DNA of 64,000 nt. Origin: an uncultured Syntrophomonadaceae bacterium (lineage in GTDB: Bacteria; Bacillota; Dethiobacteria; DTU022). The stretch spans positions 1,721 through 65,720 of the forward strand of contig CAYMIW010000010.1 of assembly GCA_964390725.1 (NCBI GenBank), in the 5' to 3' direction. A program made the translations under genes and the position numbers. The notes beneath the pieces were generated by a model, which was not told the DNA's origin, did no database searches, and saw only the letters and a program-made list of their open reading frames with translations. Numbering within the stretch: position 1 is the first letter of the stretch; the number at the start of each line of letters is the position of its first letter. Below, one piece after another: positions 1-64,000 of this stretch.

Positions 1-90
1 CCAAATACGGGAGGCGGGGGGATTTCTCCCCCTACCCTGGCCTGCCACCATAGTGTTTCAGACACTGTAGGTGAACAGGCTCGGAGGCTT
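1..90 (-). ncRNA. Moco (molybdenum cofactor) riboswitch-like RNA motif, truncated by the window edge
   Basis: Minus strand reads CTCCGAGCCTGTTCACC-TACAGTGTCTGAAACACTAT-GGTGGCAGGCC-AGGGT-AGGGGGAGAAATCCCCCC-GCCTCCCGTATTTGG. P2 is GCCTGTTCACC/GGTGGCAGGC, a P3 hairpin is present, P4 is GGGGGA-GAAA-TCCCCC, and the 3' end matches the hallmark GCCTCCCGTAYYTGG of the Moco motif. Confidence 0.85.
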
Positions 91-106
91 ATATTATTTA
101 TTTAAT

Positions 107-115
107 ATTATATCA
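107..115 (-). promoter_or_regulatory. Extended -10 promoter (TGATATAAT) feeding the Moco leader
   Basis: Minus strand TG-A-TATAAT about 17 nt upstream of the motif; the -35 is weak. Confidence 0.5.
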
Positions 116-208
116 CAACTTGCTTTTTCGCAAAGGTGGTTCTCCGGATCATCTGTCTGCCGGTTTAGCAGCAGTTATATTTTCCTGCATTTCTCAGGGA
201 AAAGTAAG

Positions 209-745
209 TTAGTATGGAAAGAGCAGCAGGCCCATCAAAGCTCCGATCCCGATGTAATAAATAGGGCTGATTTGATAAAGCAGGCTGGCAATAAGAATTA
301 CTGCAAAGATTAATGCCGAAGGGAGATCAATAACAGCTGTCAGACCTAATGAATAAGAGGCAAGCAGAATAAGGGCAATCATCGCTGAACGCAAGCCCTT
401 TAAAATTTTTTCGGTGCCCGGTTTTTGGATCAACCTGAACAGGATTCGGGATAGCAAAAGCAGCAAAACCAGTGATGGAGTAATTACACCTAGAGATGCA
501 ACGAGTGAACCGGCAACCCCGGCCAGTTTGTAACCGATAAAAGTAGCAGCGTTGATTGAAACCGGTCCCGGTGTCATTTCTGCTATGGCAATAACATCAA
601 GAAATTCTGCAGGGCTAAGCCATTGATTAACAGTAATTACTTCTGCTTCCATCAGGGGGATCATCGCGTATCCACCACCGATGGTGAACAGACCAACTTT
701 CAGAAAAGAAAAGTAAAGCGTGAGAAGGAGTTCAATCACTGTCAT
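209..745 (-). CDS. chrA: Short-chain chromate transporter (CHR family), second subunit
   Basis: FLKVGLFTIGGGY and AEMTPGPVSINAATFIG motifs; hydrophobic. Confidence 0.85.
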   Translation of the reverse strand: MTVIELLLTLYFSFLKVGLFTIGGGYAMIPLMEAEVITVNQWLSPAEFLDVIAIAEMTPGPVSINAATFIGYKLAGVAGSLVASLGVITPSLVLLLLLSRILFRLIQKPGTEKILKGLRSAMIALILLASYSLGLTAVIDLPSALIFAVILIASLLYQISPIYYIGIGALMGLLLFPY

Positions 746-1307
746 TATTCCTCCTGCTTAATAAAAGTCCAATCAATCCCCCGCTTACCAGAATCAAAAT
801 CGGATGCAACTGGGTGATGATGGCGATAACAAGAAGAGCAATGCTTAGAATTATACTGTTTCGATCATCCAGTATATCCCGCCCCATCTTTATGGCAGCA
901 TAGGCGATCAGGGCTACCACTGCCGGACGAATGCCATAAAATGCAGCCTGGAAATAAATGTTGTCATGAATAAGGGGATAGAGCCAGGCAGCAATAATCA
1001 ACAAAATTATTACTGAAGGGGCGGTAACTCCGACAGCAGCGGCAATGCCTCCGGCAGTTCCCCGCAACCTGACCCCGATTTGAATAGCGCTGTTAAGGGC
1101 CAGCTGGCCCGGCATGCCCTGGGTGATAATTAGGATGTCTGAGAAAGTAGTTTGGCTGACCCATTTGTGTTTTTCCACGACTTCCTGCTGGATAACAGGT
1201 AGAATAGCGTAACCGCCGCCAAAAGTAAAAGCGCCCACCTTAAAAAATGTGAGCAGGATTGTCCAGATAGTCTCTTTACCGGTTTTTGATTTTTCCAATC
1301 TAGGCAA
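732..1307 (-). CDS. chrA: Short-chain chromate transporter (CHR family), first subunit
   Basis: FFKVGAFTFGGGY and QGMPGQLALN motifs; overlaps its paralog, the typical paired SCHR arrangement. Confidence 0.85.
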   Translation of the reverse strand: MPRLEKSKTGKETIWTILLTFFKVGAFTFGGGYAILPVIQQEVVEKHKWVSQTTFSDILIITQGMPGQLALNSAIQIGVRLRGTAGGIAAAVGVTAPSVIILLIIAAWLYPLIHDNIYFQAAFYGIRPAVVALIAYAAIKMGRDILDDRNSIILSIALLVIAIITQLHPILILVSGGLIGLLLSRRNNDSD

Positions 1308-1344
1308 AACTGTTTCTCTCTTTCAGAAAATATAGGGGTTATTG

Positions 1345-1839
1345 TTAGTTTTCTTCAACCATGGTTTTATTAACCTGTTCTTTTTTTGGTTCAAGGCTTT
1401 CGAAAACTCTCATCACTGCCTGGAGCGATGTGATTAATTTTTCTCTTTCTTCCGGCTGAAGATTATGGGCCAGATTATTGAAGCGAAAGGCGCGTCTTTC
1501 GAAAACCAGGCGTGAAAGCTGACGTCCGTAGGATGTCAGCGCTACCCTGACTATTCTCCGGTCATTTTCATCACCACGCCTTTTAACCAGGTTAAGATTA
1601 ACGAGGCGATTCACAAGGCGGGTAGCGGCACTCTCGGCCAGGTATATCTCGGAACTTAGTTTCCCCATGGTCAGGTCATCATGAAAGTAGAGGACCAGTA
1701 AAGCGTTAATCTGGCTCGGGGTTATTCCAAGTCCGGTCAATTCACGATTTTCTTCAGCATTGAGGTAATGCATCAGCCTGGGGAAAATAGCCTGGATGGC
1801 GGATGTAAATTTTTCAGCATCCCTGTATTCATTGCTCAT
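1345..1839 (-). CDS. MarR-family transcriptional regulator
   Basis: LTMGKLSSEIYLAESAATRLVNRLVNLNLVKR..DENDRRIVRVALT winged-helix signature. Confidence 0.9.
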   Translation of the reverse strand: MSNEYRDAEKFTSAIQAIFPRLMHYLNAEENRELTGLGITPSQINALLVLYFHDDLTMGKLSSEIYLAESAATRLVNRLVNLNLVKRRGDENDRRIVRVALTSYGRQLSRLVFERRAFRFNNLAHNLQPEEREKLITSLQAVMRVFESLEPKKEQVNKTMVEEN

Positions 1840-1881
1840 CGCTCATGCTCCTTATGGTAAAGCCTTAATTGGTGGGCAAAT

Positions 1882-1918
1882 CTAATCTTAGGTTAGGCCA
1901 TTTGTTTAAATATGTCAA
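1882..1918 (-). promoter_or_regulatory. Sigma-A promoter of marR-chr with overlapping palindrome
   Basis: TTGACA (1918-1913), 17 nt, TAACCT (1895-1890); near-palindrome CTAATCTTAGGTTAG at 1882-1896. Confidence 0.55.
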
Positions 1919-2102
1919 GGTAAAAGCCCTGCAGCGATTAAAACACAGCTATTGCAGTATAAAAGAAGCGAAACTCCCTTGCGGTTGTTGGCCTTAAAGC
2001 ATTTTGATATACTTAAAAAAGAGTTTAATAAAACAGCTGGAGCTTGAAACTGCCCGCTTTAAATGCAGATCAACCTCCGGCATGAAGGCAGGTGAGCTTA
2101 TT

Positions 2103-3422
2103 ATGCTTTCACTGATTGGTATTGCCCCCCACCCCGCAATTATTATTCCCGAAATCGGAAAAAGTGAACTGGATAAGGTAAGTAAAACTGTTACCGGGAT
2201 GAGAAAACTCGGTAAACTATTTAAGGAAGAATCGCCGGAGCTGCTGATTGTAATAACCCCTCATGGTTCTGCTTTCAGGGAAGGGCCTGCTATTCTTACC
2301 GGTAAACAACTCAAAGGTAATTTTGGACAGTTTGGGTTTCCTTCGATTCGGGTTGAATTTGAAACTGATCAGCAATTGCTGGAACTGGTAAAACAGGAGA
2401 CTGCAGATGGATTAGTTTATCCGGTCTTTATGGAAGGCAGCGGCAGTCTTGATCATGGAGCCATGGTCCCCCTCTACTATCTTAATGAAGCGGGCTGTAA
2501 GGTGCCAGGTTTACACATTACTTTTGGGTTTAACCCACCCCGTGATTTGTATCAATTCGGGCAGGCTCTCAGAAGGGCTGTAGATAAAAGAGGTCTAAAA
2601 ACTGCTGTTTTAGCCAGTGGAGACCTGTCACATCGCTTAATACCCGGAGCTCCTGCCGGTTATAACCCCCGGGGGGCAGAATATGATCGCCTTCTTGCCG
2701 AGCAGTTAGGCAGTGGTAAAGTAGAAGAAATATTAGATATTGATCCTGTTTTAATAGAAGAGGCAGGGGAGTGTGGTTATCGCTCCTTTGTGATTGCTCT
2801 GGGGACCATTGCCGGTGAAAAATTTGAAACAGATATTTTTTCTTATGAAGGCCCATTTGGAGTTGGTTATCTCGTGGCTGCTATAAAGCCCCGGGTCGAA
2901 GGGAATAATCCTGAATCAAACCCGGCAAAACTGGCCCGTGAAGTTCTTGAACAATACTTTTCCGGCGTAGAAAAGGGTTTGGAATTCTCCGGCGGGGGAC
3001 AGCTGTTCCAGGAAAAGGCCGGGGCATTTGTTTCTTTGAAAAAAAATAGCAAGCTGCGCGGTTGTATCGGCACAGTTGAACCAGTCAGAAAGAATCTTTA
3101 TGAAGAAATAAAGGCAAATGCTGTAAGCGCAGCAGTTCAGGATCCCCGGTTTTCGCCGGTCAGTGCCGACGAACTGGGGGATATTTCTATATCAGTTGAT
3201 GTTTTAAGTCCCCTGGAGAAAATATCAGGGATAAAAGAGCTCAATCCGGAAAAATACGGAGTGCTTGTGCGCAGTGGTCATCGCTCCGGCTTGCTGTTGC
3301 CCGACCTTGAGGGGATAGATACACCTGAAACCCAGGTATCTATTGCCATGCAAAAAGCCGGTATAAGTTCTGATCAACCTGTTGAGCTATATCGTTTTAC
3401 AGTAACCCGCTACCGGGAGTAA
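2103..3422 (+). CDS. amrA: LigB/MEMO-like domain fused to AMMECR1 domain (AmmeMemoRadiSam proteins B+A)
   Basis: N-terminal PHPAII, TPH, LDHGAMVPL, SGDLSH, EAGECG, YEGPFGVGY; C-terminal GAFVSLKK..LRGCIGT..AVQDPRF..GLLLP. Start set at ATG 2103 (GGTG RBS) rather than TTG 2004. Confidence 0.85.
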   Translation: MLSLIGIAPHPAIIIPEIGKSELDKVSKTVTGMRKLGKLFKEESPELLIVITPHGSAFREGPAILTGKQLKGNFGQFGFPSIRVEFETDQQLLELVKQETADGLVYPVFMEGSGSLDHGAMVPLYYLNEAGCKVPGLHITFGFNPPRDLYQFGQALRRAVDKRGLKTAVLASGDLSHRLIPGAPAGYNPRGAEYDRLLAEQLGSGKVEEILDIDPVLIEEAGECGYRSFVIALGTIAGEKFETDIFSYEGPFGVGYLVAAIKPRVEGNNPESNPAKLAREVLEQYFSGVEKGLEFSGGGQLFQEKAGAFVSLKKNSKLRGCIGTVEPVRKNLYEEIKANAVSAAVQDPRFSPVSADELGDISISVDVLSPLEKISGIKELNPEKYGVLVRSGHRSGLLLPDLEGIDTPETQVSIAMQKAGISSDQPVELYRFTVTRYRE

Positions 3423-3452
3423 AAATAGTTTACCCGAGGAGATGAGGTAGAT

Positions 3453-4454
3453 TTGCACAGGGCATTATACCAGGAACCTGCAGGAAACAAGGTGCGCTGT
3501 ATGCTGTGTCCGCAGGTTTGCCTGCTGGGTGAAGGGCAGACAGGCGATTGCGGGGTTCGGGTGGTTGAATCAGGTACGTTGTATACCATGAACTATGGTT
3601 GTCTGGCTGCTGCCAACGTGGATCCGATTGAGAAAAAACCTCTTTATCACTTTTATCCCGGCCACAGTATTCTTTCTCTCGGCACAATTGGCTGTAATTT
3701 ACACTGTTCATTCTGTCAGAACTGGGCCCTGGCCAGGGGAGATAATCACCTTTGTCGTGAAGAGATCAGCCCGGAGTCAGTTCTGGCCATGCTGGAAAGT
3801 AGAAGGGAAGATAATCAGCTGGCCGGTGTGGCTTACACTTATAATGAGCCCTTAATCTGGTACGAGTTCGTTCTCCGGACAGCAGAACTTCTTCATAAGC
3901 ATGGATACCGAAACGTTCTGGTTACAAATGGTTTTATCAATCTCGATCCGCTGATGGAAATGCTACCTTATATTGATGCAATGAATATTGATGTTAAGGG
4001 CTTTACAGATCAATTTTATCGTGAGTACTGCCGCGGAAGAAAAAAACCTGTACTCAGAACTGTTGAGAAAGCAGTTGAAAGTTGTCATGTAGAAATAACC
4101 TGCCTGCTAATACCATCTTTAAATGATAGCCCGGCAGAACAACAAGAACTGGCAAGTTGGCTGGGCAGTCTCAGCCCCGACCTGGTTTTGCATTATTCAA
4201 GGTATTTTCCCAACTACCGGATGGAGCTTCCGCCCACGCCTGAATCAACCCTGAAACGTACCCTTGAAATAGCCAGAAAGCACCTTCACTATGTATATCC
4301 AGGGAATATTGATCTTCCCGGCGGAGCAGATACTATCTGCCCGAATTGTTCCAACCTGCTAGTATCACGCTCGGGATACCGGGTCAGGATGGTGGGTCTC
4401 GATGGCAACCGCTGCAACAACTGTAACAGCGAGATAAGTATAGTAGTTTCGTAA
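3453..4454 (+). CDS. amrS: AmmeMemoRadiSam system radical SAM enzyme
   Basis: CMLCPQVC..CGVR N-terminus, DPIEKKPLYHF, GCNLHCSFCQN, TYNEP; adjacent to the amrA fusion. Confidence 0.9.
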   Translation: MHRALYQEPAGNKVRCMLCPQVCLLGEGQTGDCGVRVVESGTLYTMNYGCLAAANVDPIEKKPLYHFYPGHSILSLGTIGCNLHCSFCQNWALARGDNHLCREEISPESVLAMLESRREDNQLAGVAYTYNEPLIWYEFVLRTAELLHKHGYRNVLVTNGFINLDPLMEMLPYIDAMNIDVKGFTDQFYREYCRGRKKPVLRTVEKAVESCHVEITCLLIPSLNDSPAEQQELASWLGSLSPDLVLHYSRYFPNYRMELPPTPESTLKRTLEIARKHLHYVYPGNIDLPGGADTICPNCSNLLVSRSGYRVRMVGLDGNRCNNCNSEISIVVS

Positions 4455-4651
4455 TAAAAGTAAAGAAATCATTTATCAGCCTGCCCGGGGTTGCTTCAGT
4501 TTCGCTTCTTGGTTAAAATATTCTTTGAGTTAATATTTGTTTTTACAGCTGATTAAAGGTTTTTTAGAGTTTTTAAGCGAAGTATAGGAAAGTTTAAGTA
4601 TAATGGATACGGCCTGCCCGGGCTGAATAATAACCAGGGGTTTAAACCATA

Positions 4652-5485
4652 GTGGCTATCTGGGAAAGCATTGTTGCAGCAATTATGCAGTTGAATGTTG
4701 AATGGCGCGATATCGTTGATATTGTGATTATGTCGTATGTTTTTTATCGTTTAATCCTGATTATTCGCGGCACAAGGGCAGAACAGCTTGTTAAAGGGTT
4801 GATCATTCTTCTTTTAGCCATGGTTATCAGTGATCAGGTTGGTTTTGATGCCTTCAACTGGACCCTCCGGCAGGTAATGACCATCGGGTTAATTGCTATT
4901 CCAATTGTTTTCCAGCCAGAGCTGCGCCGGGCTCTTGAACACCTGGGCAGGGGGAAAATATTTAAAACACCATACTGGAACTGGAGTACGCAGGATTTCG
5001 AGAGTATGCTTACCGAGCTAATCAAGGCTATTCCGGTTCTCGTTAAAAAGCGGATCGGTGCGCTTATCGTTATAGAAAGAACAACCGGCCTAAAAGACTG
5101 GGTTAGTACTGGCATTCCCATAGAAGGTGTGGTCACTGCGGAACTGCTGATTAATATATTCTTTCCCCGCAGTCCCCTTCACGACGGAGCGGTGATTATG
5201 CAGGGCAACCAGGTAGTTGCGGCAGGCTGTTACCTGCCTCTTACCGAAGATCCCACATTAAGTAAAGAGCTGGGCACCAGGCACCGGGCAGCTATTGGTA
5301 TCAGCGAAAATTCCGACGCTGTTGCAATTGTAATATCTGAAGAAACGGGTATTATTTCAATTGCCCATGATGGGGTGCTGACCCGTTATCTTGATGAGAA
5401 AAAATTGCGGTCGGTTCTTCGCGAGTTGTTGTCTCCCGAGCGTAGTGAAGGATTAAGTTTTTGGTCCCGGAGGGCGAATAAGTAA
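4652..5485 (+). CDS. cdaA: Diadenylate cyclase CdaA
   Basis: Three N-terminal TM segments, PLHDGA and LGTRHRAA catalytic motifs; cdaR-glmM synteny. Confidence 0.95.
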   Translation: MAIWESIVAAIMQLNVEWRDIVDIVIMSYVFYRLILIIRGTRAEQLVKGLIILLLAMVISDQVGFDAFNWTLRQVMTIGLIAIPIVFQPELRRALEHLGRGKIFKTPYWNWSTQDFESMLTELIKAIPVLVKKRIGALIVIERTTGLKDWVSTGIPIEGVVTAELLINIFFPRSPLHDGAVIMQGNQVVAAGCYLPLTEDPTLSKELGTRHRAAIGISENSDAVAIVISEETGIISIAHDGVLTRYLDEKKLRSVLRELLSPERSEGLSFWSRRANK

Positions 5486-5487
5486 TT

Positions 5488-6183
5488 ATGGATAATTTTT
5501 TACGCAGCAACAACCTGGTTCGGATCATTTCCTTATTTCTGGCGGTAATCCTCTGGCTGTTTGTTACGGGAGATAAAATCACCCGGACAACTCCATCGCG
5601 GAAAGTATGGCAGGATGTCCCGCTGCGTGTTGAGAACTTGAACCAAAACTATGTGGTAACAGATATACCTTCTTCTATTAATGTAACGCTGGAAGGGCTT
5701 CCTGAGGCTTTTGAAGATCTGCCTGTTAATGAAATCGATGTATTTGTGGATTTATCAAATAAGGAAGCTGGCAATCACCTGGTTCGCGTCCAGGGTTCTC
5801 CCCCGCGTGGGCTTAGCCTGGTTTTGCTCGAACCGGAGCAGGTTCGGGTTTCAATCGAAGAGTATCAAAGTGAGGATTTTGAACTGGAAGTTGAGCTCGT
5901 GGGAGAACCGGCTGACGGATGGAGTCTGGCTGATTTCTCTGTAGCCCCGGAAGAGGTTTTGATTGGAGCTCCACAGTCAGTTTTTGAAAGAATTTACCGT
6001 GTTGTTCTTCTGGTTGACATAACGGGAATGCGTTTAATCGAAAGCATCGAGGTAACTCCTGTAACCTATGATGAAGAAGGGAGCAGGGTTAACGGCATGG
6101 TTATTGACCCATCGTTGATCACAGTGCGCCTGGAATTTGAAAGAGCGAGTGAGCCGGAACTTCCGGATGAGAGTGAAGAATAG
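5488..6183 (+). CDS. cdaR: CdaR/YbbR-domain regulator
   Basis: N-terminal TM (ISLFLAVILWLFV) then YbbR-like repeats; lies between cdaA and glmM. Confidence 0.85.
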   Translation: MDNFLRSNNLVRIISLFLAVILWLFVTGDKITRTTPSRKVWQDVPLRVENLNQNYVVTDIPSSINVTLEGLPEAFEDLPVNEIDVFVDLSNKEAGNHLVRVQGSPPRGLSLVLLEPEQVRVSIEEYQSEDFELEVELVGEPADGWSLADFSVAPEEVLIGAPQSVFERIYRVVLLVDITGMRLIESIEVTPVTYDEEGSRVNGMVIDPSLITVRLEFERASEPELPDESEE

Positions 6184-6202
6184 AACGTAAGGGGGATTAT
6201 AT

Positions 6203-7543
6203 TTGGGAATATTATTTGGAACCGATGGAATCAGGGGTGTGGCTAATCGTGAATTAACCCCTGAGCTTGCTTTTAAAATTGCCAGAATTACCGCCTGGCT
6301 GCTGGGTCGAAATAACGAAAACCCGGTTTTTTTGATCGGAAAAGATACACGGCTTTCCGGGTCCATGCTGGAAAGCGCGCTGACAGCCGGCATAACCTCT
6401 GTAGGTGGTGAAGTGCATCTGCTTGGGATAACCTCAACCCCGTCTGTTGCCTTCCTGACCAGGCGGCTTTCTGCTGCGGCGGGCATAGTAGTTTCCGCTT
6501 CTCATAATCCTATAGAAGATAATGGATTAAAAATATTCGACAGCAGTGGTTATAAGCTTTCCGATGATGTTGAAAATGAAATTGAAGAGATTTATTACCG
6601 GGAGTTTGATCAACTTTCGCGTCCGGAAGGAGCTCTGGTTGGACAGGCAATTAATGACTCTGATGCCGTTCAACAGTATCTCCATTATTTGCATGATTTG
6701 TCTGCCCCCCTGGCCGGCTTAAAAGTAGTAGCCGATTGTGCCCATGGGGCCGTTTGCCGTATTGCCGGTGAGCTGCTGGTTAAACTTGGCGCCGAAGTGG
6801 TAATGCTGCACGATAGTCCGGATGGCACTAAAATTAATGTTAAATGTGGTGCTACCGATACGGAGGATTTGCAGAAAGCTGTTGCTGAAAGTGAAGCAGC
6901 GCTGGGTCTGGCTTTTGATGGAGATGCCGATCGGTTGATTGCCATTGATGAAAAGGGCAGCATTGTCGATGGAGACGCCGTGATGGCAATATGTGCCTTA
7001 AATATGTTGCAAAAGGGGACATTGAAAAACAATACCCTTGTAACAACTGTAATGAGTAACGGTGGTCTCGATATTCTTGCTGAAGACAACCAGATAACCA
7101 TTATCCGTACTGCGGTGGGAGACAGGTATGTTCTTGAGAAAATGCTGGAAGGCGGATTTAATCTTGGTGGAGAACAGTCTGGTCATATTATATTTTCCGA
7201 TCATGCTACCACGGGAGATGGCCTTTTAACTGCCATTGAACTTCTGAAAATAGTCCAGGAAAAGCAACGTCCACTTTCAGAACTTGCCTCGGTTTTAGAA
7301 AGGCTTCCACAGATACTTGTTAATCAAAAAGTGGGCAATAAAGAAGGTTGGTCTGAAAATACCAGGATCAAAGAAGCAATCAGAAAAGTAGAAGCAGCAC
7401 TCGGCAGGCACGGACGTATTCTTGTCCGTCCATCGGGAACAGAACCAAAAATTCGTGTTATGATTGAAGCGCCGTTAGCGCAGGACAAACTTGAAGAGTA
7501 TGCTTATTCCCTGGCGGATGTCATTGCCAGGGAGCAGGGCTGA
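6203..7543 (+). CDS. glmM: Phosphoglucosamine mutase
   Basis: FGTDGIRG, SASHNP, DGDADR, GGEQSGH, RPSGTEP. Confidence 0.97.
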   Translation: MGILFGTDGIRGVANRELTPELAFKIARITAWLLGRNNENPVFLIGKDTRLSGSMLESALTAGITSVGGEVHLLGITSTPSVAFLTRRLSAAAGIVVSASHNPIEDNGLKIFDSSGYKLSDDVENEIEEIYYREFDQLSRPEGALVGQAINDSDAVQQYLHYLHDLSAPLAGLKVVADCAHGAVCRIAGELLVKLGAEVVMLHDSPDGTKINVKCGATDTEDLQKAVAESEAALGLAFDGDADRLIAIDEKGSIVDGDAVMAICALNMLQKGTLKNNTLVTTVMSNGGLDILAEDNQITIIRTAVGDRYVLEKMLEGGFNLGGEQSGHIIFSDHATTGDGLLTAIELLKIVQEKQRPLSELASVLERLPQILVNQKVGNKEGWSENTRIKEAIRKVEAALGRHGRILVRPSGTEPKIRVMIEAPLAQDKLEEYAYSLADVIAREQG

Positions 7544-7619
7544 GTGAATATTATTAGATAAAGGGAATATCCGGTAAAACCCTGGCTGGATTATCCGATC
7601 ATTAACTGGGGGAATTGGC

Positions 7620-9455
7620 ATGTGTGGAATCGTTGGTTATACGGGAAGGAAAAGGGCTTCCTCAATTATTATAGATGGATTGAAAAAACTTGAATACCGC
7701 GGTTACGATTCAGCCGGGTTAGCCCTGCAGCAGGATGGCCTGCTTGCAGTAACCAAGGCTGCCGGGTCGGTTGCTTCCCTTGAGTCTAAACTTGATTCTT
7801 CCAGCGAAGCAACCGTGGGGATCGGTCATACCCGCTGGGCAACTCATGGCGGGCCATCTGATGAAAATGCTCACCCTCACAGTAGCTGCGGTGGGGAAAT
7901 AGCCCTGATTCACAATGGCATCATTGAGAACTACCAGGTCCTAAAAAATGAACTCATGAAAGATAACCGCCATGTTTTTAGTTCAGAAACTGATTCTGAA
8001 ATTCTTGTTCACCTGATCGAGGAATACTACAGCGGAGATCTGCTTGCTGCTGTAAATAAAGCGTTAAAAAGGGTAACAGGTTCCTATGGCCTGGTTGTGC
8101 TTTCATCTCGTGAGCCGGGGCGAATTGTCTGTGCCCGTCGCGACAACCCCCTCATTATCGGAATTGGTGAAGGAGAAAATATTGTCGCATCCGATATCCC
8201 GGCCCTTCTCTCCCATACACGTAAAACCCTCGTTATGGAAGATGGAGAAATCGCTTCGGTAACAGCAGATCGGGTTGAGCTTTTTGACAGCAGTGGCAAT
8301 CCCCTTGAACGGGAGTATTTTAACATAACCTGGGATATTGATGCTGCTGAAAAAGGCGGGTTCGAACATTTTATGCTGAAGGAAATTATGGAACAGCCTG
8401 CAGCAGTTAAGGAGACAATGCGGCAAAGAATCAACCCGGAGACAGGTAAAGTTGTTCTCGATGAACTTGGTGTTGATGTTAATGTGCTAAAAAATTTGAA
8501 AAAATTACATATTGTGGCTTGTGGTACTGCTTATCATGCCGGGCTTCTAGGTAAAAAAGTTATCGAGAAACTGGCTGGAATACCTGTAAATGTTGATGTC
8601 GCATCTGAGTTTCGCTATGGTGAACCGCTATTTGATAAAAATGAACTGGCAATTGTAATCAGCCAATCCGGTGAAACGGCCGATACATTGGCTGCATTAC
8701 GCCTGGCGCAGCGAGAAGGAGTAAAGGTTCTGGCAATTACCAACGTTGTTGGCAGTTCTGTTTCAAGGGAAGCTGACCATGTGTTTTATACCTGGGCAGG
8801 TCCCGAAGTAGCTGTTGCCTCCACCAAGGCTTATTTGACCCAGTTGATTGCCCTTTATCTTTTTGCCTTACTTTTGGGGGAAATACGTGGCACAATTGAC
8901 CAAGATACTTACCCGAAACTGGTTTCTGCCTTAAAAAACCTGCCGCAGCAGCTGCAGCAGGTACTGGCAGCAGATAATCTAAAAAGATTAAAAGATTATT
9001 GTCGGCATCTGGCCGGCTGGGATAGCGCTTTTTTTGTCGGCCGGGGTTTTGATTACCCGGTAGCCATGGAGGGAGCTCTTAAATTAAAAGAGATCTCTTA
9101 TATCCAGGCTGAGGCCTACGCGGCCGGAGAGCTAAAGCACGGCCCACTGGCCTTGATTGTTGAGGGAGTGCCGGTGATAGCCCTTGCTACCCAGGAAGCT
9201 ATTCTGGATAAGTTAATGAATAATATCCAGGTTGTAAAAGCTCGCGGTGGTAGAGTATTTGCAATAACCCAGGAAGGTTTTGAAGGGATAGAAGCACAGG
9301 TTGATGCAGCTCTCTATTTGCCTCGCACAGAAGATATCCTTGCTCCCGTGTTAAGTGCTGTGCCTACGCAGCTTATTGCCTATTATGCAGCAGTAGACCG
9401 CGGCAGCTCGGTTGATAAACCACGGAACCTGGCAAAAAGCGTTACCGTGGAATAA
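7620..9455 (+). CDS. glmS: Glutamine-fructose-6-phosphate transaminase
   Basis: MCGIVG, LEYRGYDSAG, GHTRWATHG, SQSGETADT, KPRNLAKSVTVE. Confidence 0.98.
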   Translation: MCGIVGYTGRKRASSIIIDGLKKLEYRGYDSAGLALQQDGLLAVTKAAGSVASLESKLDSSSEATVGIGHTRWATHGGPSDENAHPHSSCGGEIALIHNGIIENYQVLKNELMKDNRHVFSSETDSEILVHLIEEYYSGDLLAAVNKALKRVTGSYGLVVLSSREPGRIVCARRDNPLIIGIGEGENIVASDIPALLSHTRKTLVMEDGEIASVTADRVELFDSSGNPLEREYFNITWDIDAAEKGGFEHFMLKEIMEQPAAVKETMRQRINPETGKVVLDELGVDVNVLKNLKKLHIVACGTAYHAGLLGKKVIEKLAGIPVNVDVASEFRYGEPLFDKNELAIVISQSGETADTLAALRLAQREGVKVLAITNVVGSSVSREADHVFYTWAGPEVAVASTKAYLTQLIALYLFALLLGEIRGTIDQDTYPKLVSALKNLPQQLQQVLAADNLKRLKDYCRHLAGWDSAFFVGRGFDYPVAMEGALKLKEISYIQAEAYAAGELKHGPLALIVEGVPVIALATQEAILDKLMNNIQVVKARGGRVFAITQEGFEGIEAQVDAALYLPRTEDILAPVLSAVPTQLIAYYAAVDRGSSVDKPRNLAKSVTVE

Positions 9456-9466
9456 GGAGATTTTTT

Positions 9467-11173
9467 ATGACAGAGAAAAATGAAGCGGATTTAAAAACTA
9501 ATTTTATCTATACCATGATCAAGGAAGACATTGATCAAGGATTGCTGGAAGCAGCCCGGGTTCATACCCGCTTCCCGCCTGAGCCGAATGGTTACTTGCA
9601 TATTGGACATGCCAAGGCTGTGCTGTTAAATTATGGCATATCAAGAGATTTTAAAGGCAAATTCAACCTGCGCTTTGACGATACAAACCCAATCAAAGAA
9701 GAGCAGGAATTTGTCGATTCAATTATTGAAGATATTCGCTGGCTCGGAGCGGAGTGGGAGGACAGGCTCTTTTTTACCTCCGATTATTTTGAAGTGAAGT
9801 ACGAATTTGCCCAGCGGCTGATCAGGGCAGGCAGGGCTTACGTTTGCGATTTAAATCCTGAAGAAATCAGGAACTACAGGGGTACCCTCACCGAAGCTGG
9901 AACGGAAAGTCCTTACCGCAACCGTTCTGTTGATGAGAATATTGATCTTTTCGATAGAATGCGCCGCGGAGAATTTGAAAATGGTAGCAGGGTTCTCCGG
10001 GCAAAGATTGACATGACTTCCGGGAACCTAAATATGCGTGACCCTGTTCTTTATCGCATTCTTCATGCTGAACATCACCGCACCGGCGATAATTGGTGTA
10101 TTTATCCCATGTATGACTTTGATCACCCTTTTTCTGATGCCCTGGAAGGGATTACGCATTCTCTTTGTTCCATAGAATATAGCGATCATCGGCCGCTTTA
10201 TGACTGGATTGTCGATAATGCTCTCGAACTGATGCCCAAAGTAATCAAGTTCCGCTCAAGACAGACTGAATTTGCCCGTCTGAATATGACCTATACAGTT
10301 ATGAGCAAACGGAAATTAAGAAGACTGGTTGAAGAAAAGCATGTGGCAGGATGGGATGATCCACGCATGCCAACCATAGCCGGTTTACGGCGGCGTGGAG
10401 TTACTCCTGAAGCAATTGCCGACTTCCAGGACAAGGTGGGGGTTTCAAGATCTGACAGCACGGTAGACCTGGCGCTCCTGCAGCATTGTATCCGGCAGGA
10501 TCTTGAATCAAAAACCCCAAGGTTAATGGTAGTGTTGGACCCGATTAAGGTAAAAATTACTAACTGGCCTGAAGGCGAAATGGAAATGGTCGAGATGGAA
10601 AACATGCCGGGCAATGATAGCGCGGGAACTCGGATGGTGCCCTTTTCCGGTGAAATATTCATTGAACGGGACGACTTTATGGAAGAACCGCCGAAAAAAT
10701 TTTTCCGCCTTGCTCCCGGCAGGGAAGTGCGTCTTAAAGGAGCTTATATTATCTGTTGTGAAGAAGTGATTAAAGATGATGCCGGTAATCTTACCGAGTT
10801 GCGCTGTAGCTACGACCCCCGGACCAAAAGCAATGCGGATACCAGCGGCAAAAAGGTAAAAGGCGTTATCCACTGGGTATCAGAGAAACATGCTACCAGG
10901 ATTGACGTTAATCTTTATGATAACCTGTTTACTGTCGAGAATCCTGAGGAAGATGATGAAAAGGATTTTACAGATCATATCAACAAACAATCACTGGTCA
11001 CCTGTAAAAACGTTCCTGCTGAACCTGCTGTTGCCGATGCTGTTCCGGGAAACCGTTTCCAGTTTTTACGCAAGGGTTATTTTTATTATGATCCCCAGTC
11101 TTCCACTGAAATGAATCCGGTTTTTAACCGAATTGTTGCCCTGCGGGACAGTTGGGCCAGGATGAAGAAATAA
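9467..11173 (+). CDS. glnS: Glutaminyl-tRNA synthetase
   Basis: TRFPPEPNGYLHIGHAK, MSKRKL, RLAPGREVRLK, KVKGVIHWVS, FQFLRKGYF; no YqeY tail. Confidence 0.95.
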   Translation: MTEKNEADLKTNFIYTMIKEDIDQGLLEAARVHTRFPPEPNGYLHIGHAKAVLLNYGISRDFKGKFNLRFDDTNPIKEEQEFVDSIIEDIRWLGAEWEDRLFFTSDYFEVKYEFAQRLIRAGRAYVCDLNPEEIRNYRGTLTEAGTESPYRNRSVDENIDLFDRMRRGEFENGSRVLRAKIDMTSGNLNMRDPVLYRILHAEHHRTGDNWCIYPMYDFDHPFSDALEGITHSLCSIEYSDHRPLYDWIVDNALELMPKVIKFRSRQTEFARLNMTYTVMSKRKLRRLVEEKHVAGWDDPRMPTIAGLRRRGVTPEAIADFQDKVGVSRSDSTVDLALLQHCIRQDLESKTPRLMVVLDPIKVKITNWPEGEMEMVEMENMPGNDSAGTRMVPFSGEIFIERDDFMEEPPKKFFRLAPGREVRLKGAYIICCEEVIKDDAGNLTELRCSYDPRTKSNADTSGKKVKGVIHWVSEKHATRIDVNLYDNLFTVENPEEDDEKDFTDHINKQSLVTCKNVPAEPAVADAVPGNRFQFLRKGYFYYDPQSSTEMNPVFNRIVALRDSWARMKK

Positions 11174-11199
11174 TAGGGAATAAAGTACCTGCAGAAAAA

Positions 11200-11228
11200 C
11201 ACGGGCATCCTGTTGAAGGATGCCCGTG
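11200..11228. terminator. Hairpin between convergent glnS and DUF3887 genes
   Basis: CACGGGCATCCT-GTTGA-AGGATGCCCGTG, perfect 12-bp stem, with an A-run on the left. Confidence 0.75.
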
Positions 11229-11275
11229 ATAGTTCTTGCATGCCGGCATTTAGAGTAGAAGAATTGAGCCGGTTC

Positions 11276-11686
11276 CTAATCAACATTGAGGAACCAGAGC
11301 CCGGCAACACGGTTGTCATCATCAAAAACGACCCTGACATTCATCTTTTCGCCGTCAAAGGCAGTTAAGGTATTTACTGCCCTGTAGTCTTGAACAGTTT
11401 CAACTTTTTTTTCGATCTCGCCCTGGTAAGGTCCGGTCCGGGCAAGAAGGTTTTGCCAGGATTTCTCAAGCTGTTTGACAGACATTGCTTTCTTCATTTC
11501 GGTGTTGAAATAGGAGGCGGCTTTTTCATAATCCTCCGCCACCAGGTAAGAAATGAACTCAGCAGAAAGATCGGTAATCTCACCATCCAGGGGCGGCCCT
11601 GCAGGCACCGGTTCGCTGCCGCAGGAAACAATAAATAAGGTTGCCGCAGCTAAGTATAGAAGAATAAAACTTTTTTTAATAAACAT
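11276..11686 (-). CDS. DUF3887-like lipoprotein
   Basis: Lipobox IVSC; AAEFISYLVAEDYEKAASYF..W..G..VVFDDDNRVAGLWF. Start at 11686 with AAGGAAG RBS. Confidence 0.65.
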   Translation of the reverse strand: MFIKKSFILLYLAAATLFIVSCGSEPVPAGPPLDGEITDLSAEFISYLVAEDYEKAASYFNTEMKKAMSVKQLEKSWQNLLARTGPYQGEIEKKVETVQDYRAVNTLTAFDGEKMNVRVVFDDDNRVAGLWFLNVD

Positions 11687-11803
11687 TATATACTTCCTTT
11701 CGTTAAGCGATAGGATATTTTCTTTACCCATACTATCATAGGATTATTAACCTGGTTTTGCAACAGGATAAACCCATCGGTTTACTGTCCGGGAGGAGTA
11801 AAA

Positions 11804-12520
11804 ATGGAACAGCGTTACACAGTAGAATATAAGAACTGTGTTATCCCATTTGTCGTTGTCAGGAAAAAGGTACGCAACATTAATATCAGGATCAGACCTG
11901 ATTCTACTATACTTGTTTCGGCTAATAAGTTAGTTCCCATTGAATACCTTGAGGGGCTGGTGCTGATGAAGGCCGAATGGATTATGAAGAACCTGGAAAT
12001 TATTGATCAAAAAATTAATGCCGGCTCCATGTATCGCTTTATTTCCGGGGAAATAATCGATTACCTGGGAGAACAATGTGAACTGCAGGTGATAGAAACT
12101 GATCAGGTGGAGCAGGCTGTGCTTGAAAATGGAATTTTAAAGATATATGTTGCCCGGGGGAGCAGCAGGGAGTACCGTGAAGAGTTGGTCAGCCAGTGGT
12201 ACAGGAAAGAGGCTCTGCCAATATTCAATAAAGCGTTGGAAAGGCTTTTTCCTGTGGCGGCAGCCCATGGAATAGAAAAGCCGAACTTGAAAGTAAGAAA
12301 AATGAAAACCAGGTGGGGTTCATGTTCGTGGGGAAAAGGCAAGATTACTTTAAACAGTGAATTACTGAAAGTTCCCCAGCTTTGCATTGACTATGTTATC
12401 ATGCATGAACTGGCCCATTTCAGGCATCACGGACACGACCAGTCTTTTTATAATTTTATGGATCTGGTTATGCCCGACTGGCGGGCTCGTAAAGAAATGT
12501 TGAAAAAATACCACCTGTAA
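11804..12520 (+). CDS. YgjP/DUF45-family M48-like metallohydrolase
   Basis: RKMKTRWGSCS..LNSEL..DYVIMHELAH. Confidence 0.85.
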   Translation: MEQRYTVEYKNCVIPFVVVRKKVRNINIRIRPDSTILVSANKLVPIEYLEGLVLMKAEWIMKNLEIIDQKINAGSMYRFISGEIIDYLGEQCELQVIETDQVEQAVLENGILKIYVARGSSREYREELVSQWYRKEALPIFNKALERLFPVAAAHGIEKPNLKVRKMKTRWGSCSWGKGKITLNSELLKVPQLCIDYVIMHELAHFRHHGHDQSFYNFMDLVMPDWRARKEMLKKYHL

Positions 12521-12534
12521 GCTGGAGTATCGGT

Positions 12535-13251
12535 TCACCACAGACCCGGAATCAGGCGGTAGGGCACTTTAGTGCTGTATTTATCGAATCCGGGCAGTTC
12601 TTTTTTTAGAAAAGCATCTTCAAGCGCAGTGCGGATAATATATCCTGCGATAACAGCAAGGGCCGGTATTAATGCCTGCTGAGAGCCGAGGATGAAAGGT
12701 GTTGCTGCCATACTGATTATCCCACCGGCATAGCCGGGATGGCGAACGTACCTGTAGGGCCCGCCGGAAGCCACCTGGTGACCGCGTTCATGCTGGAGAC
12801 GTACCGTGGATGAGAAAAATTTATTAGCAGCCATCGACCAGGTACTGAGCAGGCCTCCCAGGATAAAAATCAGCAGGGCAAAAGATGATAAGGCAGCATT
12901 GTAATCACCGGACCATTCGAACCTTTTGTCTAACCCGGCAACGATCAGGATTAGCAGCGGACCTATTACTGCAACAAAAATTGAAAGGTAAACATCCCAT
13001 TTTTGAGTCCCTCCCTGCATTTGGGAACGTTCAGCCAATAATTTTTTATCGGTAAAGGTAGCGTTGGCGGCAATAATAAAGAATACAGCGGCCAGGTAAA
13101 ACCATGCCGCATGCCATCCACATTCTCCTGCAGATAAGCAAAGTGCCAGGGCGCTGATCAGAATTCCCAGCAAATTCTTAATCCACCATTTGCTAATTCC
13201 TGTAGATTGCTTGTTTCGCACGACCCTTGCTTTCTCCTTTGTACAATGCAT
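12535..13251 (-). CDS. Isoprenylcysteine carboxyl methyltransferase (ICMT/PEMT) family membrane protein
   Basis: N.FFSSTVRLQHERGHQVASGGPYRYVRHPGY..RTALEDAFL..Y..KVPYRLIPG. Confidence 0.85.
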   Translation of the reverse strand: MHCTKEKARVVRNKQSTGISKWWIKNLLGILISALALCLSAGECGWHAAWFYLAAVFFIIAANATFTDKKLLAERSQMQGGTQKWDVYLSIFVAVIGPLLILIVAGLDKRFEWSGDYNAALSSFALLIFILGGLLSTWSMAANKFFSSTVRLQHERGHQVASGGPYRYVRHPGYAGGIISMAATPFILGSQQALIPALAVIAGYIIRTALEDAFLKKELPGFDKYSTKVPYRLIPGLW

Positions 13252-13337
13252 GTCTTATTTATTATAAGCTGTCCCGGTGAAAACATTATAGCCCCAATAA
13301 ATTCTTCTACCGGTGTATGCTATTGTGTAGCTTGTAT

Positions 13338-13694
13338 TTAGAAATAGTTATAAACGGTAAAACCAAGAACAAGGCTGAGCAAAATTGTAATGAGTGCCAA
13401 AGCCAGGCTGATAATAATTAAAATGCCCTGTACCTTGAAATAGGTATTCAGGTTCGAGGTGAAAAGATTAAACTGGGTTGGGTCAACCTCCTCGGCGGGG
13501 CTGGCTGCCAGGGTATCAGCATTCTGCTGGGCGCTGCGCAGTTTAATCCCCAGTATAATCATGATAACACCCGGGATAGCCCCTATAACGAAGGCGAAAA
13601 CTCCGGCTATGGCAGATATAGCCCCGGCAATTATCGTCATAATACCGACAAATCCCATCCATCCGCTCAATTGTTTTAAAGTATTCCTGTCCAT
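13338..13694 (-). CDS. DUF5362-like membrane protein
   Basis: WMGFVGIMTII..GIKL..YFKVQGILIII pattern with two TM regions. Confidence 0.6.
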   Translation of the reverse strand: MDRNTLKQLSGWMGFVGIMTIIAGAISAIAGVFAFVIGAIPGVIMIILGIKLRSAQQNADTLAASPAEEVDPTQFNLFTSNLNTYFKVQGILIIISLALALITILLSLVLGFTVYNYF

Positions 13695-13706
13695 ATTTGT
13701 CTCCTT

Positions 13707-14549
13707 TCAAGTGATTTTGGTTAAAAAGTTAATCAGTATTTGATTAAAATAATCGGGATTATCCTGGTTGGCATTATGGGAAGCATCGGGAATTACAGTA
13801 TAGGTTACATCAGGTTCATATTTAACCCAGGTTGGAGCCTGTTTGCGTATAACACCGGTATTATCACGATCACCATGAGTGATTAGTAACGGTACATTAA
13901 TTCTGTGCCCCGGTATTCCTGTTTCATTAACAGCTACTGTAACCGCTTCCCATATTTTCTGAAAAGTTTGCCTATCCAGGCTTCTGATAACCTCCAGGGC
14001 GTATTTTCGAACGGCAGGATTAAGCGCAGTACTGGTTGCAACTGTTTTTGTAAAATGCTGATAAGGCCACAGATTGAAGAGCGATAAGGATGCTTTTAAA
14101 GCCCAAATCTGCCATTTTGGATAAGCAAAGGCAATACTGGTTGATCCGATTATGGCCAGGGCTCGAACCCAGTCGGGGTAAAGCAGGTAAAAAAACTGGG
14201 CTATATATCCGCCCATCGATTGCCCAACCAGGATTACTTTACTTACTTTTTCCTCTTTCAGAACCGTCATTAAATCAGCAGCACAATCCTGCAGAATAAA
14301 GTTCCCGGTTAAAGGCCTAGATTTGCCGTGCCCGCGGGCATCCCAGGCAATTATGTTATAATCCTGCTGCAAAGCAGGCACCTGGGCGTTAAACATGCGG
14401 TGATCCATTGTAGCACCGTGCAGCATCACCAGGGTTGGAGCATGGGTCTTAGCTGAATTGATCCAGTAGTGGATTGGGCAATTAGTGCTCTCAATTTTTT
14501 TTTCAATAAGGCTGGCGGGAGTTGAATCCCACATTGAAAACTGGTCCAT
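13707..14549 (-). CDS. Alpha/beta hydrolase
   Basis: MLHG, DARGHG, GQSMGG nucleophile elbow, HGDRD, ASHNAN. Confidence 0.9.
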   Translation of the reverse strand: MDQFSMWDSTPASLIEKKIESTNCPIHYWINSAKTHAPTLVMLHGATMDHRMFNAQVPALQQDYNIIAWDARGHGKSRPLTGNFILQDCAADLMTVLKEEKVSKVILVGQSMGGYIAQFFYLLYPDWVRALAIIGSTSIAFAYPKWQIWALKASLSLFNLWPYQHFTKTVATSTALNPAVRKYALEVIRSLDRQTFQKIWEAVTVAVNETGIPGHRINVPLLITHGDRDNTGVIRKQAPTWVKYEPDVTYTVIPDASHNANQDNPDYFNQILINFLTKIT

Positions 14550-14818
14550 ACTGACACCCTTTCAGCACAACCTAAATGTAACCTTTCCGATACAGAGCAT
14601 ATAAGCTGGTCTTATTATTCTTGATTATTTTGTAGTTTCCCTTTTTTTCAGCCGTTAAAATCGGTTTCCGGACCCGGGTAGCTCTGTTTTTTTATTGTGG
14701 AATAAAAATTCATAATGAGAATAACAGAAAAAAATTTATGTAAAACATTAAAAAATTATTGTTAAACAATAATTTTAGAGTTATAATAATAACAACACAG
14801 AAAAAGGAGTGGTAATAA

Positions 14819-15403
14819 ATGGTTAAATATACAGGAAAAAAATCAGCAGCATCATTACTCACAACCCTGCTTAACCTGGCTTGGTATGCAGGTCTGGTTC
14901 TGGCCCTTTTTTTCATCGGGGTGCAGACATATTTTATCCTGAGCGGCCCGCAGTTGTCGGGAGAATCGATGATGCTGCAGATAGAAACTACCGGGATGAT
15001 TTTCAGGTTCACCGAAGGGTTTCAGTTTTCTGCTCAGGATTCCCTGTTAGTTTATCAGTTTTCCCTTGTCCTGCCCCTGATAGTTATTGGTCTTTTTATA
15101 ATATTTCACCTGAGAAAAATTCTTGCTTCACTGGCCAACGAAGAACCGTTTACTGTTGAAAACAGCAGTAGGATTAAGTATATCGGCTGGAGCGTAATAA
15201 TAATCACATTTATAAAAGCCGTCCTAAGTTTTCTTCTGGGTATCTATTTTTCAAGAATGGTTGTTCTTCCCGGTTTGGAGATCAGCGCCAACATTCGCTT
15301 GATAGATTTCAGTGGGATACTGGCCGGCATACTAATTTTAATCCTGGCAGAGGTATTTAAGCATGGCGCTCTTCTCCAGGAAGATCACAACTTAACAGTA
15401 TGA
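14819..15403 (+). CDS. DUF2975 membrane protein
   Basis: EPFTVENSSRIKYIG..ILAEVFKHGALLQEDHNLTV; coupled to a YozG-like HTH gene. Confidence 0.85.
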   Translation: MVKYTGKKSAASLLTTLLNLAWYAGLVLALFFIGVQTYFILSGPQLSGESMMLQIETTGMIFRFTEGFQFSAQDSLLVYQFSLVLPLIVIGLFIIFHLRKILASLANEEPFTVENSSRIKYIGWSVIIITFIKAVLSFLLGIYFSRMVVLPGLEISANIRLIDFSGILAGILILILAEVFKHGALLQEDHNLTV

Positions 15404-15417
15404 GAGGGGAGCATAAT

Positions 15418-15633
15418 ATGGCGATTATAGTCAGGCTTGATCGTGTGATGGCTGATCGTAAAGTTTCATTAACCGATCTGGCCGATAAAGTTGGTATTAC
15501 CATGGCCAACCTGTCACTTTTGAAAACTGGTAAAGTTAAAGCAGTCAGGTTTTCAACCCTGGAAGCGCTCTGCCGTGAACTGAATTGCCAACCCGGAGAT
15601 ATACTAGAATACAGGCAGGAGCGTATTAGTTAA
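15418..15633 (+). CDS. YozG-like Cro/C1 HTH regulator
   Basis: MAIIVRLDRVMADRK..NLSLLKTGKVKAVRFSTLEALC..CQPGDIL. Confidence 0.9.
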   Translation: MAIIVRLDRVMADRKVSLTDLADKVGITMANLSLLKTGKVKAVRFSTLEALCRELNCQPGDILEYRQERIS

Positions 15634-15668
15634 TATAATCTTTTCAAGATAATACTGGAGGAGATGGT

Positions 15669-16151
15669 TTAACAACCCATCTCCTTCAGTATTCTTGCCA
15701 GGACAAAGAGTCTTTCACTAATCAGTTCATCATCCTTACTTAAAGCTTCCTTGAACAGCTTAATGTCTTCATCAATCATTTCGTTACCGGTGCAGATTTC
15801 AAGACTCATGGCATCTCCCTGCAGGCCAATTCTTTCCAGTAAAGTTTTCTCCGGATCATAAAGCTTATCATAGCGGTAAGATTCACGAAAATGCTGCATA
15901 GCCCTGCAGACCATTATAGCCAGGTCAAGCACACGGTGCATGGGCATCTCTTCCGACTGGCGGGACCACTTTTCACCAGTATGCCGCCATACTTTTGCCG
16001 AAACGTCTACCTTGCCGCGATCGTTCCACTGGGCCAGGCCCAGCGATAGACCCTTGGCATCAGACTCATACGCATAACGACCGTCTACGTTCTCATAGTT
16101 TTCTACCACTATAACCGGCTTATGCTTCAATGTGGTTGGAATTTTCATCAC
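15669..16151 (-). CDS. Conserved Clostridia-type hypothetical protein (DUF6530-like)
   Basis: MKIPTTLKHKPVI..DAKGLSLGLAQWNDRGKVD.SAKVWR..WSRQSEE pattern, recognised from memory. Confidence 0.65.
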   Translation of the reverse strand: MMKIPTTLKHKPVIVVENYENVDGRYAYESDAKGLSLGLAQWNDRGKVDVSAKVWRHTGEKWSRQSEEMPMHRVLDLAIMVCRAMQHFRESYRYDKLYDPEKTLLERIGLQGDAMSLEICTGNEMIDEDIKLFKEALSKDDELISERLFVLARILKEMGC

Positions 16152-16168
16152 TTAAATGCTCCTTTACA

Positions 16169-16223
16169 TTACTGAATTAGTAAATTACTAAGTTAGTATA
16201 ATTCATAAAGTAACTCCTGTCAA
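16169..16223 (-). promoter_or_regulatory. Sigma-A promoter with tandem palindromic operators
   Basis: TTGACA (16223-16218), 17 nt, TATACT (16200-16195); TTACTGAATTAGTAA at 16169-16183 and TTACTAAGTTAGTA at 16185-16198. Confidence 0.7.
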
Positions 16224-16232
16224 GATAGATAA

Positions 16233-16266
16233 AAAAAGAGCCGGTCTGCTTACGACCATGGCTCTG
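16233..16266 (-). terminator. Intrinsic terminator after mgtE
   Basis: AGAGCC-ATGGTC..GACC-GGCTCT followed by a T-run on the minus strand. Confidence 0.6.
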
Positions 16267-16302
16267 TTCCCGATTCAGCATGTTTTGTATTATTATCTGT
16301 GT

Positions 16303-17634
16303 CTAGATATTCAGGTACCAGGTGGCGATGGAAAAATAAATTATAACACCTACAATATCTGCTATTGAGGTTACCAGCGGCCCGCTTGCCGTGGCCGGGT
16401 CAATATTTACCTTACTGAAAATAAAAGGAAGGCACATGCCCATGGTACTGCCAACCAGGACAACTGCGATCATGGAAAGCGCTACAACAACAGCTACGTC
16501 AATCCCACCCCTGAAATAGCCCACTGCCAGAACGGCAACTCCCAAAATAATGCCGAGCGGTAAAGCGGTTATCACTTCTTTTTTCAGCAGCTTGAACCAG
16601 TTTTCAATTTTTACTTCACCCAGGGCCATGGCCCTGATCATCAACGTCGCAGCCTGTGCTCCCGCATTACCGGCACTGTCAATAAGAAGCGGCATAAAGA
16701 AAACCAGGGCGATTACAGCCTGAATAATCTCCTCAAAATGGGCTATAGTTGCCCCTGAAAAAATATTAACAAATATTAACAGCAAGAGCCAGGGCAGTCT
16801 TCTTCTGATCAGAAAGAAAGGACTGGCATCCAGCACATTCATATCTATTTTACCAATGGTTGCCATTTTGTGGAAGTCTTCCGTGTTTTCTTCTTCAATA
16901 ACATCAACAATGTCATCAACAGTGATTATGCCGACCAGGCGGTTCTCATTGTCAGTTATCGGCATGGCGATCAGGTCGTATTTTTTCATTAAGTCGGCCA
17001 CGTCTTCTTTGTCGTCTAAGGTGTTGGCATGAATTATTTCTTCGCGCATAATCTCTTTGATTTTCTTTTCCGGTGGGGCAATAACCAGGTCTCTCAGTGA
17101 TAAAACCCCTTCCAGGTGCCTGGCTGAATCGGTAACATAGCAGGTATAAATGGTTTCCTTGTCGAGGGCAATGCTTCTAACCTTTTCAAGAGCCTGCAGG
17201 GCGGTCATTTCTTTTTTGAGATCAACAAATTCGATGGTCATCAGGCTGCCGGCTGAGTCTTCCGGGTAATTAAGGAACTGGTTGATCAGTTTTCGCTCCG
17301 TATCGGTGGAATTACGCAGAATGCGTTTCACCACGTTGGCAGGGATTTCCTCCAAAAAGTCAATCTTGTCATCAAAGTTGAGATCATTTAGGATATCCTG
17401 TAGTTCTTTTTCATTAACCAGGACATATAAATCAGACTGGCTTTCTGAGGAAATCTCTGCAAAAACATCGGCAGCAATCTCTTTCGGCAGAAGCCTAAAA
17501 ACCAGCAGGGTGGTTTTGGGGTCAAGTTCATCAAGAAGTTCGGCGATATCGGCTATGTGGCCCTTGGCTAACTCTTTTTGCAGAGAGGTATAATTTTTCT
17601 TCTCCAGTAATTCATTAATTAATTCTTTATTCAT
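16303..17634 (-). CDS. mgtE: Magnesium transporter MgtE
   Basis: MgtE_N helices, DSAGSLMT, tandem CBS domains, RLPWLL, GNAGAQAAT, DPATASGPLVTSIADIVG. Confidence 0.97.
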   Translation of the reverse strand: MNKELINELLEKKNYTSLQKELAKGHIADIAELLDELDPKTTLLVFRLLPKEIAADVFAEISSESQSDLYVLVNEKELQDILNDLNFDDKIDFLEEIPANVVKRILRNSTDTERKLINQFLNYPEDSAGSLMTIEFVDLKKEMTALQALEKVRSIALDKETIYTCYVTDSARHLEGVLSLRDLVIAPPEKKIKEIMREEIIHANTLDDKEDVADLMKKYDLIAMPITDNENRLVGIITVDDIVDVIEEENTEDFHKMATIGKIDMNVLDASPFFLIRRRLPWLLLLIFVNIFSGATIAHFEEIIQAVIALVFFMPLLIDSAGNAGAQAATLMIRAMALGEVKIENWFKLLKKEVITALPLGIILGVAVLAVGYFRGGIDVAVVVALSMIAVVLVGSTMGMCLPFIFSKVNIDPATASGPLVTSIADIVGVIIYFSIATWYLNI

Positions 17635-17640
17635 AATAAA

Positions 17641-17709
17641 GCCTCCTTAAACAGTATATCGGGAGGCCTTCCTGTAAGGAAACAGAAAGCCTCCCTGCAG
17701 GAGGCTTTT
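17641..17709 (-). terminator. Attenuator hairpin plus SD-sequestering hairpin in the mgtE leader
   Basis: AAAGCCTCC-TGCAG-GGAGGCTTT-CTGTTT immediately after the leader stop; downstream GCCTCCC (17667-17661) is complementary to the mgtE SD GGAGGC (17646-17641). Confidence 0.75.
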
Positions 17710-17800
17710 ACTTGATAACTAGATCGAGCATATATGTACTGAACGGGCCTCCTGAAAGGTTGAGATAAAAGTTGGTACTATGCGAAGGTCCGCTGTCCAT
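17708..17800 (-). CDS. mgtE leader peptide, 30 aa: MDSGPSHSTNFYLNLSGGPFSTYMLDLVIK
   Basis: GAGGTGA RBS 5 nt upstream of ATG 17800; open frame to TAA 17710-17708, directly abutting the attenuator hairpin. Absent from the ORF track. Confidence 0.75.
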   Translation of the reverse strand: MDSGPSHSTNFYLNLSGGPFSTYMLDLVIK

Positions 17801-17975
17801 ATAATTCACCTCGATTATCCGGATATTTATTCTGCCGGTAATGGTTTATCCTAAACTCTTATTGCCTGATTTTACCTGAAACTACTTATTATATTAACCC
17901 TTCTCTTTTTTATATGTCAACAACATTTATAAATAAGGCCAGATTAACAGGCAATATTCAGCAGAAACCAGTATA

Positions 17976-18033
17976 TTGACAGGGAACGGGGATTTTTTTA
18001 TAATTATAAATGAACAATTACTCATGTGTTCAT
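17976..18033 (+). promoter_or_regulatory. Consensus sigma-A promoter and ArsR/SmtB-type operator
   Basis: TTGACA (17976-17981), 17 nt, TATAAT (17999-18004); ATGAACA-N10-TGTTCAT at 18010-18033. Confidence 0.85.
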
Positions 18034-18056
18034 ATGAACTTAAGGGGCAGAGATTG

Positions 18057-18422
18057 ATGAATGATCAGGACAATGAAAAGTTGCAGTGTGATTTTACCAT
18101 TGTGCACCGGGATGTGGTAGAAAAGGTGCGTAGAGCTATGCCGGGGGAAGAAAAACTTTATGATCTTGCGGAATTTTTTAAGGTATTTGGAGATTCGACC
18201 AGGATTAAAATTATTTGGGCCCTTGTAGAAGAAGAGATGTGTGTATGCGATATTGCTTTCCTTCTGAATATGACCCATTCGGCAATATCACATCAATTAC
18301 GGGTTCTTAAACAGGCTCGCCTGGTGAAGCCTCGCCGGGAGGGGAAAAATATATTTTACTCACTGGACGATCAACATATTGGAGCAATATTTAAACAAGG
18401 CCTGGAGCATATTAATGAATAA
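18057..18422 (+). CDS. ArsR/SmtB-family metal-sensing repressor (CadC/ZiaR-like)
   Basis: LAEFFKVFGDSTRIKII..EMCVCDIA..SAISHQLRVLK..FYSLDDQHI..LEH; start moved to ATG 18057, downstream of the promoter. Confidence 0.9.
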   Translation: MNDQDNEKLQCDFTIVHRDVVEKVRRAMPGEEKLYDLAEFFKVFGDSTRIKIIWALVEEEMCVCDIAFLLNMTHSAISHQLRVLKQARLVKPRREGKNIFYSLDDQHIGAIFKQGLEHINE

Positions 18423-20361
18423 ACAAAAAAGACTAATAAACAGCTCGGAATATGCAAATGAAACAGGAGCATGCAACTGCAGTAACGGTTGCAATTACCA
18501 GGATGCAGGAGTAGATGCTTCTTCGACTTTAAAGAGGAAAGCAGGCTTCTATATACTTGGCTTTCTTATATTTATAGCCGGCTTTTTTGTGCCTGAAAAT
18601 ATGATATTGAAATTGATATTTTTTGGGGCAGCTTACCTTATCTTTGGTGCTTCGGTTTTATTAAGAGCTACCCTTAATATTGCAACAGGGAAAATATTTG
18701 ATGAAAACTTTTTAATGTCAATCGCTACCCTCGGTGCTTTCGCGATAGGAGAATATCCTGAAGGCGTGGCCGTAATGGTTTTTTACCAGGTTGGAGAGCT
18801 GTTGCAGGATAAAGCAGTAGATCGCTCCAAGCGGCAGATTAGCAGCTTGATTAATATTCGTCCTGATTATGCCAATTTACAAATAGATGGAAAAACTGAA
18901 AAAGTAAACCCCTCTAAAGTAAAAATGGGAGATCATATCATGGTTCGTCCCGGTGAACGCATACCTCTTGATGGGATAGTTATCGAAGGAAGTTCATCGA
19001 TTGACCTTTCAGCCCTTACGGGAGAATCGCTGCCCCGTGATGTTGCAGTCGGCGACGAAGTACTTTCAGGTTCCGTGAACCAGGGCGGGTTGCTCTCAGT
19101 GAAAGTCAGCAGCGAATTCAACCGATCCACGGTCAGTCGTATTCTGTCCCTGGTTGAAAATGCCTCGGCACGCAAGGCTCGCACTGAGCAGTTTATAACT
19201 CGTTTTGCAGCCTATTATACTCCTGCAGTGGTTTTTGTTGCCCTGGCCATAGCCTTTTTGCCGCCCCTTTTACAAACCGGCCAGGAACTTTCAACCTGGG
19301 TGTACCGGGCCCTGGTATTTTTGGTTATATCCTGTCCCTGTGCCCTGGTTATTTCAATTCCGCTTGGTTTCTTCGGTGGCATCGGGGGTGCTTCCCGACG
19401 CGGTATCCTGGTTAAAGGAGGCAATTACCTGGAGGCTTTAAGCCGAATTGACACGGTAATATTTGATAAGACAGGTACCCTTACCCATGGTCATTATACT
19501 GTTGAAAAAGTTGAAAATACTGAAGGATTCAGCAGTGATCAACTACTGCATTATGGGGCTGCTGCTGCTTTGCATTCAACTCATCCTGTTGCCCGTTCGG
19601 TTGGCCGGGCCTGGACAGAGCCGATTAATCAGGAAAAATTGTATCAATACCAGGAAATCCCCGGCCGGGGGATCCGGGTTCAATACGATAAGTCACGGAT
19701 ATTAATGGGTAATCGTGAACTGCTTGCCGAAGAGGGGTTGGAAATAAAGCCTGACAAGGATCAAAGGGCAAGGGTTTACCTTGCTGTTGATGGGCGCTAT
19801 GCCGGTAGTATTATTGTTTCTGATGAGCTTAAAGAGGATGCTGCTCCCGCTGTTGACCAGTTGAGGAAACTTGGGGTGAACAGGGTTGTTATGCTGACCG
19901 GTGACAAAAAACCAGTTGCTGAAGATATCGGTCGCAGGCTGAACCTGGATCAGGTGTATGCCGAACTTTTACCTGATCAGAAGCTGGCAATAATCGAGAA
20001 GCTGGAAAAACTGAAGAATGGCAATGGCAAGAACGTTTTTGTCGGTGATGGTATTAACGATGCGCCTGCGTTGGCCCGGGCGGAAATTGGAGTTGCTATG
20101 GGCGGGGTAGCCTCCGATGCAGCCATTGAGGCGGCTGATATAGTCCTGATGACCGGACAGCCGTTAAAGCTGGTTGAAGCATTACAGATAGCCCGTAAAA
20201 CAAAGAACATTGTAATGCAGAATATAGTTCTTGCTCTCGGGGTGAAAGCAGTAATTATGGCTCTCGGGCTTTTCGGTTTTGCTTCAATGTGGGGAGCAGT
20301 TTTTGCCGATGTTGGCGTAGCCCTACTGGCTACCTTGAATGCAATCAGGGCAATGCACTAA
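18415..20361 (+). CDS. cadA: P1B-type heavy-metal (Cd/Zn) ATPase
   Basis: TGES, SCPCAL, DKTGT, HP, GDGINDAP, ADVG; Cys-rich short N-terminus. Confidence 0.92.
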   Translation: MNKQKRLINSSEYANETGACNCSNGCNYQDAGVDASSTLKRKAGFYILGFLIFIAGFFVPENMILKLIFFGAAYLIFGASVLLRATLNIATGKIFDENFLMSIATLGAFAIGEYPEGVAVMVFYQVGELLQDKAVDRSKRQISSLINIRPDYANLQIDGKTEKVNPSKVKMGDHIMVRPGERIPLDGIVIEGSSSIDLSALTGESLPRDVAVGDEVLSGSVNQGGLLSVKVSSEFNRSTVSRILSLVENASARKARTEQFITRFAAYYTPAVVFVALAIAFLPPLLQTGQELSTWVYRALVFLVISCPCALVISIPLGFFGGIGGASRRGILVKGGNYLEALSRIDTVIFDKTGTLTHGHYTVEKVENTEGFSSDQLLHYGAAAALHSTHPVARSVGRAWTEPINQEKLYQYQEIPGRGIRVQYDKSRILMGNRELLAEEGLEIKPDKDQRARVYLAVDGRYAGSIIVSDELKEDAAPAVDQLRKLGVNRVVMLTGDKKPVAEDIGRRLNLDQVYAELLPDQKLAIIEKLEKLKNGNGKNVFVGDGINDAPALARAEIGVAMGGVASDAAIEAADIVLMTGQPLKLVEALQIARKTKNIVMQNIVLALGVKAVIMALGLFGFASMWGAVFADVGVALLATLNAIRAMH

Positions 20362-20427
20362 AAGGGATAAAAATTAACCGCTAACAGGCTAACCCTGTTG
20401 ATACTGCAGTTTTTTACATCTTTATTT

Positions 20428-20613
20428 TTATTTGCCTTCCCTGCCTGCGACGACAAACAGGATCAATCCCAGGCCGAGTGCAAACATTGTTAATGGGCAG
20501 GGCAGCCCCCAGGCGGGGTTGATTATATTAGGTATGCCGGCTATAGCCAGTATGCCATCCAGGATAAACAGTGCCCCGGCGATCACCAGGAGTAATTTTG
20601 AAAGAAAAAACAA
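20428..20613 (-). CDS. Small two-TM membrane protein
   Basis: 61 aa hydrophobic hairpin with GGAGG RBS upstream. Confidence 0.6.
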   Translation of the reverse strand: MFFLSKLLLVIAGALFILDGILAIAGIPNIINPAWGLPCPLTMFALGLGLILFVVAGREGK

Positions 20614-20916
20614 ATTACCAACCTCCTACAGTATTAATATAAAAACCTGTTCATTTGATTTGTCCAGGTATCAATAATTTCTGCTGTATGTTAAGATTTT
20701 CTTGTACGAACGATTTCTGTTTTTAATTATGTTTTATTATGATCAGGTTAATACGTATCTGTTTAAGTATAGCATAAAGCAAAGCTGATCCGGTATTATT
20801 TATACAGCAGGAACATTGACAAGGTTTTATCGCCACTTGAATTTTATTAAAGAAGGATATAAATCTGAAGTGTTGTAATCGGTTGAGCTGTTATTAAGTT
20901 TTGGTGGGGTGATTAT

Positions 20917-21165
20917 ATGGGTGTAACCATTCTTATTGTTGTTGCAGTGACATTTGTTCTATATTACTTTTGGAAGCATAACCGCTGGGGTGTGGGCAAA
21001 AAATATGCTTTACGCCAGGATGCCCGTCGCCTTTTAAATGTTGAACCTGAAGCTGCAGATCAGATAATCGACAGGCAAATGGAAGTTTTAAAGAAAAGCC
21101 ACCCCGGTCGTACTGAAGAATGGTACCTGGAGAAAATCATCTATGACCTGGAAAGGGATCGTTAG
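20917..21165 (+). CDS. Small membrane-anchored hypothetical protein
   Basis: N-terminal TM, charged helical C-terminus ending EWYLEKIIYDLERDR; GGGGTGA RBS. Confidence 0.65.
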   Translation: MGVTILIVVAVTFVLYYFWKHNRWGVGKKYALRQDARRLLNVEPEAADQIIDRQMEVLKKSHPGRTEEWYLEKIIYDLERDR

Positions 21166-21251
21166 CTTTCATTTTTCAGTAAACCATGCAGCTCAGGTTA
21201 GAACGGAGAGGATTAATAAAAACAAATGATTAAAGAACAGGGGGAGGTCCC

Positions 21252-21818
21252 GTGAAAGCGCTAATTATTTCTGATCTCGATTTTAAAACTGATCTTTTTA
21301 AGCAGTTGAACAGCCTGTTAACCGGATATTTGCTTGAGAAGGGTTCTTCAATAGAAAGAATTGAAATTGGCAGAAACGACCTGGCTTTTTGCAGGGGTTG
21401 TTTTGGTTGTTGGGTGCAAAAACCGGGTGAGTGTGTGGTTGATGATAAAATGACTGAGATTAACCGCAGTTACATGAGTGCTGATGTGGTGTTCTTCCTC
21501 TCCCCGGTAGTTTTCGGCCAGTTTAGCGCTAATATGAAAAATGCCCGTGACAGGTGGCTCCCCAACATGCTGCCTTTCTTTAAGGTCAGGCCGGACGGTT
21601 CAACAATACATCCACCGCGTTATGATGATTATCCAACTTTGCTGATCATCGGTTATGCTGATGAAATTACCGAAGAAGATCTGAAACTATTTATTGATAT
21701 TACCAAAAAACACCTGCGGGAGATTGAGGCGTTTATTTTCCGGGATGAAAACGGGAAAGCAGATTTAATCAATGCACTGGATAAGATCAAACTGATGAAG
21801 GTGAGAGGGATAATATGA
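21252..21818 (+). CDS. Flavodoxin-like / iron-sulfur flavoprotein family
   Basis: CRGCFGCW..PGEC..DKM, SPVVFGQFSANMK..DR; GGAGG RBS. Confidence 0.8.
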   Translation: MKALIISDLDFKTDLFKQLNSLLTGYLLEKGSSIERIEIGRNDLAFCRGCFGCWVQKPGECVVDDKMTEINRSYMSADVVFFLSPVVFGQFSANMKNARDRWLPNMLPFFKVRPDGSTIHPPRYDDYPTLLIIGYADEITEEDLKLFIDITKKHLREIEAFIFRDENGKADLINALDKIKLMKVRGII

Positions 21819-22522
21819 GTGGAGATAAAAATAATATTGTTATGATCAGTGCCAGCCCCAAGGCAGGAACAGAATCTGCTTCAGCTTTTCTGGCTGACCT
21901 GCAGGCAAGATTTTTTCGGGATATGGGTTTTTCTACTTTAAGACTTGATGTGCGCAAAAGTTTAATCAGGGGTAATGTGGAAAATGATTATGCCCTAATG
22001 CTGGAAGCAGATGCAATAATAATTACGTTTCCCCTGTACATATACTGCCTGCCGGGGATGCTGATGCGTTTTCTCCAGGATTACCTTGATTTTTGCCGGG
22101 TGAAAGGTCGAAATAACTCCGGAACCAGGATTTATGCTGTGGTAAACTGTGGTTTTCCTGAAGCTTGGATCAATAATGAAGCAGTAGGTGTAATAAGCAG
22201 TTTCAGCCGCAGCATTGGTGCCATGTTTCGGTTTGGTCTTCTCATCGGCGGCGGCGGAATGCTGGTCGGTACCTGTGATGCTCCCTTTATGAGAAAAACA
22301 ATGGGCCGGATAAGCGGAGCTTTTATTAAAATGGGAGAAGATATAAAAATTAAAGGATCAGAAAAGATTGATAATATTCTCGTTGAAGCCAGCATACCTC
22401 ACCGGTTGTACCATTTCATGGGCAATAAGGGTTGGGTTATTTCGGCTAAAAGTAACAACCTGAAAAAGAAAGATTTATACAGGAAGCCTTACCAACCCGA
22501 AACCTCCGGAGAAAGCGGCTAA
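21815..22522 (+). CDS. Flavodoxin-fold (FMN reductase-like) protein
   Basis: ISASPK..S, ADAIIITFPLYIYCLPG, VVNCGFPE; overlaps the upstream gene. Confidence 0.75.
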   Translation: MSGDKNNIVMISASPKAGTESASAFLADLQARFFRDMGFSTLRLDVRKSLIRGNVENDYALMLEADAIIITFPLYIYCLPGMLMRFLQDYLDFCRVKGRNNSGTRIYAVVNCGFPEAWINNEAVGVISSFSRSIGAMFRFGLLIGGGGMLVGTCDAPFMRKTMGRISGAFIKMGEDIKIKGSEKIDNILVEASIPHRLYHFMGNKGWVISAKSNNLKKKDLYRKPYQPETSGESG

Positions 22523-22536
22523 GAGCAGGTTTCTTC

Positions 22537-22905
22537 TTAACTGTTTAGTATTTCAAACCTTGCTTTTTTGCTTAACCCGTTTAAAATTAATGCATGTGAC
22601 TCATCAATCAGCTCTTTCAGCAGATCATCGGGCACTTCTCCATCAAGGTAAATTGAATTCCAGTGTTCCTTATTCATGTAATAGCCGGGTTTAATATCCT
22701 TATATTCTTCCCTGAGCAGCTGGCCGTGTGATGGTTCAAGCTTTAAGGTGATTATATCTTTGCCCTCGTTATCATGCCCCACCATGCCAAACATCTTGCC
22801 TTTGAGCATGTAACGGGTAACACCCCATTCTTCTTTAAAATCTTTATCTGCCCCCTGTTTTGTTTTACAGTAATTATCAAGCCATTTGTAAGGCATCCTG
22901 CCCAC
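22537..22905 (-). CDS. MmcQ/YjbR family protein
   Basis: GKMF..ITLK.EP..LR..IKPGYYMNKEHWNSI..LIDESH. Confidence 0.9.
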   Translation of the reverse strand: MGRMPYKWLDNYCKTKQGADKDFKEEWGVTRYMLKGKMFGMVGHDNEGKDIITLKLEPSHGQLLREEYKDIKPGYYMNKEHWNSIYLDGEVPDDLLKELIDESHALILNGLSKKARFEILNS

Positions 22906-23034
22906 CTCCGGTTAAAAATAGTCCTTTAATTAAATTTATATGATCCTGATCTGCCTGAATATATAATTCGTCATGGCGGACTTATATTTCCTGCAGTATA
23001 ATGAGCACATAAAAATAAATGTGAGGGAATTACA

Positions 23035-24108
23035 ATGGGCAATAGTCTGAAAGACCTGGGATTTAATCAAAACTTTCTGCAGGAAGCTGCTTCATATGAA
23101 GGGTATTACCCGGGCAGGATAATCTCACAGTATAAAGATTACTACAGGGTGGCAACAGAAAAATCAGAAATGATTGCCGAGGTTGCCGGGAAACTGCGTT
23201 ACAATGCCCTTACCAGTGCTGATTATCCGGCTGTGGGCGACTTCGTGATGGTTGACCGGGAAGAGGGGCAGGCCGGTAACGCGATTATTCACCACATTTT
23301 AAAGCGGAGGAGCGTTTTTGAAAGAAAAGCAGCAGGAACCAGCCAGGATACACAGGTAATTGCAGCTAATATTGATATGGTTTTTATTTGCATGGCTTTG
23401 AATAATGATTTTAACCTGCGCAGGCTTGAGCGATACCTGTCAATAACCTGGGCCAGTGGTGCTGTACCTGTTGTAGTGCTTACCAAGGCTGATCTTAGTG
23501 ATGATATTACTTTTAAACTGGGCCAGGTGGAAACAGTTGCAGTAGGTGTTGATGTACTGGTAACAACCAGCCTTACCAATGATGGGTATAAGCCAATCAA
23601 AAAGTATATTTCCACCGGTAAAACTGTTGCTTTTATCGGTTCTTCCGGAGTAGGTAAGTCTACCCTGATAAACCGCTTACTGGGCAGTAATGTAATTATA
23701 ACTAAAGCGACCCGTAAAGACGATAAGGGAAGGCATACCACTACCAGAAGGGACCTGATCCTAATCCCTTCCGGAGGAGCGGTAATTGACACTCCGGGGA
23801 TGCGGGAACTGGGAGTGGAGAGCGCTGACCTGGGTAAAACATTCTCCGACATAGACGATCTGGCAGCACAATGCCGTTTTAACGATTGTACCCACAGCAG
23901 CGAGCCTGGCTGTGCGGTTTTGAAAGCTGTTGCTGCCGGGGAGATATCGGAAAAACGCCTGGAAAACTATAAAAAATTACAGAAAGAAGCTATTTATGAT
24001 GGTTTAAATGCAAAACAAATTGAACATGAAAAAATCAACAGGATGTTTTCCGGTTTCGGAGGAATTAAAAACGCTCGTAATTTTATCAAACATAATAATA
24101 AACGCTAA
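23035..24108 (+). CDS. rsgA: Ribosome small subunit-dependent GTPase RsgA
   Basis: PAVGDFV, TKAD, GSSGVGKST, GRHTTT, DTPG, CRFNDCTHSSEPGC. Confidence 0.93.
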   Translation: MGNSLKDLGFNQNFLQEAASYEGYYPGRIISQYKDYYRVATEKSEMIAEVAGKLRYNALTSADYPAVGDFVMVDREEGQAGNAIIHHILKRRSVFERKAAGTSQDTQVIAANIDMVFICMALNNDFNLRRLERYLSITWASGAVPVVVLTKADLSDDITFKLGQVETVAVGVDVLVTTSLTNDGYKPIKKYISTGKTVAFIGSSGVGKSTLINRLLGSNVIITKATRKDDKGRHTTTRRDLILIPSGGAVIDTPGMRELGVESADLGKTFSDIDDLAAQCRFNDCTHSSEPGCAVLKAVAAGEISEKRLENYKKLQKEAIYDGLNAKQIEHEKINRMFSGFGGIKNARNFIKHNNKR

Positions 24109-24121
24109 TTTTAAGCGGTTT

Positions 24122-25447
24122 TTATTTCATTAACTTAGCTGCTTCCATGGCCAGTGAAGAACGTTTTGTTTCTGTCAGGGTAATGTGAGCATGCAGTGGA
24201 CTGTTTTTCATTTTTTCAACAGCCCAGGAAAGCCCGTTTGTGCGTGCATCCAGAAAAGGATTATTGATTTGCTCAGGGTCTCCAACCAGCACAATTTTTG
24301 TACCTTCACCGGCCCGTGTAATAATGCCTTTAGCCTGTTTCGGTGTCAGGTTTTGCGCTTCATCAATTAAAATATATTGCCCAACAATTGATCTGCCCTG
24401 CAGGTAAGCTATTGCTTCAGTTACTATTTTTCGTGAAGAAAAAAGGTAAGCAACTTTTCCGTCCAACTCACGCTCATTTTCATAACGATCAGGATGTGAA
24501 TCAACTAATTGTTCCAGGTTGTCGTAAATTGGCCGCATGTAAGGAGCAATTTTGTCAATTTCGTCTCCGGGTAGGAAACCGATATCTTCTCCCATACTTA
24601 CATTTGGCCGACAGATCAACATTCTGCGGTAAATGTTTTCATCGAGCACTTTTTCCAGGCCTACACCCAGGGCAAGCAGGGTTTTCCCGCTTCCGGTTGC
24701 GCCCATCAGGGTTACCATGGGAATGCTGTCGTCACGCAGGGCTTCGCGGGCAAATTTTTGCAGCAGGTTAAGTTTGAAGCCGTAAAAATCGGGACGGGTA
24801 TCATTTAGCAAAGTCATTTTGCCGTCCTTGTAACGGGTCAGTGCAGTTTTTTGCTCATTTTGTTCTGATTTCATCAGGTAATACTGGTTGGTTGGGTTTG
24901 GTTCTTTTGCCCAACTTAAACTGTTATTCTTGTATAATTGATCAATATTATCTTCTTCAGTAATCAGTTCATCCCAACCCCGGTATTGCTCATCAATGTC
25001 AAATTCCACCTGCTCATTGCGATAATCCTGGGCCATAAGGCCTAAAACATCAGCCTTTATGCGCAGGTAAACATCCTTGGTTATTATAATTACCTGCTGG
25101 TTATTTTTCTGAAGATTTTTTGCCACTGCCAGCAAACGGTTGTCCCTTTTATCACCCTGCCAGGAGCAGGGGAGTACAGGTGAGTCAGAACAATTCATTT
25201 CAACACGTAGTTCACCCCCGTTTGGCAAGGGCACTCCTTCATATAGTTCGCCTTCTGACCGGAGTTGATCTAAAAACCGGGCTACCCAACGGGTATTGGC
25301 CCGGATTTCATAATCAGATGCTTTTTTCATATTATCCAGTTCTTCAAGAACACAAGCGGGAAGGACTATCAGGTTGTCTTTAAAACCAAGGACGGCATTT
25401 GGCGATTGCAGCAAGACACTGGTATCCAGAATGTAGATTTTTCTCAA
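24122..25447 (-). CDS. PIN-PhoH (YlaK/PhoH2-like) protein
   Basis: N-terminal PIN (ILDTSVLL..VLEELD..DNRLL..TKD..LRIKA); GATGSGKT, GFLPG, YLQGRS, DEAQN, GDPEQ. Confidence 0.9.
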   Translation of the reverse strand: MRKIYILDTSVLLQSPNAVLGFKDNLIVLPACVLEELDNMKKASDYEIRANTRWVARFLDQLRSEGELYEGVPLPNGGELRVEMNCSDSPVLPCSWQGDKRDNRLLAVAKNLQKNNQQVIIITKDVYLRIKADVLGLMAQDYRNEQVEFDIDEQYRGWDELITEEDNIDQLYKNNSLSWAKEPNPTNQYYLMKSEQNEQKTALTRYKDGKMTLLNDTRPDFYGFKLNLLQKFAREALRDDSIPMVTLMGATGSGKTLLALGVGLEKVLDENIYRRMLICRPNVSMGEDIGFLPGDEIDKIAPYMRPIYDNLEQLVDSHPDRYENERELDGKVAYLFSSRKIVTEAIAYLQGRSIVGQYILIDEAQNLTPKQAKGIITRAGEGTKIVLVGDPEQINNPFLDARTNGLSWAVEKMKNSPLHAHITLTETKRSSLAMEAAKLMK

Positions 25448-25661
25448 GCTATATCACGCCCCTTATCGGTTTTTTTACTTAAGTCTTCCCCTTTCCAGGT
25501 TCATCTGACATTCTCTTTTATTGCTTTGACAAAAGATCTGATAATCCTGCTCTTTATAACCGGGCCAGGCGAAGTATTCTGTTCGGGCCGTTAATATAAA
25601 CCGGGAAGGCGATAAAAGTACAGCAAACAACTTCAACGGATTTAAAAATTTAAAAAGAATA

Positions 25662-25711
25662 TTGACAGAACGATTTCTATAGTATATTGTATTAATACAT
25701 TGATACAATAT
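25662..25711 (+). promoter_or_regulatory. Sigma-A promoter with 9-bp inverted repeat operator
   Basis: TTGACA (25662-25667), 17 nt, TATTGT; ATATTGTAT-N10-ATACAATAT at 25684-25711. Confidence 0.6.
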
Positions 25712-25730
25712 AAGAGTGAAGGTGATACTT

Positions 25731-26561
25731 ATGATTAACCGGAAAGATATATCCATCTATATTATTGTTGTTTTTGTAATAACCTATGTTCTTAATCTTT
25801 ATCTTTACCTGCAGGGAGGATTAATGTCAACTGCTTCCCTGGTTGTTCTAATGGTGCAGATGCTCATCCCGGGCCTGGTGGCAGTTTTCATGATTATCAG
25901 GGGTAAAGAACGTTTAAAAGATTACGGCCTCACTTTTGGTGGATTAAGATACTACCTGCTTGCCCTGCTCTTGATAATAGGCTACCAGCTGTTATTTGTC
26001 CTCGTTGCCGCAGCATTTGGTCTGGGTAATCTTGTTTCCCTAACCGAAGGGTTTTCCCTGTTTGCCCCTGGAGCAAATCTGCCGTTGTGGCAGATCATAC
26101 TAATTATTTTCATTCTTGCTCCCCTCCAGAATTTACTTTTCGGTTTAGGCGAGGAGTTTGGCTGGCGGGGTTATTTGTCCGGCAAACTGTTGCCCGGCGG
26201 CCTTTTTAAAACAATTATTATTGTTGGTATAGTCTGGGGTTTATGGCATGCCCCGGTAATTCTTATGGGGCATAATTTTCCCGAACATCCCCTGCCCGGA
26301 GTTTTTATCATGTCCTTGTCCTGCATACCCCTGGGTGCGGTATTACTCTGGCTGCGATTAAAATCAGGCAGCGCAATTGTAGCCGGATTTGCTCACGGGG
26401 CCCTGAACGCAACTGTTTTTTTTGGGGGGGCATTTATCCCCACTGCCCCGATGATTTGGAGCAACCCAATCGGACTGCTTGGCTTTCCTTTACTGGTTAT
26501 TCTGGCTTACTGCCTCTTTCGTTTTTTTCCGGTTCCAGGCAGTATCTCAGGCGGGGAATAA
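25731..26561 (+). CDS. CPBP (CAAX/Abi) intramembrane metalloprotease
   Basis: GEEFGWRGYL, WGLWH, GFAHGALN; start ATG 25731 after AAGGTGA. Confidence 0.9.
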   Translation: MINRKDISIYIIVVFVITYVLNLYLYLQGGLMSTASLVVLMVQMLIPGLVAVFMIIRGKERLKDYGLTFGGLRYYLLALLLIIGYQLLFVLVAAAFGLGNLVSLTEGFSLFAPGANLPLWQIILIIFILAPLQNLLFGLGEEFGWRGYLSGKLLPGGLFKTIIIVGIVWGLWHAPVILMGHNFPEHPLPGVFIMSLSCIPLGAVLLWLRLKSGSAIVAGFAHGALNATVFFGGAFIPTAPMIWSNPIGLLGFPLLVILAYCLFRFFPVPGSISGGE

Positions 26562-26979
26562 TCAGGTTGTTATCTACTATTGATCTTGTGGTGCCGACCT
26601 GTTCGGCACCCAGTTTTATATAAAAAGGCTTGGCACATGGGCTCGTAACCCAGTGCAGTTCTTTTATCCCTTTTTGGCGACACAGGCCGAGCATGTAATG
26701 CCACATTTCCCTGCCAACACCCCGGCCGATCATGTCGCGCCTGACATAAAAAAAATCAAGCTCATTAACTTCATTTTCTTCTACACTGAAAAAACCGGAA
26801 ATTTTGTTATCCCTGATTGTAACAAATACAGTATGGTTATCCAGGTAATTTTCACCCATTACAAATACTTCTGCAAACCTGGCCATATACTCTTCATCAA
26901 AGCCCCAGTATGCCTGGGCTTCGAAGGCCAGCTTATTTAAAGCGACAACTTCATTTTCTTCTGCCTGGCGAAATATCAT
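26497..26979 (-). CDS. GNAT acetyltransferase
   Basis: AYWGFDEEYM, LDFFYVRRDMIGRGVGR, AKPFYIKLG. Confidence 0.85.
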   Translation of the reverse strand: MIFRQAEENEVVALNKLAFEAQAYWGFDEEYMARFAEVFVMGENYLDNHTVFVTIRDNKISGFFSVEENEVNELDFFYVRRDMIGRGVGREMWHYMLGLCRQKGIKELHWVTSPCAKPFYIKLGAEQVGTTRSIVDNNLIIPRLRYCLEPEKNERGSKPE

Positions 26980-27115
26980 TGCATCACCCTGAAAAAACCG
27001 CACCCAATCGGTTTTAAATCCTTTCTTTTTGATTATATTATAAAGGAGCTACTCCCAAATTGTCGAACTGTCGAGGTAACAGGATTGTTTACGGTAAAAG
27101 GAGAGAAACAGGGCC

Positions 27116-27565
27116 ATGAAGATTATCATTGACGCGGATGCCTGTCCAAAACCAGTGCTTAATATTTGCCTGGACCTCGGGCGGCAGTATAACATACCGG
27201 TCTGGACGGTAGCCAGCTATAATCATAATATAGTATCTGATCATCACCTGGTAGTGGATTGCGATTCCCAGGAAGCTGATTTAAAGATAGTAAATATTTC
27301 CTCCGGGGGCGATATTGCTGTAACCCAGGACTGGGGTCTGGCAGCCATGTTGATAGGTAAAAATGTCAGGACAATTAATCCCGGCGGTAAAGAATACCGG
27401 CCTGAAATGATTGAATTTATGCTTGAGGAACGGGAGCTTAAGGCAAAAGCCCGCCGCGGCGGAGTTCGGACAAAAGGGCCTAAAAAGCGTAACCCGGAAG
27501 ATGATCAACGTTTTCATCAATGCCTTGAAAATATTATTCTCAAGCTGCTTCCGGACATATCCTGA
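27116..27565 (+). CDS. YaiI/YqxD (DUF188) family protein
   Basis: [32 protein letters not shown]. Confidence 0.9.
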
Positions 27566-27780
27566 GCTTAATTCAATCAGCTGTTTTCTGTTTTAATATT
27601 GAAAAACAAAATTATGTCTACTGATTAGATTGTCCCGCCTGCTAACTACTGTTCACTTTTCCCCTGCAGTAAAAATTTAAACGAACCGCTTTTCAGCTTC
27701 TGTTGCTATAAGGAGAAAAAGAGCACAATTTATTTTGGCTTTTTATTAGCAGTCTTTTGCGGTTTGTCGATCGGCATGTC

Positions 27781-27833
27781 TTGACAAGAGGTAAAGTACA
27801 AAATATTATAGTGGTGGTTGGTGGTTGAACCAC
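27781..27833 (+). promoter_or_regulatory. Sigma-A promoter plus FadR-subfamily operator
   Basis: TTGACA (27781-27786), 17 nt, TATTAT (27804-27809); GTGGT-TGA-ACCAC at 27821-27833, matching the TGGT-N3-ACCA type. Confidence 0.7.
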
Positions 27834-27856
27834 AATACGTCAGGAGGGATGTCATA

Positions 27857-29416
27857 GTGTCTGCAGGTAGCTTTAGCGATTCATACGATGCAGTAGTAAT
27901 CGGCGCAGGTAATGGTGGGCTGGTTGCCGCAGCAACCCTGGCAGAAAAAGGTATTAAAACAATTTTGTTTGAACAGCATAACCTGCCGGGAGGATTTGCA
28001 ACAAGCTTTACCAGGGGGAGATTTGAATTCGAGCCTTCATTACATGAGATATCTGATTTTGGTCCCCCCGAAGACAAGGGTAATGTGCGTATATTACTCG
28101 AAGACAGGATCGGGATTGATGCAGAATGGATGAGAGTGCCCGAGGCTTACAGGTTAATTATTCCCAATGATGTTGGCGGAAGAATTGATGCAGTAATGCC
28201 TTTTGGCGAAGAAGCGTTTCTCGATAAAATGGAAGAATATGTGCCAGGGTCCCGTCCTTCTGTGGTCAGGTTCATCCGTTTATGCAAGGAGGTGGTTGAT
28301 GCTTTTACCTACCTTGGCCAATCCAAGGGCAATCCTGACCGGAAAGTTTTAACCGGTGAGTATGCCAACTTCCTTAAAACTGCTTCTTATACCCTCCAGG
28401 ATGTCCTTGATGCGGTAAAAATGCCCTACAGGGCACAGAAAATAATCACCGCCTATTGGTGTTACCTGGGACTCGGGGTAGACCTGGTGAATTTTTCAAT
28501 CTTTGCGGCCATGTTCTACCGTTATATTACCAGGGAAGCTTTTATCCCCAGGTACCGGTCACACGGTTATACTGCAGCCCTTGAAATGAAAATAAGGGAG
28601 TTAGGGGGAGAGATTCAATATAACACCAGGGTCGACAAAATATTGGTTGAAGATGGTCGGATTACAGGTGTAGAAACAGCACAGGGTGATAAAATCAAAA
28701 CTACCCGGGTAATCGCCAATGCCTCACCTCACTCCGTATACAGCAAGTTGATATACCCTCAGTCTGCAGTTCCGGTAATTGCCTATCAAACCTGTAATGC
28801 CAGGAAAGTCGGGTTTTCAGCTTTCGTGGTTTACCTCGGTCTTGATAAAAGCGCTCGCGAGTTGAATATTGATGAATACAGCTACTTCGTTTACAGTATT
28901 CCGGATACCAATCATATTTATGATGCCTTCCATCGCCTGGAAAGGCCTGTTGGCCAGGCCACTGTATGCTTGAACAACGCCATACCCGATTGCTCTCCGG
29001 AAGGAACCAGCATTTTATACCTGACAACCCTGTTTGACGGTGACTGCTGGAGCAATGTGGAGCCCCGGGATTATTTCAATCTGAAAAATAAAATTGCTGA
29101 AGAAATGATTGACGAGTTTGAAAAAGCGGTAGGTGTTAATGTCCGGGACAGCATTGAGGAGATAGAAGTGGCAACCCCGGCAACCTTTGCCGGCTACACA
29201 GGTGCTTACAATGGCAGTGTTTACGGTTATGAACCTGTTCCCTGGGATTCAATAGTGCCGAGAATGATGACCATGAATGATGAAAAGTATATCAGCGGTC
29301 TTGAATTTGCCGGTGGTTTTGCCTTCAGGTGCCACGGTTATTCGAGTTCCCTGCAGTCCGGTGAAACAGCGGCCCTGTTAACGTTCAGGGATTTGATGGA
29401 GGTGAAAAGCCAATGA
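27857..29416 (+). CDS. Phytoene desaturase / retinol saturase-like FAD oxidoreductase
   Basis: YDAVVIGAGNGGL, EQHNLPGG..F.RGRFEFE.SLH, IEEIEVATPAT..GSVYG. Start probably GTG 27857 behind AGGAGG. Confidence 0.8.
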   Translation: MSAGSFSDSYDAVVIGAGNGGLVAAATLAEKGIKTILFEQHNLPGGFATSFTRGRFEFEPSLHEISDFGPPEDKGNVRILLEDRIGIDAEWMRVPEAYRLIIPNDVGGRIDAVMPFGEEAFLDKMEEYVPGSRPSVVRFIRLCKEVVDAFTYLGQSKGNPDRKVLTGEYANFLKTASYTLQDVLDAVKMPYRAQKIITAYWCYLGLGVDLVNFSIFAAMFYRYITREAFIPRYRSHGYTAALEMKIRELGGEIQYNTRVDKILVEDGRITGVETAQGDKIKTTRVIANASPHSVYSKLIYPQSAVPVIAYQTCNARKVGFSAFVVYLGLDKSARELNIDEYSYFVYSIPDTNHIYDAFHRLERPVGQATVCLNNAIPDCSPEGTSILYLTTLFDGDCWSNVEPRDYFNLKNKIAEEMIDEFEKAVGVNVRDSIEEIEVATPATFAGYTGAYNGSVYGYEPVPWDSIVPRMMTMNDEKYISGLEFAGGFAFRCHGYSSSLQSGETAALLTFRDLMEVKSQ

Positions 29417-30642
29417 CCAGGGAAAAGATTAATATAAAAATTAAACCGTTCGGTTTTCTGGACCTGTTAGCTTTTAAAAAATTGGTTCCGACAAGGAAAA
29501 AGAAAATAGCAACGGCTGAGGTTACACCTGTTTCAGAAAAACCTCCGGTAAATGTTCTCGCTGCCCGGCTCCATCCGGAGGTGCAGCACCTGATCGTTTC
29601 TGAAATCCGGGAAGAAACCGGAAATGTTAAAACGTATAAGCTGGTTGCCGATGCTGCCGGGGGGACCGAACAGCTGGCCTATTTCCGCCCGGGCCAGTAT
29701 CTGAGCCTGGAATTCGCCATAGATGGCTCAACAGTGACCAGGCCCTATTCAATCGCTTCTTCGCCGCAGGATTCCCTGCAGGGTTATTATGAAATCACAG
29801 TTAAAAAAGATGATGGTGGTTACATATCAAATTATATACACGAACATTGGTCTGCAGGTTCTGCTGTAAAGGCCAGTGGGCCCCAGGGGCATTTTTATCA
29901 TGATAACCTGAGGGATAAAAACAACCTGGTTGCCATTGCCGGGGGTTGTGGCGTTACCCCATTCAGGTCTATGGCCAGGAGTATTGTCGAAGGCAATTTG
30001 CCTGTTAACCTAACCCTTTTCTACGGCAGCAATAAAAAACAGGATATCATTTACCTGGAAGAGATGGAGCAGCTGGCTGCCTCATCAAACGGTGCGGTCA
30101 AAATAGTGCATATTCTTGCCGAGGAAGAGGCGGAAGGGTTTGAGCATGGCTTTATTTCGGCTGCTTTGCTCAGGAAGTATGTTAATGTAGATGATTGCTC
30201 TTTCTTTATCTGCGGACCCCAGGCCATGTATGAACACCTCAGCACCGAGATTGCCGGGCTGAAGATCAGAAATAAATTTATCAGGAGGGAGCTGTTCGGA
30301 GAAATCAAGAACATTAAAGCTGTCAAAGGTTACCCCGCCGGGGCAGTATCAGAAAATTATTCTGTTAAGGTTCATATCGGCAGCCAGGTAAAAGTAATTG
30401 ATGCTGATCCATCCGAGTCGCTGCTGGTAGCCCTGGAAAGAGCCGGTCTCTGCCCTCCTTCCGCCTGTAGGAGCGGTTCCTGCGGGGTATGCCGTTCTCT
30501 GCTGATCTCGGGTGATCTGTTTATTCCTGAAGATGTAGATGAAAGAAGAGCGGCGGATAAAAAGTTCGGGTTTATTCATCCCTGTGTATCTTATCCTCTT
30601 GGCGACCTTGAAATAATTATACCCAGAAAAAAGACAGGTTAA
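29413..30642 (+). CDS. FNR-type reductase with C-terminal [2Fe-2S] ferredoxin
   Basis: RPYSIAS, GYIS, AGGCGVTPF, FICGP, CRSGSCGVC..C. Confidence 0.88.
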   Translation: MTREKINIKIKPFGFLDLLAFKKLVPTRKKKIATAEVTPVSEKPPVNVLAARLHPEVQHLIVSEIREETGNVKTYKLVADAAGGTEQLAYFRPGQYLSLEFAIDGSTVTRPYSIASSPQDSLQGYYEITVKKDDGGYISNYIHEHWSAGSAVKASGPQGHFYHDNLRDKNNLVAIAGGCGVTPFRSMARSIVEGNLPVNLTLFYGSNKKQDIIYLEEMEQLAASSNGAVKIVHILAEEEAEGFEHGFISAALLRKYVNVDDCSFFICGPQAMYEHLSTEIAGLKIRNKFIRRELFGEIKNIKAVKGYPAGAVSENYSVKVHIGSQVKVIDADPSESLLVALERAGLCPPSACRSGSCGVCRSLLISGDLFIPEDVDERRAADKKFGFIHPCVSYPLGDLEIIIPRKKTG

Positions 30643-30670
30643 TTGTTATTTACAATTGAAGCTGATAGAA

Positions 30671-30701
30671 GAAGAAGCAGTAGTAACCCTACTGCTTCTT
30701 C
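30671..30701. terminator. Hairpin after the reductase gene
   Basis: GAAGAAGCAGTAG-TAACC-CTACTGCTTCTTC, perfect 13-bp stem. Confidence 0.7.
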
Positions 30702-30798
30702 AGATTGCGGTTTAAATGTGCTGTTATTTCTGATAAGCTGTTTATAATAAAATTTACTAATTAGCTGACATAATTAAATAATGCGGAGGTTAAAGTGT

Positions 30799-31518
30799 AT
30801 GGAAGCCGGTTTTTCAAAAATTAAAGCAGAAGGCCTTAAAGAGCTTTTTGTTAAAGATATAGAGGCAAAAATAATATCGGGTCAGTTAAGCCCGGGGGAG
30901 AAGCTGCCTGCAGAGCGAGAACTGGCAGCAATGACCGGGGTTAGCAGAAGTATAGTTAATTCAGGTATCCTTGAACTGGCTTCAAAAGGTTTTGTCAGGG
31001 TTATTCCGAGAAGAGGTACCATAGTAAAGGATTATAAGAATGAAGGAACGTCTTCAATACTTTCTTCAATCATGAACTATCATCAAGGAAAACTAAACCT
31101 CAGACTTTTCAATAACATGATGGATACCCGGTTGCTGATCGAGGTGGAATGCGCCGGGCTTGCTGCGATAAACAGGACTGAAGAAGACCTGATAATTCTC
31201 GGGAGCTTAATAAAAAATGCTAAAGGAGAAAATGGAATCGAAAGCAGGGTTGATTGCAACTATAATTTTCATCACCGCATTACCATTGCTTCCGGCAACA
31301 TGGTTTACGCCATGATATTTAAATCATTTGAGCCGGCATGCAAAAATCTGATCCGCTATTATTTTCAGACAGGTGATTACCTGGAGCAATCATTGGCGTC
31401 CCATTTAACCCTGCTTGAAGCGCTCACGAAACAAAATGAAGAAAAAGCCAGGCAAACTATGGAACAAATATTACTGGAAGGCAGGGACAAGCTGGCCAGG
31501 GTTGCCGTAACAGAATAG
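30799..31518 (+). CDS. GntR/FadR-family regulator
   Basis: GEKLPAERELA..VSRS..G wHTH plus FCD-type C-terminus (FHHRI..SGN). Start ATG 30799 after GGAGGT. Confidence 0.9.
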   Translation: MEAGFSKIKAEGLKELFVKDIEAKIISGQLSPGEKLPAERELAAMTGVSRSIVNSGILELASKGFVRVIPRRGTIVKDYKNEGTSSILSSIMNYHQGKLNLRLFNNMMDTRLLIEVECAGLAAINRTEEDLIILGSLIKNAKGENGIESRVDCNYNFHHRITIASGNMVYAMIFKSFEPACKNLIRYYFQTGDYLEQSLASHLTLLEALTKQNEEKARQTMEQILLEGRDKLARVAVTE

Positions 31519-31592
31519 ACCTAAGCTGCCTGGAATGGAGTAAAAAAGTTTTAAATAATTGCTATTGAACGTCTGGGAACCGGGGGATAACG

Positions 31593-32516
31593 ATGGAACC
31601 TGTATTAAAGGTAATAGATCTGGCTAAAAGTTTTGGTGCGAAAACTGCTGTTGACGGAATTAATTTTTCCGTAACACGTGGTGAAGTAATGGGTTTATTG
31701 GGCCCTAACGGGGCTGGTAAAACTACTGCAATTAGGATGATAATGGGCATTCTGCCGGCCGATCGGGGTGAGGTAATCTTCAACCTGGATGGTTATAGCG
31801 GTAAAATTGACAAAACTGCTGTCGGTTATCTGCCCGAAGAAAGAGGATTATATGATGATGCAAAGGTTTTGGATAACCTGGTTTATCTTTCGGGTTTAAA
31901 AGGAATACCGCGGACTGAAGCCGTAAAAGAAGGAATGCTCTGGTTGGAAAGGCTGGATCTGGCCGATTATGCTGCACAAAAACTCGAGAAATTATCAAAG
32001 GGTATGCAGCAAAAGGTTCAGTTTATTGCTTCTATATTGCATGAGCCCCGCCTGGTGTTCTTCGATGAACCTTTTTCCGGTCTCGATCCAGTTAACCAGG
32101 ATTTCATAAAAGATATTATCCATGAGTTGCAGTCAAAGGGTATAACAATATTGCTTTCTGCGCACCAGATGAACCTGGTTGAAGAACTGTGCGATAATAT
32201 TTTCCTGATTAACCACGGACGTGAGATTCTTTCCGGCAGCCTGCGCGAAATAAAACAGAGCTACAGGGAAGATTTAATTGAACTGCGCTTTAACCCCGGT
32301 GGAGATAGCACATTTACAACCAAAATCCCGGGCATGCGTATAGTTAAAGAACAGCCCGGGTACCTTTCCCTGCGTTATGGAGGCACCTTGAGCAAGAGGG
32401 AATTGCTGCAGCAGATCAGCAGCAGTATTGAAATTGAAGAAATATCGGTAGAAAAGCCCCCCTTGCATGAAATATTTATTGAAACGGTAAAGAAAAGGGG
32501 TGATGCTGATGAATAG
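31593..32516 (+). CDS. ABC transporter ATP-binding protein (NatA/YhaQ-like)
   Basis: GPNGAGKTT, LSKGMQQK, FFDEPFSGLDP, C-terminal PPLHEIFI. Confidence 0.92.
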   Translation: MEPVLKVIDLAKSFGAKTAVDGINFSVTRGEVMGLLGPNGAGKTTAIRMIMGILPADRGEVIFNLDGYSGKIDKTAVGYLPEERGLYDDAKVLDNLVYLSGLKGIPRTEAVKEGMLWLERLDLADYAAQKLEKLSKGMQQKVQFIASILHEPRLVFFDEPFSGLDPVNQDFIKDIIHELQSKGITILLSAHQMNLVEELCDNIFLINHGREILSGSLREIKQSYREDLIELRFNPGGDSTFTTKIPGMRIVKEQPGYLSLRYGGTLSKRELLQQISSSIEIEEISVEKPPLHEIFIETVKKRGDADE

Positions 32517-33708
32517 AAAGAACACCATGAAAGTGGCAAGCTGGGAATTTATAAAAAACCTGAAAAGCCCAACATTCCTGATTCTTACCTTCATCTTCCC
32601 CCTGATCATGCTGGTTGCAGGTGGAATAGGAGCTATTGCCGGCATTACTTCTTCCCTTGAAGAACAAACGGTCGCGGTAATTGATGAGACGGGGCAACTT
32701 TTTGATATATTGGAGGATAACCTTGATTCCACGCCGGTCGAGGTGGTCCTTATTTCAGACGGACAGCAGGAACAGGCCAGGGAGGATGTAGAAGAAGGCC
32801 TTTATAACGGCCTGCTTCACCTGACCGAAGATAATCTGACTGCTGGTTCAGTCAGCTATTATGTTAAAGATAGCCGAGACCAGAATACGGGCCATTTGTC
32901 AGGTGCTCTCCGTTCCGCAGTAACAACTTACCGCCTGGAATCCCTGGGTCTTTCCGGGGAAGATATAGAACAGGCGACAGCAACAGTAAGTCTGCAGACA
33001 CTATCCTTTGCTGGCGAAGAGGCCTCGCTGGCTGCCCTTTTTTTGCCTCTCGCCATTGGAATGCTCCTGATATTTTCGGTAATGTTTTCCGGCCAGGTTT
33101 TAATGTATGGTGTAATCAAGGAAAAGCGCAACCGCATAGTTGAAATTTTGCTTTCCTCCATTACTTCACTGGAACTGCTGATGGGTAAATTAATCGGATT
33201 TGCCGCACTCGGGCTGCTCCAGATTTTGATCTGGTTAACAGTGGCTCTTTTGGTGGCGGGAAGCTTTTTTGACCTGCGCCAGGTTTCCCTGTCCATGTCT
33301 GATCTGGTTCCTTTGGTGATGTTTTTTATCGGGGGCTACCTGCTGTTTTCCTCGCTTTTTGCTACCATGGGCGCTACCATGAAGGATGCCGAGGGTGGCA
33401 GCCAGACCCAGGGCCTGGTTGTGCTGATTCCCATGATTCCATTGTTTGCCTCGGGCGCTATTATAATAACTCCCAACGCTGCCTGGGTTAAGATCTTGAG
33501 CTTTATCCCCATATTTACCCCGGTAACCATGTTAATGCGCCTGGCTGCAACAACAGTACCCTGGTGGGAAATCATCTTAACATTCATCATCCTGATTATT
33601 GCAGTTATATTTTTTATTATCATTGGTGCGCGAATCTTCAGCAGAAGTATTCTGCAGTATGAAAGAACCCTTTCTTTCAAAGAAATCCGCCGCATGCTTA
33701 AAAAATAA
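32500..33708 (+). CDS. ABC-2 permease (NatB/YhaP-like)
   Basis: EKRNRIVEILLSS..GKLIG; multiple TMs with an extracytoplasmic loop. Confidence 0.88.
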   Translation: MMLMNRKNTMKVASWEFIKNLKSPTFLILTFIFPLIMLVAGGIGAIAGITSSLEEQTVAVIDETGQLFDILEDNLDSTPVEVVLISDGQQEQAREDVEEGLYNGLLHLTEDNLTAGSVSYYVKDSRDQNTGHLSGALRSAVTTYRLESLGLSGEDIEQATATVSLQTLSFAGEEASLAALFLPLAIGMLLIFSVMFSGQVLMYGVIKEKRNRIVEILLSSITSLELLMGKLIGFAALGLLQILIWLTVALLVAGSFFDLRQVSLSMSDLVPLVMFFIGGYLLFSSLFATMGATMKDAEGGSQTQGLVVLIPMIPLFASGAIIITPNAAWVKILSFIPIFTPVTMLMRLAATTVPWWEIILTFIILIIAVIFFIIIGARIFSRSILQYERTLSFKEIRRMLKK

Positions 33709-33711
33709 TAA

Positions 33712-33887
33712 TAAGACAAGGGACGGTTCTCTGTCTTAAGTTGTTCGCATCAGTTCCTGAAAGTTGCATTCTTGCCATATCTGCCGAATCGATTAAGCAA
33801 TAAATATTATTTTCAGTTCGGTTTTCAATCACTTTGGTGGCGAATTCGTTTTTACCATAAGACAGAGAACCGTCCCCTGTCTTATGG
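33712..33887. repeat. Inverted pair of REP-like hairpin repeats
   Basis: TAAGACAAGGGACGGTTCTCTGTCTTA (33712-33738) is the reverse complement of TAAGACAGAGAACCGTCCCCTGTCTTA (33858-33884) at 26/27 nt; each copy is itself a hairpin. Confidence 0.8.
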
Positions 33888-33976
33888 TTTTGCAGGAATC
33901 AGCGGTAGAATGGTTGAAATACACTTAGTGCCGGAAAGCGGCAAGGAAGTCAATTGTTTTTAGAACGGGGGACCAA

Positions 33977-34780
33977 ATGACAACAGCTGCTCCTGACAAA
34001 AAGAAACTACGTCCGCCGCTTAAATGGGCAGGTGGTAAAAGGTGGCTTGTGGAACGGCTACGCCCGTTATGGATTTCGCACCGGAAGCGCCGCCTTGTTG
34101 AGCCCCTGTGTGGAGGGCTGGCAATTACTCTTGGCCTGATTCCGGATAAGGCTTTATTAAATGACAATAATCCACACCTGATCAACTTTTTCAGCTGGGT
34201 AAGTGAAGGGTTGATCATCGATTTGCCCATGCGAAATGACAAAGACCTTTATTATAATTACCGTGAACGTTTCAACCGCCTGGTAGACGAAGGCAGAGCC
34301 GAAACCAGGGAGGCAGCCATGCTTTTTTATTACCTGAACCGAACTGGCTATAACGGCCTCTGCCGTTTTAATAAAAAGGGTGTTTTCAATGTACCCTTTG
34401 GCAGCTATAAAAAAATTAACTACCTCTGCGACTTTACGGGTTATAAAGAGCAATTTGCTAAATGGCAGTTTTCATGCGGCGACTTTGAAGATCTTACGCT
34501 TGATACTGAAGACTTTATCTACGCCGATCCGCCGTATGACGTTGATTTTACTCATTATACTGCAGGAGGTTTTAGCTGGCCCGATCAGGTCAGGCTGGCC
34601 CACTGGCTGGTGGCCCATCCGGGTCCGGTTCTCCTTTCCAGCCAGGCGACCGAACGTATCATAAAACTTTATAGCAGCTTAAATTTTGAATTGGAGTATC
34701 TTGATGCGCCGCGCCTGATCAGTTGCAGTGGGGATCGGTCATCAGCCAGGGAAATATTAGCCTTCAGGGGTTTATATTGA
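33977..34780 (+). CDS. dam: Dam/DpnM-like N6-adenine DNA methyltransferase (probably GATC)
   Basis: PPLKWAGGK, YLNRTGYNGLCRFNKKGVFNVPFG, YADPPY. Confidence 0.88.
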   Translation: MTTAAPDKKKLRPPLKWAGGKRWLVERLRPLWISHRKRRLVEPLCGGLAITLGLIPDKALLNDNNPHLINFFSWVSEGLIIDLPMRNDKDLYYNYRERFNRLVDEGRAETREAAMLFYYLNRTGYNGLCRFNKKGVFNVPFGSYKKINYLCDFTGYKEQFAKWQFSCGDFEDLTLDTEDFIYADPPYDVDFTHYTAGGFSWPDQVRLAHWLVAHPGPVLLSSQATERIIKLYSSLNFELEYLDAPRLISCSGDRSSAREILAFRGLY

Positions 34781-35021
34781 GCATTAAAATAATTTACGGG
34801 GATATTATACTTTAAATATTCTACCGGACAATATTTGTCTTTTTCATTGAAACCATGTATGTTGTGATGTATGCCCAAATGCTGCACTCTCCTCCCTTCT
34901 CCATTTATATAAGACGCTAACAAGAAGAACAACCCTGCAGAAATAATATTTTGTTATCATCTGCGCTTTATGCAATAATAAAGGGCATACATCTTTTTGC
35001 AGGGGTAAGGAGTGGATTTAA

Positions 35022-36044
35022 ATGCTTGAGCTTAATGAAGTACATGATCGGGCCAGAAATGTTCTCAAAGGTATTTGCAGGGTTTGTCCAGTCTGCGATG
35101 GCAGATCCTGCCCAAGTGGTGTTCCCGGTATGGGTGGCAGGGGAAGCGGTAGCGCTTTCCGCAACAACAGGGCCGCTTTTGATCGCGTGCTGCTTAACCT
35201 GCGAACAATGCACAATGCAGTTGATCCCGAAACCAGTTATGATTTTTATGGAGTAAACCTGCAGCTTCCTGTAATGGGAGCGCCGATGTGTGAAACAACT
35301 TACAATTACCTGTCCCGGGTAGACGATTATGCTTTTATCCAAAGCCAGGTCCTGGGGGCTGAAAAAGCTGGTACCATTGCTTTTACCGGTGATTCACCCG
35401 ATCCATCCCTGTATAAAATGGGATTAAGATCAATACAGGAACATGCAGCAGGAAAAGGCATTCCCATAATTAAACCACGCCTGCCCGAAGAAATAATCAG
35501 GCACATCAGGATGGCTGAAGAAATTGGGGTAACGGCAGTCGGGATTGATATTGACGCGGCAGCCTTTGTTACTTTTGCCCGGGCAAACCGGCCTGTTGGA
35601 CCTCTCTCTGACAGTAAACTGCGCCAAATAGTCAAGTGTACTAATCTCCCGGTAATTCTCAAGGGCATAATGACAGCAGATGAGGCAGTGAAGGCGGTTT
35701 ATAGCGGGGCATCAGCGATTGTGGTATCAAATCATGGTGGCAGGGCACTGGACCACACTCCCGGTACAGCCGAAGTTTTACCTGAGATTGTATCTGCCGT
35801 TAAGGGTGAGATCAGGGTTTTAATCGATGGGGGAATCAGGTCTGGTGAAGATATTCTTAAAGCCCTGGCACTTGGAGCCGAAGCAGTATTAATCGGACGT
35901 CCGGTAGCAATTGCCGCTATTGGTGCGGAAGATGAAGGTGTTCACCTCTTGTTCGAACAGTATAAAAAGGAACTGAAACATGCCATGCTCTTAACCGGTT
36001 GCAGAAACCTGGCTTCAATAGGGCCACAGGTAATCAGATATTAA
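35022..36044 (+). CDS. FMN-dependent alpha-hydroxy acid oxidase/dehydrogenase with N-terminal Cys cluster
   Basis: CRVCPVCDGRSC; LKGI, SNHGGRALD, DGGIRSGEDILKALALGA, GRP. Confidence 0.88.
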   Translation: MLELNEVHDRARNVLKGICRVCPVCDGRSCPSGVPGMGGRGSGSAFRNNRAAFDRVLLNLRTMHNAVDPETSYDFYGVNLQLPVMGAPMCETTYNYLSRVDDYAFIQSQVLGAEKAGTIAFTGDSPDPSLYKMGLRSIQEHAAGKGIPIIKPRLPEEIIRHIRMAEEIGVTAVGIDIDAAAFVTFARANRPVGPLSDSKLRQIVKCTNLPVILKGIMTADEAVKAVYSGASAIVVSNHGGRALDHTPGTAEVLPEIVSAVKGEIRVLIDGGIRSGEDILKALALGAEAVLIGRPVAIAAIGAEDEGVHLLFEQYKKELKHAMLLTGCRNLASIGPQVIRY

Positions 36045-36129
36045 CCCTCAGCCTTGTGAAAAAAGCAGCTATTTCACAATTTCCCTTAATTGACTAACAT
36101 TATTACCATATTTTTGTGCTACTGTTATT

Positions 36130-37266
36130 TTGCGTGAACTAGCAAAGAAGGTGAAATTAATTAAAATACTTGGTTTTAAGCTTTTCAGGGTTATGAACAG
36201 CCTGCTGGGGCTGGCCCTGGGAATATCCCTTTTTTATCAGCTGGCACCATTTATTAACCGGTTTGTTGATATTCCGGCTGGGTATATCTCACCGATCAGC
36301 ATCGGCTATTATCTGTTTGGCGGCCTGTTTTCTGGATTGATCTTTTTTTTGCTGGCACCGCTTTTTTTTCGTTTTATTAAAAAAACAGTAGAGCGGACTG
36401 AAAATAAATTGATCAATGTATCTACCGGTGATCTGGTTCTTGTTGCCATGGCCTTTACAGTTACCCTGGTGATTGCTTTACTCGTGAGCTATTTTTTGCA
36501 TCGCATCCCGGTGGTTGGAGTTTTATTAGCGCCACTGGTGTCGTTGTTTGTTGTTTTCACCGGGGTTAAGTTTGCCTGGGCGAGAAGAAATGATTTTTCT
36601 TTTCTGTCCTCATTGTTTAAACGGGGTAGTTCTGAGCATGAAAACAACGGTGAAACATATAAGATTCTTGATACTAGCACTATTATTGATGGACGTATAG
36701 TTGACATCTGCAAATCGGGCTTCCTGGAAGGAGTAATTGTCGTAGCCGGATTTGTGCTGGCAGAGCTGCAGCATATAGCAGATTCGTCCGATTTGCTAAA
36801 ACGAAATCGCGGCCGTCGCGGCCTGGACGTTCTCAATACCATCCAGAAAGATTTAATTATACCGGTAAAGATTGATGAAACTGATTATGATGATCTGAAC
36901 GGTGTTGACAATAAGCTGATCAGGCTTGCGAAAGAACTCAGAGGCAAGATTATAACTAATGATAATAACCTATACAAGGTTTGCCGGCTTCAGGATGTTG
37001 CTGTTTTAAGTATCGGTGATTTAGCCCATGCAGTTAAACCCCTGGTGGCAACGGGTGAGGAAATGCTGGTCCAGGTGGTTAAAGAAGGCAAAGAAACAGG
37101 CCAGGGGTTGGCATACCTTGATGATGGAACAATGATAGTTGTAGAAAACGGGCGTAGCTTAATAGGTGATACTATTAGCGTAGTTGTCACCACTATTTTG
37201 CAGACTTCATCCGGGAGAATGATTTTCGCCAGGCCTGCAGAAACACCAGAAGAGATAGCAACCTAA
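36130..37266 (+). CDS. Membrane-anchored PIN/TRAM domain protein (YacL-like)
   Basis: TMs then ILDTSTIIDGRI..ELQHIADSSD.LKRNRGRRGLD, TND.NL, GKETGQGLAYLDDGTMIVVE..GRMIFA. Confidence 0.9.
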   Translation: MRELAKKVKLIKILGFKLFRVMNSLLGLALGISLFYQLAPFINRFVDIPAGYISPISIGYYLFGGLFSGLIFFLLAPLFFRFIKKTVERTENKLINVSTGDLVLVAMAFTVTLVIALLVSYFLHRIPVVGVLLAPLVSLFVVFTGVKFAWARRNDFSFLSSLFKRGSSEHENNGETYKILDTSTIIDGRIVDICKSGFLEGVIVVAGFVLAELQHIADSSDLLKRNRGRRGLDVLNTIQKDLIIPVKIDETDYDDLNGVDNKLIRLAKELRGKIITNDNNLYKVCRLQDVAVLSIGDLAHAVKPLVATGEEMLVQVVKEGKETGQGLAYLDDGTMIVVENGRSLIGDTISVVVTTILQTSSGRMIFARPAETPEEIAT

Positions 37267-37276
37267 GGAGATAAAT

Positions 37277-40200
37277 ATGCTGTCCAAGTTCAGTGTTAAC
37301 AGACCCTATACAGTATTTGTTGCCGTTGTCCTGGTCCTGGTGCTTGGTGTTATATCTTTTACCGGGATGACAGTTGATCTTTTTCCCAGTATTGAACTGC
37401 CCATGGTCGTTGCCATCACTACATATCCAGGTGCCAGTCCGGAGTTGGTTGAGCTAGAAGTGACCAGGCCCCTGGAATCAGCCCTTGGTTCAACAAATGG
37501 TTTAAAGGAGATCAGCTCAGTATCCAGTGAAAATTATAGCCTGATCATAATCGAGTTTGAGCAAAATATTAATATGGACAGCGCCATGATTGATTTGTCC
37601 GGTAGTATTGATATGGTTTACGGCCAGCTAAACAGCGAAATTGACAGGCCTATGCTAATGAGAATTAACCCCGACCTGATGCCAATTATTGTTGCAACAG
37701 TAGATATGGAAGGTAAAGATCTGGGTGAAATATCTGCTCTTGTTGATGATACCCTCTTGCCCCGGTTCGAACGAGTAAACGGCGTCGCTTCAGTATCTGC
37801 CTCCGGATTGCTCGAAGAAGAGGTTCGTATATATCTGAACCAGGCTAAAATAGCTGAGCTGAACGAGATTGTCAGAGATGACGTCACCCGGGCTTTTGAT
37901 GATGCTGAAGCTTCATTGGAAGAAGCTCAGCGTGAGCTAGCGGCTGCCCGGTCCAGTCTTAACCGGGAACAGCAGACTCAACAGACCAGCCTGGCTCAGG
38001 CCAGTGCCGAACTGGACAGCATGGTAGCCCAGTTAAATGCCCTGATTGCCGAAGAAACAGTTTTGAGAGCACAGCAGGCCGCTTTTCAACAGGAACAACA
38101 GATTCTATCCCAGCTGGTATCGCTTGATACTTTTTTTGATGAAGAGTTTCCGGTTGGTTTTACTTCTCTTAATCCCGAAGAGTTCCAGGAAATGATTCAG
38201 GATCTACCTGTTTCCCTTCCCGCCCAGCTCGAAGACCTTTCGCCCGAGGAAATGGCTGAAGTGAGGGAAATGGCCATGGCTGCCGTTGCCCGGACCCTGG
38301 CGGTGGAAGCAGAACTACAGAACATAGCTGTCAGGTTGATGACAATTGAAGCCATGCTCCCGGAACTTGAGAAAGGGCTTGCCGAAGCTACAGGAGGCTA
38401 CGCACAGGTTGAATCGGGCAAAATGATGCTTGCTATCGAGCTGGCAAAGGCCGGAATGCAGCTTGAGAGCGGTCAGGCCGAGATTGAAAAAGGATTGGAA
38501 GAAATTGATCAGGCCCGCGAAGATGCCCTGGAGAGTGCTGATGTAAATAACATGATAACGCCGGAGATGGTAGGCAATATAATAATGGCACAGAACTTTG
38601 CCATGCCGGCAGGCTACATGGGAGAAGAAGAACAAGTAGTTAAAGTAAGCGGCCAGTTTAATTCAATTAATGCCCTGGAGAATTCAGTCATTTTTACCCT
38701 TGACAGCACCGGTGATATCCTGGTGTCAGATGTTGCCGATGTTAAACTGGTTAGTAATGCCGGGAACAGTTATGCAAAAGTTAATGGCAATGATGCTGTT
38801 GTCCTTTCTTTCCAGAAGCAGAGCACCGCTTCTACTACCGATGTAACAAAAAATATTATTACTGCCGGAGAATCCATGTCCCGGGAGTATGAAGGTCTTC
38901 GAGTCACAGCCCTAATGGATCAGGGTGAAAATATAAATGTGATTATTGACAGTGTGTGGCAGAACCTGTTGATCGGTGGGGTTATGGCTATATTGATCCT
39001 GATGTTTTTTCTCAAGGATTACCGCCCCACCTTGATTATCGCCCTCAGTATCCCGATCAGCCTGATGTTTGCCATTACACTAATGTATTTCAGCAATGTT
39101 TCTTTAAATATTATTTCACTTTCAGGGCTGGCCCTGGGTGTGGGGATGCTGGTAGATAACAGTGTCGTTGTTATGGAAAATATTTATAGAATGAAAAATA
39201 ACGGAGAAACTGCCTACATGGCGGCGATAAAGGGATCAAAACAGGTAGGGGGAGCGCTTTTTGCCGCTACCCTTACTACAGTTTCTGTTTTTCTGCCCAT
39301 AGTATTTACACAGGGCCTGACCCGTCAGCTGTTCACCGATATGGGCCTCACTATTGCTTACAGTCTGCTGGCCAGCTTGTTTGTTGCCTTAACCCTTGTT
39401 CCAACCCTGGCTTCGACCATGCTTACCGGTAATAATACTGAAAAGCAGGGCTGGTTCACCCGTCTGACCAAGGCTTATGGCCGCCTGCTTTATTATACCC
39501 TGAAGCATAAAATCCTGGTTTTGATTTTGGCAATAGCCCTTCTTGGCCTGAGCATTTATGGAATAACTGTTATCGGGCTGAGCTTCATGCCCGAAATGGA
39601 ATCGGCCCAGATGAGCGCTACCCTGGAAATGCCCCCCGATACGGAAAAACAGGACCTCTATACTGTCGGAGACCAGATTATGGAGAAAATGCTTGAAATT
39701 GATGAAATATCCAGTGTGGGTGTAATGGGGGGGGATTCTTCCGGTATGTTGGGTTTTTCCGGTGGTGATCTCACCTTCTATATTCTGCTGCAGGAAGAAA
39801 GAACCATGTCGAATGCCGAAGTAGCAGAAGAAATATACCGGTTGACGGGCGATATGACTAAGGTTGAACTGAACGTTTCTACTTCAGATATGGATATGTC
39901 CATGCTTGGGGGAAGCGGAATTCAACTGGTTGTTAAAGGAAATTCGCTCGATCAGCTTTATGAAACATCTGCTGAGTTAACTGAAATAATCGCTGCAGTG
40001 GAAGGGATTGCCGCAGTGTCGAGTGGGGTGGAAGAAGGGGGAACAGAAACCAGGATTGAAGTTGACAAGGATGCTGCCATGCGTGAGGGATTAACTGTTG
40101 TCCAGGTGTTTCAGGAGGTAGCGTCGGCCCTCTCCCTGGAAACCCGTTCAACCACCTTAAGAGCTGATAACGGTGATTATCCGGTTATTGTCGTAAGCCC

Positions 40201-41014
40201 TGAGGAAGAAAAAATTAACCGGACCGACTTAAATAGCTTTGCAATTAAAGTTACAGGGCGGGACGGAACTGAAAATGAAGTTATGTTAGGTGATATAGCA
40301 ATTATCAGTGAAGGTTACAGCCCTTCTTCAATCAGCCGGGAAAACCAGTCGCGCTATATAACCCTCAGTGCAGAACTTGAGAGTGGCTACAATGTGGGGC
40401 TGATCAGCCGCGATATTGAAAGCGCGATAGCCGGTTATACCGCTCCCGGCGATATCAGCGTTGAAATGGCTGGAGAAACTGAGTTGATCCAGGGGGCTAT
40501 AAGTGATATGACCCTGATGATCGTTCTTGCAATAATTTTTATCTATTTAATTATGGTAGCCCAGTTCCAGAGCCTGCGCTCTCCGTTTATAATTATATTT
40601 ACCATGCCCCTGGCATTTACCGGAGGCTTACTTTTACTCTGGGCCACGGGCATAGAGTTGTCATTGCCGGCCATGTTAGGATTCCTTGTCCTGGCTGGAA
40701 TTGTTGTAAACAATGGGATTGTTTTTGTTGATTATGTTAATAAACTGCAGGGAGCCGGAAAATCGAGGGAACGGGCCTTGGTTGAAGCCGGAATGACCAG
40801 ATTAAGGCCAATCCTGATGACTACCATAACTACTGTTCTGGCTATGGCCCCCATTGCCCTCGGCCTTGGCAGCGGTTCTGAAGCAACGCAGCCTATGGCA
40901 GTTGTAGCGGTGGGTGGTTTAACTTATGCAACTCTTCTAACCATACTGGTGGTACCGGTAATTTATGACCTGGCAAATCGCAAAACGCCGGCTATAAAGG
41001 CACGGAAAGCCTGA
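37277..41014 (+). CDS. RND (AcrB/SwrC-like) efflux permease with coiled-coil insertion
   Basis: DLFPSIELP, YPGASPE.VE.EVT.PLE, GMLVDNSVVVMENI, GIVVNNGIV, RLRPILMTT. Confidence 0.92.
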   Translation: MLSKFSVNRPYTVFVAVVLVLVLGVISFTGMTVDLFPSIELPMVVAITTYPGASPELVELEVTRPLESALGSTNGLKEISSVSSENYSLIIIEFEQNINMDSAMIDLSGSIDMVYGQLNSEIDRPMLMRINPDLMPIIVATVDMEGKDLGEISALVDDTLLPRFERVNGVASVSASGLLEEEVRIYLNQAKIAELNEIVRDDVTRAFDDAEASLEEAQRELAAARSSLNREQQTQQTSLAQASAELDSMVAQLNALIAEETVLRAQQAAFQQEQQILSQLVSLDTFFDEEFPVGFTSLNPEEFQEMIQDLPVSLPAQLEDLSPEEMAEVREMAMAAVARTLAVEAELQNIAVRLMTIEAMLPELEKGLAEATGGYAQVESGKMMLAIELAKAGMQLESGQAEIEKGLEEIDQAREDALESADVNNMITPEMVGNIIMAQNFAMPAGYMGEEEQVVKVSGQFNSINALENSVIFTLDSTGDILVSDVADVKLVSNAGNSYAKVNGNDAVVLSFQKQSTASTTDVTKNIITAGESMSREYEGLRVTALMDQGENINVIIDSVWQNLLIGGVMAILILMFFLKDYRPTLIIALSIPISLMFAITLMYFSNVSLNIISLSGLALGVGMLVDNSVVVMENIYRMKNNGETAYMAAIKGSKQVGGALFAATLTTVSVFLPIVFTQGLTRQLFTDMGLTIAYSLLASLFVALTLVPTLASTMLTGNNTEKQGWFTRLTKAYGRLLYYTLKHKILVLILAIALLGLSIYGITVIGLSFMPEMESAQMSATLEMPPDTEKQDLYTVGDQIMEKMLEIDEISSVGVMGGDSSGMLGFSGGDLTFYILLQEERTMSNAEVAEEIYRLTGDMTKVELNVSTSDMDMSMLGGSGIQLVVKGNSLDQLYETSAELTEIIAAVEGIAAVSSGVEEGGTETRIEVDKDAAMREGLTVVQVFQEVASALSLETRSTTLRADNGDYPVIVVSPEEEKINRTDLNSFAIKVTGRDGTENEVMLGDIAIISEGYSPSSISRENQSRYITLSAELESGYNVGLISRDIESAIAGYTAPGDISVEMAGETELIQGAISDMTLMIVLAIIFIYLIMVAQFQSLRSPFIIIFTMPLAFTGGLLLLWATGIELSLPAMLGFLVLAGIVVNNGIVFVDYVNKLQGAGKSRERALVEAGMTRLRPILMTTITTVLAMAPIALGLGSGSEATQPMAVVAVGGLTYATLLTILVVPVIYDLANRKTPAIKARKA

Positions 41015-41053
41015 TCTTTTTAAGAAGCATTAAAGCCGGAAAGCAACCGGAGG

Positions 41054-41746
41054 ATGAAAATGTCATACCAAATTTATTTAGTTGAAGATGAACCCAATTT
41101 AAATCGTCTCCTGACTTCTTACCTGCAAAAGGAAGGGTGGACAGTTTATCCTTTTCACACCGGTGAAGAGGCACGTCAGGCAATGAATGTAAAACCGCAT
41201 TTGTGGATTCTCGATATAATGCTGCCTGACAGTAATGGGTACGAGTTGATTGATGAAATAAAAAATAAAACACCGCAGGTCCCTGTCATCTTTATATCAG
41301 CGCGTGATTCTGATCTTGATCGGATTATTGGGCTGGAAAAGGGCAGTGACGATTACCTGCCTAAACCTTTTTTGCCTCGTGAGCTGATTATTCGTGTAAG
41401 TAAACTGCTGGAACGGGTTTATGGAAGCCAGGACGCAGTCGATAGTGACAAGAACATTTTTGAAGAAGGCTCATACAGAATCAATTCCCGGAAAAGGTCT
41501 GTCACAGAGGACGGTACAAGGGTTGATCTGACCTCAAAAGAATTTGATCTTATACTCCTGTTTGTTGAAAACCCGGGAAGTGCTCTTTCCCGGGAGCAAA
41601 TCCTAACCCATATCTGGGGGAATGTTTACTACGGCAGTGATCGTGTAGTAGATGACCTGGTCAGGCGTCTGCGTAAAAAAATGCCCCACCTGGACATTGA
41701 AACAATATATGGCTATGGATACAGGATGGTGTCGGGGGCATGCTAA
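41054..41746 (+). CDS. OmpR-family response regulator (CssR-like)
   Basis: LVEDE, LDIMLPD, DDYLPKPF, R.VDDLVRRLRKK, ETIYGYGY. Confidence 0.93.
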   Translation: MKMSYQIYLVEDEPNLNRLLTSYLQKEGWTVYPFHTGEEARQAMNVKPHLWILDIMLPDSNGYELIDEIKNKTPQVPVIFISARDSDLDRIIGLEKGSDDYLPKPFLPRELIIRVSKLLERVYGSQDAVDSDKNIFEEGSYRINSRKRSVTEDGTRVDLTSKEFDLILLFVENPGSALSREQILTHIWGNVYYGSDRVVDDLVRRLRKKMPHLDIETIYGYGYRMVSGAC

Positions 41747-43122
41747 AGCATAAACCTCTTTCCATACAAATCTGGCTGATATTCGGGTTTACAATGGTTC
41801 TTTCAATTTTTTTAATGCTGCTGGTGCCATGGTTTCTTGCTTACTTTTTTTCCCCCGGTGCTCATGCTTTTATTGATCAGGCCCAGGAAAACATCCTGGA
41901 AGATTATGAACACGAGCAAGTTTCCCTTGAAGAATTACCTTATGCCGAATCAACTGTTAACAGGTATTTCCCTTCAACTTTATACCATATGGTAATATAC
42001 CATGATGGAACTGTCGTTACCTCAAACCTCTTTCCGGCCAACCTTATGGAAGAAATCAAAGAAGAAATATCTATTCTGGAAGAGACCGGTGTCAACCTGG
42101 TTAAGGGTAGTGTCGGTGAAGCCAACATATACTATGTCGCGCGCACGATAAATGACACCGATAACCAGGCCTACCTGGTTACATACATGTGGGATATCTA
42201 CCAGGATGAAGTATTTCAGGGTATCTTTTACCGTTTGATAGGTATGATAGGGCTTATCCTGCTTCTCTGTCTCTTTCCGGCACTATTACTGGCCCGTTAC
42301 ATATCCAAGCCCCTGGTTAAACTGGAAAGCCATGTCAGGTCAATTGCCGAGAGAGACTGGCATCATTCTATTAAGGTGAACCGGGGTGATGAAATCGGCA
42401 GCCTGGCTGTTTCCATTGAAAAAATGCGCCAGAGGCTTATTCAGCAAGACCAGGCGCAGCAGTCATTTTTACAGAACATATCTCATGAATTAAAAACCCC
42501 GGTGATGGTAATACGCAGTTATACCCAGTCTATATCTGACGGAATATTCCCCCAGGGAAATCTGGCCAGCACAGTAAAGGTAATTGACGAAGAATCAGAA
42601 CGTTTGGAAAGAAGGATTCAGGATCTTCTCTATCTGACTAAGATTGATTATTTATCGACGCATGAACCGGCAAATAAAAAGACAGAATTGTCTGCTGTGC
42701 TGGAGGATGTGGTCAGGAGATTGCGACGTCGCCGCAGCGAGCTAAACTGGTCAATTACTTTGTCTCCTCATGAAGTGTACGGTTCTGCTGAACAGTGGAC
42801 TGTGGTGTTTGAGAATTTACTTGATAATCAGATTCGCTATGCTGATCAACAGATAGAAGTTGAGCTGGCTGAAGGAAGTAATAAAGATGGAGAAAAAACG
42901 GCAGTAATCAGGCTCTGGAACGATGGGCCGCCCATTGACGATAAAGTGAAGAGCAGGCTTTTTCAGCAGTTTAGTCGTGGTCCGGGAGGGCAATTTGGGC
43001 TCGGGCTGTCAATTGTTCAACGCTTGGTCTGGCTATATAAAGGTCGTGTATGGGCGGTCAATGAAGGTGGAGGGGCAGCTTTTTACGTGGAAATACCCCT
43101 TCATGTTGAGCCCCAGAGCTAA
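41740..43122 (+). CDS. Sensor histidine kinase (CssS-like)
   Basis: Two TMs, HAMP (DEIGSLA), QNISHELKTP, ENLLDNQIRYA, GLGLSIV. Confidence 0.93.
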   Translation: MLKHKPLSIQIWLIFGFTMVLSIFLMLLVPWFLAYFFSPGAHAFIDQAQENILEDYEHEQVSLEELPYAESTVNRYFPSTLYHMVIYHDGTVVTSNLFPANLMEEIKEEISILEETGVNLVKGSVGEANIYYVARTINDTDNQAYLVTYMWDIYQDEVFQGIFYRLIGMIGLILLLCLFPALLLARYISKPLVKLESHVRSIAERDWHHSIKVNRGDEIGSLAVSIEKMRQRLIQQDQAQQSFLQNISHELKTPVMVIRSYTQSISDGIFPQGNLASTVKVIDEESERLERRIQDLLYLTKIDYLSTHEPANKKTELSAVLEDVVRRLRRRRSELNWSITLSPHEVYGSAEQWTVVFENLLDNQIRYADQQIEVELAEGSNKDGEKTAVIRLWNDGPPIDDKVKSRLFQQFSRGPGGQFGLGLSIVQRLVWLYKGRVWAVNEGGGAAFYVEIPLHVEPQS

Positions 43123-43234
43123 CAGCTAAGGGCTGTCTTAAAGTGGTCGATCAAAAAATAATCAGGGGATAATTATAATTACACCAGGGTGTGGGTTTTT
43201 CTATGTTTTTATATGAAGAACCTGCATTTTTTTA

Positions 43235-43287
43235 TTGACCCGCTAAAGAAATGGTATTATAATATAATTAAATAAACGTTTAGTCAA
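43235..43287 (+). promoter_or_regulatory. Sigma-A promoter and putative TetR operator
   Basis: TTGACC (43235-43240), 17 nt, TATAAT (43258-43263); TAAACGTTTAGTCAA at 43273-43287. Confidence 0.65.
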
Positions 43288-43302
43288 AAAGGCGGGATCA
43301 GC

Positions 43303-44034
43303 TTGCCAAATCGGATTAAAGATGAAGCTAAAGATCGCATATTAAGTGCATCAATAACTTTATTCTCTGAAAAGGGCTTTGATGGAACCCGTGTTAATGA
43401 AATAGCACAAGAGGCAGAGGTAAATAAGGCGCTTATATACTATTACTTTAAAAACAAGGAAGATATACTTGATCATTTAATTGAGAATCTCTTTACCGAG
43501 TTAACCGGGCTATCCCTTCAGTTTATTGGCGATAATGTGGTCAGAATGATTAAAGACAGCGAACTGGACATCAAGGCTGACCGGTTTCATTTCAGTAATA
43601 AACAGGCGCTGGGAAAGTTCTTGGAACAGACAGATATATATATTGAAAGACTTATAGATTACGCTATTGAAAGACGGCACATCCTGAGGATTCTCTTACT
43701 TGAATCACTAAAGAAACGTAAACACCAGAATGGTTTGTTCCGCTTCATGGAGATGACATACAACAGCGACTCCAACCCTCTCTATAAAACAATAAAAGAA
43801 GCTGACAGTGATTATAATGTTCCGGACAGTACTCCCCTGGTAAAATTTTTCTTTGGCCTGGTGCCGATCATAAATTTTGCCGCCTATTATGACGACTGGC
43901 TTAAAACAGATTTGGAAATTGATGAAAAGAGGCTGCGCGGCACATTTGCCGGTATATACCGGTTTATGATTAAAGGGTTTGTTTCAGATACTGACATCTT
44001 GATCAATGGTATGCTGGATGGCTGCCTTGATTAG
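43303..44034 (+). CDS. TetR/AcrR-family regulator
   Basis: ILSASITLFSEKGFDGTRVNEIAQEAEVNKALIYYYFKNKEDIL. Confidence 0.92.
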   Translation: MPNRIKDEAKDRILSASITLFSEKGFDGTRVNEIAQEAEVNKALIYYYFKNKEDILDHLIENLFTELTGLSLQFIGDNVVRMIKDSELDIKADRFHFSNKQALGKFLEQTDIYIERLIDYAIERRHILRILLLESLKKRKHQNGLFRFMEMTYNSDSNPLYKTIKEADSDYNVPDSTPLVKFFFGLVPIINFAAYYDDWLKTDLEIDEKRLRGTFAGIYRFMIKGFVSDTDILINGMLDGCLD

Positions 44035-44086
44035 CTGTTCAAGGGTTAAAAGTGCTGAGAAGGGGAACAAAAAAATTTGGGACAAT

Positions 44087-44102
44087 TTAACCGTTTGGTT
44101 AA
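44087..44102 (+). promoter_or_regulatory. Palindromic operator upstream of the radical SAM gene
   Basis: TTAACC-GTTT-GGTTAA; 12/15 identical to the site upstream of tetR. Confidence 0.6.
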
Positions 44103-44274
44103 TAAGTGAATATTCAGTTATTCCGGTCCATGCTCTTTTCTTTGTAGTTTAAACTATTGTTGTTTCGGCGAAAGAGGGTGGTTGAATTGTTGGCCGGCGA
44201 GCATGTTTGAAAGGTGCTTAATGAATTTGCCCGGGAGGTATTTAAAAAGTTGTTGCTTGTAAGGAGGTATTAAA

Positions 44275-45636
44275 ATGTCTTTCGAATCAGTTAAAAAAAT
44301 TGCAGCCGAGTTTGCCATTGACAGAGTTGTAAACTATGTTTCTCAAAACCCGGCTCAGAATATAATGACCCTGATGGATTTCGCCGGGCGGGTAGCTAAT
44401 CAACCTGATCAAAAAGAAAACATCAATAAGCTCAAAGAGCATTTTAAGCATAATCCGCTTATATTTGAGCAGGCCAGGCGAGTGGTGAAAAACCCCAAAA
44501 TGCTTAAAAAACTAATGATTAATTGGGTGGCAAACAATGAACTGGCTGGTAGAAGTATTCGAGAAGAACATGCCAGGAAACTTGGCGTGTCTGTGCCAAG
44601 CCTGATCCTGATAGACCCAACATCAGCATGCAACCTGCGTTGTGAGGGCTGCTGGGCGGGAGAATATAAAAAAACAGACAGCCTGGATCCTGAACTGCTT
44701 GACCGTATTTTCCGTGAAGCCAGGGAACTTGGTATATTCTGGATAGTTTTATCCGGAGGAGAACCTTTTGCTTATAAGCCCCTGCTGGATGTTGTTGCAG
44801 ATCATCCTGATCTAGTCTTTATGGCTTACACCAACGGGACCCTTATTGATGAAAAAACTGCCGACCGCCTTGCCGATCTGGCCAATTTATCTCCAGCCTT
44901 TAGTCTCGAGGGTTGGCGCGAACAGACTGATGCGCGACGCGGGGACGGTGTTTTTGATAAAGTGATGCGATCAATGGACTTACTCAGTGAACGCGGAGTT
45001 TTCTTCGGCGTGTCGGTAACAGCCACCAGGGATAATGTTGACACTCTTTTTAGTGATGATTATATTGACTTTCTGGTTGATAAGGGAGCTGTTTACGAGT
45101 GGTGTTTTCATTACATTCCCATTGGCCGTAATCCTAATACGAATCTAATGTTAACGCCTGATCAGCGGGCTTGGTTAGCCAACAGGGTTCCTGAACTTCG
45201 CCGGGAAAAACCGATCATGATAGCTGATTTTTGGAATGATGGTGAAGCTACCCGTGGTTGCATTGCCGGTGGAAGAATGTATTTTCATATCAATGCCCAG
45301 GGCGATGTTGAACCTTGTGCCTTTGCCCACTTCGCAGCCGATAACATAAAAGATAAAAGCTTGAAAGATGTACTCCAGAATCCGCTTTTTAAATCATTTC
45401 AAAAACGTCAGCCTTTTAATGATAATCATCTGGCACCATGCCCGATCATTGACAATCCCCAGGCCTTGCGTGATATTGTAATTGAGAGTAAGGCCAGGGC
45501 TACCCACCAGGGTGCTGCTGAAGTGCTGGAAGGGCCTGTAGCTGTTCACTTGGATCAGATTTCATTGCAGTGGAAAGAAAAAGCCGATAAAATTAAGGCC
45601 GCCAGAGAACAGGCAAAAGAACCTGCACATGCCTGA
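44275..45636 (+). CDS. Radical SAM/SPASM-type enzyme with N-terminal helical extension
   Basis: IDPTSACNLRCEGC, SGGEPF, TNGT, DFWNDG..GCIAGG..HINAQGDVEPCAF..PCPIIDNP. Confidence 0.9.
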   Translation: MSFESVKKIAAEFAIDRVVNYVSQNPAQNIMTLMDFAGRVANQPDQKENINKLKEHFKHNPLIFEQARRVVKNPKMLKKLMINWVANNELAGRSIREEHARKLGVSVPSLILIDPTSACNLRCEGCWAGEYKKTDSLDPELLDRIFREARELGIFWIVLSGGEPFAYKPLLDVVADHPDLVFMAYTNGTLIDEKTADRLADLANLSPAFSLEGWREQTDARRGDGVFDKVMRSMDLLSERGVFFGVSVTATRDNVDTLFSDDYIDFLVDKGAVYEWCFHYIPIGRNPNTNLMLTPDQRAWLANRVPELRREKPIMIADFWNDGEATRGCIAGGRMYFHINAQGDVEPCAFAHFAADNIKDKSLKDVLQNPLFKSFQKRQPFNDNHLAPCPIIDNPQALRDIVIESKARATHQGAAEVLEGPVAVHLDQISLQWKEKADKIKAAREQAKEPAHA

Positions 45637-45648
45637 TTTTGAAAGCTG

Positions 45649-45685
45649 AATAAAGGAGGCGGATTTGTTATCTGCCTCCTTTTAT
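45649..45685 (+). terminator. Intrinsic terminator after the radical SAM gene
   Basis: AAAGGAGGCGGAT-TTGTT-ATCTGCCTCCTTT followed by T-rich sequence. Confidence 0.8.
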
Positions 45686-45886
45686 TATTTCCGTATCCAT
45701 ATTCTAAAAAATTGATTGTTTGGATAACCGGTAAAATAAGCATACCTCAATGCCTTATTCCGCTGACAAGTTTTATGATGAAATATTTCGCAGTGTCGAA
45801 AAGGGGAGAAATTAATTACTAAAATATGTAAAGGTATAAAAGGGGACATGTCGAATTAAACTATAACCAATAACCGATATGGAGGC

Positions 45887-46426
45887 ATGAGTATGAAAAC
45901 TGCTTTAATGGCCGGCAGTAGGAAAAAGCGTTTACACTTATTAACGACGGCGGTATTTTTTGTTGCAGCAACACTGATTCTTGTTTCGCCTGTTATGGCG
46001 GCTCTGCATGGTGATGTCAATAGTGACGGCAGTATTGATGTTCAGGATGTAGCCCTGACCATGCGTCACGCCCTGGGCCTTGAAACACTGAACGACCTGC
46101 AGGGTTTTCTTGCTGATGTAAATGGTGACGGAATCGTCAATGTGCAGGATGTAAGCCAGGTTATGCAGAAATCGCTTGGTTTAATTGACAGTTTTACAGA
46201 TGCTCCGATTCCGGAAACTGACCTTGTTGATGATTTCATTTCGGCCCCTGGACTTTCTCCCGGAACAAAGATGATTGTGGTGACTCTTGCTGTTGAAAAC
46301 CAGGAGCAATACAGGGTTTTTATCGGTTCAAAAACCCTATATTACAGTGAATCAGTTGAAGGTTTCCTGGGCGAAGTTCCGGAAGACGATGCCCTGATTG
46401 AAAATGTAATTGTCTACAAAAAGTAG
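45887..46426 (+). CDS. Secreted dockerin-domain protein
   Basis: Signal peptide ending VMA; duplicated Ca loops GDVNSDGSIDVQD and ADVNGDGIVNVQD. Confidence 0.8.
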   Translation: MSMKTALMAGSRKKRLHLLTTAVFFVAATLILVSPVMAALHGDVNSDGSIDVQDVALTMRHALGLETLNDLQGFLADVNGDGIVNVQDVSQVMQKSLGLIDSFTDAPIPETDLVDDFISAPGLSPGTKMIVVTLAVENQEQYRVFIGSKTLYYSESVEGFLGEVPEDDALIENVIVYKK

Positions 46427-46444
46427 AACAGGAGAACAAACGAT

Positions 46445-47146
46445 ATGTTCCAACCTGGTGATCCTGCTGAGGTAATTGAGAGATGCCACGGCTTTAAAGG
46501 TGAGTTGCAGCTGCAGCGACGCGGGCGGGAATATGAAATTATTTATAACGGAGTCTTTATTATGGCTACCTATAACGGTGCTTCGGAGAAAGCAGCTGTC
46601 AGGGATGCTCTGCAAAAGGCGGCTACCTCATGTGCCACTCCCTTAAAAGTATTGATCGGAGGGCTGGGGGTTGGGTTCAGCCTCAGGGAGGCTCTTGACT
46701 ATCCGGCGGTTTCGGATGTAACGGTGGTTGAACTGGAGCCTGCGGTCATAAAATGGAACCACAATGTACTGGCCGAAGTAAATGGTAATGCCCTGGCCGA
46801 TCCAAGAACCTTAATCCTTAACGATGATTTTCGGAAGGTTCTTCGGAACAAGGGAGGGCATCATTCCGGTAACCTATCCGGAAAGTTTCATGTAGTTATG
46901 GTCGACACTGATAACGGCAGCAGTTGGCTCAGCCTGCCTGATAATGCTGAGATCTACAGCGAGGATGGCCTTAGCTTGACCCTTAAGCGTCTTTATCCCG
47001 GAGGAGCCGCCTGTTTCTGGGCTGCCCGGCGGGAAGAAGAATTCGAAGAGAGGTTGAAGAAATATTTTCACCGGGTTCAGTTTCGCACTGTGCCGGAGAA
47101 GACCGGCCACGACGGCTGTTATTATCTAGCGCAGAAAGCACTTTGA
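46445..47146 (+). CDS. Spermidine synthase-like SAM-binding protein
   Basis: NGVFIM..SE, VLIGGLGVGFSL, VVELEPAVI, VMVDTDNG. Confidence 0.8.
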   Translation: MFQPGDPAEVIERCHGFKGELQLQRRGREYEIIYNGVFIMATYNGASEKAAVRDALQKAATSCATPLKVLIGGLGVGFSLREALDYPAVSDVTVVELEPAVIKWNHNVLAEVNGNALADPRTLILNDDFRKVLRNKGGHHSGNLSGKFHVVMVDTDNGSSWLSLPDNAEIYSEDGLSLTLKRLYPGGAACFWAARREEEFEERLKKYFHRVQFRTVPEKTGHDGCYYLAQKAL

Positions 47147-47181
47147 CAGGGTTAATTATTCAAAAAAACTGTAATTAATAT

Positions 47182-47217
47182 ACCCGGCGGGTTAGTAACT
47201 GTTACTTCTCGCCGGGT
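47182..47217. terminator. Hairpin between convergent genes
   Basis: ACCCGGCG..AGTAAC-T-GTTACT..CGCCGGGT. Confidence 0.6.
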
Positions 47218-47711
47218 TATAATTTTTTTAGCATTAGATAATCTGTTTCCTGCTCCTCAAACACAGTAAAACCAAGTCTTTTATATAAGTTAAAAGCCCG
47301 GTTCAGTTTGTCTACACTAAGAGAAATGTTTTTGTAACCCCTATGCTTAAGTTCATCAAAGAGTGCTGTCATGAGGCCCGTGCCTATGCCCTGTCCGCGG
47401 TAAAGTTCATTAACGGCAAAACATAGTTCCGGAGTGTCGGCATCTATAAAACCATATGCCCCCTTTTCAGCACTCTCAAACTGCCTGGTCCAGGCAGCGC
47501 CTGCCTCAAGGCCATTTACTTCGGCAATAAAACCGGCGTCGGTATCTTTCATCCAATCGTCAAGGTAGATATGTAAATCCGGTTCGTCAACAATGGAAAA
47601 GGGAGGCCTTTCCTGACCCTCGGGAATGAACATGGCCTGGTAAAGCATTTCCCTTAAAAAGGGATAATCTTCTGCTTTTGCTTTCCTGACATTGAATAGT
47701 ATCTTTTTCAT
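47217..47711 (-). CDS. GNAT acetyltransferase
   Basis: PELCFAV..YRGQGIGTGLM..SLSVDKLNRA..LYKRLGF. Confidence 0.9.
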   Translation of the reverse strand: MKKILFNVRKAKAEDYPFLREMLYQAMFIPEGQERPPFSIVDEPDLHIYLDDWMKDTDAGFIAEVNGLEAGAAWTRQFESAEKGAYGFIDADTPELCFAVNELYRGQGIGTGLMTALFDELKHRGYKNISLSVDKLNRAFNLYKRLGFTVFEEQETDYLMLKKL

Positions 47712-47850
47712 TTAGTTCACCTGGTTGGTTAATATGTAGAATGGTTACTTTTATTATGCACAAGAGCATGTAACCATTTCTTTTAATAGCACACTATAAA
47801 AGTATAACTCCGGGAAGTTTACGTCAAGGGAAAATTTTTTTGAAAAACAC

Positions 47851-47901
47851 TTGACAACAATATAAACACGTTTATAATAATAAGTAGTTTATAGTATAAA
47901 C
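47851..47901 (+). promoter_or_regulatory. Sigma-A promoter with two palindromes sharing a half-site
   Basis: TTGACA (47851-47856), 16 nt, TATAAT (47873-47878); TATAAAC-AC-GTTTATA at 47861-47876 and GTTTATA-G-TATAAAC at 47887-47901. Confidence 0.75.
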
Positions 47902-47924
47902 CAGATTGGTGGGAGGTTTTTGTT

Positions 47925-48605
47925 ATGGAAAACCAGTTCGACGGGCAGGGAAACGACCTGAAACAGCTTTATGAAGATGTTGCCTACATCAAAAAAGCAG
48001 TATCTAAAAAAAGCAACATACTTAATTTCATGGAGATCAGCCAGGCCCTGCGGTTTGTGGCTCTTATATCGGGCTTACTGATTATTGTAACGGCAACAAT
48101 TCTGTATTTTCTCATTCAGCAGTATGGTTCTTTTGCAATGTTTCCCGATCGGATCAGGTTTTTTTTCTATCTATACCTTGTCCTGGCAGTTGCATTCATT
48201 GCCGTGATCAAGTTGCGTAATTTCTTAAATAAAGCCAGGGAAATAAACAGCCGCATTACTTTAGGCGAACTCTTTGAAGAAGTTTATACAGTCCGGTTCA
48301 TTGAAATCATAATACCTTTCCTGGTTGTCTTAATCGCAGTACCTGTGTATTTCAATTCCATGGGGCTGAATCAGCTTATCTTGCCTTTCACAGCCCTGCT
48401 TTTCGGGTTACTCTGTTTTGCAATTTCCGGTCTTCTTCAACTTAGAATAGCGCTTTTTCTCGCCGGTTGGCTGGTTTTATGCGGGCTGTTCTTTCTATTC
48501 GCGGGTCGGGGGACAGACCAGTTGATCCAGCTAATAGTTAGTTTTGGTTGCGGCCTTTTGATCATGGGATTATCAGGCTATATCGGTTTGCCGAAAAAGG
48601 AGTAA
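47925..48605 (+). CDS. Multi-pass membrane protein
   Basis: About 6 TMs; N-terminal LYEDVAYIKK helix; first gene of the regulator-ABC operon. Confidence 0.7.
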   Translation: MENQFDGQGNDLKQLYEDVAYIKKAVSKKSNILNFMEISQALRFVALISGLLIIVTATILYFLIQQYGSFAMFPDRIRFFFYLYLVLAVAFIAVIKLRNFLNKAREINSRITLGELFEEVYTVRFIEIIIPFLVVLIAVPVYFNSMGLNQLILPFTALLFGLLCFAISGLLQLRIALFLAGWLVLCGLFFLFAGRGTDQLIQLIVSFGCGLLIMGLSGYIGLPKKE

Positions 48606-48609
48606 TTAC

Positions 48610-48951
48610 ATGACCGATAAAAAAATGCCCAGACCGGAAATAGATAAAATAATCCATGAGCGAAGTCGCCTGCTTGTATTAAGCTACCTTGCAGCAGGGG
48701 ATGCAGCAGTTGTTTCCTTTACAGAGCTGAAGGATAAGCTTGAGTTAACTGCCGGCAATCTATCGGTGCAGTTGCGCAATCTGGAGGATGCCGGTTATAT
48801 AAAAATCAATAAACGTATCGCAGGCCGTAAGCCGGTTACCGATATTGCCTTAACTGCTTCCGGTATGAAAGCATTAACCGGTTACCTTGATGAAATGGAG
48901 ACCCTGATCAACCGGGTTCGGAATGTTAGTGATAAAGGTGGGAGAGATTGA
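48610..48951 (+). CDS. Small winged-helix regulator (ArsR/MarR-like)
   Basis: IIHERSRLLVLSYL..SFTELK..LTAGNLSVQLRNLEDAGYI. Confidence 0.88.
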   Translation: MTDKKMPRPEIDKIIHERSRLLVLSYLAAGDAAVVSFTELKDKLELTAGNLSVQLRNLEDAGYIKINKRIAGRKPVTDIALTASGMKALTGYLDEMETLINRVRNVSDKGGRD

Positions 48952-48952
48952 A

Positions 48953-49810
48953 ATGATAGAAGTTAGGAACCTCAGTCACGATTACAGCGGCAAAGGGAAT
49001 TACGCGGTTAAAAAAATATCCTTTCAGATTGACCGCGGTGAAATATTTGGTTTTCTCGGGCCCAGTGGGGCAGGCAAGAGCACCGTACAGAATATCATGA
49101 CTGGCCTGTTAAAGCTGCAGGCAGGTGAAGTAACCTATGGAAAAGTGCCGATCGGGAATATGAGAAAACAGTTTTTTAATCGTATCGGTGTTTCGTTTGA
49201 GCATCCCAATCTTTATGCTAAACTCAGTGGTTATGAAAATCTACGCTATTTTGCAGGCCTTTTTGATGTTCCCACCCGTTCTCCCCTGGAACTTCTTGAC
49301 CTGGTAGGTCTGCGCGAATCAGCTTATAAAAAAGCGGCTGCTTACTCAAAAGGGATGAAACAGCGCCTGGTGTTTGCCCGGGCCCTGATTAATGATCCCG
49401 AAATCCTTTTTCTCGATGAACCAACCGCCAGCCTCGACCCTGTTACAGCGGCAAATGTTAAGGATATTATTCTGGAGAAAAAGAAAAGGGGGGTAACTAT
49501 ATTTCTGACCACCCATAACATGTATACCGCTGAAGAGATCTGCGACCGGGTAGCTTTTCTGAATGACGGTAATATAGTGGCAATGGATACTCCCCGTGAT
49601 TTGAAACTTCAGTATGGAGAAAAATCGGTTAGGGTTGAATACAGGGAAGATAATAAAGTTAAAACTGATCTATTCTTTCTTTCCAGGGACGAAGACCGTT
49701 TAGCATTACAAAATTTGGTTGGCCATAAAGAGATCCAGACCCTGCATTCCCAGGAAGCAAGCCTTGAGCAGATCTTTATTCGCTTAACCGGAAGGGGGCT
49801 GCAGGCGTGA
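48953..49810 (+). CDS. ABC transporter ATP-binding protein
   Basis: GPSGAGKST, YSKGMKQRL, LFLDEPT; start ATG 48953. Confidence 0.92.
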   Translation: MIEVRNLSHDYSGKGNYAVKKISFQIDRGEIFGFLGPSGAGKSTVQNIMTGLLKLQAGEVTYGKVPIGNMRKQFFNRIGVSFEHPNLYAKLSGYENLRYFAGLFDVPTRSPLELLDLVGLRESAYKKAAAYSKGMKQRLVFARALINDPEILFLDEPTASLDPVTAANVKDIILEKKKRGVTIFLTTHNMYTAEEICDRVAFLNDGNIVAMDTPRDLKLQYGEKSVRVEYREDNKVKTDLFFLSRDEDRLALQNLVGHKEIQTLHSQEASLEQIFIRLTGRGLQA

Positions 49811-50847
49811 TCCGGCGCTTTTTTGCTCTCTTTAGCCAGGATTTAGTAATAGCATCCCGCAATGCCTTAATGTGGGTGTTGCTGGGAGCTCTAATCATAA
49901 TAATATTAACTGTCAGGCTGGTTATACCAGCCGACTTTGAAATGGGTGAAACCCAGTATTTTTATGACAAAAGTGCCCAGGGCTATCTTGAAACTGCTGC
50001 CAGACTGGAGGGCTTTGATCAAGAGCGGATTATGGGCAGTTTACCTGAACTGGAGCAGGTTGTTGCGGCAGATCAAAACTCAATCGGGATTATCTTTGAA
50101 GATGATGAGGCAGTGCCACGGGTAACAATCATCCATCACGGGGCCATTAGCCTGGAGAACCGTAACCTGATTGCCGCCGCAATAGAGGATTCGCTGAGGC
50201 CATATTATGGTTTTTCCGGACAACCCGATTTACAGGTAAGTTATTTAAGACCTGCGGCAGAAAAAGTACCTCAAAACCAGAATGCCGTTCCGCCCCTGCT
50301 GGCTTTTGAAGTTATCGTGAACGGGTTTATGATGGTAGCTGTGCTTTTATTCCAGGAAAAAATGGAGGGCACAATCAAGGCCTACCGGGTTAGTCCGGGT
50401 GGTCCTTCCATATATGTGATCTCAAAAGCTGCTGTTTTCGCCCTGATCGGAATTTTTTACGGACTGTTGATGGTAATACCGACAATAGGTTTTTCCTTTA
50501 ACATTTTACTGTTCCTCATCGTGTTATTTTTCGGTTCCCTTATATATACATGGTTGGGGTTGGCCGTTGCCGCTTTTTTCAATAATATCTCTGAATGGCT
50601 TTTCATTGGCATAGCATTACTGATGATTAATATGACCCCGGTAATATCGTATGGCTGGCCTTCTTTTGCTCCCCGCTGGCTTACCTATATACCCTCTTAC
50701 CCAATCATTTTTGGCTTGCGTGAAATATTGTTTCCCTCCGGTCGTTCCCTGGCTGAGTTGTTTATTTTTCTTCCCCTGGCTGCTCTGGTTGCTTACCTGG
50801 TTTGTTATCTGGTAGTGAAGAATAAACTAATGAGGGAGGGCAGATAA
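49807..50847 (+). CDS. ABC-2 type permease
   Basis: FQEKMEGTIKAYRVSP; resembles fluoroquinolone-export-type permeases. Confidence 0.8.
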   Translation: MIRRFFALFSQDLVIASRNALMWVLLGALIIIILTVRLVIPADFEMGETQYFYDKSAQGYLETAARLEGFDQERIMGSLPELEQVVAADQNSIGIIFEDDEAVPRVTIIHHGAISLENRNLIAAAIEDSLRPYYGFSGQPDLQVSYLRPAAEKVPQNQNAVPPLLAFEVIVNGFMMVAVLLFQEKMEGTIKAYRVSPGGPSIYVISKAAVFALIGIFYGLLMVIPTIGFSFNILLFLIVLFFGSLIYTWLGLAVAAFFNNISEWLFIGIALLMINMTPVISYGWPSFAPRWLTYIPSYPIIFGLREILFPSGRSLAELFIFLPLAALVAYLVCYLVVKNKLMREGR

Positions 50848-51852
50848 ATGAGACAGATTATTAATATTATGAAACAGGATCTTGCAACAGCTCTGCGCGA
50901 TAATATTCTTCTTTACATGATTATTGCACCGCTGTTTCTTGCTCTAGTAATTAAAGCCTTCCTGCCCTCAATTGAATCGGCTGGCTTAAACCTTGCCGTT
51001 TCGGCAGACCTTGACAGTGAAATAATTGCCGGGTTGAATAATTATGCAGTGGTGGAGCTGCTCGAAGATAACCAGGCTGTCACCGGGCGGGTTGAAATGA
51101 TCGATGCCGTACCCGGGGTAATAACCGAAAACGGGCAAATAATTCTCCTGCTGGAAGGTAATGAGCCGGAGGATATTATTGATGCTGCCAGGGTGGCGCT
51201 CACAGCAGTTATTGAAGGCGAAACCATAATCAGCTTTGAATATAGAAGCCTTGATGAATCGGCCTCACTGATGCGCGAGATTATCACGCTTTCCCTGATG
51301 ATGTTGGCCCTCTTGTTGGGTGGTGTGGTGTCGGGGTTCAATATCATTGATGAGAAAGACAGTAAAGCGGTAAATGCCCTGGCGGTAACCCCATTAACTC
51401 TGTCTCAGTATATAACCGCCAGAACAGTTTTGGCTTTTCTTATCACTGCGATAATTACCTCCGGTACCGCCACAATCCTCTTTGGTCTTGGAATAGACTA
51501 TTTAAAGCTGGTTGCAGTACTGCTGGCATCGTCGCTGATTATAGCCTTTTTTTGCCTGGTTGTCGGGGGTTTTTCCAATAACCAGGTCAGCGCTATTGCT
51601 GTTATAAAAGTCCTGATGCCTGCTTACATGGTTATCCCCATTGCATCACTGTTTGTGTCGGAAAAATGGCAAACAGCATTTTACCTGTTTCCCAACTATT
51701 GGCAGTTTCAGATGCTAAGAGGGCTCTTCTTTGGAGAAAATTTGGTTGCGCCTTTTTGGTGGTCACTCTTGCTAACGCTTGTTTTAAGTGCAGTTCTTTT
51801 AGTTGTCATGGTAAAAATAACAGGCGGCAGGCTAATGCCCCGGGGGAGGTGA
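50848..51852 (+). CDS. ABC-2 type permease
   Basis: IIDEKDSKAVNALAVTPLT; paralog of the upstream permease. Confidence 0.8.
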   Translation: MRQIINIMKQDLATALRDNILLYMIIAPLFLALVIKAFLPSIESAGLNLAVSADLDSEIIAGLNNYAVVELLEDNQAVTGRVEMIDAVPGVITENGQIILLLEGNEPEDIIDAARVALTAVIEGETIISFEYRSLDESASLMREIITLSLMMLALLLGGVVSGFNIIDEKDSKAVNALAVTPLTLSQYITARTVLAFLITAIITSGTATILFGLGIDYLKLVAVLLASSLIIAFFCLVVGGFSNNQVSAIAVIKVLMPAYMVIPIASLFVSEKWQTAFYLFPNYWQFQMLRGLFFGENLVAPFWWSLLLTLVLSAVLLVVMVKITGGRLMPRGR

Positions 51853-51856
51853 TCAC

Positions 51857-51979
51857 ATGGAATGGTACTGGTGGGTGCTAATAGCAGTTGCCGTTGTGGT
51901 TGTTGGTTATTTGAAGCTGAAAATATTTAACTCAATTATGGCAAAAAGGAAGAAGGCAGAACAGGAAATTGAGGATTAA
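51857..51979 (+). CDS. Small single-pass membrane protein, 40 aa: MEWYWWVLIAVAVVVVGYLKLKIFNSIMAKRKKAEQEIED
   Basis: GGAGGTGA RBS, ATG 51857, TM followed by a basic/acidic tail, stop just before the terminator. Absent from the ORF track. Confidence 0.7.
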   Translation: MEWYWWVLIAVAVVVVGYLKLKIFNSIMAKRKKAEQEIED

Positions 51980-51990
51980 GCAAAAGAAAC

Positions 51991-52017
51991 GGGCCGGCAT
52001 TTTAATAATGCCGGCTC
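51991..52017. terminator. Bidirectional terminator between the ABC and feo operons
   Basis: GGGCCGGCAT-TTTAATA-ATGCCGGCTC. Confidence 0.7.
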
Positions 52018-52072
52018 TTGTATTTTACAGGCAACATACCTTTTTTTACATAATCGATTACCTGTTATTGCC

Positions 52073-52231
52073 TTACTCTTTAAAATCCGGGCAGCTGCAG
52101 TTTTGTCCGCCGGCCTTACTGTAAGGGCAGCCGGGGCATTTTACTCCCTTTTTATTGTCGGATACTATTTTGGCAACTGCCACACCAATTATTGATATTA
52201 CTAATAAAAATAGCAGAATATTGCCCAGCAT
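52073..52231 (-). CDS. FeoB-associated Cys-rich membrane protein (52 aa)
   Basis: MLGNILLFLLVISIIGVAVAKIVSDNKKGVKCPGCPYSKAGGQNCSCPDFKE; TAATG overlap with the feoB stop and GGAGG RBS. Absent from the ORF track. Confidence 0.85.
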   Translation of the reverse strand: MLGNILLFLLVISIIGVAVAKIVSDNKKGVKCPGCPYSKAGGQNCSCPDFKE

Positions 52232-54225
52232 TATACCGCCTCCTTGATTGTTTTTTCGCTTTGTTGTTTTTTACTGCGAATTAAAGAAGCTATAACAGCG
52301 GCGAAAACCAGGATGGCAACTAACCCGGGAATAACCCCGCTGCCGAAACTGCCGGTTGTAATTAATGTACCTGCCTGGTAAACAAAATACGCAACTGTAT
52401 AACCAACACCGAATTGAAATCCTATCCCGGCCCAAAGCCATTTTTTACTGTCCATTTCGGCGTTCATTGCCCCGATAGCAGCAAAACAGGGAGGGGTGAA
52501 CAGGTTAAACATCAGGTAAGCGAGGGCAGCCACTGAAGTTAACCCCATTACAGTTGCCACATCGCCGGCTCCGCTGATCAGTTCAAACTCTTCAGTATCG
52601 ATAAAGTTTGTTATCCCGTAAACAACAGCCAGGGTTCCGACAACATTTTCCTTTGCGATAAAGCCGGTAATTGCTGCTGCTGCAAGCTGCCACACCCCAA
52701 AACCGAGCGGGATGAAAAGGAGAGCAAACGGGCCGGCAATCCCGGCGAGGATGCTGGTGCTTTCCATTCCTTCCTCTACAACCTGGAAGCTCCAGTTAAA
52801 GGTTTGCATTATATGCACGGCGGCGTTACAGACCAGGATTATTGTAGCTGCCTTGACGATAAAGGCTTTTGCCCTCGAAAACATCGAGACAAGGGCCCGC
52901 TTAATGCTGGGCAGGCGGTATTCTGGCAGCTCCATGATGAAATAAGCAGGTGAAGAACTGTCTCTGGTGATTTTGCGAACGAGCAGGGCTCCGACAATAA
53001 TAATGCCGATAGCTACGAAATACATGGAGGTTCCTACCCAGGCTGCGTCACCAAAGAATACCCCGGCAAATAAAGCAATTATCGGCAGCTTGGCTCCACA
53101 GGGCATAAAAGGAGTCAGCATGGCTGTGGTGCGGCGTTGACGGTCATCACGTATGGTTCGTGTTGCCATTACCCCGGGGATGGCGCAGCCGGTACCAATA
53201 ACCATGGGGATAATAGACTTTCCGGAGAGCCCCACTTTTTTCAGGTAGCGATCCATCACCATTGCAACCCGGGCCATGTAACCGCTGTCCTCAAGCAGGG
53301 CCAGCAGAAAGAAAAGGACCATAATCAGGGGTAAAAAACCCATAACTGCTCCAACCCCGCCAATGATGCCGTCGAGAAATAACGAACTCAGCACGGGGGA
53401 AAGATCACTGCCCAGCAGCCCTGCAGCAAATTCATATAGTGAATCAATCCAGCCGACCAGGATATCGGCCAGCAGGGGGCCGACATAGGTTTGTGACAGA
53501 GAAAAAATCACATATATGATTGCAGCAAAAATTGGTATGCCCAGGACCTTGTTAGCGACAATACGGTCAATTGCATCCTGGCGGGTCTGTTTATGACTGG
53601 CTACAGCCCGATTTTCAACTTCGTCAACCAGTTTCTCTACGAAAACAAATCTTTCTCGATCATTTTCTTCAATACTTTCCTGATCCCGAAGGTCAAATAG
53701 CTCACTTTTAAACGGCGCAGTCTGTTTATCTCCAGAACGGTCGGCCGCTGCCCTGAGTAGTTCGGCCAGGCCTTTGCCCTCAGTTGAAGATGTTTCGACC
53801 ACCGGGCAGCCGAGCCGGTTCGAAAGCTCGTCCAGGTTAATCTGAATGTTCCTGCTCTCCAGGAGGTCACTCTTGTTAAGAGCTACCACTACAGGAATTC
53901 CCAGTTCCAGGAGCTGGGTAGTAAAGAAGAGGCTCCTGCTCAGGTTGGTGGTGTCTACAATGTTAATAATAACATCAGGTTTTTCATTCAGAACAAAATT
54001 CCGGGTAATGCTTTCCTCAGAACTAAAAGGTGAAATTGAATAAGCGCCGGGAAGGTCAACCACCCTTATAATTTCTTTCCCCCGGTAGAGTGATTTCTTA
54101 ATGTCACCTTCCTTCTTGGCGATAGTAACGCCGGGCCAGTTGCCCACGTGCTCAATTTTTCCTGTGATAGCGTTAAATAGTGTGGTTTTTCCGCTGTTTG
54201 GATTTCCGGTTAGTGCAATTCGCAT
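52231..54225 (-). CDS. feoB: Ferrous iron transporter FeoB
   Basis: GNPNSGKTT, GNWPGVT, DLPGAYS, NKSD, LEDSGYMAR, PFMPCGAKLP, PCFA. Confidence 0.97.
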   Translation of the reverse strand: MRIALTGNPNSGKTTLFNAITGKIEHVGNWPGVTIAKKEGDIKKSLYRGKEIIRVVDLPGAYSISPFSSEESITRNFVLNEKPDVIINIVDTTNLSRSLFFTTQLLELGIPVVVALNKSDLLESRNIQINLDELSNRLGCPVVETSSTEGKGLAELLRAAADRSGDKQTAPFKSELFDLRDQESIEENDRERFVFVEKLVDEVENRAVASHKQTRQDAIDRIVANKVLGIPIFAAIIYVIFSLSQTYVGPLLADILVGWIDSLYEFAAGLLGSDLSPVLSSLFLDGIIGGVGAVMGFLPLIMVLFFLLALLEDSGYMARVAMVMDRYLKKVGLSGKSIIPMVIGTGCAIPGVMATRTIRDDRQRRTTAMLTPFMPCGAKLPIIALFAGVFFGDAAWVGTSMYFVAIGIIIVGALLVRKITRDSSSPAYFIMELPEYRLPSIKRALVSMFSRAKAFIVKAATIILVCNAAVHIMQTFNWSFQVVEEGMESTSILAGIAGPFALLFIPLGFGVWQLAAAAITGFIAKENVVGTLAVVYGITNFIDTEEFELISGAGDVATVMGLTSVAALAYLMFNLFTPPCFAAIGAMNAEMDSKKWLWAGIGFQFGVGYTVAYFVYQAGTLITTGSFGSGVIPGLVAILVFAAVIASLIRSKKQQSEKTIKEAV

Positions 54226-54243
54226 TTTTTTCCTCCCTGTAAT

Positions 54244-54265
54244 TTAGTTAGACAAGGCTAACTAA
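54244..54265. promoter_or_regulatory. DtxR/MntR-type operator between feoA and feoB
   Basis: TTAGTTAG-ACAAGG-CTAACTAA, perfect 8-bp inverted repeat. Confidence 0.75.
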
Positions 54266-54285
54266 AAGTATAAAAAAATTCCGCT

Positions 54286-54576
54286 CTATAAAATAATAGC
54301 CCGGGCTAAATCTTCATCAATGCTGTATCTCGCCCCTTTTACATGAATAACAAAATTCTGGGCCAGGGCTGAAATGACTGTAACCATTTCACCTTCATAG
54401 CAGCCAAGGGTAAATAGAAAGTCTTTAACAGCTTGATCGTCAGTATTAATTTCCTTAATCGTATAAGGAAGGTTGGTATCGGCATCTGTAAGGTTAAACC
54501 TGCCTTCTTTACATTGCTTAAAACTTTTTACCGCCGTTTTTCTTTTAAATAATTTGCCTGCTACAGCCAGTTCCAT
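54286..54576 (-). CDS. feoA: FeoA
   Basis: FLFTLGCYEGEMV..GARYSIDEDLA; start 54576 after AAGGAGG. Confidence 0.85.
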   Translation of the reverse strand: MELAVAGKLFKRKTAVKSFKQCKEGRFNLTDADTNLPYTIKEINTDDQAVKDFLFTLGCYEGEMVTVISALAQNFVIHVKGARYSIDEDLARAIIL

Positions 54577-54596
54577 TTTGAACCTCCTTAAGTGCA

Positions 54597-54962
54597 TTAT
54601 TTATTCAGGTATTGCTTAATTGCATTTAGCATGTTTTCTGTTATAACATGTTCCATACGGCAGGCATTTGCCACCGCTTCACCAGGTGATAAATCCAGTG
54701 ACTTTTCCAGGAAACGTGTGATCAGGTTGTGTTTCCTGTATATTTTTTCTGATACAGCCTTCCCTTTCTCTGTTAGGGTTACAGGTCTGTATGATTCGTT
54801 GTTAATTAAGCCTTCTTCTTCAAGGTGGCTCATTGCCTTGGTTACACTCGGCTTTGTAACCTTTAAATCCCTGGCGATATCTGCCACGTGAGCGTGGCCG
54901 TGTTCCTTTTCCAGGATATAGATAGTTTCGAGATACATCTCGCTCGATTCATTGTATTCCAA
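54597..54962 (-). CDS. DtxR/MntR-family metal-dependent repressor (no SH3 tail)
   Basis: SSEMYLETIY..DIARDLKVTKPSVT..LTEKG..KH..FL..ACRMEHVI; TTG 54962 after a G-run RBS. Confidence 0.9.
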   Translation of the reverse strand: MEYNESSEMYLETIYILEKEHGHAHVADIARDLKVTKPSVTKAMSHLEEEGLINNESYRPVTLTEKGKAVSEKIYRKHNLITRFLEKSLDLSPGEAVANACRMEHVITENMLNAIKQYLNK

Positions 54963-54986
54963 AACAACCCCCCCTAAACCAAACAT

Positions 54987-55035
54987 TGTTAACCAAGACT
55001 AACATTATTATAATTATTATGTCCACTGCTGTCAA
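54987..55035 (-). promoter_or_regulatory. Consensus promoter and second DtxR-type box
   Basis: TTGACA (55035-55030), 17 nt, TATAAT (55012-55007); TGTTAACCAAGACTAACA at 54987-55004, core 13/16 identical to the feoA-feoB box. Confidence 0.8.
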
Positions 55036-55277
55036 TAAAAAATTTTAATTATGATTAGAACTGCCATTAATACCAGGTAAACGTTTATGTCGCGTTATTA
55101 CATTTAAAAGAAGGGTATATAAGCTGCTGTAAAAAAGATTTAACGACCCTTAAAATAATCAGACGCTGCCCCGGTTGCACCAGAATCAGAACACTGCTAT
55201 ACTAGCGCCATGGCAGTAAATGATTAAACATCAGCAACAATTTATTTTTCAAATACAGGGCAGCAGGTGGTAATCTT

Positions 55278-56063
55278 TTGGAATACTACAGGATTCTTGG
55301 CTTAGAAAAAAACGCAACAATAATTGAAATAAAAAGAGCATATCGTAAAATGGCCAGGGAATATCACCCGGATCTTAACTCCGGGAAAGATGCTGAAAAA
55401 CACTTTATCCGCATTAAAGCTGCTTACGATACTTTATGCGATCCATTAAAAAGAGAAAGCTATGACAACGGCTTATCCTATGCAAAAAAGCAATATAATT
55501 ATAACAATAACTATAAAAACGAACATAATTCCCGGCCTGAACCTAATTCTGCCAAAAATACAGCTTATAAAAAGAAAGATGAACCTCTCAAAAAAGCTGA
55601 TGAAGACCTTTCAAGGCTAATTACATTTACCCTTGGTAAAGACGAATATGCTTTAAATATTGATCAGGTTCTGGGTATTGTAGGTTCTGCAACAATAAAG
55701 GAACCGGAGCAACCAAACAGTGCTCTTGATGGTATAATCCATACCCGTGGAGAAGATTGGCCTGTAATTGATTTGGCCAGGAGTTTTGGTATAAACGGGG
55801 ATGAAAATGATGGGCCGGCAAAAATTATCCTGGCGGAGATAGAAGGTATTAAAGTAGGTTTTCTAGTTAATAAGGTGTCCCTTGTAACGGACCTCGCCAG
55901 CGCGATGATTCGGGATATGCCGAACAGCCCCCTGGGAGACACATTTCTTTCTTTGAAGATGGCCATGGTGGGAGAACGGATGATAATAATTCTTGATCTT
56001 GATCATATTTTATCGCCGGCAGTTATATCCGCCCTGAGAAGCCTCGGGCAAAACGGGGGTTAA
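55278..56063 (+). CDS. J-domain (DnaJ) protein fused to a CheW-like domain
   Basis: YYRILGL..EIKRAYRKMAREYHPDLN..F..IKAAYDTLCDP..R..YD; C-terminal LITFTLGKDEYALNIDQV..GIIHTRGEDWPVIDL..F..VGFLVNKV..IIILDLDHIL. Confidence 0.85.
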   Translation: MEYYRILGLEKNATIIEIKRAYRKMAREYHPDLNSGKDAEKHFIRIKAAYDTLCDPLKRESYDNGLSYAKKQYNYNNNYKNEHNSRPEPNSAKNTAYKKKDEPLKKADEDLSRLITFTLGKDEYALNIDQVLGIVGSATIKEPEQPNSALDGIIHTRGEDWPVIDLARSFGINGDENDGPAKIILAEIEGIKVGFLVNKVSLVTDLASAMIRDMPNSPLGDTFLSLKMAMVGERMIIILDLDHILSPAVISALRSLGQNGG

Positions 56064-56131
56064 ATATAAAAGATTGCTTCGAACAACAGTTAACAGTAAT
56101 TGATCAATAATTATGGAGGTTTGCTTAGCAA

Positions 56132-57007
56132 ATGTCAGGTCAGATTAGTAATGAGATGCAGGCAGAATTGTTAAAAGATCAGCAGGATGAAATAACCGCT
56201 TACTATCTCTATAAAAAGATTGCCGATTTTGTTAAAGATGAAGATAATCGGACTATCATCAGGGCGGTAGCTGATGACGAGCTGAAACACTACCAGACCC
56301 TGAAAAAACTTACCGGAATAGAGCTAAAACCGCAGCGATTAAAAGTTTTTATTTTTTACTGGATTACCAGGCTCCTGGGTTTAACTTTTGGAATTAAACT
56401 TCTGGAAAAAGCGGAATCCCAGGCGATAACCTCTTATGGCGTTAAGGAACGGCAAGTGCAGGGTCTCAATGAGATTATTGCCGATGAAGAGAGGCATGAA
56501 ACCGAGTTGATAAACATGATCAACGAGGAGAGGCTGCATTACATGGGTTCGGTTGTGCTGGGCCTCAATGATGCCCTGGTGGAATTAACCGGAGCGCTGG
56601 CCGGCTTTACCTTTGCCTTCCAGGATACAAAGCTGATTGCCCTGACCGGCCTGATTACTGGTATAAGTGCTTCTTTTTCCATGGCTGCCAGTGAATACCT
56701 GTCAAAAAAACAGGAGGGTGGGCAGGATGCTCTTAAGTCGGCGTTATATACCGGCACTGCATACGTTATTACGGTTGCGTTGCTTGTTTTACCTTTTTTG
56801 CTGCTAAAGAACCCTTTCATCAGTCTTGCTGCAACACTTGTGGTTGCGGTGGTGGTTATTTTTCTATTTAATTTATATGTTTCTATCGCTAATGATTACA
56901 GCGTGAAGAAAAGATTTTTAGAGATGGCAGTTATTTCGCTTGGTGTAGCCGGAATTTCCTTTGTAATCGGAATTATTGTGAGGAATTTTTTCGGAATTGA
57001 TATATAA
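56132..57007 (+). CDS. Ferritin-like (erythrin) domain fused to VIT1/CCC1 (MbfA-like)
   Basis: E..Y..DELKH..E..DEERHE diiron pattern; VVLGLNDALVE..SMAASEYLS. Confidence 0.85.
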   Translation: MSGQISNEMQAELLKDQQDEITAYYLYKKIADFVKDEDNRTIIRAVADDELKHYQTLKKLTGIELKPQRLKVFIFYWITRLLGLTFGIKLLEKAESQAITSYGVKERQVQGLNEIIADEERHETELINMINEERLHYMGSVVLGLNDALVELTGALAGFTFAFQDTKLIALTGLITGISASFSMAASEYLSKKQEGGQDALKSALYTGTAYVITVALLVLPFLLLKNPFISLAATLVVAVVVIFLFNLYVSIANDYSVKKRFLEMAVISLGVAGISFVIGIIVRNFFGIDI

Positions 57008-57133
57008 GCAGTAGCAGTTAAAACACTTAATAATGCAGCAGGCACAGGGTGGGGTAAGCTGTAGATAATTTCCATAATTTATGATATAAATATTTTGTGT
57101 CGGATTAACCATTAAAGGAGGGTAATTATACTG

Positions 57134-57538
57134 ATGAATAAAGCAGATGTTCTTAGTTTTCTCAAAGACAACCGGGTTTTCTATATAGCGACAGTAGATG
57201 GAGATAAACCGGCGGTAAGACCTTTTGGTTTTGTAATGGATTTTGAGGATAAGCTCTATTTTTGCACAAACAATAAGAAAGATGTTTTTAAACAGCTGCA
57301 GGTCAATCCCCATTTTGAATTAAGCGCTGCAGGCTCCGGAGAAAAGTGGCTGCGGTTAAGTGGTAAAGCAGTTATCAATACAACCAGGGCTGTTAAAGAG
57401 GCTGCCCTGCAGGAAATGCCATTTCTGAAAAATATCTACTCTGTTGACGATGATCTCTTTGAGCTTTTTTACCTGGCCGAGGGGGAGGCTTCTTTTCGCT
57501 CGGTAAAAGGTGATATACTCGATTCTGTTAAGCTTTAA
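57134..57538 (+). CDS. Pyridoxamine 5'-phosphate oxidase-like protein
   Basis: YIATVDGDKPAVRPFG..LYFCTNNKKDVFKQL..NP..WLRLSG. Confidence 0.85.
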   Translation: MNKADVLSFLKDNRVFYIATVDGDKPAVRPFGFVMDFEDKLYFCTNNKKDVFKQLQVNPHFELSAAGSGEKWLRLSGKAVINTTRAVKEAALQEMPFLKNIYSVDDDLFELFYLAEGEASFRSVKGDILDSVKL

Positions 57539-57567
57539 TCATTGCATTTAAGCATCAAAAAAACTAT

Positions 57568-57600
57568 AAAACCGGGCCTGGTAAGCAGGCCCGGTTTTTT
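57568..57600. terminator. Bidirectional intrinsic terminator
   Basis: AAAACCGGGCCTG-GTAAG-CAGGCCCGGTTTT. Confidence 0.85.
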
Positions 57601-57601
57601 T

Positions 57602-58471
57602 TTACAGTTCAAAGCGCCACAGGGCCCGATCCTGCTCAGCAAGAACAGAAACTGTGCATTCAATGCTTTTAATCCTTAACCCCAGCCACAAGTGACTGGC
57701 GCATATCCCGATATCAACATTGGGATGTTCCCACTTAACATGCTTGTAACCGTGGGGCATGGCCAAAGTGATAGTTTTGTAATCAGAAGAGATGTTAAAA
57801 CGCCAGTGCTGGCTGTTGGCCCCTGAAGGAGCTTTCCGGGCCAGGTCCAGGGCATAGAGGATTTCAGGGGGCAGTTTTGTTTCATCAATATTGTTCTCAA
57901 GCAAACTTTTTAAAGGTTTGCGCTTATGGCTGAACAGGGTTGTTTGCATGCGGTCCATAAAGCGCAGGCCTTTTTCTTCCCAGTAACCGAGAGGCGATAT
58001 GCAGATCACCCGCTCACCTTCGACCTCACCTTTACCATAACCCCACTTCGGAGCCGGCTCTATATTGTGATGTCCTAAATGAGGCATCAGGCGTTCAAGT
58101 TCATCCAGGGTATAATGGCCGTACCAGCAGGTGGCCAGGCCCAGGCTGGTAGCATATAGGATGCTCATTTCCCCCACGAAACCTGCTTTTGAGATTGAAA
58201 CAATATCTGTTTCGGCAATGAATGCAATATTGTCAGGGGGTGCATTATAAATCGTGTAAAGTTTTTTGTCCGGGTTGGCTTTAAAACGGCGAATTTTCAC
58301 CCCGTGATCAAAAGGCAATTCCAGGTTGGTGATAAAAGCGTCAATTAAAATCGAAATATTATCTTCAACGGGCTGCATCTCAAAACTACGGGTGGAACGC
58401 CGCATATTAACAGCACTCTCCCAGTCAGCTACTTCAAGTATATTGGCTGAATCAATAGTCTCCATATTCAT
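57602..58471 (-). CDS. Nitroreductase family protein
   Basis: RRSTRSF, LGLATCW, ARKAPSGANSQHWRF, VDIGICASH. Confidence 0.85.
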   Translation of the reverse strand: MNMETIDSANILEVADWESAVNMRRSTRSFEMQPVEDNISILIDAFITNLELPFDHGVKIRRFKANPDKKLYTIYNAPPDNIAFIAETDIVSISKAGFVGEMSILYATSLGLATCWYGHYTLDELERLMPHLGHHNIEPAPKWGYGKGEVEGERVICISPLGYWEEKGLRFMDRMQTTLFSHKRKPLKSLLENNIDETKLPPEILYALDLARKAPSGANSQHWRFNISSDYKTITLAMPHGYKHVKWEHPNVDIGICASHLWLGLRIKSIECTVSVLAEQDRALWRFEL

Positions 58472-58513
58472 TATCCCCCTTTAAATATTTCTGTCCGATT
58501 ACAACGCGTAGTT

Positions 58514-59326
58514 TTACTGCCCGGCCAGAGTTATAATAACAATTTCCGGTTTCATATTAATGCGAAGCGGTAAACCGCTTTCTCCCAGCCCGGCATTAAT
58601 TAACATTGTAGTGTTTTTTGAGCTAAAAATCCCGTAATCATATTCGGGGAAAAAGCCTTGTCCGGGAATATAGAACGCTCCCAGGAAGGGAAGCCTGATC
58701 TGCCCTCCGTGGGTGTGCCCGACCAGGATCAGCTCAATGTTTTTATCTACCGCTTCATCAAAAATAGCCGGACTATGGGCCAGTAAAATTACAGGAGCAT
58801 CTTCTGTTAAACCTGCCAGGGCTGAATCCAACCTGGCCATACCGAGGGAAGGATCATCCACCCCGGCAAGCTGGATAAAATCATTTTCCACCTGAAGTTT
58901 CACAGATCTGTTGTTTAAAATTGTTACACCGTTTTTGTTTAAAATATCTTCCAGCTCGCTGTAGCCTGCCCATATTTCATGATTTCCGCGTACATAATAA
59001 ATGTCGCTGCTGTTCAGCCCCACCAGGAGTTCATCTGCGGGGGCAACTTCCGGTTCATGTCTTTGAACAAGATCGCCAGTAATTGCTATAAGGTCGAACT
59101 GTTGCTTATTGATCAGTTCCAGCAGTTGCTGCTGGTTGGTTCCGAATCGCTTGCTGTGCAGATCAGTCAGGTGCAGAATAGTGAATCCTTCAAACTCGGG
59201 CGGCAGATTTTTCATAATAATTGTGTATTCTTTAACCATAACACTGTTAGTTTCCCGGTAGAGGTAAAAAAAGATGATTGAAATGCTGAAAGATGCAATA
59301 ATTGTCCAGGCTATAATGTTTTTCAT
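58514..59326 (-). CDS. Metallophosphoesterase (YkuE-like)
   Basis: TDLH, TGD, GNHE, LLAHSP, GHTHGGQ; N-terminal TM. Confidence 0.9.
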   Translation of the reverse strand: MKNIIAWTIIASFSISIIFFYLYRETNSVMVKEYTIIMKNLPPEFEGFTILHLTDLHSKRFGTNQQQLLELINKQQFDLIAITGDLVQRHEPEVAPADELLVGLNSSDIYYVRGNHEIWAGYSELEDILNKNGVTILNNRSVKLQVENDFIQLAGVDDPSLGMARLDSALAGLTEDAPVILLAHSPAIFDEAVDKNIELILVGHTHGGQIRLPFLGAFYIPGQGFFPEYDYGIFSSKNTTMLINAGLGESGLPLRINMKPEIVIITLAGQ

Positions 59327-59701
59327 TTTCTTTCATGGCCCCTGCTGATTATTTATTTTATTGCACTTTCTCATTATAACACCTGTGGTTTGCCTGGTAA
59401 TAAAAATCAAGCTGATTTTTTATGCTACCCTTATTTCTTTATGGATCTTCCGGCAATTGGCCTGGTTCCCGCCCTGCTCTGGCTGCTCCTGTTACTAGTG
59501 GTTTTTGCCCCGATCGGGTTTCTTGTTATTTATGTCGATCAAAAGCTGGGGAGGAAAGTACTGCCGGGCAGATTAAACGGGCATTAGGGTAATTACCCGG
59601 TGGTAATTGACCCTTACCCGGGGGCAATGATATAATTTTTAGGGATTTCTCCTGCCGTTTTCAGAGCCGATTCATACTATAAAAGAATAGGGGTAATACT
59701 T

Positions 59702-60592
59702 ATGAAGTTTGCCAGGCAGACTGTATTATTGATTCTAATCTTGGTATGTCTTGTAATGGTTTGCGGTTGTTCCGGAAGCGACAAAGCACTGCAGGCTGAT
59801 GTCATTGATACTGAGACTGAAACTGACAATGGATCTGTAAATTCTGCTGATTTTTCCGGGCGCTGGTCAGGTACTGTCCTGATAGCTGAAGTAAGCAACG
59901 AGGAATTTAAGGACCTGGAAGGCATTGTTTTCCCATGTGATCTTGATCTCAGCATTGATGATAAAGGCGCTGGTCAGGCTGATCTCTACATTGATGGTGA
60001 ACTGGCTGGCCCGGGACTGGAAGCTACGGTAGTTCAGGATCGCCCACATCTGGTTGGTGAGCTGTTTACCAGCCCCTTTGAGTATTATGGAACATTCAGT
60101 AACGAAAGTGGAGAATGGGCCCTTGTCGGGAGTGGTGAAACCAATGATGAAAGAGATGGTGATATTCTCATGGTTTTTAACCTGACAGGCTCAGTAACCC
60201 AGGCAACATCAACCGATGTTTCAGAAGGAACCGATTCTCCGGCACCTGCGATCTCTGCTGATGCACCCCTGGATCAATTTTTAGTTGGTTCCTGGATGGC
60301 TGATGAGCTGTTTGGTGAATACAGGGTAAAAACGTTTAAAGCAGACGGTACTGCCATACACACTATGGATAAGCCGGGAGGTCCCGGAGACGACATTAAC
60401 AACTGGCCCAATGGTAATTGGACAATTGTTGAATCAGCAATCGGCACCTGGACAGTTTCAGGGATAACGCTGATTACCGAGGTTGAACCTGATTTTCTTG
60501 GTCTGGACACAGAAGTTAAAATAATTGATGAGGATACTATAGAAATCTGGGAACTGCACACAAAAACACTTTATTACCGGGTTCCCGAATAA
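59702..60592 (+). CDS. Lipoprotein of unknown function
   Basis: Signal peptide with lipobox VCGC; two acidic beta-rich domains separated by an S/T/P linker. Confidence 0.7.
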   Translation: MKFARQTVLLILILVCLVMVCGCSGSDKALQADVIDTETETDNGSVNSADFSGRWSGTVLIAEVSNEEFKDLEGIVFPCDLDLSIDDKGAGQADLYIDGELAGPGLEATVVQDRPHLVGELFTSPFEYYGTFSNESGEWALVGSGETNDERDGDILMVFNLTGSVTQATSTDVSEGTDSPAPAISADAPLDQFLVGSWMADELFGEYRVKTFKADGTAIHTMDKPGGPGDDINNWPNGNWTIVESAIGTWTVSGITLITEVEPDFLGLDTEVKIIDEDTIEIWELHTKTLYYRVPE

Positions 60593-60642
60593 TATAAGGC
60601 TTAACAAGGCAGAAGATGAATTGGTAAACAATCAATATAAAA

Positions 60643-60669
60643 AGCGGTCCTGGCTTGGCCAGGGCCGCT
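60643..60669. terminator. Hairpin between convergent genes
   Basis: AGCGGTCCTGGC-TTG-GCCAGGGCCGCT. Confidence 0.75.
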
Positions 60670-60728
60670 ATCTACAATGGATATATATCTTAAAAGCGCT
60701 TGTTAAATAGCTTAAAAACTACTCTTAG

Positions 60729-62423
60729 TTAAAAATCATCCGGATCAACCATTACTTCAAGCAGGTAAGGTTTTTGGCTTTGCAGCGCTTTTTCAAGAGC
60801 CGGCGTAACAGCCTCGGGTTCGGTGATTTTTTCTGCCTCTACGCTGAAGCTGTTAGCCAGAGAGCAATAGTCGATACCGGAAATATCTGTACCGGGAAAG
60901 ATGTTTTTTTCAACAGCAACACCATTGTAGTGCAGGAGCCCCTTTCTTACGGCAGCATAACGCTGGTTGTTGATCACAACAAAAACAACAGGAATATTGT
61001 ATTTATATGCTGTCCATATACACTGCACTCCGAAAAGCAGCGTGCCGTCACCGGTAAAGCAGATTACTCTCTGCCCGGGGTCTCCGCATTTAACTCCCAG
61101 GGCGGCTCCGCTGCCCCAGCCCAGGCTGCCGCAGCTCTGGCCGTATAGACTCTTACTGTTTGGGCGCTTCAGGTATTCGACCAGATGATCATCGGATGTG
61201 GGAGTGTCGACAACAACAGTAGTATTTTCATCCATAACCTGCGATATGCTATCCACCAGGGAGGCAATCCTGATCGGTTTAGCAGCAGCAGCTTTCTTAA
61301 GCGCAGCTTCTATCTCTTCGGTCCGTTTAATATTCAGCAATTCTACAGTTTTATTCCTGGAGGCAACCAGGGTTTTCCTGCTCTCCAGCAGTGGAACCAG
61401 GGCTGCTTTAAGTTTTTTTACCGTTTCCAGGGTATTCCCGCAGAGTGGAACATCTGCCCTGTAAAGTTTATCTATTTCCTTCATGTCTTCATGCTGGTGA
61501 AGCAGTTTTGCCTTCCCGGGAATACCCGGGACTGCCGGCAGGGTAAACTCAGCGAAAAGTTTAGCCCCCAGGGCTAAAATCACATCGGCTTTTTCTGCTG
61601 CGGGGTGATCGGCTTTGTAGGGTCCCAGGAAACGCCGGTCGGTTGTCGGGTAGCAGTTGTGATAAAAACTCCACTTCGACTCACAGCATACCCCGGCCCC
61701 GAGCATATCGGCCAGTTCTTTAACCTCAAAGATACAGTTTTCCTTGCCGGCTCCTGAGCCGGAAATAATCAGGGGGAAACTGCTCTCAGCCAGGATACGG
61801 GCCGCCTGATCTATATCTTCATCGGCCGGCGCGCTTCTATAATTCACATTGCAGCGGGGGAAGGTATAAACACTTTTTTCACAAGCCGGTGCCTCAAGCA
61901 CATCCTGGGGTATAACCAGCAGGGTTGGTCCCTGGGGTGGTTTAATAGCCATTTGAAAAGCCCGGTTCAGGTCTTCAACAAGGTCCTCTGAGCGAAGCGA
62001 CTGCCAGTCCCACCTGGTGTATTGTTTAACCATTTCCTGCTCATGGGTAGTGGTGGTTATACCTCCGTGAGATAGGAGCCCCCGGGGTTTAATAACGTTA
62101 ATCACAACGATTGGCGAATGGCTCATTTTGGCGGAATAAATCTGGCTGATTCCGTTTGCCAGGCCTACGTTGGCATGCAGCATAACTACCTGTGGAGTGC
62201 CTGTTACCCGGGAGTGACCATCTGCTGCTGCAACTGCTGATCCTTCAAATGGGAAGAGAATAAACTCAAAATCATCTTCATCTGCACATGCGTCAATTAT
62301 CGACACCTCGGTTGTTCCGGGGCAACAATAAATTTGGTTAATATTTCTCTCTTTTAAAGTCTCAATGAACAAACTGCCGCCGTTGTTAAATTTTGTTGTT
62401 TTCATCTGGGCCTCCGTTAACAC
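60729..62423 (-). CDS. Thiamine diphosphate-dependent enzyme (benzoylformate decarboxylase-like)
   Basis: PGTTE, catalytic Glu in FEGSAVAAADG, GSLGWG, GDG..NN ThDP motif. Confidence 0.85.
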   Translation of the reverse strand: MLTEAQMKTTKFNNGGSLFIETLKERNINQIYCCPGTTEVSIIDACADEDDFEFILFPFEGSAVAAADGHSRVTGTPQVVMLHANVGLANGISQIYSAKMSHSPIVVINVIKPRGLLSHGGITTTTHEQEMVKQYTRWDWQSLRSEDLVEDLNRAFQMAIKPPQGPTLLVIPQDVLEAPACEKSVYTFPRCNVNYRSAPADEDIDQAARILAESSFPLIISGSGAGKENCIFEVKELADMLGAGVCCESKWSFYHNCYPTTDRRFLGPYKADHPAAEKADVILALGAKLFAEFTLPAVPGIPGKAKLLHQHEDMKEIDKLYRADVPLCGNTLETVKKLKAALVPLLESRKTLVASRNKTVELLNIKRTEEIEAALKKAAAAKPIRIASLVDSISQVMDENTTVVVDTPTSDDHLVEYLKRPNSKSLYGQSCGSLGWGSGAALGVKCGDPGQRVICFTGDGTLLFGVQCIWTAYKYNIPVVFVVINNQRYAAVRKGLLHYNGVAVEKNIFPGTDISGIDYCSLANSFSVEAEKITEPEAVTPALEKALQSQKPYLLEVMVDPDDF

Positions 62424-62556
62424 TTTCCCTGCATTACAAACAGGAAAGGTATGTAGAAATTGTTATAGACAATCATATAGTAGCACAAACAAATGTTAAA
62501 AAGCGATAATTAACGGCAGTTATTTTCAATCCCGATTAAAAACTTCCTGCCATTGT

Positions 62557-62585
62557 TTGACTTAACAGGCATGGGCAGATATAAT
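62557..62585 (+). promoter_or_regulatory. Sigma-A promoter driving the riboswitch leader
   Basis: TTGACT (62557-62562), 17 nt, TATAAT (62580-62585). Confidence 0.85.
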
Positions 62586-62590
62586 CATTT

Positions 62591-62672
62591 TTATCAGGAA
62601 AAGGCAAACCCATAGCAATATGGGGACGCAAAGCCATGGGTCCAACAGGAGGATCGCCAGGTTGCCCTTATA
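62591..62672 (+). ncRNA. c-di-GMP-I (GEMM) riboswitch aptamer
   Basis: GGCAAACCCATA-GCAA-TATGGGGACGCAAAGCCATGGGTCC..GGATCGCCAGGTTGCC: GNRA tetraloop, GGACGCAAAGCC core, P3 pairing, G20/C92 equivalents. Confidence 0.9.
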
Positions 62673-62693
62673 TAAAGAAACAGGGCAGGTTAC

Positions 62694-62721
62694 AGGCAGC
62701 CACCTCATGGTTGCCTTGTTT
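62694..62721 (+). terminator. Riboswitch expression-platform terminator
   Basis: AGGCAGCCA-CCTCA-TGGTTGCCT-TGTTT. Confidence 0.7.
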
Positions 62722-62835
62722 AGCTTTAGTGTAAGAAAGAAATGTTGAGGGGTGATGCTATAAAATAGGGGTAAAGAATTTAAGTGGGAGTTGTTTTGAT
62801 ATTATGATAAATATAATAAGAAGGAGTGTGTTTTA

Positions 62836-63108
62836 ATGAATAAATCAGAACTTATAGACAGTGTTGTTGAACAAACCGGAATGATGAAAAAAGATAGTGA
62901 AAAAGCAGTAAACGCCTTCATCGAATCTATTTCTGAAGCTTTGGCAAAAGGTGAAAAAGTGCAGCTAATCGGCTTTGGGACCTTTGACGTACGTAAAAGA
63001 AATGCAAGAGAAGGCCGTAACCCCAGTACAGGAGAAACCATTAAAATTGCCGCCCAGACAGTTCCCGTATTCAAGGCGGGTAAAGGGTTGAAGGATAAAA
63101 TCAAGTAA
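62836..63108 (+). CDS. hup: Histone-like DNA-binding protein HU
   Basis: MNKSELI..GEKVQLIGFGTF..R.AREGRNPSTGETIKI..PVFKAGKGLKD. Confidence 0.97.
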   Translation: MNKSELIDSVVEQTGMMKKDSEKAVNAFIESISEALAKGEKVQLIGFGTFDVRKRNAREGRNPSTGETIKIAAQTVPVFKAGKGLKDKIK

Positions 63109-63133
63109 AACCACTATTCATTATTAAATATAC

Positions 63134-63170
63134 AAGGGGTGACTGCAGTTGCTGCGGCCGCCCTTTTATT
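63134..63170 (+). terminator. Probable terminator after hup
   Basis: AAGGGGTGACTGCAG-TTG-CTGCGGCCGCCCTTTTATTTT with G-U pairs. Confidence 0.6.
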
Positions 63171-63270
63171 TTGAACTGTTATATCATAGTGCTTATTCAT
63201 GTTATAATGGTCTCCAAAATGTTTAGTGGCATCTCTCTGAACAAATAATTTGAGGGGAGACTATAAAACC

Positions 63271-64000
63271 ATGAACAGGATAGGCTTTAAAAAAAGTATT
63301 ACCCTCATATGGCTTTTTATGCTTATAGTTTTACTATTTAACCCTGCTTTTGCCGGCCCTGAGAATATTTCTGATCAGCATGCAGATCAGATCGATGCTC
63401 AGGCAGCCAACTCTTATCGTGCCGATCTTGCTATTACCGGACTGGTTAAAGGCAGTAGTGGAAGAAGAATAAATATAGACCTGACGGTGACAGAAATGGG
63501 TAGCTCTTCCCTGGGTTCGATCCTGGTATTGTTGCCGGATCTTAACGGGTCTGCAGGCTTTAGTAATTACCGGGTTAACAGCGGTGCTTCAGCAGCATCA
63601 TCGGGCAAACGCTGGGAAGCGATGATTGCTGAGCGTAACGGCAGTTATTACCTCAATATCAGGGCAAAAAGCGCTTCCGACTACCTGGTCATTAATGAAC
63701 AGGTAACAGTATCATTTTCTGCCAATGTGCCTGCATATGGTTATACAGGAGGCTACCAGTTTAAAACCAGGGCCTGGACTGATAATAGCTCGCGTGATGC
63801 CCTGCGCACCGATCCGGCAACCGGGCAGCCGGAAAATCTTAACATGATGGCCGCTGGTTTCAACGATCCGGTTATTCATGTAGAGCTTCCGGCTAAGACA
63901 GGTGTGAATAGTTACTATTACACAACTGATCGCGCAAAAGGTTTAACGGCAGAACTTTTTGCCGAAGGAAACGGTTTTGAAACCACCATTTTCAGCACAA
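63271..64000 (+). CDS. Secreted/cell-surface protein, 3' end beyond the window
   Basis: ATG 63271 after GAGGGGAG; MNRIGFKKSITLIWLFMLIVLLFNPAFA signal peptide; frame open to the window end. Confidence 0.75.
   Translation, partial: MNRIGFKKSITLIWLFMLIVLLFNPAFAGPENISDQHADQIDAQAANSYRADLAITGLVKGSSGRRINIDLTVTEMGSSSLGSILVLLPDLNGSAGFSNYRVNSGASAASSGKRWEAMIAERNGSYYLNIRAKSASDYLVINEQVTVSFSANVPAYGYTGGYQFKTRAWTDNSSRDALRTDPATGQPENLNMMAAGFNDPVIHVELPAKTGVNSYYYTTDRAKGLTAELFAEGNGFETTIFST

Follow-up and report, generated by a model that had tools for sequence, protein, structure and literature searches.

In Gram-positive bacteria, Mg2+ uptake is considered to be controlled chiefly by the M-box (ykoK) riboswitch, a protein-independent aptamer of ~165 nt that controls mgtE of Bacillota by a terminator at high Mg2+. 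Sensing of Mg2+ by the ribosome on a leader peptide, as in MgtL, MgtP, and MgtQ, is to our knowledge known from enterobacteria only, and the output of the enterobacterial mgtA leader is Rho-dependent termination. In the case of MgtL, translation is aborted within the sequence MEPDPT, more so at low Mg2+, and abortion is favoured by the N-terminal position and by small residues (10.1101/2021.02.02.429294); MgtQ behaves similarly (PMC8092293). In the case of MgtQ and MgtP, a poorly translated uORF (Asp2 and Glu5 in MgtQ) releases the RBS from sequestration via competing stem-loops (PMC8092293; PMC3641672). SecM, an arrest peptide, halts the ribosome while the P site contains Gly and the A site Pro-tRNA (PMC10951299). 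We found that the mgtE leader in the window, the 64,000-nt stretch of DNA from an uncultured Syntrophomonadaceae bacterium analyzed here, seems to be a hitherto undescribed element that parallels the enterobacterial MgtL and likewise relies on the ribosome: mgtE is probably controlled by a ribosome-mediated attenuator that combines a leader peptide, presumably translated, with a series of mutually alternative hairpins. Literature searches on leader peptides, uORFs, and attenuation at mgtE found no published account of this element. PMC11109978 reports an "mgtE motif", an RNA of Thioalkalivibrio that is unrelated to the window leader.

The mgtE gene (16303-17634, minus strand, ATG at 17634) encodes a protein of 443 amino acids with MgtE_N, CBS, and MgtE domains according to Pfam, which is 98% identical to a Syntrophomonadaceae MAG protein. 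A promoter scan placed a sigma-70-like promoter at 17891-17920 on the minus strand (TTGACA, 18 nt, and TAATAT, overlapping TATAAT; 10/12 matches), and the related leader L001 shares this layout (TTGACA...TAATATAAT). The leader ORF (17708-17800, minus strand; MDSGPSHSTNFYLNLSGGPFSTYMLDLVIK) comprises 30 codons, from the ATG at 17800 to the TAA at 17710-17708, and its Shine-Dalgarno sequence (SD) GAGGTGA, read from the sequence at 17806-17812 on the same strand, is separated from the ATG by a 5-nt spacer; in the ORF listing, the frame is also open from a GTG farther upstream. The first-pass annotation had described this 30-codon uORF with its GAGGTGA RBS ahead of mgtE, and all of its coordinates were verified on the minus strand. 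The peptide begins with M-D-S-G-P (17786-17800, minus strand), an instance of the family consensus M-[D/E]-x-G-P; we propose that ribosomes stall or abort here while Gly4 occupies the P site and Pro5 the A site. Inspection of the 30-residue peptide revealed no amino-acid run, and a search of the leader peptides against NCBIfam and Pfam gave zero matches.

The leader resembles MgtL of mgtA in Salmonella and E. coli in that a short ORF, here predicted to be translated from its coding signature, precedes a Mg2+ importer gene within its 5' leader, and the motif directly after the initiator Met may be comparable to the acidic/proline motif of MgtL (MD(S/P/A)GP versus MEPDP). With MgtL, failed translation through the motif selects the alternative RNA structure with which the transporter is expressed, and we propose the same here. 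However, the hosts are Clostridia instead of Enterobacteria, the product is an MgtE channel instead of a P-type ATPase, the alternating D/E-P gives way to an invariant Gly-Pro, an intrinsic terminator and a chain that sequesters the SD take the place of Rho-dependent termination, and the module often lies behind an M-box. No similarity to the enterobacterial mgtA leader was detected: Rfam gave just chance-level terminator matches at E<=10, and NCBIfam and Pfam gave nothing for the peptide. Compared with MgtQ and MgtP of the Salmonella mgtCBRU operon, the uORF, the competing stem-loops, and the sequestered RBS of a Mg2+ transporter gene are shared, but the 8-codon MgtQ is intergenic, acts on translation only, and has another motif and another host, whereas the element described here has ~30 codons, lies in a 5' leader, and has an added terminator.

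The pairing segments all lie on the minus strand. Segment A (CAGGAGGC, 17747-17754) is situated within codons 16-18 of the leader ORF and would form the 5' arm of the antiterminator. Segment B (GCCTCCTG, 17698-17705) may pair with A (antiterminator), with C (terminator), or with E at long range. Segment C (GGGAGGC, 17689-17695), followed by TTTCTGTTT, serves as the 3' arm of the terminator or the 5' arm of a C:D hairpin; segment D (GCCTCCC, 17661-17667) is an anti-SD with C or E as its partner; and segment E (GGAGGC, 17641-17646) is the SD of mgtE. The five alternating GGAGGC/GCCTCC segments had been located exactly to the base by the first-pass annotation. The motif GGAGGC occurs 30 times on both strands of the 64 kb against 29 expected, and five copies with strictly alternating strands lie inside 112 nt, where ~0.05 copies are expected, so that chance is excluded for the cluster. 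A terminator scan identified an intrinsic terminator of 10 pairs at 17676-17708 (minus strand), with the B:C stem AAAGCCTCC/GGAGGCTTT and the T-rich tail CTGTTTCCTT; the match itself reads AAAGCCTCCTGCAGGGAGGCTTT at 17708-17686, with the T-rich tail after it. In folding calculations, B:C forms with a probability of 0.95 in the naked window transcript ending at the T tract, and the mgtE SD is unpaired with a probability of ~0.11 in the naked full-length leader, the MFE structure of which contains the C:D hairpin, lengthened by CTTTCTG/CAGGAAG. The antiterminator A:B and the terminator B:C are mutually exclusive via the shared B. Similar to the trp, his, and phe attenuators, the antiterminator arm lies inside the leader ORF, the terminator is more stable than the antiterminator, and a 1:2-like pairing between the start region and A is possible in several members. 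In contrast to those attenuators, the leader has no regulatory codon run, the sensing element would be a five-residue N-terminal motif, and two extra segments bring the SD under control.

Thirteen related leaders show the same five-segment scheme. The A:B pairs show compensatory changes (GC10/AU3, CG9/UA4, and CG5/UA4), and the C:D pair 42:68 changes as well (AU6/GC3). A whole-leader MAFFT alignment misplaces segment D between subgroups, and a core-anchored segment alignment was therefore built; because hand curation around the cores is a possible bias, RNAalifold was run on the uncurated MAFFT alignment, which returned A:B as the sole consensus helix, with three compensatory pairs. Among the aligned leaders, 82% of the ON state (A:B plus C:D) and 83% of the OFF state are paired, and the ON state scores 0.248 for covariation versus 0.171 in shuffles (0/500); the covariation reflects ~2-3 independent changes in 13 related sequences, with alignment A2 hand-curated around the cores. 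This comparison of sequences shows that segments A-E are conserved and that the putative A:B antiterminator covaries.

In a comparative set of 80 mgtE loci from related Bacillota genomes, 29 contain an M-[D/E]-x-G-P uORF; each of these has a strong SD and is located 80-255 nt from mgtE on the 5' side, and the strict MDSGP form is present in 11 of the 80, upstream of mgtE only. The relaxed pattern has just two stray plus-strand matches elsewhere in 530 kb; judged from sequence comparison, the placement of this uORF upstream of mgtE is not due to chance. Further members occur among close MgtE relatives; the five-residue motif is found in many Clostridia, among them Clostridium botulinum, C. sporogenes (as VESGP), and C. 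niameyense, and the gene 3' of the uORF is always mgtE or encodes an MgtE_N-CBS protein. A metagenome scan with the pattern GGTG-N(4-10)-ATGGAYAGYGGNCC returned at least 120 loci; an mgtE-like gene was present in 3 of the 120 listed (L140, L154, and L170), and the rest were regarded as chance matches and not used.

The 38 distinct leaders carry a coding signature. Each of them has an SD (GGAGGTGAT, GGTGGTGAT, or GTTGGTGAT) at the same spacing to the start codon, which may be ATG, GTG, or TTG. The codons of residue 2 (GAC17/GAT17/GAA4), Gly4 (GGA12/GGT10/GGG8/GGC8), and Pro5 (CCT28/CCC8/CCA2) are mixed, the Gly, Pro, and Asp codons differing at the third position, and Ser3 is written as AGY or TCN. 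Gly4-Pro5 is present in all 38 with free wobble, and D/E2, G4, and P5 are invariant in part by ascertainment, given that the search pattern itself demanded these residues. Past codon 5, the leader frame stays open for a median of 25.5 codons, compared with 9 and 2 in the other frames, and a 6-nt insertion in L003 is in frame. The first 14 residues of the window peptide and of L001 are the same despite synonymous changes, whereas their C-terminal halves are unrelated, with segment A kept. The earlier expectation of a peptide conserved upstream of homologous mgtE genes holds for the N-terminal M-[D/E]-x-G-P but not for the remainder, as the peptide is unconserved past approximately residue 10, its length ranges from 13 to 56 aa across the family, and the stretch from codon 10 to segment A is conserved neither in sequence nor in length. 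The comparison shows a leader ORF under selection for its first five residues, a strong SD, and an open frame to segment A.

These substitutions bear on two other explanations. The layout of a promoter, a ~170-nt leader, and a terminator is typical of riboswitches, the window leader folds somewhat better than shuffled sequences (z=-2.2), and Ser at codon 8 is always AGT, a hint of nucleotide-level constraint; all of these would suit a switch made of RNA alone, whether a new riboswitch or an RNA that senses Mg2+ directly, with an incidental ORF. The wobble changes, the AGY/TCN exchange, the alternative start codons, the constant SD spacing, and the open frame are, however, of the coding type, A:B is the sole conserved helix, no Rfam family matches, and the region from codon 10 to A is variable, which makes such a switch very improbable. 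Salmonella and E. coli have small proteins that regulate their Mg2+ transporters, and the uORF, which always adjoins mgtE, might likewise encode a trans-acting protein that regulates or assembles with MgtE, in the manner of the enterobacterial MgtR, MgtS, and MgtU. That role is equally hard to credit, given that only five N-terminal residues are conserved in peptides so variable in length, that the C-terminal sequences are unrelated even at loci with 98%-identical mgtE and appear to be dictated by RNA pairing, and that Pfam and NCBIfam return no matches.

The M-box was searched for directly. In the window leader, Rfam detected no M-box (RF00380) either at the gathering score (44 bits) or at E<=10, and an nhmmer profile of six M-boxes from related loci found nothing in the window; the positive controls L007, L028, L051, L080, L140, and L170 scored 136-151 bits. 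No other Rfam family was significant in the window leader at the gathering threshold or at E<=10; the cmscan check that the first-pass annotation had proposed thus returned no recognized riboswitch there. Matches to Phe_leader, mir-616, and STnc370 (E 0.15-9) were rejected, being far under the gathering score and aligned mostly to the GCCTCC/GGAGGC hairpins; Phe_leader scored 19-20 bits against a gathering score of 55 and covers mainly the shared GCCTCC/GGAGGC terminator stem. The element had been proposed to stand in place of an M-box, which is right for the window but not for the family: an M-box lies directly 5' of the uORF in 14 of the 29 uORF-bearing genome loci, where the module would therefore add to the M-box instead of substituting for it, and the M-box preceding the module carries its own terminator.

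Tandem sensors often read different signals, and with a Mg2+ sensor already in series in about half of the family, the same leader peptide and A-E switch might respond to something other than Mg2+: Pro5 would report the supply of Pro-tRNA(Pro), EF-P activity, or translation capacity, and the upstream M-box would provide the Mg2+ input of a two-signal logic. The Pro codon at position 5 is invariant and Pro7 is frequent (7 of the 38 leaders), and Salmonella mgtL, in work attributed to Park et al. in 2010, reportedly responds to proline limitation too. We consider this reading unlikely, since members that lack an M-box, the window included, would leave a Mg2+ channel free of Mg2+ control, a hungry-codon sensor has no need of D/E2 and G4, and the single conserved Pro codon does not form a run. 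Mg2+ as the signal is suggested by the gene context, including the adjoining M-box at 14 of the 29 loci, and by the analogy with MgtL, and we infer that the uORF is translated, that ribosomes stall on it, and that the stall depends on Mg2+.

In the ribosome-mediated attenuator proposed for mgtE, a ribosome would load on the strong SD and, after four peptide bonds, stall or abort, the P site being occupied by peptidyl(M-D-S-G)-tRNA and the A site by Pro-tRNA. This event would be more common at low free Mg2+ by analogy with MgtL, in which EPDP near the N-terminus makes the ribosome unstable when Mg2+ is low. With no ribosome over A and with the A-pairing start region covered, A:B would form and then C:D, blocking the terminator B:C and leaving the mgtE SD (E) free, so that transcription reads through (ON). 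With sufficient Mg2+, ribosomes would traverse the leader and strip A from B, and the more stable B:C terminator would form together with D:E or B:E, which would sequester the SD (OFF). In the relatives with an M-box, RNA-sensed and ribosome-sensed Mg2+ would act in series. RNA polymerase of Bacillota usually outruns the ribosome, which makes ribosome-timed termination harder, and a stall after only four codons lessens the problem.

Folding with ribosome footprints gave a mixed picture. Equilibrium folding of 39 leaders with footprints at the stall site, mid-ORF, and the stop gave no uniform answer on polarity, and a more targeted, co-transcriptional footprint folding was informative for about half of the group-1 leaders and neutral for L001 and L201. 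The footprint-constrained fold suggested by the first-pass annotation agrees with the mechanism in part: masking codons 4-5 lowers the terminator probability of the window from 0.95 to 0.53 and shifts L003, L204, and L210 to A:B, but the stall mask is without effect on L001 and L201 in equilibrium folding. When no ribosome is placed on L203, L204, L210, or L007, their start region is paired with A, which the mask frees; the stall mask increases SD accessibility in L204, L042, L047, L050, L028, and L074. Pairing between the start region ("segment 0") and A, resembling trp 1:2, is predicted in the window and in L002, L003, L203, L204, L207, L210, and L007, and we treat it as tentative because its covariation is not established.

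A ribosome at the stop also affects the SD, and the polarity might be reversed: full translation of the leader would mask B or the anti-SD and couple to the mgtE start to give ON, M-[DE]-x-G-P merely throttling the passage of ribosomes. The window uORF stops 3 nt ahead of B, and placing the mask at this stop makes the SD more accessible (0.36 instead of 0.11); the SD of L033, L034, L055, and L028 becomes accessible mainly when a ribosome occupies the uORF stop, L033 and L034 resembling positive translational coupling in folding, and several members have just 19-35 nt between the end of the uORF and the mgtE ATG. Against these observations, the stop precedes B in some members, by 35 nt in one arrangement, and falls within the terminator loop or past C in others, and a terminating ribosome would cover A in L201 and both B and C in L002 and L003. 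The uORF of L154 and L060 overruns the mgtE start out of frame, which points to occlusion rather than coupling. Reversal would leave the conserved, covarying A:B helix without a role, and less MgtE at low Mg2+ makes little physiological sense. We judge it quite unlikely, and the related idea in the first-pass annotation that stalling at the stop gives ON found no conserved feature behind it, the stop position varying relative to B and C.

The stall or abort invoked by the attenuator can be compared with arrest peptides. SecM (..RAG/P) and RAPP-like peptides may be comparable in their conserved Gly-Pro junction, with D/E at -3 in the mgtE leaders. In contrast, SecM requires a long tunnel-spanning chain with Arg at -3, whereas the chain here has four residues and an acidic -3; just three residues precede Gly4, leaving no upstream tunnel-interacting segment, and the regulated gene is mgtE, unrelated to protein export, with no Sec or YidC gene downstream. 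It is plausible, although somewhat less likely than not, that M-[D/E]-x-G-P constitutes a minimal signal for arrest or abortion, acting on a four-residue chain with an acidic residue at the position of the critical Arg of SecM, and that the Clostridial ribosome serves as a Mg2+ sensor for mgtE, evolved independently of MgtL and placed in series with the M-box so that the Mg2+ readings of RNA and ribosome must agree.

If the attenuator operates as proposed, the ribosome-as-sensor strategy arose independently for another transporter family, mgtE regulation in genomes that lack an M-box would be accounted for, and a leader-peptide transcription attenuator would be added to bacteria in which such devices are thought rare. 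The motif would also offer a very short, easily mutated sequence with which to examine how ribosomes stall or abort as elongation begins, and the M-box-uORF tandem is a natural system for asking why one ion is read twice, or whether two signals are read. A conserved small ORF right behind an M-box, with a conserved N-terminus and an invariant proline, is also found in M. tuberculosis, where Rv1805A is M-box-controlled; but Rv1805A is mycobacteria-specific, lies upstream of pe20-ppe31, has a paralogue elsewhere, and is proposed by its authors to act in trans (PMC12810186). Most of the mgtE leaders combine one acidic residue with one invariant Pro, a motif weaker than EPDP, and the variants nearest to MEPDP are MDPGP (L011-L016) and VDPGP (L042 and L047).

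The leader of mgtE spans ~245 nt of the minus strand between a sigma-70-like promoter (TTGACA, 18 nt, TAATAT; 17920-17891, promoter scan) and the gene itself (17634-16303), whose product carries MgtE_N, CBS, and MgtE domains. Its SD sequence GAGGTGA (17812-17806) precedes a 30-codon upstream ORF (uORF, 17800-17708) encoding MDSGPSHSTNFYLNLSGGPFSTYMLDLVIK, which contains segment A (CAGGAGGC, 17754-17747). Segments B (GCCTCCTG, 17705-17698), C (GGGAGGC, 17695-17689), D (GCCTCCC, 17667-17661), and E (GGAGGC, 17646-17641) follow on the same strand; E is the mgtE SD, and B and C form a predicted terminator with a T-rich tail (17708-17686, terminator scan). A check of the minus-strand sequence located every element listed by the first-pass annotation at the coordinates given here. 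Across the whole window GGAGGC is not enriched (30 copies versus 29 expected), and five copies with strictly alternating strands lie inside 112 nt of the leader, a cluster for which chance is no explanation. Weak matches of the leader to Phe_leader and miRNA families consist mostly of GCCTCC/GGAGGC hairpins and were rejected. The predicted transcript 5' end carries a direct repeat, CAGGTAAAATCAGGCAA, at 17862-17878 on the minus strand; the repeat is kept in the three closest leaders, appearing as CAGGTAAAAACAGGTAA just after the -10 box in the related loci L001 and L201.

We compared the window with 80 genomic loci encoding MgtE relatives (43-98% identity) from Bacillota MAGs and isolates. A strict search for ATG/GTG/TTG-Asp-Ser-Gly-Pro matched 11 of the 80 loci, plus the window, always with a strong SD on the coding strand 110-200 nt upstream of mgtE, and gave no match elsewhere on either strand of those loci. 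The relaxed pattern M-[D/E]-x-G-P was found in 29 of the 80 loci, 80-255 nt upstream of mgtE, with only two stray plus-strand matches in 530 kb, both lacking an SD. The carriers include Clostridium botulinum ATCC 25763, C. sporogenes, C. niameyense, and Anoxynatronum buryatiense, as well as MAGs labelled Desulfosporosinus, Syntrophomonadaceae, and Filifactoraceae. Close MgtE relatives provided the further variants MESGP, MDNGP, MDGGP, and MDAGP, and a metagenome pattern scan added at least three genuine members, the rest of the matches listed being mostly noise. The peptide conservation required by the first-pass annotation upstream of homologous mgtE genes holds for the N-terminal motif (29/80 loci) and not for residues past ~10 of products that range from 13 to 56 aa.

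Codon statistics were compiled for 38 distinct leaders. The uORFs start with ATG, GTG, or TTG at a constant spacing from an SD of GGAGGTGAT, GGTGGTGAT, or GTTGGTGAT. Codon 2 is GAC in 17 leaders, GAT in 17, and GAA in four; Gly4 uses all four codons near-evenly (12/10/8/8); Pro5 is encoded by CCT, CCC, or CCA; and Ser3 is split between AGY (12) and TCN (9), with four different codons in use. The search pattern demanded D/E2, G4, and P5, so that their invariance is partly ascertainment, which does not apply to the wobble variation or the positional specificity. Past codon 5 the uORF frame runs a median of 25.5 codons without a stop, versus 9 and 2 in the other two frames, and at least 15 open codons occur in frame 0 of 36 of the 38 leaders, compared with 11 and 6 in the others. 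The window and L001, whose MgtE proteins are 98% identical, share their first 14 residues despite synonymous changes; the C-terminal halves of the two peptides are unrelated, and segment A is nonetheless kept. Judged from these sequences, conservation acts at the amino-acid level, and the pattern fits a putative cis-acting nascent peptide; it matches neither a small protein acting on its own nor an element made of RNA alone. Serine at codon 8, present in 16 of the 38 leaders (17779-17777 in the window), is always AGT, as AGTACC or AGTAGC, which may reflect a nucleotide-level constraint or shared ancestry.

The five-segment layout is common to 13 leaders of the closest clade (window, L001, L201, L002, L003, L203, L204, L207, L208, L210, L007, L005, and L209). 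In A2, a core-anchored alignment of these leaders curated by us, the ON structure (A:B plus C:D) reaches 82% pairing and scores 0.248 for covariation, versus 0.171 for shuffled alignments (0/500), and shifting the 3' partners by 1-3 columns reduces pairing to 38-60%. A:B contains three clean compensatory pairs (GC10/AU3, CG9/UA4, and CG5/UA4), the first two with zero unpaired cells; these represent few independent changes, in roughly two or three lineages. The OFF structure (B:C plus D:E) is 83% paired and largely invariant. Because A2 was curated by hand, RNAalifold was run on an uncurated MAFFT alignment, where A:B was the only consensus helix, again with three compensatory pairs. The recurrence of segments A-E and the covariation of A:B in both analyses support the structural interpretation first proposed for the window. 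Leaders beyond this clade are built differently downstream, with one principle kept: a segment within the uORF pairs with the next segment, which would otherwise sequester the mgtE SD. In L042, L047, L080, L050, and L051, an X:Y hairpin has its Y arm complementary to the SD; the corresponding series is GGGAGCAGGCA : TGCCTCCTCCC : GGAGGC in the MDPGP group and GCCACAA : TTGTGGC : GCCACAA in L060. In L154 and L060 the uORF crosses the mgtE start out of frame.

The pairings A:B, B:C, C:D, and D:E are mutually exclusive, with A lying within the ORF. Folding of the naked full-length window RNA leaves the SD mostly paired (P unpaired 0.11), the MFE structure having B:E stacked on a 12-bp C:D hairpin. 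A transcript that stops at the T tract mostly folds into the terminator (P=0.95), and one that stops after B folds into A:B (P=1.0); A:B therefore comes first and is displaced later, in the manner of trp 2:3 and 3:4. A ribosome footprint at Gly4/Pro5 lowers P(terminator) in the window to 0.53 and raises P(A:B) to 0.46. The same footprint brings L003, L204, and L210 nearly fully to A:B, and in L203, L204, L210, and L007 the start region is bound to A in naked RNA and the footprint frees A. Therefore a ribosome held at the leader start, or none passing, would favour A:B plus C:D. Counting against this, the footprint changes nothing in L001 and L201, and L033 and L034 look like positive coupling at equilibrium. 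In the proposed mechanism, a ribosome would stall or abort at Gly4/Pro5, and the motif at codons 2-5 would place a slow, uncoupled ribosome where it decides the outcome before B and C are transcribed; A:B plus C:D would then permit read-through and free the mgtE SD, and ribosomes travelling over A would favour B:C plus D:E. Translation of E. coli MgtL aborts inside MEPDPT, an effect that low Mg2+ strengthens, and abortion is favoured by an N-terminal position and small PTC-proximal residues (10.1101/2021.02.02.429294). By analogy, M-D-S-G-P would fit this profile, with acidic, small, small, and Pro residues right after the start. The first-pass annotation also had stalling at the stop codon giving ON. 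In the window and L001 the stop precedes B, and in L201 it does so by 35 nt; L002, L003, L203, L204, L208, and L210 have it inside the terminator loop, and L005, L007, L207, and L209 past C. With the stop so variably placed relative to B and C, stop-stalling cannot be a general route to ON. We infer the link to Mg2+ by analogy, from the gene under control, the association with the M-box, and precedent. That the leader works as a cis-acting leader-peptide switch for mgtE is probable, and the full mechanism as modelled here is somewhat favoured.

An Rfam search of the window leader found neither an M-box nor any other family at the gathering threshold or E<=10. The element was originally described as standing in place of an M-box, which is true of the window and not of the family, since an M-box lies upstream in 14 of the 29 uORF loci. 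With an nhmmer profile built from six Rfam-confirmed M-boxes (136-151 bits) and the relaxed uORF pattern, both sought within 600 nt upstream, the 80 loci divide into 14 with uORF and M-box, 15 with the uORF only, 15 with the M-box only, and 36 with neither (e.g., L010, L013, L019, and L023), where other regulators or divergent motifs may operate. The order is invariably M-box, uORF, mgtE, with the uORF starting ~60-90 nt past the aptamer, behind the M-box terminator. The window's clade contains all three occupied classes: M-box only (L004, L006, and L009), both together (L005, L007, L209, and L210), and uORF only (window, L001-L003, and L201-L208). A T tract tends to come after B:C in leaders without the M-box and is usually missing there in leaders that have it (L210, L209, and L005), a distribution suggesting that the uORF module assumed transcription termination upon riboswitch loss. 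An M-box followed by an MDSGP uORF also precedes a ~415-aa soluble protein in L170 (uORF on the minus strand, reverse-complement position 3401) and L140 (uORF at 4043); this protein has PRC-barrel, MgtE_N, and CBS domains without the MgtE membrane domain, and therefore the leader appears also to govern a cytosolic protein sharing MgtE's cytoplasmic domains. L170 carries a T-box leader elsewhere (4513-4779, minus strand), and a NiCo riboswitch in L003 (2606-2692, minus strand) is divergent from the mgtE leader.

We rate the mgtE leader as belonging to a known kind, the ribosome-mediated attenuator of a Mg2+ transporter. Functionally closest are MgtL of mgtA and MgtP and MgtQ of mgtCBRU in Salmonella (PMC3641672, PMC8092293), to which the window element is not homologous; nor is it an M-box. 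Its hairpin logic is that of classical attenuators, minus the regulatory codon runs; its Gly-Pro junction, whose invariance owes something to the search pattern, resembles that of SecM, though it has no tunnel segment. An M. tuberculosis M-box is followed by a conserved uORF with an invariant N-terminal proline, which is partly analogous to the mgtE leader uORF (PMC12810186). In full-text literature covering few subscription journals, no account turned up of a leader peptide for mgtE, nor of an MDSGP, MDxGP, or VESGP motif. What sets the element apart within its kind are the motif, the output through an intrinsic terminator and SD chain, and the frequent tandem with a riboswitch.

Around the mgtE leader, a perfect match to a TTGACA-17-TATAAT promoter (17976-18004, plus strand) diverges from the mgtE promoter and is followed by genes for an ArsR-family HTH regulator and an overlapping P-type (E1-E2) ATPase (region 17976-20361, plus strand), which look like a metal-efflux operon adjoining the Mg2+ channel gene. 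The next gene after mgtE, in the same orientation, encodes a DUF6530 protein (15669-16151, minus strand; E 2e-84). The window also contains a c-di-GMP-I-GGC riboswitch (62594-62670, plus strand, 66 bits) and a Moco/tungsten riboswitch aptamer (1-98, minus strand, 59 bits) cut by the window end.

Follow-up and report, generated by a model that had tools for sequence, protein, structure and literature searches.

The gene studied here lies at positions 55278–56063 (stop codon included) on the plus strand of a 64-kb stretch of DNA from an uncultured anaerobic Firmicute, which was analysed as a whole and is referred to as the window. According to the ORF list and the sequence, it starts with TTG and encodes a protein of 261 aa, in which a J-domain, a linker, and a CheW-like domain are carried in a single unbroken frame; the protein is called J-CheW below. 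A Shine–Dalgarno sequence, AGGTGG, was located on the same strand at 55265–55270, 7 nt 5′ of the TTG codon. The arrangement CAGGTGGT-N-ATCT-N-TTG, with TTG as the start codon, was kept in the window and at three further J-CheW loci (L001, L005, and L095). Upstream of it, a promoter could be read from the plus strand at 55175–55216, with TTGCAC at 55175–55180, a spacing of 17 nt, and an extended −10 element, TGcTATACT, at 55195–55203, 3′ of which the palindrome GCCATGGC occupied 55207–55214. The 34-nt block at 55183–55216 was 100% identical between the window and L001, the locus of a relative with 77% identity, in contrast to the synonymous sites of the gene, for which pS was 0.39–0.57 in the same pair. 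This region is a putative sigma-A-like promoter of J-CheW's own. Since both the weak −35 element and the TTG start were conserved, the signals are consistent with J-CheW being a sub-stoichiometric, catalytic factor.

Regulation together with motility genes was considered and rejected, as no sigma-D/sigma-28-type motif was found upstream of J-CheW in the 8 loci checked. Similarly, the 291-nt upstream region gave no Rfam match at E ≤ 1 to a riboswitch or leader. The sole Rfam matches were weak and fell on a hairpin at 57.5 kb. This terminator-like hairpin, at 57568–57598, appears to be intrinsic and bidirectional, having a 13-bp stem in which 8 of the pairs are GC and a T-run on either strand, and it would end a transcript comprising J-CheW, a VIT1 gene, and a PNPOx-like gene.

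In the case of the neighbouring genes, annotation confirmed the position given by an earlier sequence-only reading, namely between feo genes and an erythrin-VIT1 gene. Upstream, on the minus strand, MntR/DtxR, FeoA, FeoB, and FeoB-associated genes occupy 52073–54986, and mntR-feoAB has its likely operator and consensus promoter about 160 nt away from the J-CheW promoter, on its upstream side. Downstream, 68 nt 3′ of J-CheW, a rubrerythrin-like/VIT1 (MbfA-like) gene with weak Pfam VIT1 and NCBIfam MbfA matches extends over 56132–57007 on the plus strand. The two genes are possibly co-transcribed because they share a strand, the gap is only 68 nt, and no terminator-like site occurs before 57568–57598. 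The absence of chemotaxis genes, which had also been noted, held for the whole window: Pfam annotation of the called genes revealed no MCP, CheA, CheY, CheB/R, or flagellar gene in the 64 kb.

The neighbourhood was not conserved among relatives and was rejected as a functional clue, as about nine differing contexts were obtained. The window and the relative with 77% identity shared mntR-feoAB genes upstream and VIT1 downstream, and only there did the VIT1/MbfA-like gene adjoin J-CheW. Other contexts comprised TetR, rSAM, and dockerin-like genes upstream with GGDEF/HD-GYP downstream; PHO4 and BipA; a LapA-like gene with a convergent MCP; aldolase and PucR; thioredoxin-DsbH with dCache-GGDEF-HD; a flavodoxin-like gene; and a patatin-like gene. 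GGDEF/HD-GYP proteins were encoded near J-CheW in three otherwise unlike contexts. The MCP gene (MCPsignal and SBP_bac_3), convergent and about 300 nt downstream, was found in one relative only, and no che, MCP, or flagellar gene stood beside J-CheW in 8 of the approximately nine contexts. A general link to iron through feo, MntR/DtxR, and VIT1 was likewise rejected, being confined to the window and its closest relative. The feo/VIT1 setting is therefore a local one, from which nothing about the function of J-CheW can be read.

Distribution of the fusion

An identical protein was present on 9 contigs from independent assemblies (ENA, JGI, and NCBI), and about 22 orthologues with 38–77% identity were found in many samples, the fusion being kept in all of them. 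Compared with the closest orthologue, dN/dS was 0.09 for the J-domain, which was the most strongly constrained part of the protein, 0.41 for the linker, and 0.15 for the CheW-like domain; both domains are under purifying selection. Given the unbroken frame, the 9 contigs, the fused orthologues, and this selection, it is practically ruled out that J-CheW is a chimera of assembly or an artefact of gene calling, or that it is a pseudogene in decay; nothing was found in favour of any of these.

The family is small, with about 20 clusters among 5.8 billion and 2 representatives among 1.84 billion, and all members came from metagenomes of uncultured Dethiobacteria or "Syntrophomonadaceae". A genome scan with patterns from within the J-domain gave at least one full-length J-CheW among the matches listed, in a Syntrophomonadaceae MAG. 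Using a full-length profile, J-CheW members scored at least 340 bits, whereas the best single-domain protein, a J-domain protein, reached 103 bits. No independent fusion of J and CheW domains scored above the single-domain level in word-indexed searches. Moreover, the top 150 of the exhaustive representative search otherwise contained multi-CheW proteins and one protein with six J-domains, although independent fusions weaker than about 137 bits could have escaped this search. A literature search on both domain names yielded, among the papers listed, none describing such a fusion. The combination of a J-domain with CheW is real, conserved, and very rare, with no published description found. The source databases label the protein plainly as 'chemotaxis protein CheW'.

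The J-domain and the linker

The J-domain comprises residues 2–63 (55281–55466, plus strand). Pfam DnaJ (PF00226) matched these residues with 79.7 bits against a cut-off of 27.8 (E = 1.7e-22), covering all 63 model positions, and the NCBIfam TopJ and DnaJ models matched on this portion of the protein alone. In the AF2 model, helices were predicted at residues 2–7, 15–29, 39–54, and 56–63 with a pLDDT of about 90, and Foldseek aligned the model with the DnaK-bound J-domain 5nro_B (TM 0.88) and with 7jtk_y (TM 0.90). The HPD motif, which the sequence-only reading had described as intact, was found as H30-P31-D32, encoded at 55365–55373, in the loop that connects helix II to helix III. These three residues were invariant in 15 of 15 aligned members, and the motif was present in 22 of 22. 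Other features that contact DnaK were also conserved, namely K19, R23, and R27 on the basic face of helix II, F43, and the KRxxYD motif. Thus, as far as can be read from the residues, the DnaK-contact hallmarks are retained in this J-domain. The gene for DnaK itself was absent from the 64-kb window.

The linker (residues 64–110; 55467–55607, plus strand) is predicted to be disordered and has no G/F region. Depending on where its end is set, it measures approximately 45–49 aa, and the 49 residues from 64 to 112 contain 9 Asn and 9 Lys, in agreement with the Asn/Lys-rich linker reported at first. The AF2 pLDDT was below 50 for residues 66–108. Across the family, the linker varied in sequence and in length (33–56 aa); Gly and Phe together accounted for 1 of 49 residues in the window protein and for 0–9 residues in its relatives. 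A basic Y-K-[RK]-K patch directly N-terminal to the CheW domain was semi-conserved. Pfam gave the DnaJ and CheW models only, and neither a zinc finger (CXXCXGXG) nor a DnaJ C-terminal domain was found in J-CheW. Specialised J-proteins are usually built in this way, with a disordered, variable, non-G/F linker and neither of these two modules. By its layout of J-domain, non-G/F linker, and CheW-like domain, J-CheW is classed as a class-III (type C) J-protein, and the earlier assignment to this class was borne out.

The CheW-like domain and its interfaces

The CheW-like domain comprises residues 111–259 (55608–56054, plus strand), with R157-G158-E159 encoded at 55746–55754. Pfam CheW (PF01584) matched residues 114–246 with 73.9 bits against a cut-off of 23.5 (E = 1.3e-20), covering model positions 2–135 of 138, and the protein ends 15 residues beyond the end of the model. 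No Pfam match to a Response_reg domain was obtained in J-CheW. The motifs quoted originally, TFTLGKDEYALNIDQV, GIIHTRGEDWPVIDL, VGFLVNKV, and IILDLDHIL, were all present. With both Pfam matches far beyond chance, the one-frame fusion of J-domain, linker, and CheW proposed from the sequence was substantiated. Its presence in every relative found, together with the identical contigs, disposed of the concern that it might be a chimera, and the C-terminus matched CheW by its Pfam model and by its fold. In phmmer searches, the CheWs in PDB were matched at E = 2.7e-13 (2qdl) and 2.2e-10 (1k0s and 2ho9). Foldseek gave a TM of 0.80 (E = 2e-12) to TtCheW (2qdl) and 0.81 to Tm CheW (2ch4_Y), and CheW chains outranked CheA P5 as structural matches, in keeping with the SH3-like CheW fold of two intertwined, five-stranded beta-barrels. 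Judged by the predicted structure and the sequence, this domain is closest to CheW proper and not to CheA P5.

The interface positions of 22 J-CheW members were compared with those of 83 stand-alone CheWs, using E. coli numbering and the lists of core and receptor-groove residues in PMC13098124. The core signature G152 (G57), R157 (R62), and G194 (G99) was found in 22 of 22 J-CheWs, while G158 (G63) was kept in 20, two members having Ser instead. In the receptor groove, the hydrophobic residues I33, V36, I39, V105, and V108 were kept in 19–22 of 22. Position E38, which in E. coli CheW is implicated in receptor binding and in a salt bridge with R62 (PMC3828127), was Gly in 17 of 22 J-CheWs and Glu in 73 of 83 stand-alone CheWs; as Gly also occurred in 9 of the 15 nearest stand-alone CheWs, this change was treated as a secondary point only.

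The strand facing the kinase and the ring was different throughout the family. Its sequence was RG-E-[EDN]-[LW]-P in 22 of 22 J-CheWs, against the canonical RG-x-[IV]-[IV]-P. Position 64 was Glu in every member, and position I65, which contacts both CheA-P5 and the CheW ring, was Glu, Asp, or Asn in every member, whereas it was Ile or Val in 81 of 83 stand-alone CheWs, as it is in the CheWs of E. coli, T. tengcongensis, and T. maritima. At interface 2, R117 was mostly replaced by Phe and F122 by Asn, Ser, or Thr, a comparison weakened by the fact that interface-2 residues and positions 96/97 vary among canonical CheWs of different phyla too. The hydrophobic CheA-P5 and CheW-ring contacts, at interface 1 (I65 and its neighbours) and interface 2 (R117, E121, and F122), were therefore not found in J-CheW. 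The 46–52 loop (xIPxxP) was rejected as a further diverged CheA contact, as its differences were explained by indels of 1–2 residues and the window protein keeps PxxP. Identity to the stand-alone CheWs found was at most 39% and mostly 27–35%, and with a CheW-only profile, J-CheW members scored at least 172 bits, while the best stand-alone CheW scored 84 bits. On these comparisons, the CheW domain of J-CheW represents a distinct, divergent CheW subfamily.

Possible function and relation to known systems

Based on the two domains, we infer a function in which J-CheW, as a class-III co-chaperone, binds to the tips of chemoreceptors and brings DnaK to them; this is the reading that we prefer, tentatively, and the binding events and physiological outcome that follow belong to it. 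J-CheW would be a low-abundance co-chaperone with the CheW-like domain as its client-targeting module. Methyl-accepting chemoreceptors would be contacted at the tips of their cytoplasmic hairpins by the hydrophobic groove that this domain retains between two beta-barrels. A flexible linker about 45 residues long would carry the J-domain, which would engage ATP-bound DnaK through the HPD loop and trigger ATP hydrolysis, upon which DnaK would clamp onto a nearby segment of the receptor, CheA, or CheW. The likely outcome would be local Hsp70 work on chemosensory complexes, either aiding the assembly of receptors and core units or taking them apart so that they can be turned over and remodelled, with a logic comparable to that of auxilin bringing Hsc70 to clathrin lattices. 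As the P5/ring strand has changed from hydrophobic to acidic throughout the family, J-CheW is more likely to bind receptor tips than to enter canonical CheA/CheW rings. Accordingly, since the surfaces for CheA-P5 and the neighbouring CheW are recoded, J-CheW would be expected at unlocked tips outside the rings or as a competitor for tips, and not as a structural ring member. In favour of chemoreceptors as the target, the convergent MCP gene lies close to J-CheW in one relative, and Dethiobacter alkaliphilus, which belongs to the same class and has been cultured, is motile and carries 52 COG-N genes (PMC5609068). Moreover, the Hsp70-family protein StkA is reported to act genetically within the Dif chemosensory pathway of Myxococcus (PMC4319316), which provides a precedent. 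Against it stand the missing che, MCP, and flagellar genes in the window and in 8 of the approximately nine contexts, as well as the missing sigma-D-type promoter. The sequence-only reading had proposed the targeting of Hsp70 to chemosensory arrays; the class-III architecture supports the Hsp70 part, while array targeting goes beyond the evidence, its ground being domain content only. The strongest version, in which J-CheW would be the counterpart of auxilin for chemoreceptor arrays and DnaK with ATP would extract or dismantle receptor/CheA/CheW complexes or license their assembly, is considered rather unlikely.

The recoding of I65, R117, and F122, in addition to the change at E38, implies that the partner could also be something other than a canonical array. 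The CheW fold may have been re-purposed to bind another partner, such as a soluble receptor-like protein, a P5-containing kinase that is divergent and belongs to a non-motility pathway, or a c-di-GMP enzyme, and the J-domain would hand this partner to DnaK. The sharp separation of the subfamily from canonical CheW and the family-wide recoding of the partner-facing positions E38, 64, 65, 96, 97, 117, and 122 (with the reservation above for 96, 97, and interface 2) agree with this, as does the fact that J-CheW was never inside a che cluster in the contexts examined. The GGDEF/HD-GYP proteins in three different contexts point in the same direction; however, they do not occur near J-CheW in every context, and Firmicute genomes usually contain many such genes. 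The retention of the receptor-groove hydrophobics and of R62, G63, G57, and G99 argues against another partner, and an MCP is the neighbour in one context. Furthermore, no characterised CheW-like domain is known to act outside chemosensory complexes, and Vass et al. list only chemotaxis-related fusions and PAS. A partner of this kind is considered less likely than a chemoreceptor.

Another alternative, raised in the earlier reading as well, is that J-CheW couples proteostasis to behaviour. As a CheW competitor on receptors whose occupancy or effect is set by free DnaK, it would let folding stress shift chemosensory output, following the titration logic of DnaK and sigma-32 and not a remodelling of arrays by DnaK. 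The domain evidence is the same as for the co-chaperone, and the lost ring-forming interfaces are easier to reconcile with a competitor or cap than with a scaffold. However, this coupling is purely conceptual and is not separated from the preferred model by sequence, and no CIRCE or sigma-32-type heat-shock element was found upstream of J-CheW, where only the sigma-A-like extended −10 promoter was seen; we regard it as improbable. The database name would fit an ordinary CheW paralogue with a J-domain that is vestigial or a mere folding or solubility tag, but the J-domain is the most constrained part of the protein (dN/dS 0.09), and its HPD and DnaK-contact residues are invariant across orthologues of 38–77% identity, which makes such a paralogue very unlikely.

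J-CheW was also compared with known systems. With the CheWs of E. coli (2HO9/6S1K), T. maritima (1K0S/2CH4), and T. tengcongensis (2QDL), J-CheW shares the two-barrel fold (Foldseek TM 0.76–0.81), 134 of the 138 positions of PF01584, the residues G57, R62, G63, and G99, and the hydrophobic residues of the receptor groove. Unlike them, it adds an N-terminal J-domain and a linker, its gene lies outside a che operon, the RG strand is recoded, E38 is usually Gly, and R117 and F122 are replaced. CheV, which consists of a CheW-like domain and a C-terminal phosphorylatable receiver, is the established 'adaptor plus effector' precedent at the receptor tip. It resembles J-CheW as a CheW-lineage adaptor with a second functional module on a linker, whereas the extra module of J-CheW is an N-terminal, Hsp70-activating J-domain, with no receiver. 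The mechanism proposed above follows, by analogy only, that of auxilin, which sends Hsc70 to an ordered lattice of proteins in order to take it apart. With auxilin/GAK and the class-III (type C) proteins, such as bacterial HscB and DjlA and Mycoplasma TopJ, the likeness is limited to the combination of a J-domain with a dedicated targeting domain, G/F region, zinc finger, and DnaJ C-terminal domain all being absent; the J-domain of auxilin is C-terminal while that of J-CheW is N-terminal, and there is no sequence relationship beyond the J-domain. A CheW-like targeting domain was found in none of the described J-proteins, but J-CheW has one. The StkA/Dif system of Myxococcus xanthus links an Hsp70-family chaperone to an MCP/CheW/CheA-like pathway, although the link reported there is genetic, involves separate proteins and exopolysaccharide control, and includes no J-domain–CheW fusion (PMC4319316).

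The reach of J-CheW is limited, as it belongs to a small uncultured lineage and its function is wholly one that we infer. Within this reach, CheW-like is a new targeting domain among specialised bacterial J-proteins. J-CheW is also a natural CheW variant in which the groove is kept and the ring-forming faces are rewritten, which makes it useful for dissecting CheW interfaces. Should its partner prove to be something other than a chemoreceptor, J-CheW would provide the first case of a CheW fold at work outside chemosensory complexes. Few bacterial signalling assemblies match chemoreceptor arrays in stability and order, and the building, resizing, repair, and removal of these arrays are poorly understood. 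To our knowledge, no dedicated chaperone factor for them has been reported. The existence of J-CheW in nature hints that chemosensory complexes can be a target of Hsp70, and the protein is also a compact reagent of 261 aa. If the comparison with auxilin is true, it would represent the first known active, energy-driven mechanism for the turnover of otherwise ultrastable chemosensory arrays.

J-domain-CheW protein and its predicted fold

The J-CheW gene (55278..56063, plus strand) is a single unbroken frame of 261 aa with a TTG start, preceded by the Shine-Dalgarno sequence AGGTGG (55265-55270, plus strand). In the Pfam search, a DnaJ domain was matched over its full model length at residues 2-63 (79.7 bits, E=1.7e-22) and a CheW domain at residues 114-246 (73.9 bits, E=1.3e-20; model positions 2-135 of 138), both well over the curated cut-offs. 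The sequence-only reading had proposed a fusion in one frame with an intact HPD and an Asn/Lys-rich linker, and this was borne out, as H30-P31-D32 (nt 55365-55373) forms the HPD tripeptide, Asn and Lys each account for 9 of the 49 linker residues (64-112), and every peptide motif cited was found. The tether is 33-56 residues long across the family and has no G/F region, and the domain search found no zinc finger or C-terminal client-binding domain. Among NCBIfam models, the J-domain was matched partially by DnaJ, TopJ, CbpA, and HscB, and the CheW model matched below threshold; therefore, J-CheW was placed outside every curated named family.

In an AlphaFold2 model built from an alignment of 29 sequences, the J-domain was modelled confidently as four helices (pLDDT about 90), residues 66-108 were predicted to be disordered (pLDDT <50), and residues 111-259 formed a confident beta-rich domain. 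When the latter was compared with the PDB using Foldseek, CheW structures ranked first (TtCheW 2qdl, E=2e-12, TM 0.80; T. maritima CheW 2ch4_Y, TM 0.81) and CheA P5 domains came below the CheW chains, so that the C-terminus matches CheW in both model and fold. The J-domain was aligned to the DnaK-bound DnaJ J-domain 5nro_B with a TM of 0.88. Moreover, it has all hallmarks of DnaK contact, namely, HPD, the basic helix II face (K19, R23, R27), F43, and KRxxYD.

The identical protein recurs among the gene calls of 9 contigs belonging to separate assemblies (ENA, JGI, and NCBI), and a 77%-identical orthologue in the same neighbourhood was found on 18 further contigs, one being an NCBI MAG labelled uncultured Syntrophomonadaceae. 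Set against this orthologue, the J-domain has a dN/dS of 0.09, the CheW domain 0.15, and the linker 0.41. Purifying selection acts on both domains, while the tether is free to drift. Given this recurrence and selection, a chimera, pseudogene, or gene-calling artefact is excluded for practical purposes.

Rarity, neighbourhood and promoter region

The J-CheW family is very rare. Querying a word index of 5.8 billion protein clusters with the whole protein, a CheW-part profile, and a full-family profile yielded about 20 DnaJ+CheW clusters of 243-282 aa, alignable end to end, and a metagenome DNA scan added 3 more distinct loci from one soda-lake sediment metagenome (SL_8KL_010_SED). When 1.84 billion representatives (50% clusters of about 15 billion proteins) were searched exhaustively with HMMER, only 2 of the best 150 matches were full-length representatives; the others were proteins carrying 2-4 CheW domains, plus one six-tandem-J-domain protein. 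The last, P0018, comprises 679 aa, with HPD in each of its near-identical J-domains and no other domain, an unusual architecture. With the full-length profile, J-CheW members scored at least 340 bits, and the next match, a single-domain J-domain protein, scored 103 bits; with the CheW-only profile, members scored at least 172 bits versus 84 for the best stand-alone CheW. The sequences thus set the family cleanly apart from single-domain proteins. No independently arisen J+CheW fusion was seen in the word-indexed searches or the best 150 of the representative search. The only taxon labels among members were 'Dethiobacteria bacterium' and 'uncultured Syntrophomonadaceae', and the source databases name the protein 'chemotaxis protein CheW' or not at all. 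Vass et al. counted 111 Pfam architectures in their survey of CheW-like proteins; among the matches listed in full-text literature searches, no description of a J-domain with CheW was found.

As had been noted from the sequence, J-CheW is flanked on one side by a divergent mntR/dtxR-feoA-feoB-feoB-associated operon (52073-54986, minus strand) and on the other by a rubrerythrin-like VIT1/MbfA-like gene (56132-57007). The reported lack of chemotaxis genes also held, since Pfam annotation of the called genes found no chemotaxis or flagellar genes in the whole 64-kb window. As the neighbourhood varies among relatives, the feo/VIT1 setting is a local accident, and J-CheW behaves as a free-standing unit. 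In relatives of ~50% identity, a TetR, rSAM/SPASM, and dockerin-like triad lies directly upstream (L005 2953-5962; L008 21-3630) and a GAF-PAS-GGDEF-HD-GYP gene downstream. In the window, the triad lies 8.8 kb upstream (43303-46426), and the intervening block (46445-54986), with a spermine-synthase-like gene, GNAT, a 226-aa unknown, HTH + ABC-2 transporter, and feoAB-mntR, appears to have been inserted here or else deleted from the other lineage. The rSAM/SPASM enzyme (453 aa) best matched NCBIfam peptide/cofactor maturases, all far under cut-off, and the third gene encodes a dockerin/EF-hand-like protein of 177-179 aa. Other members lie between PHO4 and BipA, between aldolase and PucR, or beside a thioredoxin-DsbH gene and a dCache-GGDEF-HD gene; one has a convergent MCP gene about 300 nt away. 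Genes for large proteins that combine GGDEF and HD-GYP with GAF/PAS or dCache sensors were found 0.1-9 kb downstream in three otherwise different neighbourhoods: past the window end at about 65370 (L089 20093-), in L005 (6881-9664), and in L119 (6988-9204, 12744-14268). This recurrence may be coincidental, or it may point to a c-di-GMP connection.

Upstream of J-CheW, a conserved candidate promoter-like block of its own (55175-55203; TTGCAC, 17 nt, extended -10 TGcTATACT) is followed by a possible operator, the perfect palindrome GCCATGGC (55207-55214). A stretch of 34 nt covering the extended -10 and the palindrome (55183-55216) is 100% identical in the 77%-identity relative, and a similar TGCTATGCTTGCGC occurs upstream of J-CheW in an unrelated context (L098). 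The upstream sequence showed neither a sigma-D-type promoter nor a riboswitch or leader. The TTG start and the CAGGTGGT Shine-Dalgarno are kept in the window, L001 (the closest orthologue's locus), L005, and L095, including members only 45-50% identical, which suggests modest expression. The database gene calls P0003, P0017, P0175, and P0176 start too far upstream and translate the Shine-Dalgarno as '...GG..L'. A strong bidirectional terminator hairpin (57568-57598), its 13-bp stem flanked on each side by T-runs, separates convergent PNPOx-like and TM1586-type nitroreductase genes and gave weak spurious Rfam matches (L20 leader, E=0.002, under the gathering score). As no terminator-like site was found between J-CheW and 57568, J-CheW, VIT1, and the PNPOx-like gene may share one transcript. 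On the minus strand, a perfect consensus sigma-70 promoter (55007-55035; TTGACA, 17 nt, TATAAT) points toward mntR/dtxR-feoA-feoB; the imperfect inverted repeat TGTTAAC...ACTAACA beside it, kept in L001, is likely a metalloregulator operator.

Interface residues of the CheW domain

The interfaces were compared using 22 J-CheW members, 83 stand-alone CheWs from the searches (a sample biased by the word index), and E. coli CheW, whose numbering is used; an earlier alignment comprised 15 stand-alone CheWs and, in addition, those of T. tengcongensis and T. maritima. The mapping was based on published interface residue lists (PMC13098124) and an R62-E38 salt-bridge study (PMC3828127). Among residues conserved in stand-alone CheWs, G57, R62, and G99 are present in 22/22 members, G63 in 20/22 (Ser in 2), and the receptor-groove hydrophobics I33, V36, I39, V105, and V108 in 19-22/22. 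The two members with R-S-E in place of R-G-E are from the soda lake (L102 3209-3979, L103 9535-10299).

The strand after R62-G63 reads RG-x-[IV]-[IV]-P in stand-alone CheWs, whereas it reads RG-E-[EDN]-[LW]-P in J-CheW. Position 64, variable in stand-alone CheWs, is Glu in all 22 members. I65 is Ile/Val in 81/83 stand-alone CheWs and all three PDB CheWs, while Glu/Asp/Asn replaces it in 22/22 members; it contacts CheA-P5 at interface 1 and cross-links in CheW-only rings (PMC13098124). E38, which pairs with R62 in a salt bridge and has been implicated in receptor binding (PMC3828127), is Glu in 73/83 stand-alone CheWs and Gly in 17/22 members. Moreover, V97 (mostly Val) is Lys in 21/22, and at interface 2, R117 (mostly Arg/Lys) is mostly Phe and F122 (mostly Leu/Phe) is Asn/Ser/Thr, although positions 96, 97, 117, and 122 also vary among canonical CheWs of different phyla. 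In these alignments, the I65 change is the robust one. The pattern can be read as a kept fold and receptor groove with rewritten CheA/CheW-ring and CheW-only-ring faces.

Proposed role and alternatives

In specialised class-III J-proteins (HscB, DjlA, auxilin), the non-J domain determines where, or on which client, the protein works, and the J-domain triggers the DnaK ATPase at that site. J-CheW has this standard design, and the class-III assignment made from sequence was right, as a J-domain, a non-G/F tether, and a CheW-lineage domain are all present. On these grounds, the best-supported reading, still a tentative one, is that the CheW-like domain would park the protein on chemoreceptor tips, where the J-domain would bring in DnaK to work on assemblies of receptor, CheA, or CheW; the outcome may be assembly help, quality control, or disassembly. 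Because the CheW interfaces are rewritten, tips outside rings or competition for tips would be favoured over a scaffold role. The array targeting proposed earlier is a plausible hypothesis, probably without canonical ring incorporation. Hints that the window's organism has MCP or CheA genes are indirect and slight: an MCP gene adjoins J-CheW in one relative, and the cultured Dethiobacter alkaliphilus, which belongs to the class given as one member's taxon label, is motile with 52 COG-N genes (PMC5609068).

The divergence of the CheW domain, the lack of che genes nearby, and the repeated presence of GGDEF/HD-GYP genes close by would also fit a CheW fold re-purposed for a non-array partner, which is possible but rather doubtful. 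That J-CheW couples proteostasis to behaviour through DnaK titration is unlikely, and a plain CheW with a vestigial J-domain is very improbable, as the J-domain is the most constrained part (dN/dS 0.09).

The reach of the finding is limited, since J-CheW is very narrowly distributed, in uncultured organisms, and its function is one that we infer. Among class-III J-proteins, J-CheW brings in a new targeting domain, or, equally, it can be viewed as a new CheW-lineage architecture, and it offers a clean, testable, and apparently undescribed link from Hsp70 to chemosensory hardware.

Follow-up and report, generated by a model that had tools for sequence, protein, structure and literature searches.

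A c-di-GMP-I-type riboswitch upstream of a gene for an HU-family protein in uncultured alkaline-lake Bacillota

The riboswitch-hup unit and its relatives

The window, that is, the whole 64-kb stretch of DNA analysed here, carries on its plus strand a unit made up of a promoter, a riboswitch aptamer, an intrinsic terminator, a spacer, and a gene for an HU-family DNA-binding protein (hup) with a terminator of its own (Table 1). These elements had been proposed in an original prediction made from the DNA letters, and each of them was borne out. The TTGACT-17-TATAAT sigma-70 promoter had 11 of 12 matches and was the best in a 2-kb scan. The aptamer, claimed at 62591-62672, was located within a few bases of those limits, and the predicted transcription start, based on the usual promoter spacing, would fall directly 5' of it at about 62591-62593. 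The terminator, claimed at 62694-62721, consists of a 9-bp stem (62694-62716) followed by UUGUUUAGCUUU, with a local folding energy of -14.3 kcal/mol (z = -3.2). Its U tract has better counterparts in the related leaders L102, L187, and L192 (CUUUUCCAUUUUU) and poor ones in the L094 group. Because hup is followed by its own intrinsic terminator, the unit is monocistronic. Regulation by the aptamer of the divergent TPP-enzyme gene (60729-62423, minus strand) was rejected on strand and promoter geometry.

Table 1. Features of the riboswitch-hup unit (positions in the window; leaders are the nine distinct leaders, window included; CM, covariance model)
Feature	Position	Strand	Remarks
-35 hexamer TTGACT	62557-62562	+	TTGACT in all nine leaders
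-10 hexamer TATAAT	62580-62585	+	17-nt spacing from -35
Aptamer	62594-62670	+	RF03167, 66.4 bits; own CM (R1), 94.3 bits
P1, minimal	AGG 62596-62598 with CCU 62666-62668	+	Weak or absent in 7/9 leaders
G20 equivalent	62603	+	G; CM alignment position 10; invariant in 9/9
P1a	62604-62629	+	GCAA tetraloop; GYAA in 9/9 leaders
A47 equivalent	62630	+	A; CM alignment position 37; A in 9/9 leaders
P2	62632-62663	+	Second hairpin of aptamer
A strand GGUUGCC	62660-62666	+	3' base of P2, C92, and first P1 base; can pair with T strand to give antiterminator
C92 equivalent	62665	+	C; CM alignment position 75; invariant in 9/9; inside A strand
Linker	62671-62693	+	Sequence and length vary among relatives
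T strand AGGCAGCCA	62694-62702	+	Terminator 5' arm; switching strand
H strand UGGUUGCCU	62708-62716	+	Terminator 3' arm; near copy of A strand
U-rich tract UUGUUUAGCUU	62717-62727	+	Imperfect
Purine-rich Shine-Dalgarno-like box GAGGGGTG	62748-62755	+	In spacer
hup ribosome-binding site GAAGGAG	62820-62826	+	9 nt before ATG; AAGGAG/AAGGGG kept in all leaders
hup	62836-63108	+	90-aa HU-family DNA-binding protein, riboswitch-associated clade
hup terminator	63134-63172 (about)	+	-20.3 kcal/mol, z = -3.57, then U run UUUUAUUUU

The hup product matched the Pfam family Bac_DNA_binding (PF00216) over residues 1-90 (E = 3.8e-36), its nearest solved chains were HU proteins (E down to 2.9e-35), and it has the beta-arm R-N-P motif (GRNPSTGE) of the HU/DNABII family. 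In a neighbor-joining tree, the HUs linked to the riboswitch formed one separate clade with the signature TGMMKKD. Related metagenome-assembled genomes (MAGs) carry HU genes without a riboswitch at murJ-mazG-hup-spoIID-yabP-yabQ and LysR-hup-cupin loci. Because the riboswitch-linked proteins form a clade of their own and a riboswitch-free HU occupies the classic mazG-hup locus in related genomes, sequence comparison suggests that the riboswitch-controlled hup is probably an accessory HU paralogue. What had been worded as control of HU dosage would be better read as a choice of HU paralogue. Two candidates for a further HU were rejected. L137, a locus of mazG-hup-yabO synteny found in the same JGI sample, was considered as the housekeeping HU of the window's organism; its tetranucleotide correlation with the window was 0.70 (rank 91 of 162), against 0.91-0.96 for the organism's own contigs. 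P0036, considered as a second HU on the contig of P0012, belongs to the LysR-hup-cupin locus, which lies on other contigs.

A survey of relatives, retrieved by exact-protein look-ups, confirmed the pairing of riboswitch and hup. We found the promoter-aptamer-terminator-hup module in nine distinct leaders, with the promoter conserved in all nine; it occupies four or more distinct gene neighbourhoods with unchanged orientation and spacing. The HU proteins are 73-100% identical among these leaders and the surrounding genes differ; the pairing is a conserved trait of one clade of uncultured bacteria from alkaline lakes, and the window sequence recurs unchanged in many samples. A dedicated covariance model detected no aptamer at 167 other HU loci among the matches listed, nor did an Rfam scan of 26 of those 167; the background comprised 159 HU loci among the matches listed, from GTDB representative genomes and metagenome contigs, almost all of them distant HUs and the window's contig not among them.

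Between terminator and hup lies an A+T-rich spacer of about 120 nt in the window (116-130 nt from terminator to ATG across the leaders), and in all nine the purine box stands 86-98 nt 5' of the hup ATG. RNAalifold found no conserved structure in this spacer, including around the box, and a mini-ORF behind the box was rejected on a start codon and spacing that were inconsistent between leaders. That spacer length and box are both conserved suggests a spacer function, and one such function would be a promoter of hup's own, serving as the main source of its expression while the riboswitch and terminator yield a separate short RNA or only a top-up. The extra -10-like hexamers noted in the original prediction do exist, namely, an extended -10-like TGCTATAAA (62757-62765) and TATAAT (62812-62817), and in some relatives a TATTAT stands a few bases 5' of the purine box. 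However, both hexamers failed the two-hexamer promoter scan, which returned no site of at least 9/12 in the window spacer and none conserved in position in the nine leaders. TGCTATAAA is already gone in a 91%-identical relative, the hexamer at 62812 would start transcripts within the ribosome-binding site, and, among the HU loci surveyed, the aptamer is strictly tied to this HU clade. We consider it unlikely that such a promoter is the main source of hup expression and highly probable that the riboswitch controls hup by termination.

Competing pairings and the direction of switching

The A strand and the terminator 3' arm are each complementary to one and the same terminator 5' arm, and a U tract follows the terminator; this is the layout of a Cd1-type OFF switch. 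Between the A strand and T-strand positions 62695-62701, 7 of 7 pairs are possible in 9 of 9 leaders (100%), and the T-H pairing of the terminator is 92.6% complete, with two pairs altered on both sides. The T strand is near-invariant while the adjoining linker diverges freely. Its core is GGCAGCC in eight of the nine leaders and GGCAACC in L094, where both partners can still pair. Indeed, every change in the three strands fits both partners: the G>A change of the T strand in L094, a U>C change of the A strand in L192, and the change of GGUUGCC to GGCUGUC in the H strand of the L102 group. What speaks for the pairings is mostly invariance, together with changes on one side only; the nine leaders are closely related, and the shuffle controls were not significant.

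The antiterminator is just 7 bp long and closes a loop of 28-45 nt. In the ligand-free ensemble before the decision point, its predicted probability was at least 0.93 in six of the nine leaders, and L100 formed a similar pairing in a shifted register. Forcing the base of P2 brought the terminator to a probability of 0.76-1.0 in eight of nine leaders. The terminator-forced and antiterminator-forced states differed by no more than about 3 kcal/mol in 8/9, or by up to 4 kcal/mol with an alternative trim of the 5' end. Equilibrium modelling would favour more termination with ligand in eight of the nine leaders, the exception being the window.

In the window itself, the antiterminator had a probability of about zero (0.00) and the terminator, with or without ligand, one of 0.90-0.98; the terminator state was favoured over the antiterminator state by 5.5 kcal/mol. 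In the model, the antiterminator is lost here because the linker segment AGGGCAG (62682-62688), which can pair with UUGCCCU (62662-62668), outcompetes the T strand for the 3' strand of the aptamer; this hairpin is kept only in the window and in L091. Since folding of the window predicts termination in both states, the direction of switching is one that we infer, and the models of its relatives suggest that it is probably OFF.

The original prediction had called the direction ambiguous on the ground of two pairings. Both pairings exist in the window, but they are not symmetric: the OFF pairing is possible in 9/9 leaders, whereas the ON element AACAGGGCAG is restricted to the window, with part of it present in its closest relative. 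As an ON switch, the RNA would use the linker segment to hold the aptamer 3' strand in the absence of ligand and so allow the terminator; c-di-GMP would free the linker to capture the 3' arm, giving readthrough and more HU. The linker-aptamer hairpin is the ligand-free fold predicted for the window, the terminator then has a probability of 0.9, and ACAGGGCAG is able to pair with UUGCCUUGU (62711-62719). However, the linker element is missing from seven of the nine leaders, and relatives have a classical antiterminator in their predicted ligand-free state. The linker is unable to pair with the T strand, and the T-H terminator still has a probability of 0.98 with the aptamer forced. Moreover, the hairpin between linker and H strand stops at the terminator's own U tract and would itself behave as a terminator; the element would only build a second hairpin at that tract. 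We find an ON switch improbable.

The same folding results could instead describe an attenuator that has drifted in this genome, with an intact aptamer and a linker hairpin that blocks antitermination, so that hup would be weakly expressed at any c-di-GMP level. The zero antiterminator probability, the high terminator probability in both states, and the 5.5 kcal/mol gap, all peculiar to the window, speak for such drift. Against it, the aptamer and the A, T, and H strands are intact and identical to those of functional-looking relatives, many samples contain the window sequence without change, and equilibrium folding leaves out co-transcriptional kinetics. We find drift of this kind improbable.

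Ligand site and proposed mechanism

Rfam cmscan identified a complete c-di-GMP-I-type aptamer on the plus strand, at 66.4 bits (gathering score, 59 bits); with all 64 kb of the window scanned for 4227 Rfam families, the hit had an E value of 1.7e-13. It consists of two adjacent hairpins, the first capped by a GNRA tetraloop, as is the rule for c-di-GMP-I, and P1a and P2 are paired at 98-100% across the nine leaders, with one compensatory pair. P1 is minimal: the window has AGG/CCU plus UAU/AUA (-3.0 kcal/mol), 7/9 leaders have a weak P1 or none (no stable helix), and the covariance model's P1 pairs are 37% paired. We conclude that the window RNA is almost certainly a real c-di-GMP-I-type riboswitch. 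The clan match expected for the c-di-GMP-I model was obtained, but the top model was RF03167 (c-di-GMP-I-GGC, an orphan variant) and not RF01051. RF03167 was the best-scoring model in all nine leaders (59.7-66.6 bits), and a second family of clan CL00126 also reached its own gathering score at this site. The variant reportedly goes back to the variant survey of Weinberg et al. (2017, PNAS), and the papers found to mention the c-di-GMP-I-GGC family give neither ligand nor gene context. We take the middle letter of "GGC" to be the G at the A47-equivalent position.

In Vc2, G20 contacts one guanine of c-di-GMP and C92 is the Watson-Crick partner of the second guanine. We transferred Vc2 numbering to the ligand-contact positions through the covariance model alignment. 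RF03167 has a conserved G at the A47 position (consensus GACGCGAAg), and in this alignment the variant's G is absent from the window (GACGCAAAG) and from all nine leaders, which have A. The A that marks 3',3'-cGAMP aptamers (GEMM-Ib) at position 20 is likewise absent, position 62603 being an invariant G in 9/9; the original prediction had preferred c-di-GMP over cGAMP on this G, and the canonical A47 and C92 equivalents agree with that choice. Because A replaces the variant-defining G of RF03167, leaving the canonical G20/A47/C92 contacts, c-di-GMP is still the expected ligand despite the RF03167 match, and on these contacts we judge it very likely to be the one bound. GGDEF and HD-GYP genes lie near the module loci; therefore, c-di-GMP signalling exists in these organisms.

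That the aptamers bind another ligand, such as 3',3'-cGAMP or the ligand of the orphan GGC variants, would fit the higher score of RF03167 than of RF01051 for all nine and the unusual, near-absent P1, but it is very unlikely given the contacts just described, the second clan family above its gathering score, and the c-di-GMP signalling genes nearby. Because all nine fit the GGC model better than its parent and have no real P1, they might also form a subfamily in transition whose ligand preference has changed, rather than being plain c-di-GMP sensors, a reading to which we assign little probability.

Taken together, the locus can be read as a self-contained unit of promoter, riboswitch, terminator, spacer, HU gene, and terminator, in which a Cd1-type OFF switch controls an accessory HU; we consider this joint reading moderately probable. 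The unit would switch transcription off in the P-A-T-H manner of Cd1, with an aptamer that has canonical contacts and almost no P1. At low c-di-GMP, the A strand, which holds C92, would be free to pair with GGCAGCC of the T strand; this antiterminator would withhold the 5' arm from its 3' partner, so that RNA polymerase would read on into hup. When c-di-GMP is high, bound ligand would clamp C92 and the base of P2, leaving the 5' arm to pair with the H strand, and transcription would end near 62720-62727. The accessory HU paralogue would most likely be made at low c-di-GMP.

Significance and comparison with known systems

c-di-GMP riboswitches mainly precede motility, pilus, adhesin, and signalling genes. 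A limited full-text literature search returned no report of one before a gene for a nucleoid-associated protein, and HU is a new gene association for this known riboswitch class. If the switch works as we propose, uncultured alkaline-lake Bacillota would swap or remove an HU paralogue as c-di-GMP rises, and the motile/sessile decision would be linked directly, through an RNA, to how the chromosome is organised. The predicted OFF direction disfavours the earlier idea of a role for HU in the biofilm matrix, where DNABII proteins act on extracellular DNA, because a matrix role predicts induction at high c-di-GMP; the two ideas make opposite predictions. The unit would be a compact natural case in which a c-di-GMP-I aptamer switches by way of C92 and the base of P2, not a P1 helix. 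It also exposes an annotation trap, in that Rfam clan competition labels canonical-site aptamers as the GGC variant. If the aptamers were instead a transitional subfamily, the HU paralogue would offer a first hint, from gene function, of what the orphan variant lineage regulates, and a second-messenger-controlled change of nucleoid protein would exist in an uncultured class of Bacillota. A link at the protein level is already known, as c-di-GMP acts on H-NS (PMC10657408); a link at the RNA level would complement it.

The hup product resembles the housekeeping HU of Bacillota (hbs/hup, at mazG-hup-yabO/spoIID) in family, length, and the beta-arm R-N-P, with about 70-73% identity. It differs in belonging to the TGMMKKD clade, and the housekeeping loci in related MAGs have about 100 nt upstream with no riboswitch. 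The aptamer shares with RF03167 a short P1 and the P2 shape, but its binding site, like that of the other eight, is canonical and not that of the variant. With Vc2 of Vibrio cholerae it shares the two hairpins, the GNRA tetraloop on the first, and G, A, and C at the three ligand contacts, whereas Vc2 has a longer P1 and another expression platform and comes from another phylum.

The closest parallel to the unit as a whole is Cd1 of Clostridioides difficile, an experimentally characterised transcriptional OFF c-di-GMP-I riboswitch upstream of the flgB flagellar operon (PMC9262584). The window unit, known from its sequence and folding, shares with Cd1 the aptamer class, the A-T-H order of elements, the T-H terminator, and the A-T antiterminator (PMC9262584). 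Measured against the terminator, the antiterminator has only transient stability in Cd1 (PMC9262584), as it is predicted to have here. The gene downstream encodes HU here, whereas flagellar genes follow Cd1, and here 120 nt of spacer, in which the conserved purine box lies, come after the terminator. Finally, P1 is nearly absent here, so that the A strand is formed by the base of P2 and C92 and not by a P1 strand as in Cd1.

The c-di-GMP-I aptamer and its ligand site

Scanning the whole window with Rfam cmscan gave a single riboswitch match in the hup region, on the forward strand at 62594-62670 (66.4 bits, E 1.7e-13), and the match was reproduced when the sub-region was scanned alone. The observation of a riboswitch ahead of hup is confirmed, far beyond what chance would give. 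The original prediction of a c-di-GMP-I riboswitch held as to class, although the best model was RF03167 (c-di-GMP-I-GGC) rather than the parent, RF01051. At this site, one more family of the same clan scored at or above its gathering threshold. Weinberg et al. in 2017 reportedly took the GGC name from the identities of bases 20, 47, and 92, a meaning with which the RF03167 consensus agrees. At model position 37, that consensus has a conserved G (GACGCGAAg), and the window reads GACGCAAAG.

We transferred Vc2 numbering (that of the Vibrio cholerae c-di-GMP-I riboswitch) to the window through the covariance-model alignment. The three ligand-contact bases are G, A, and C and thus form the canonical c-di-GMP site, which all nine related aptamers share. 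The aptamer lacks the defining bases of both the GGC and cGAMP variants and, judged by these positions, belongs to neither the GGC variant nor the A20 cGAMP type; the predicted G20-type site was therefore borne out. The strong RF03167 score probably reflects a common shape, with a short P1 and a comparable P2. By score, architecture, and binding-site bases, the aptamer is assigned to the c-di-GMP-I class. Rfam clan competition files all nine canonical G20/A47/C92 aptamers under 'c-di-GMP-I-GGC', and automated annotation would misfile the whole subfamily.

The same scan found a Moco (molybdenum/tungsten cofactor) riboswitch (RF01055, 58.9 bits) on the reverse strand at 1-98, truncated by the window start; the gene that it controls falls outside the window. 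A cluster of glmM, glmS, and glutamyl/glutaminyl-tRNA synthetase lies at 6203-11173, with 76 nt between glmM and glmS. The glmS ribozyme is common in Bacillota; the Rfam scan of the window gave none at threshold.

Features of the riboswitch-hup unit and of related loci
Feature	Locus	Position	Strand	Basis or remark
Promoter -35, TTGACT	window	62557-62562	+	pattern scan; 17 nt to -10
Promoter -10, TATAAT	window	62580-62585	+	pattern scan
G20 equivalent	window	62603	+	model position 10; base G
A47 equivalent	window	62630	+	model position 37; base A
C92 equivalent	window	62665	+	model position 75; base C
Terminator-like hairpin AGGCAGCCA-CCUCA-UGGUUGCCU, then UUGUUUAGCUUU	window	62694-62716	+	sequence reading of 62300-63400 and pattern scan
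Purine-rich Shine-Dalgarno-like box GAGGGGTG	window	62748-62755	+	same relative position in L091, L094, L097, L100, L102, L103, L187, and L192
hup ORF, 90 aa, GAAGGAG ahead	window	62836-63108	+	ORF call
Strong hairpin and U run 3' of hup	window	~63134-63172	+	-20.3 kcal/mol, z -3.6
hup-downstream genes	window	63271-64000 and beyond
	L001	3436-5328, 5535 onward
Y1 transposase gene	L102	1151-1957	-
	L103	1156-1962	-
	L187	853-1611	-

The regulated HU gene and its relatives

The riboswitch promoter matches 11 of 12 positions and was the top-scoring site of the 2-kb region in the pattern scan. The riboswitch terminator hairpin has a local fold of -14.3 kcal/mol (z -3.2). The hup product gave a full-length Bac_DNA_binding match (E 3.8e-36), and its nearest solved structures are HU proteins.

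We gathered relatives by an exact HU-protein look-up, which found the window's locus in many metagenome assemblies, then by a protein search for graded homologues followed by further look-ups. The recovered relatives' HU proteins are 91, 82, 81, 80, 74, and 73% identical to that of the window, and the same module precedes every one of their genes. The predicted pairing thus recurs in nine distinct leaders, whose aptamers all exceed the RF03167 gathering score (59.7-66.6 bits). The sample names (SL_1KL and SL_3KL sediment) presumably point to soda-lake sediments. The nearest named homologues of HU and GlmS come from MAGs labelled Dethiobacteria or Bacillota.

A covariance model built from the nine aptamers (R1) gave the module 92-99 bits. 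Outside the module, it produced no match better than E 0.2 in 159 background HU loci among the matches listed (56-71% identity; samples, not censuses, of GTDB representative genomes and metagenome contigs), at eight HU loci of related MAGs that lack the riboswitch, or in the remainder of the window. A regex screen found no aptamer at other HU loci, and Rfam on 26 loci was concordant.

Related MAGs carry HU genes 72-73% identical at murJ-mazG-hup-spoIID-yabP-yabQ, the classical housekeeping HU position in Bacillota. These mazG-hup-type loci have ~100 nt upstream, with no aptamer. A third locus type is LysR-hup-cupin. In a neighbor-joining tree, all the riboswitch-linked HUs group in a single clade, which bears a TGMMKKD signature and is separate from both other types. 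Thus, the regulated gene is probably an accessory paralogue. L137, the one same-sample candidate for a second HU type in the window's genome, came from a different organism by tetranucleotide composition.

Neighboring genes vary by lineage: the window lineage has a TPP enzyme and a secreted protein of 630 aa; L094 has an inositol phosphatase and an ECF sigma factor; L097 and L100 have a SnoaL-like protein and a GYF-domain protein or a two-component system; and L102 and L187 have an IS200-type transposase and AhpC. Therefore, what is conserved is the promoter-riboswitch-hup unit and not its neighborhood. The lineage at 73% identity carries an IS200/IS605-type Y1 transposase gene immediately 5' of the unit, a hint that mobile DNA may have contributed to these varied neighborhoods. 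The 630-aa protein 3' of hup has a signal-peptide-like N terminus and no Pfam match; a GAF-PAS-GGDEF-HD-GYP protein follows, so c-di-GMP turnover genes adjoin the unit. In L094, a PAS-GAF-GGDEF-HD gene lies ~3 kb away.

Expression platform and switch direction

Platform conservation was assessed in an alignment of the nine leaders (A2), across which the riboswitch promoter is invariant. Pairing is 98-100% in helices P1a and P2, where one pair is compensatory, and 92.6% in the terminator, where two pairs are altered on both sides. The model's P1 pairs are only 37% paired; by direct duplex folding, the window and L091 have a weak P1, and the other seven have essentially none. The L102 and L103 leaders are identical except for a duplicated GTCC (4 nt) in the distal stem-loop of P2 (L102 ~2786-2795), so variation is tolerated at the P2 tip.

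The terminator-to-ATG distance is conserved (116-130 nt), and the spacer contains no conserved promoter or RNA structure in the nine leaders. This argues against the independent hup promoter proposed earlier: TGCTATAAA is already gone in the 91%-identical relative, and a start from the TATAAT at 62812 would land within the ribosome-binding site. The purine-rich box, GGAGGTG in the L094 group or G-runs in other relatives, lies 86-98 nt 5' of the hup start and ~30 nt past the terminator, with no consistent start codon behind it or conserved structure around it in the nine leaders. We take it to resemble a 5' stabilizer (STAB-SD) or ribosome stand-by site, and it may serve as either.

The aptamer GGUUGCC at 62660-62666 (A strand: base of P2, C92, and first P1 base) is identical to that of the terminator 3' arm (H strand, 62709-62715), and GGCAGCC of the 5' arm (T strand, 62695-62701) is complementary to both, a three-way complementarity. 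By our own rough estimate, a 7-nt complement at that fixed position has a chance of ~0.002-0.006. The A-T helix is fully formable in all nine leaders. Substitutions suit both partners in each case: G>A in the L094 T strand, U>C in the L192 A strand (which also improves P2), and, for the L102 group, GGUUGCC>GGCUGUC in H. The T strand is near-invariant, and the adjoining linker varies in sequence and length (28-45 nt).

We folded the leaders with ViennaRNA, mimicking the ligand-bound state by forcing the base of P2. In the ligand-free ensemble, just before the 3' arm emerges, the A-T antiterminator has P of at least 0.93 in six of the nine; in L100, T pairs with the neighboring CUGCC of the same P2 strand. 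Terminator- and antiterminator-forced states differ by ~3 kcal/mol at most in eight of nine leaders (up to 4 with an alternative 5'-end trim), a margin small enough for a ligand to tip. With the base of P2 forced, terminator P is 0.76-1.0 in eight leaders. The window departs from this pattern: AGGGCAG of its linker (62682-62688) pairs with UUGCCCU (62662-62668), giving an antiterminator P of ~0 and a terminator P of at least 0.9 in both states, and owing to this hairpin the window's leader folds into the terminator in every model. The hairpin, which competes with the conserved antiterminator, is lineage specific, being partly present in L091 and absent from the other seven leaders. Thus, the direction rests on comparison and not on the window's thermodynamics.

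That comparison makes an OFF switch moderately likely. The original prediction, which left the direction ambiguous, had also raised ON control by a linker element pairing with the aptamer or the 3' arm. The ON model does not hold up: its element is missing from seven leaders, the T strand is not pairable with it, and its pairing with H creates one more hairpin with the same U tract at its end. If the switch is OFF, this HU is expected in the low-c-di-GMP state, which argues against the suggested link to extracellular DNA in the biofilm matrix.

Limited full-text literature searches returned no description of a c-di-GMP riboswitch before HU or another nucleoid protein. The novelty lies in the target, a dedicated clade of probable HU paralogues, and in a nearly absent P1. 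The P-A-T-H strand order of the nine leaders is that of Cd1, the transcriptional OFF switch of Clostridioides difficile, whose antiterminator is likewise only transiently stable (PMC9262584). By this analogy, the platform is predicted to work as Cd1 does.
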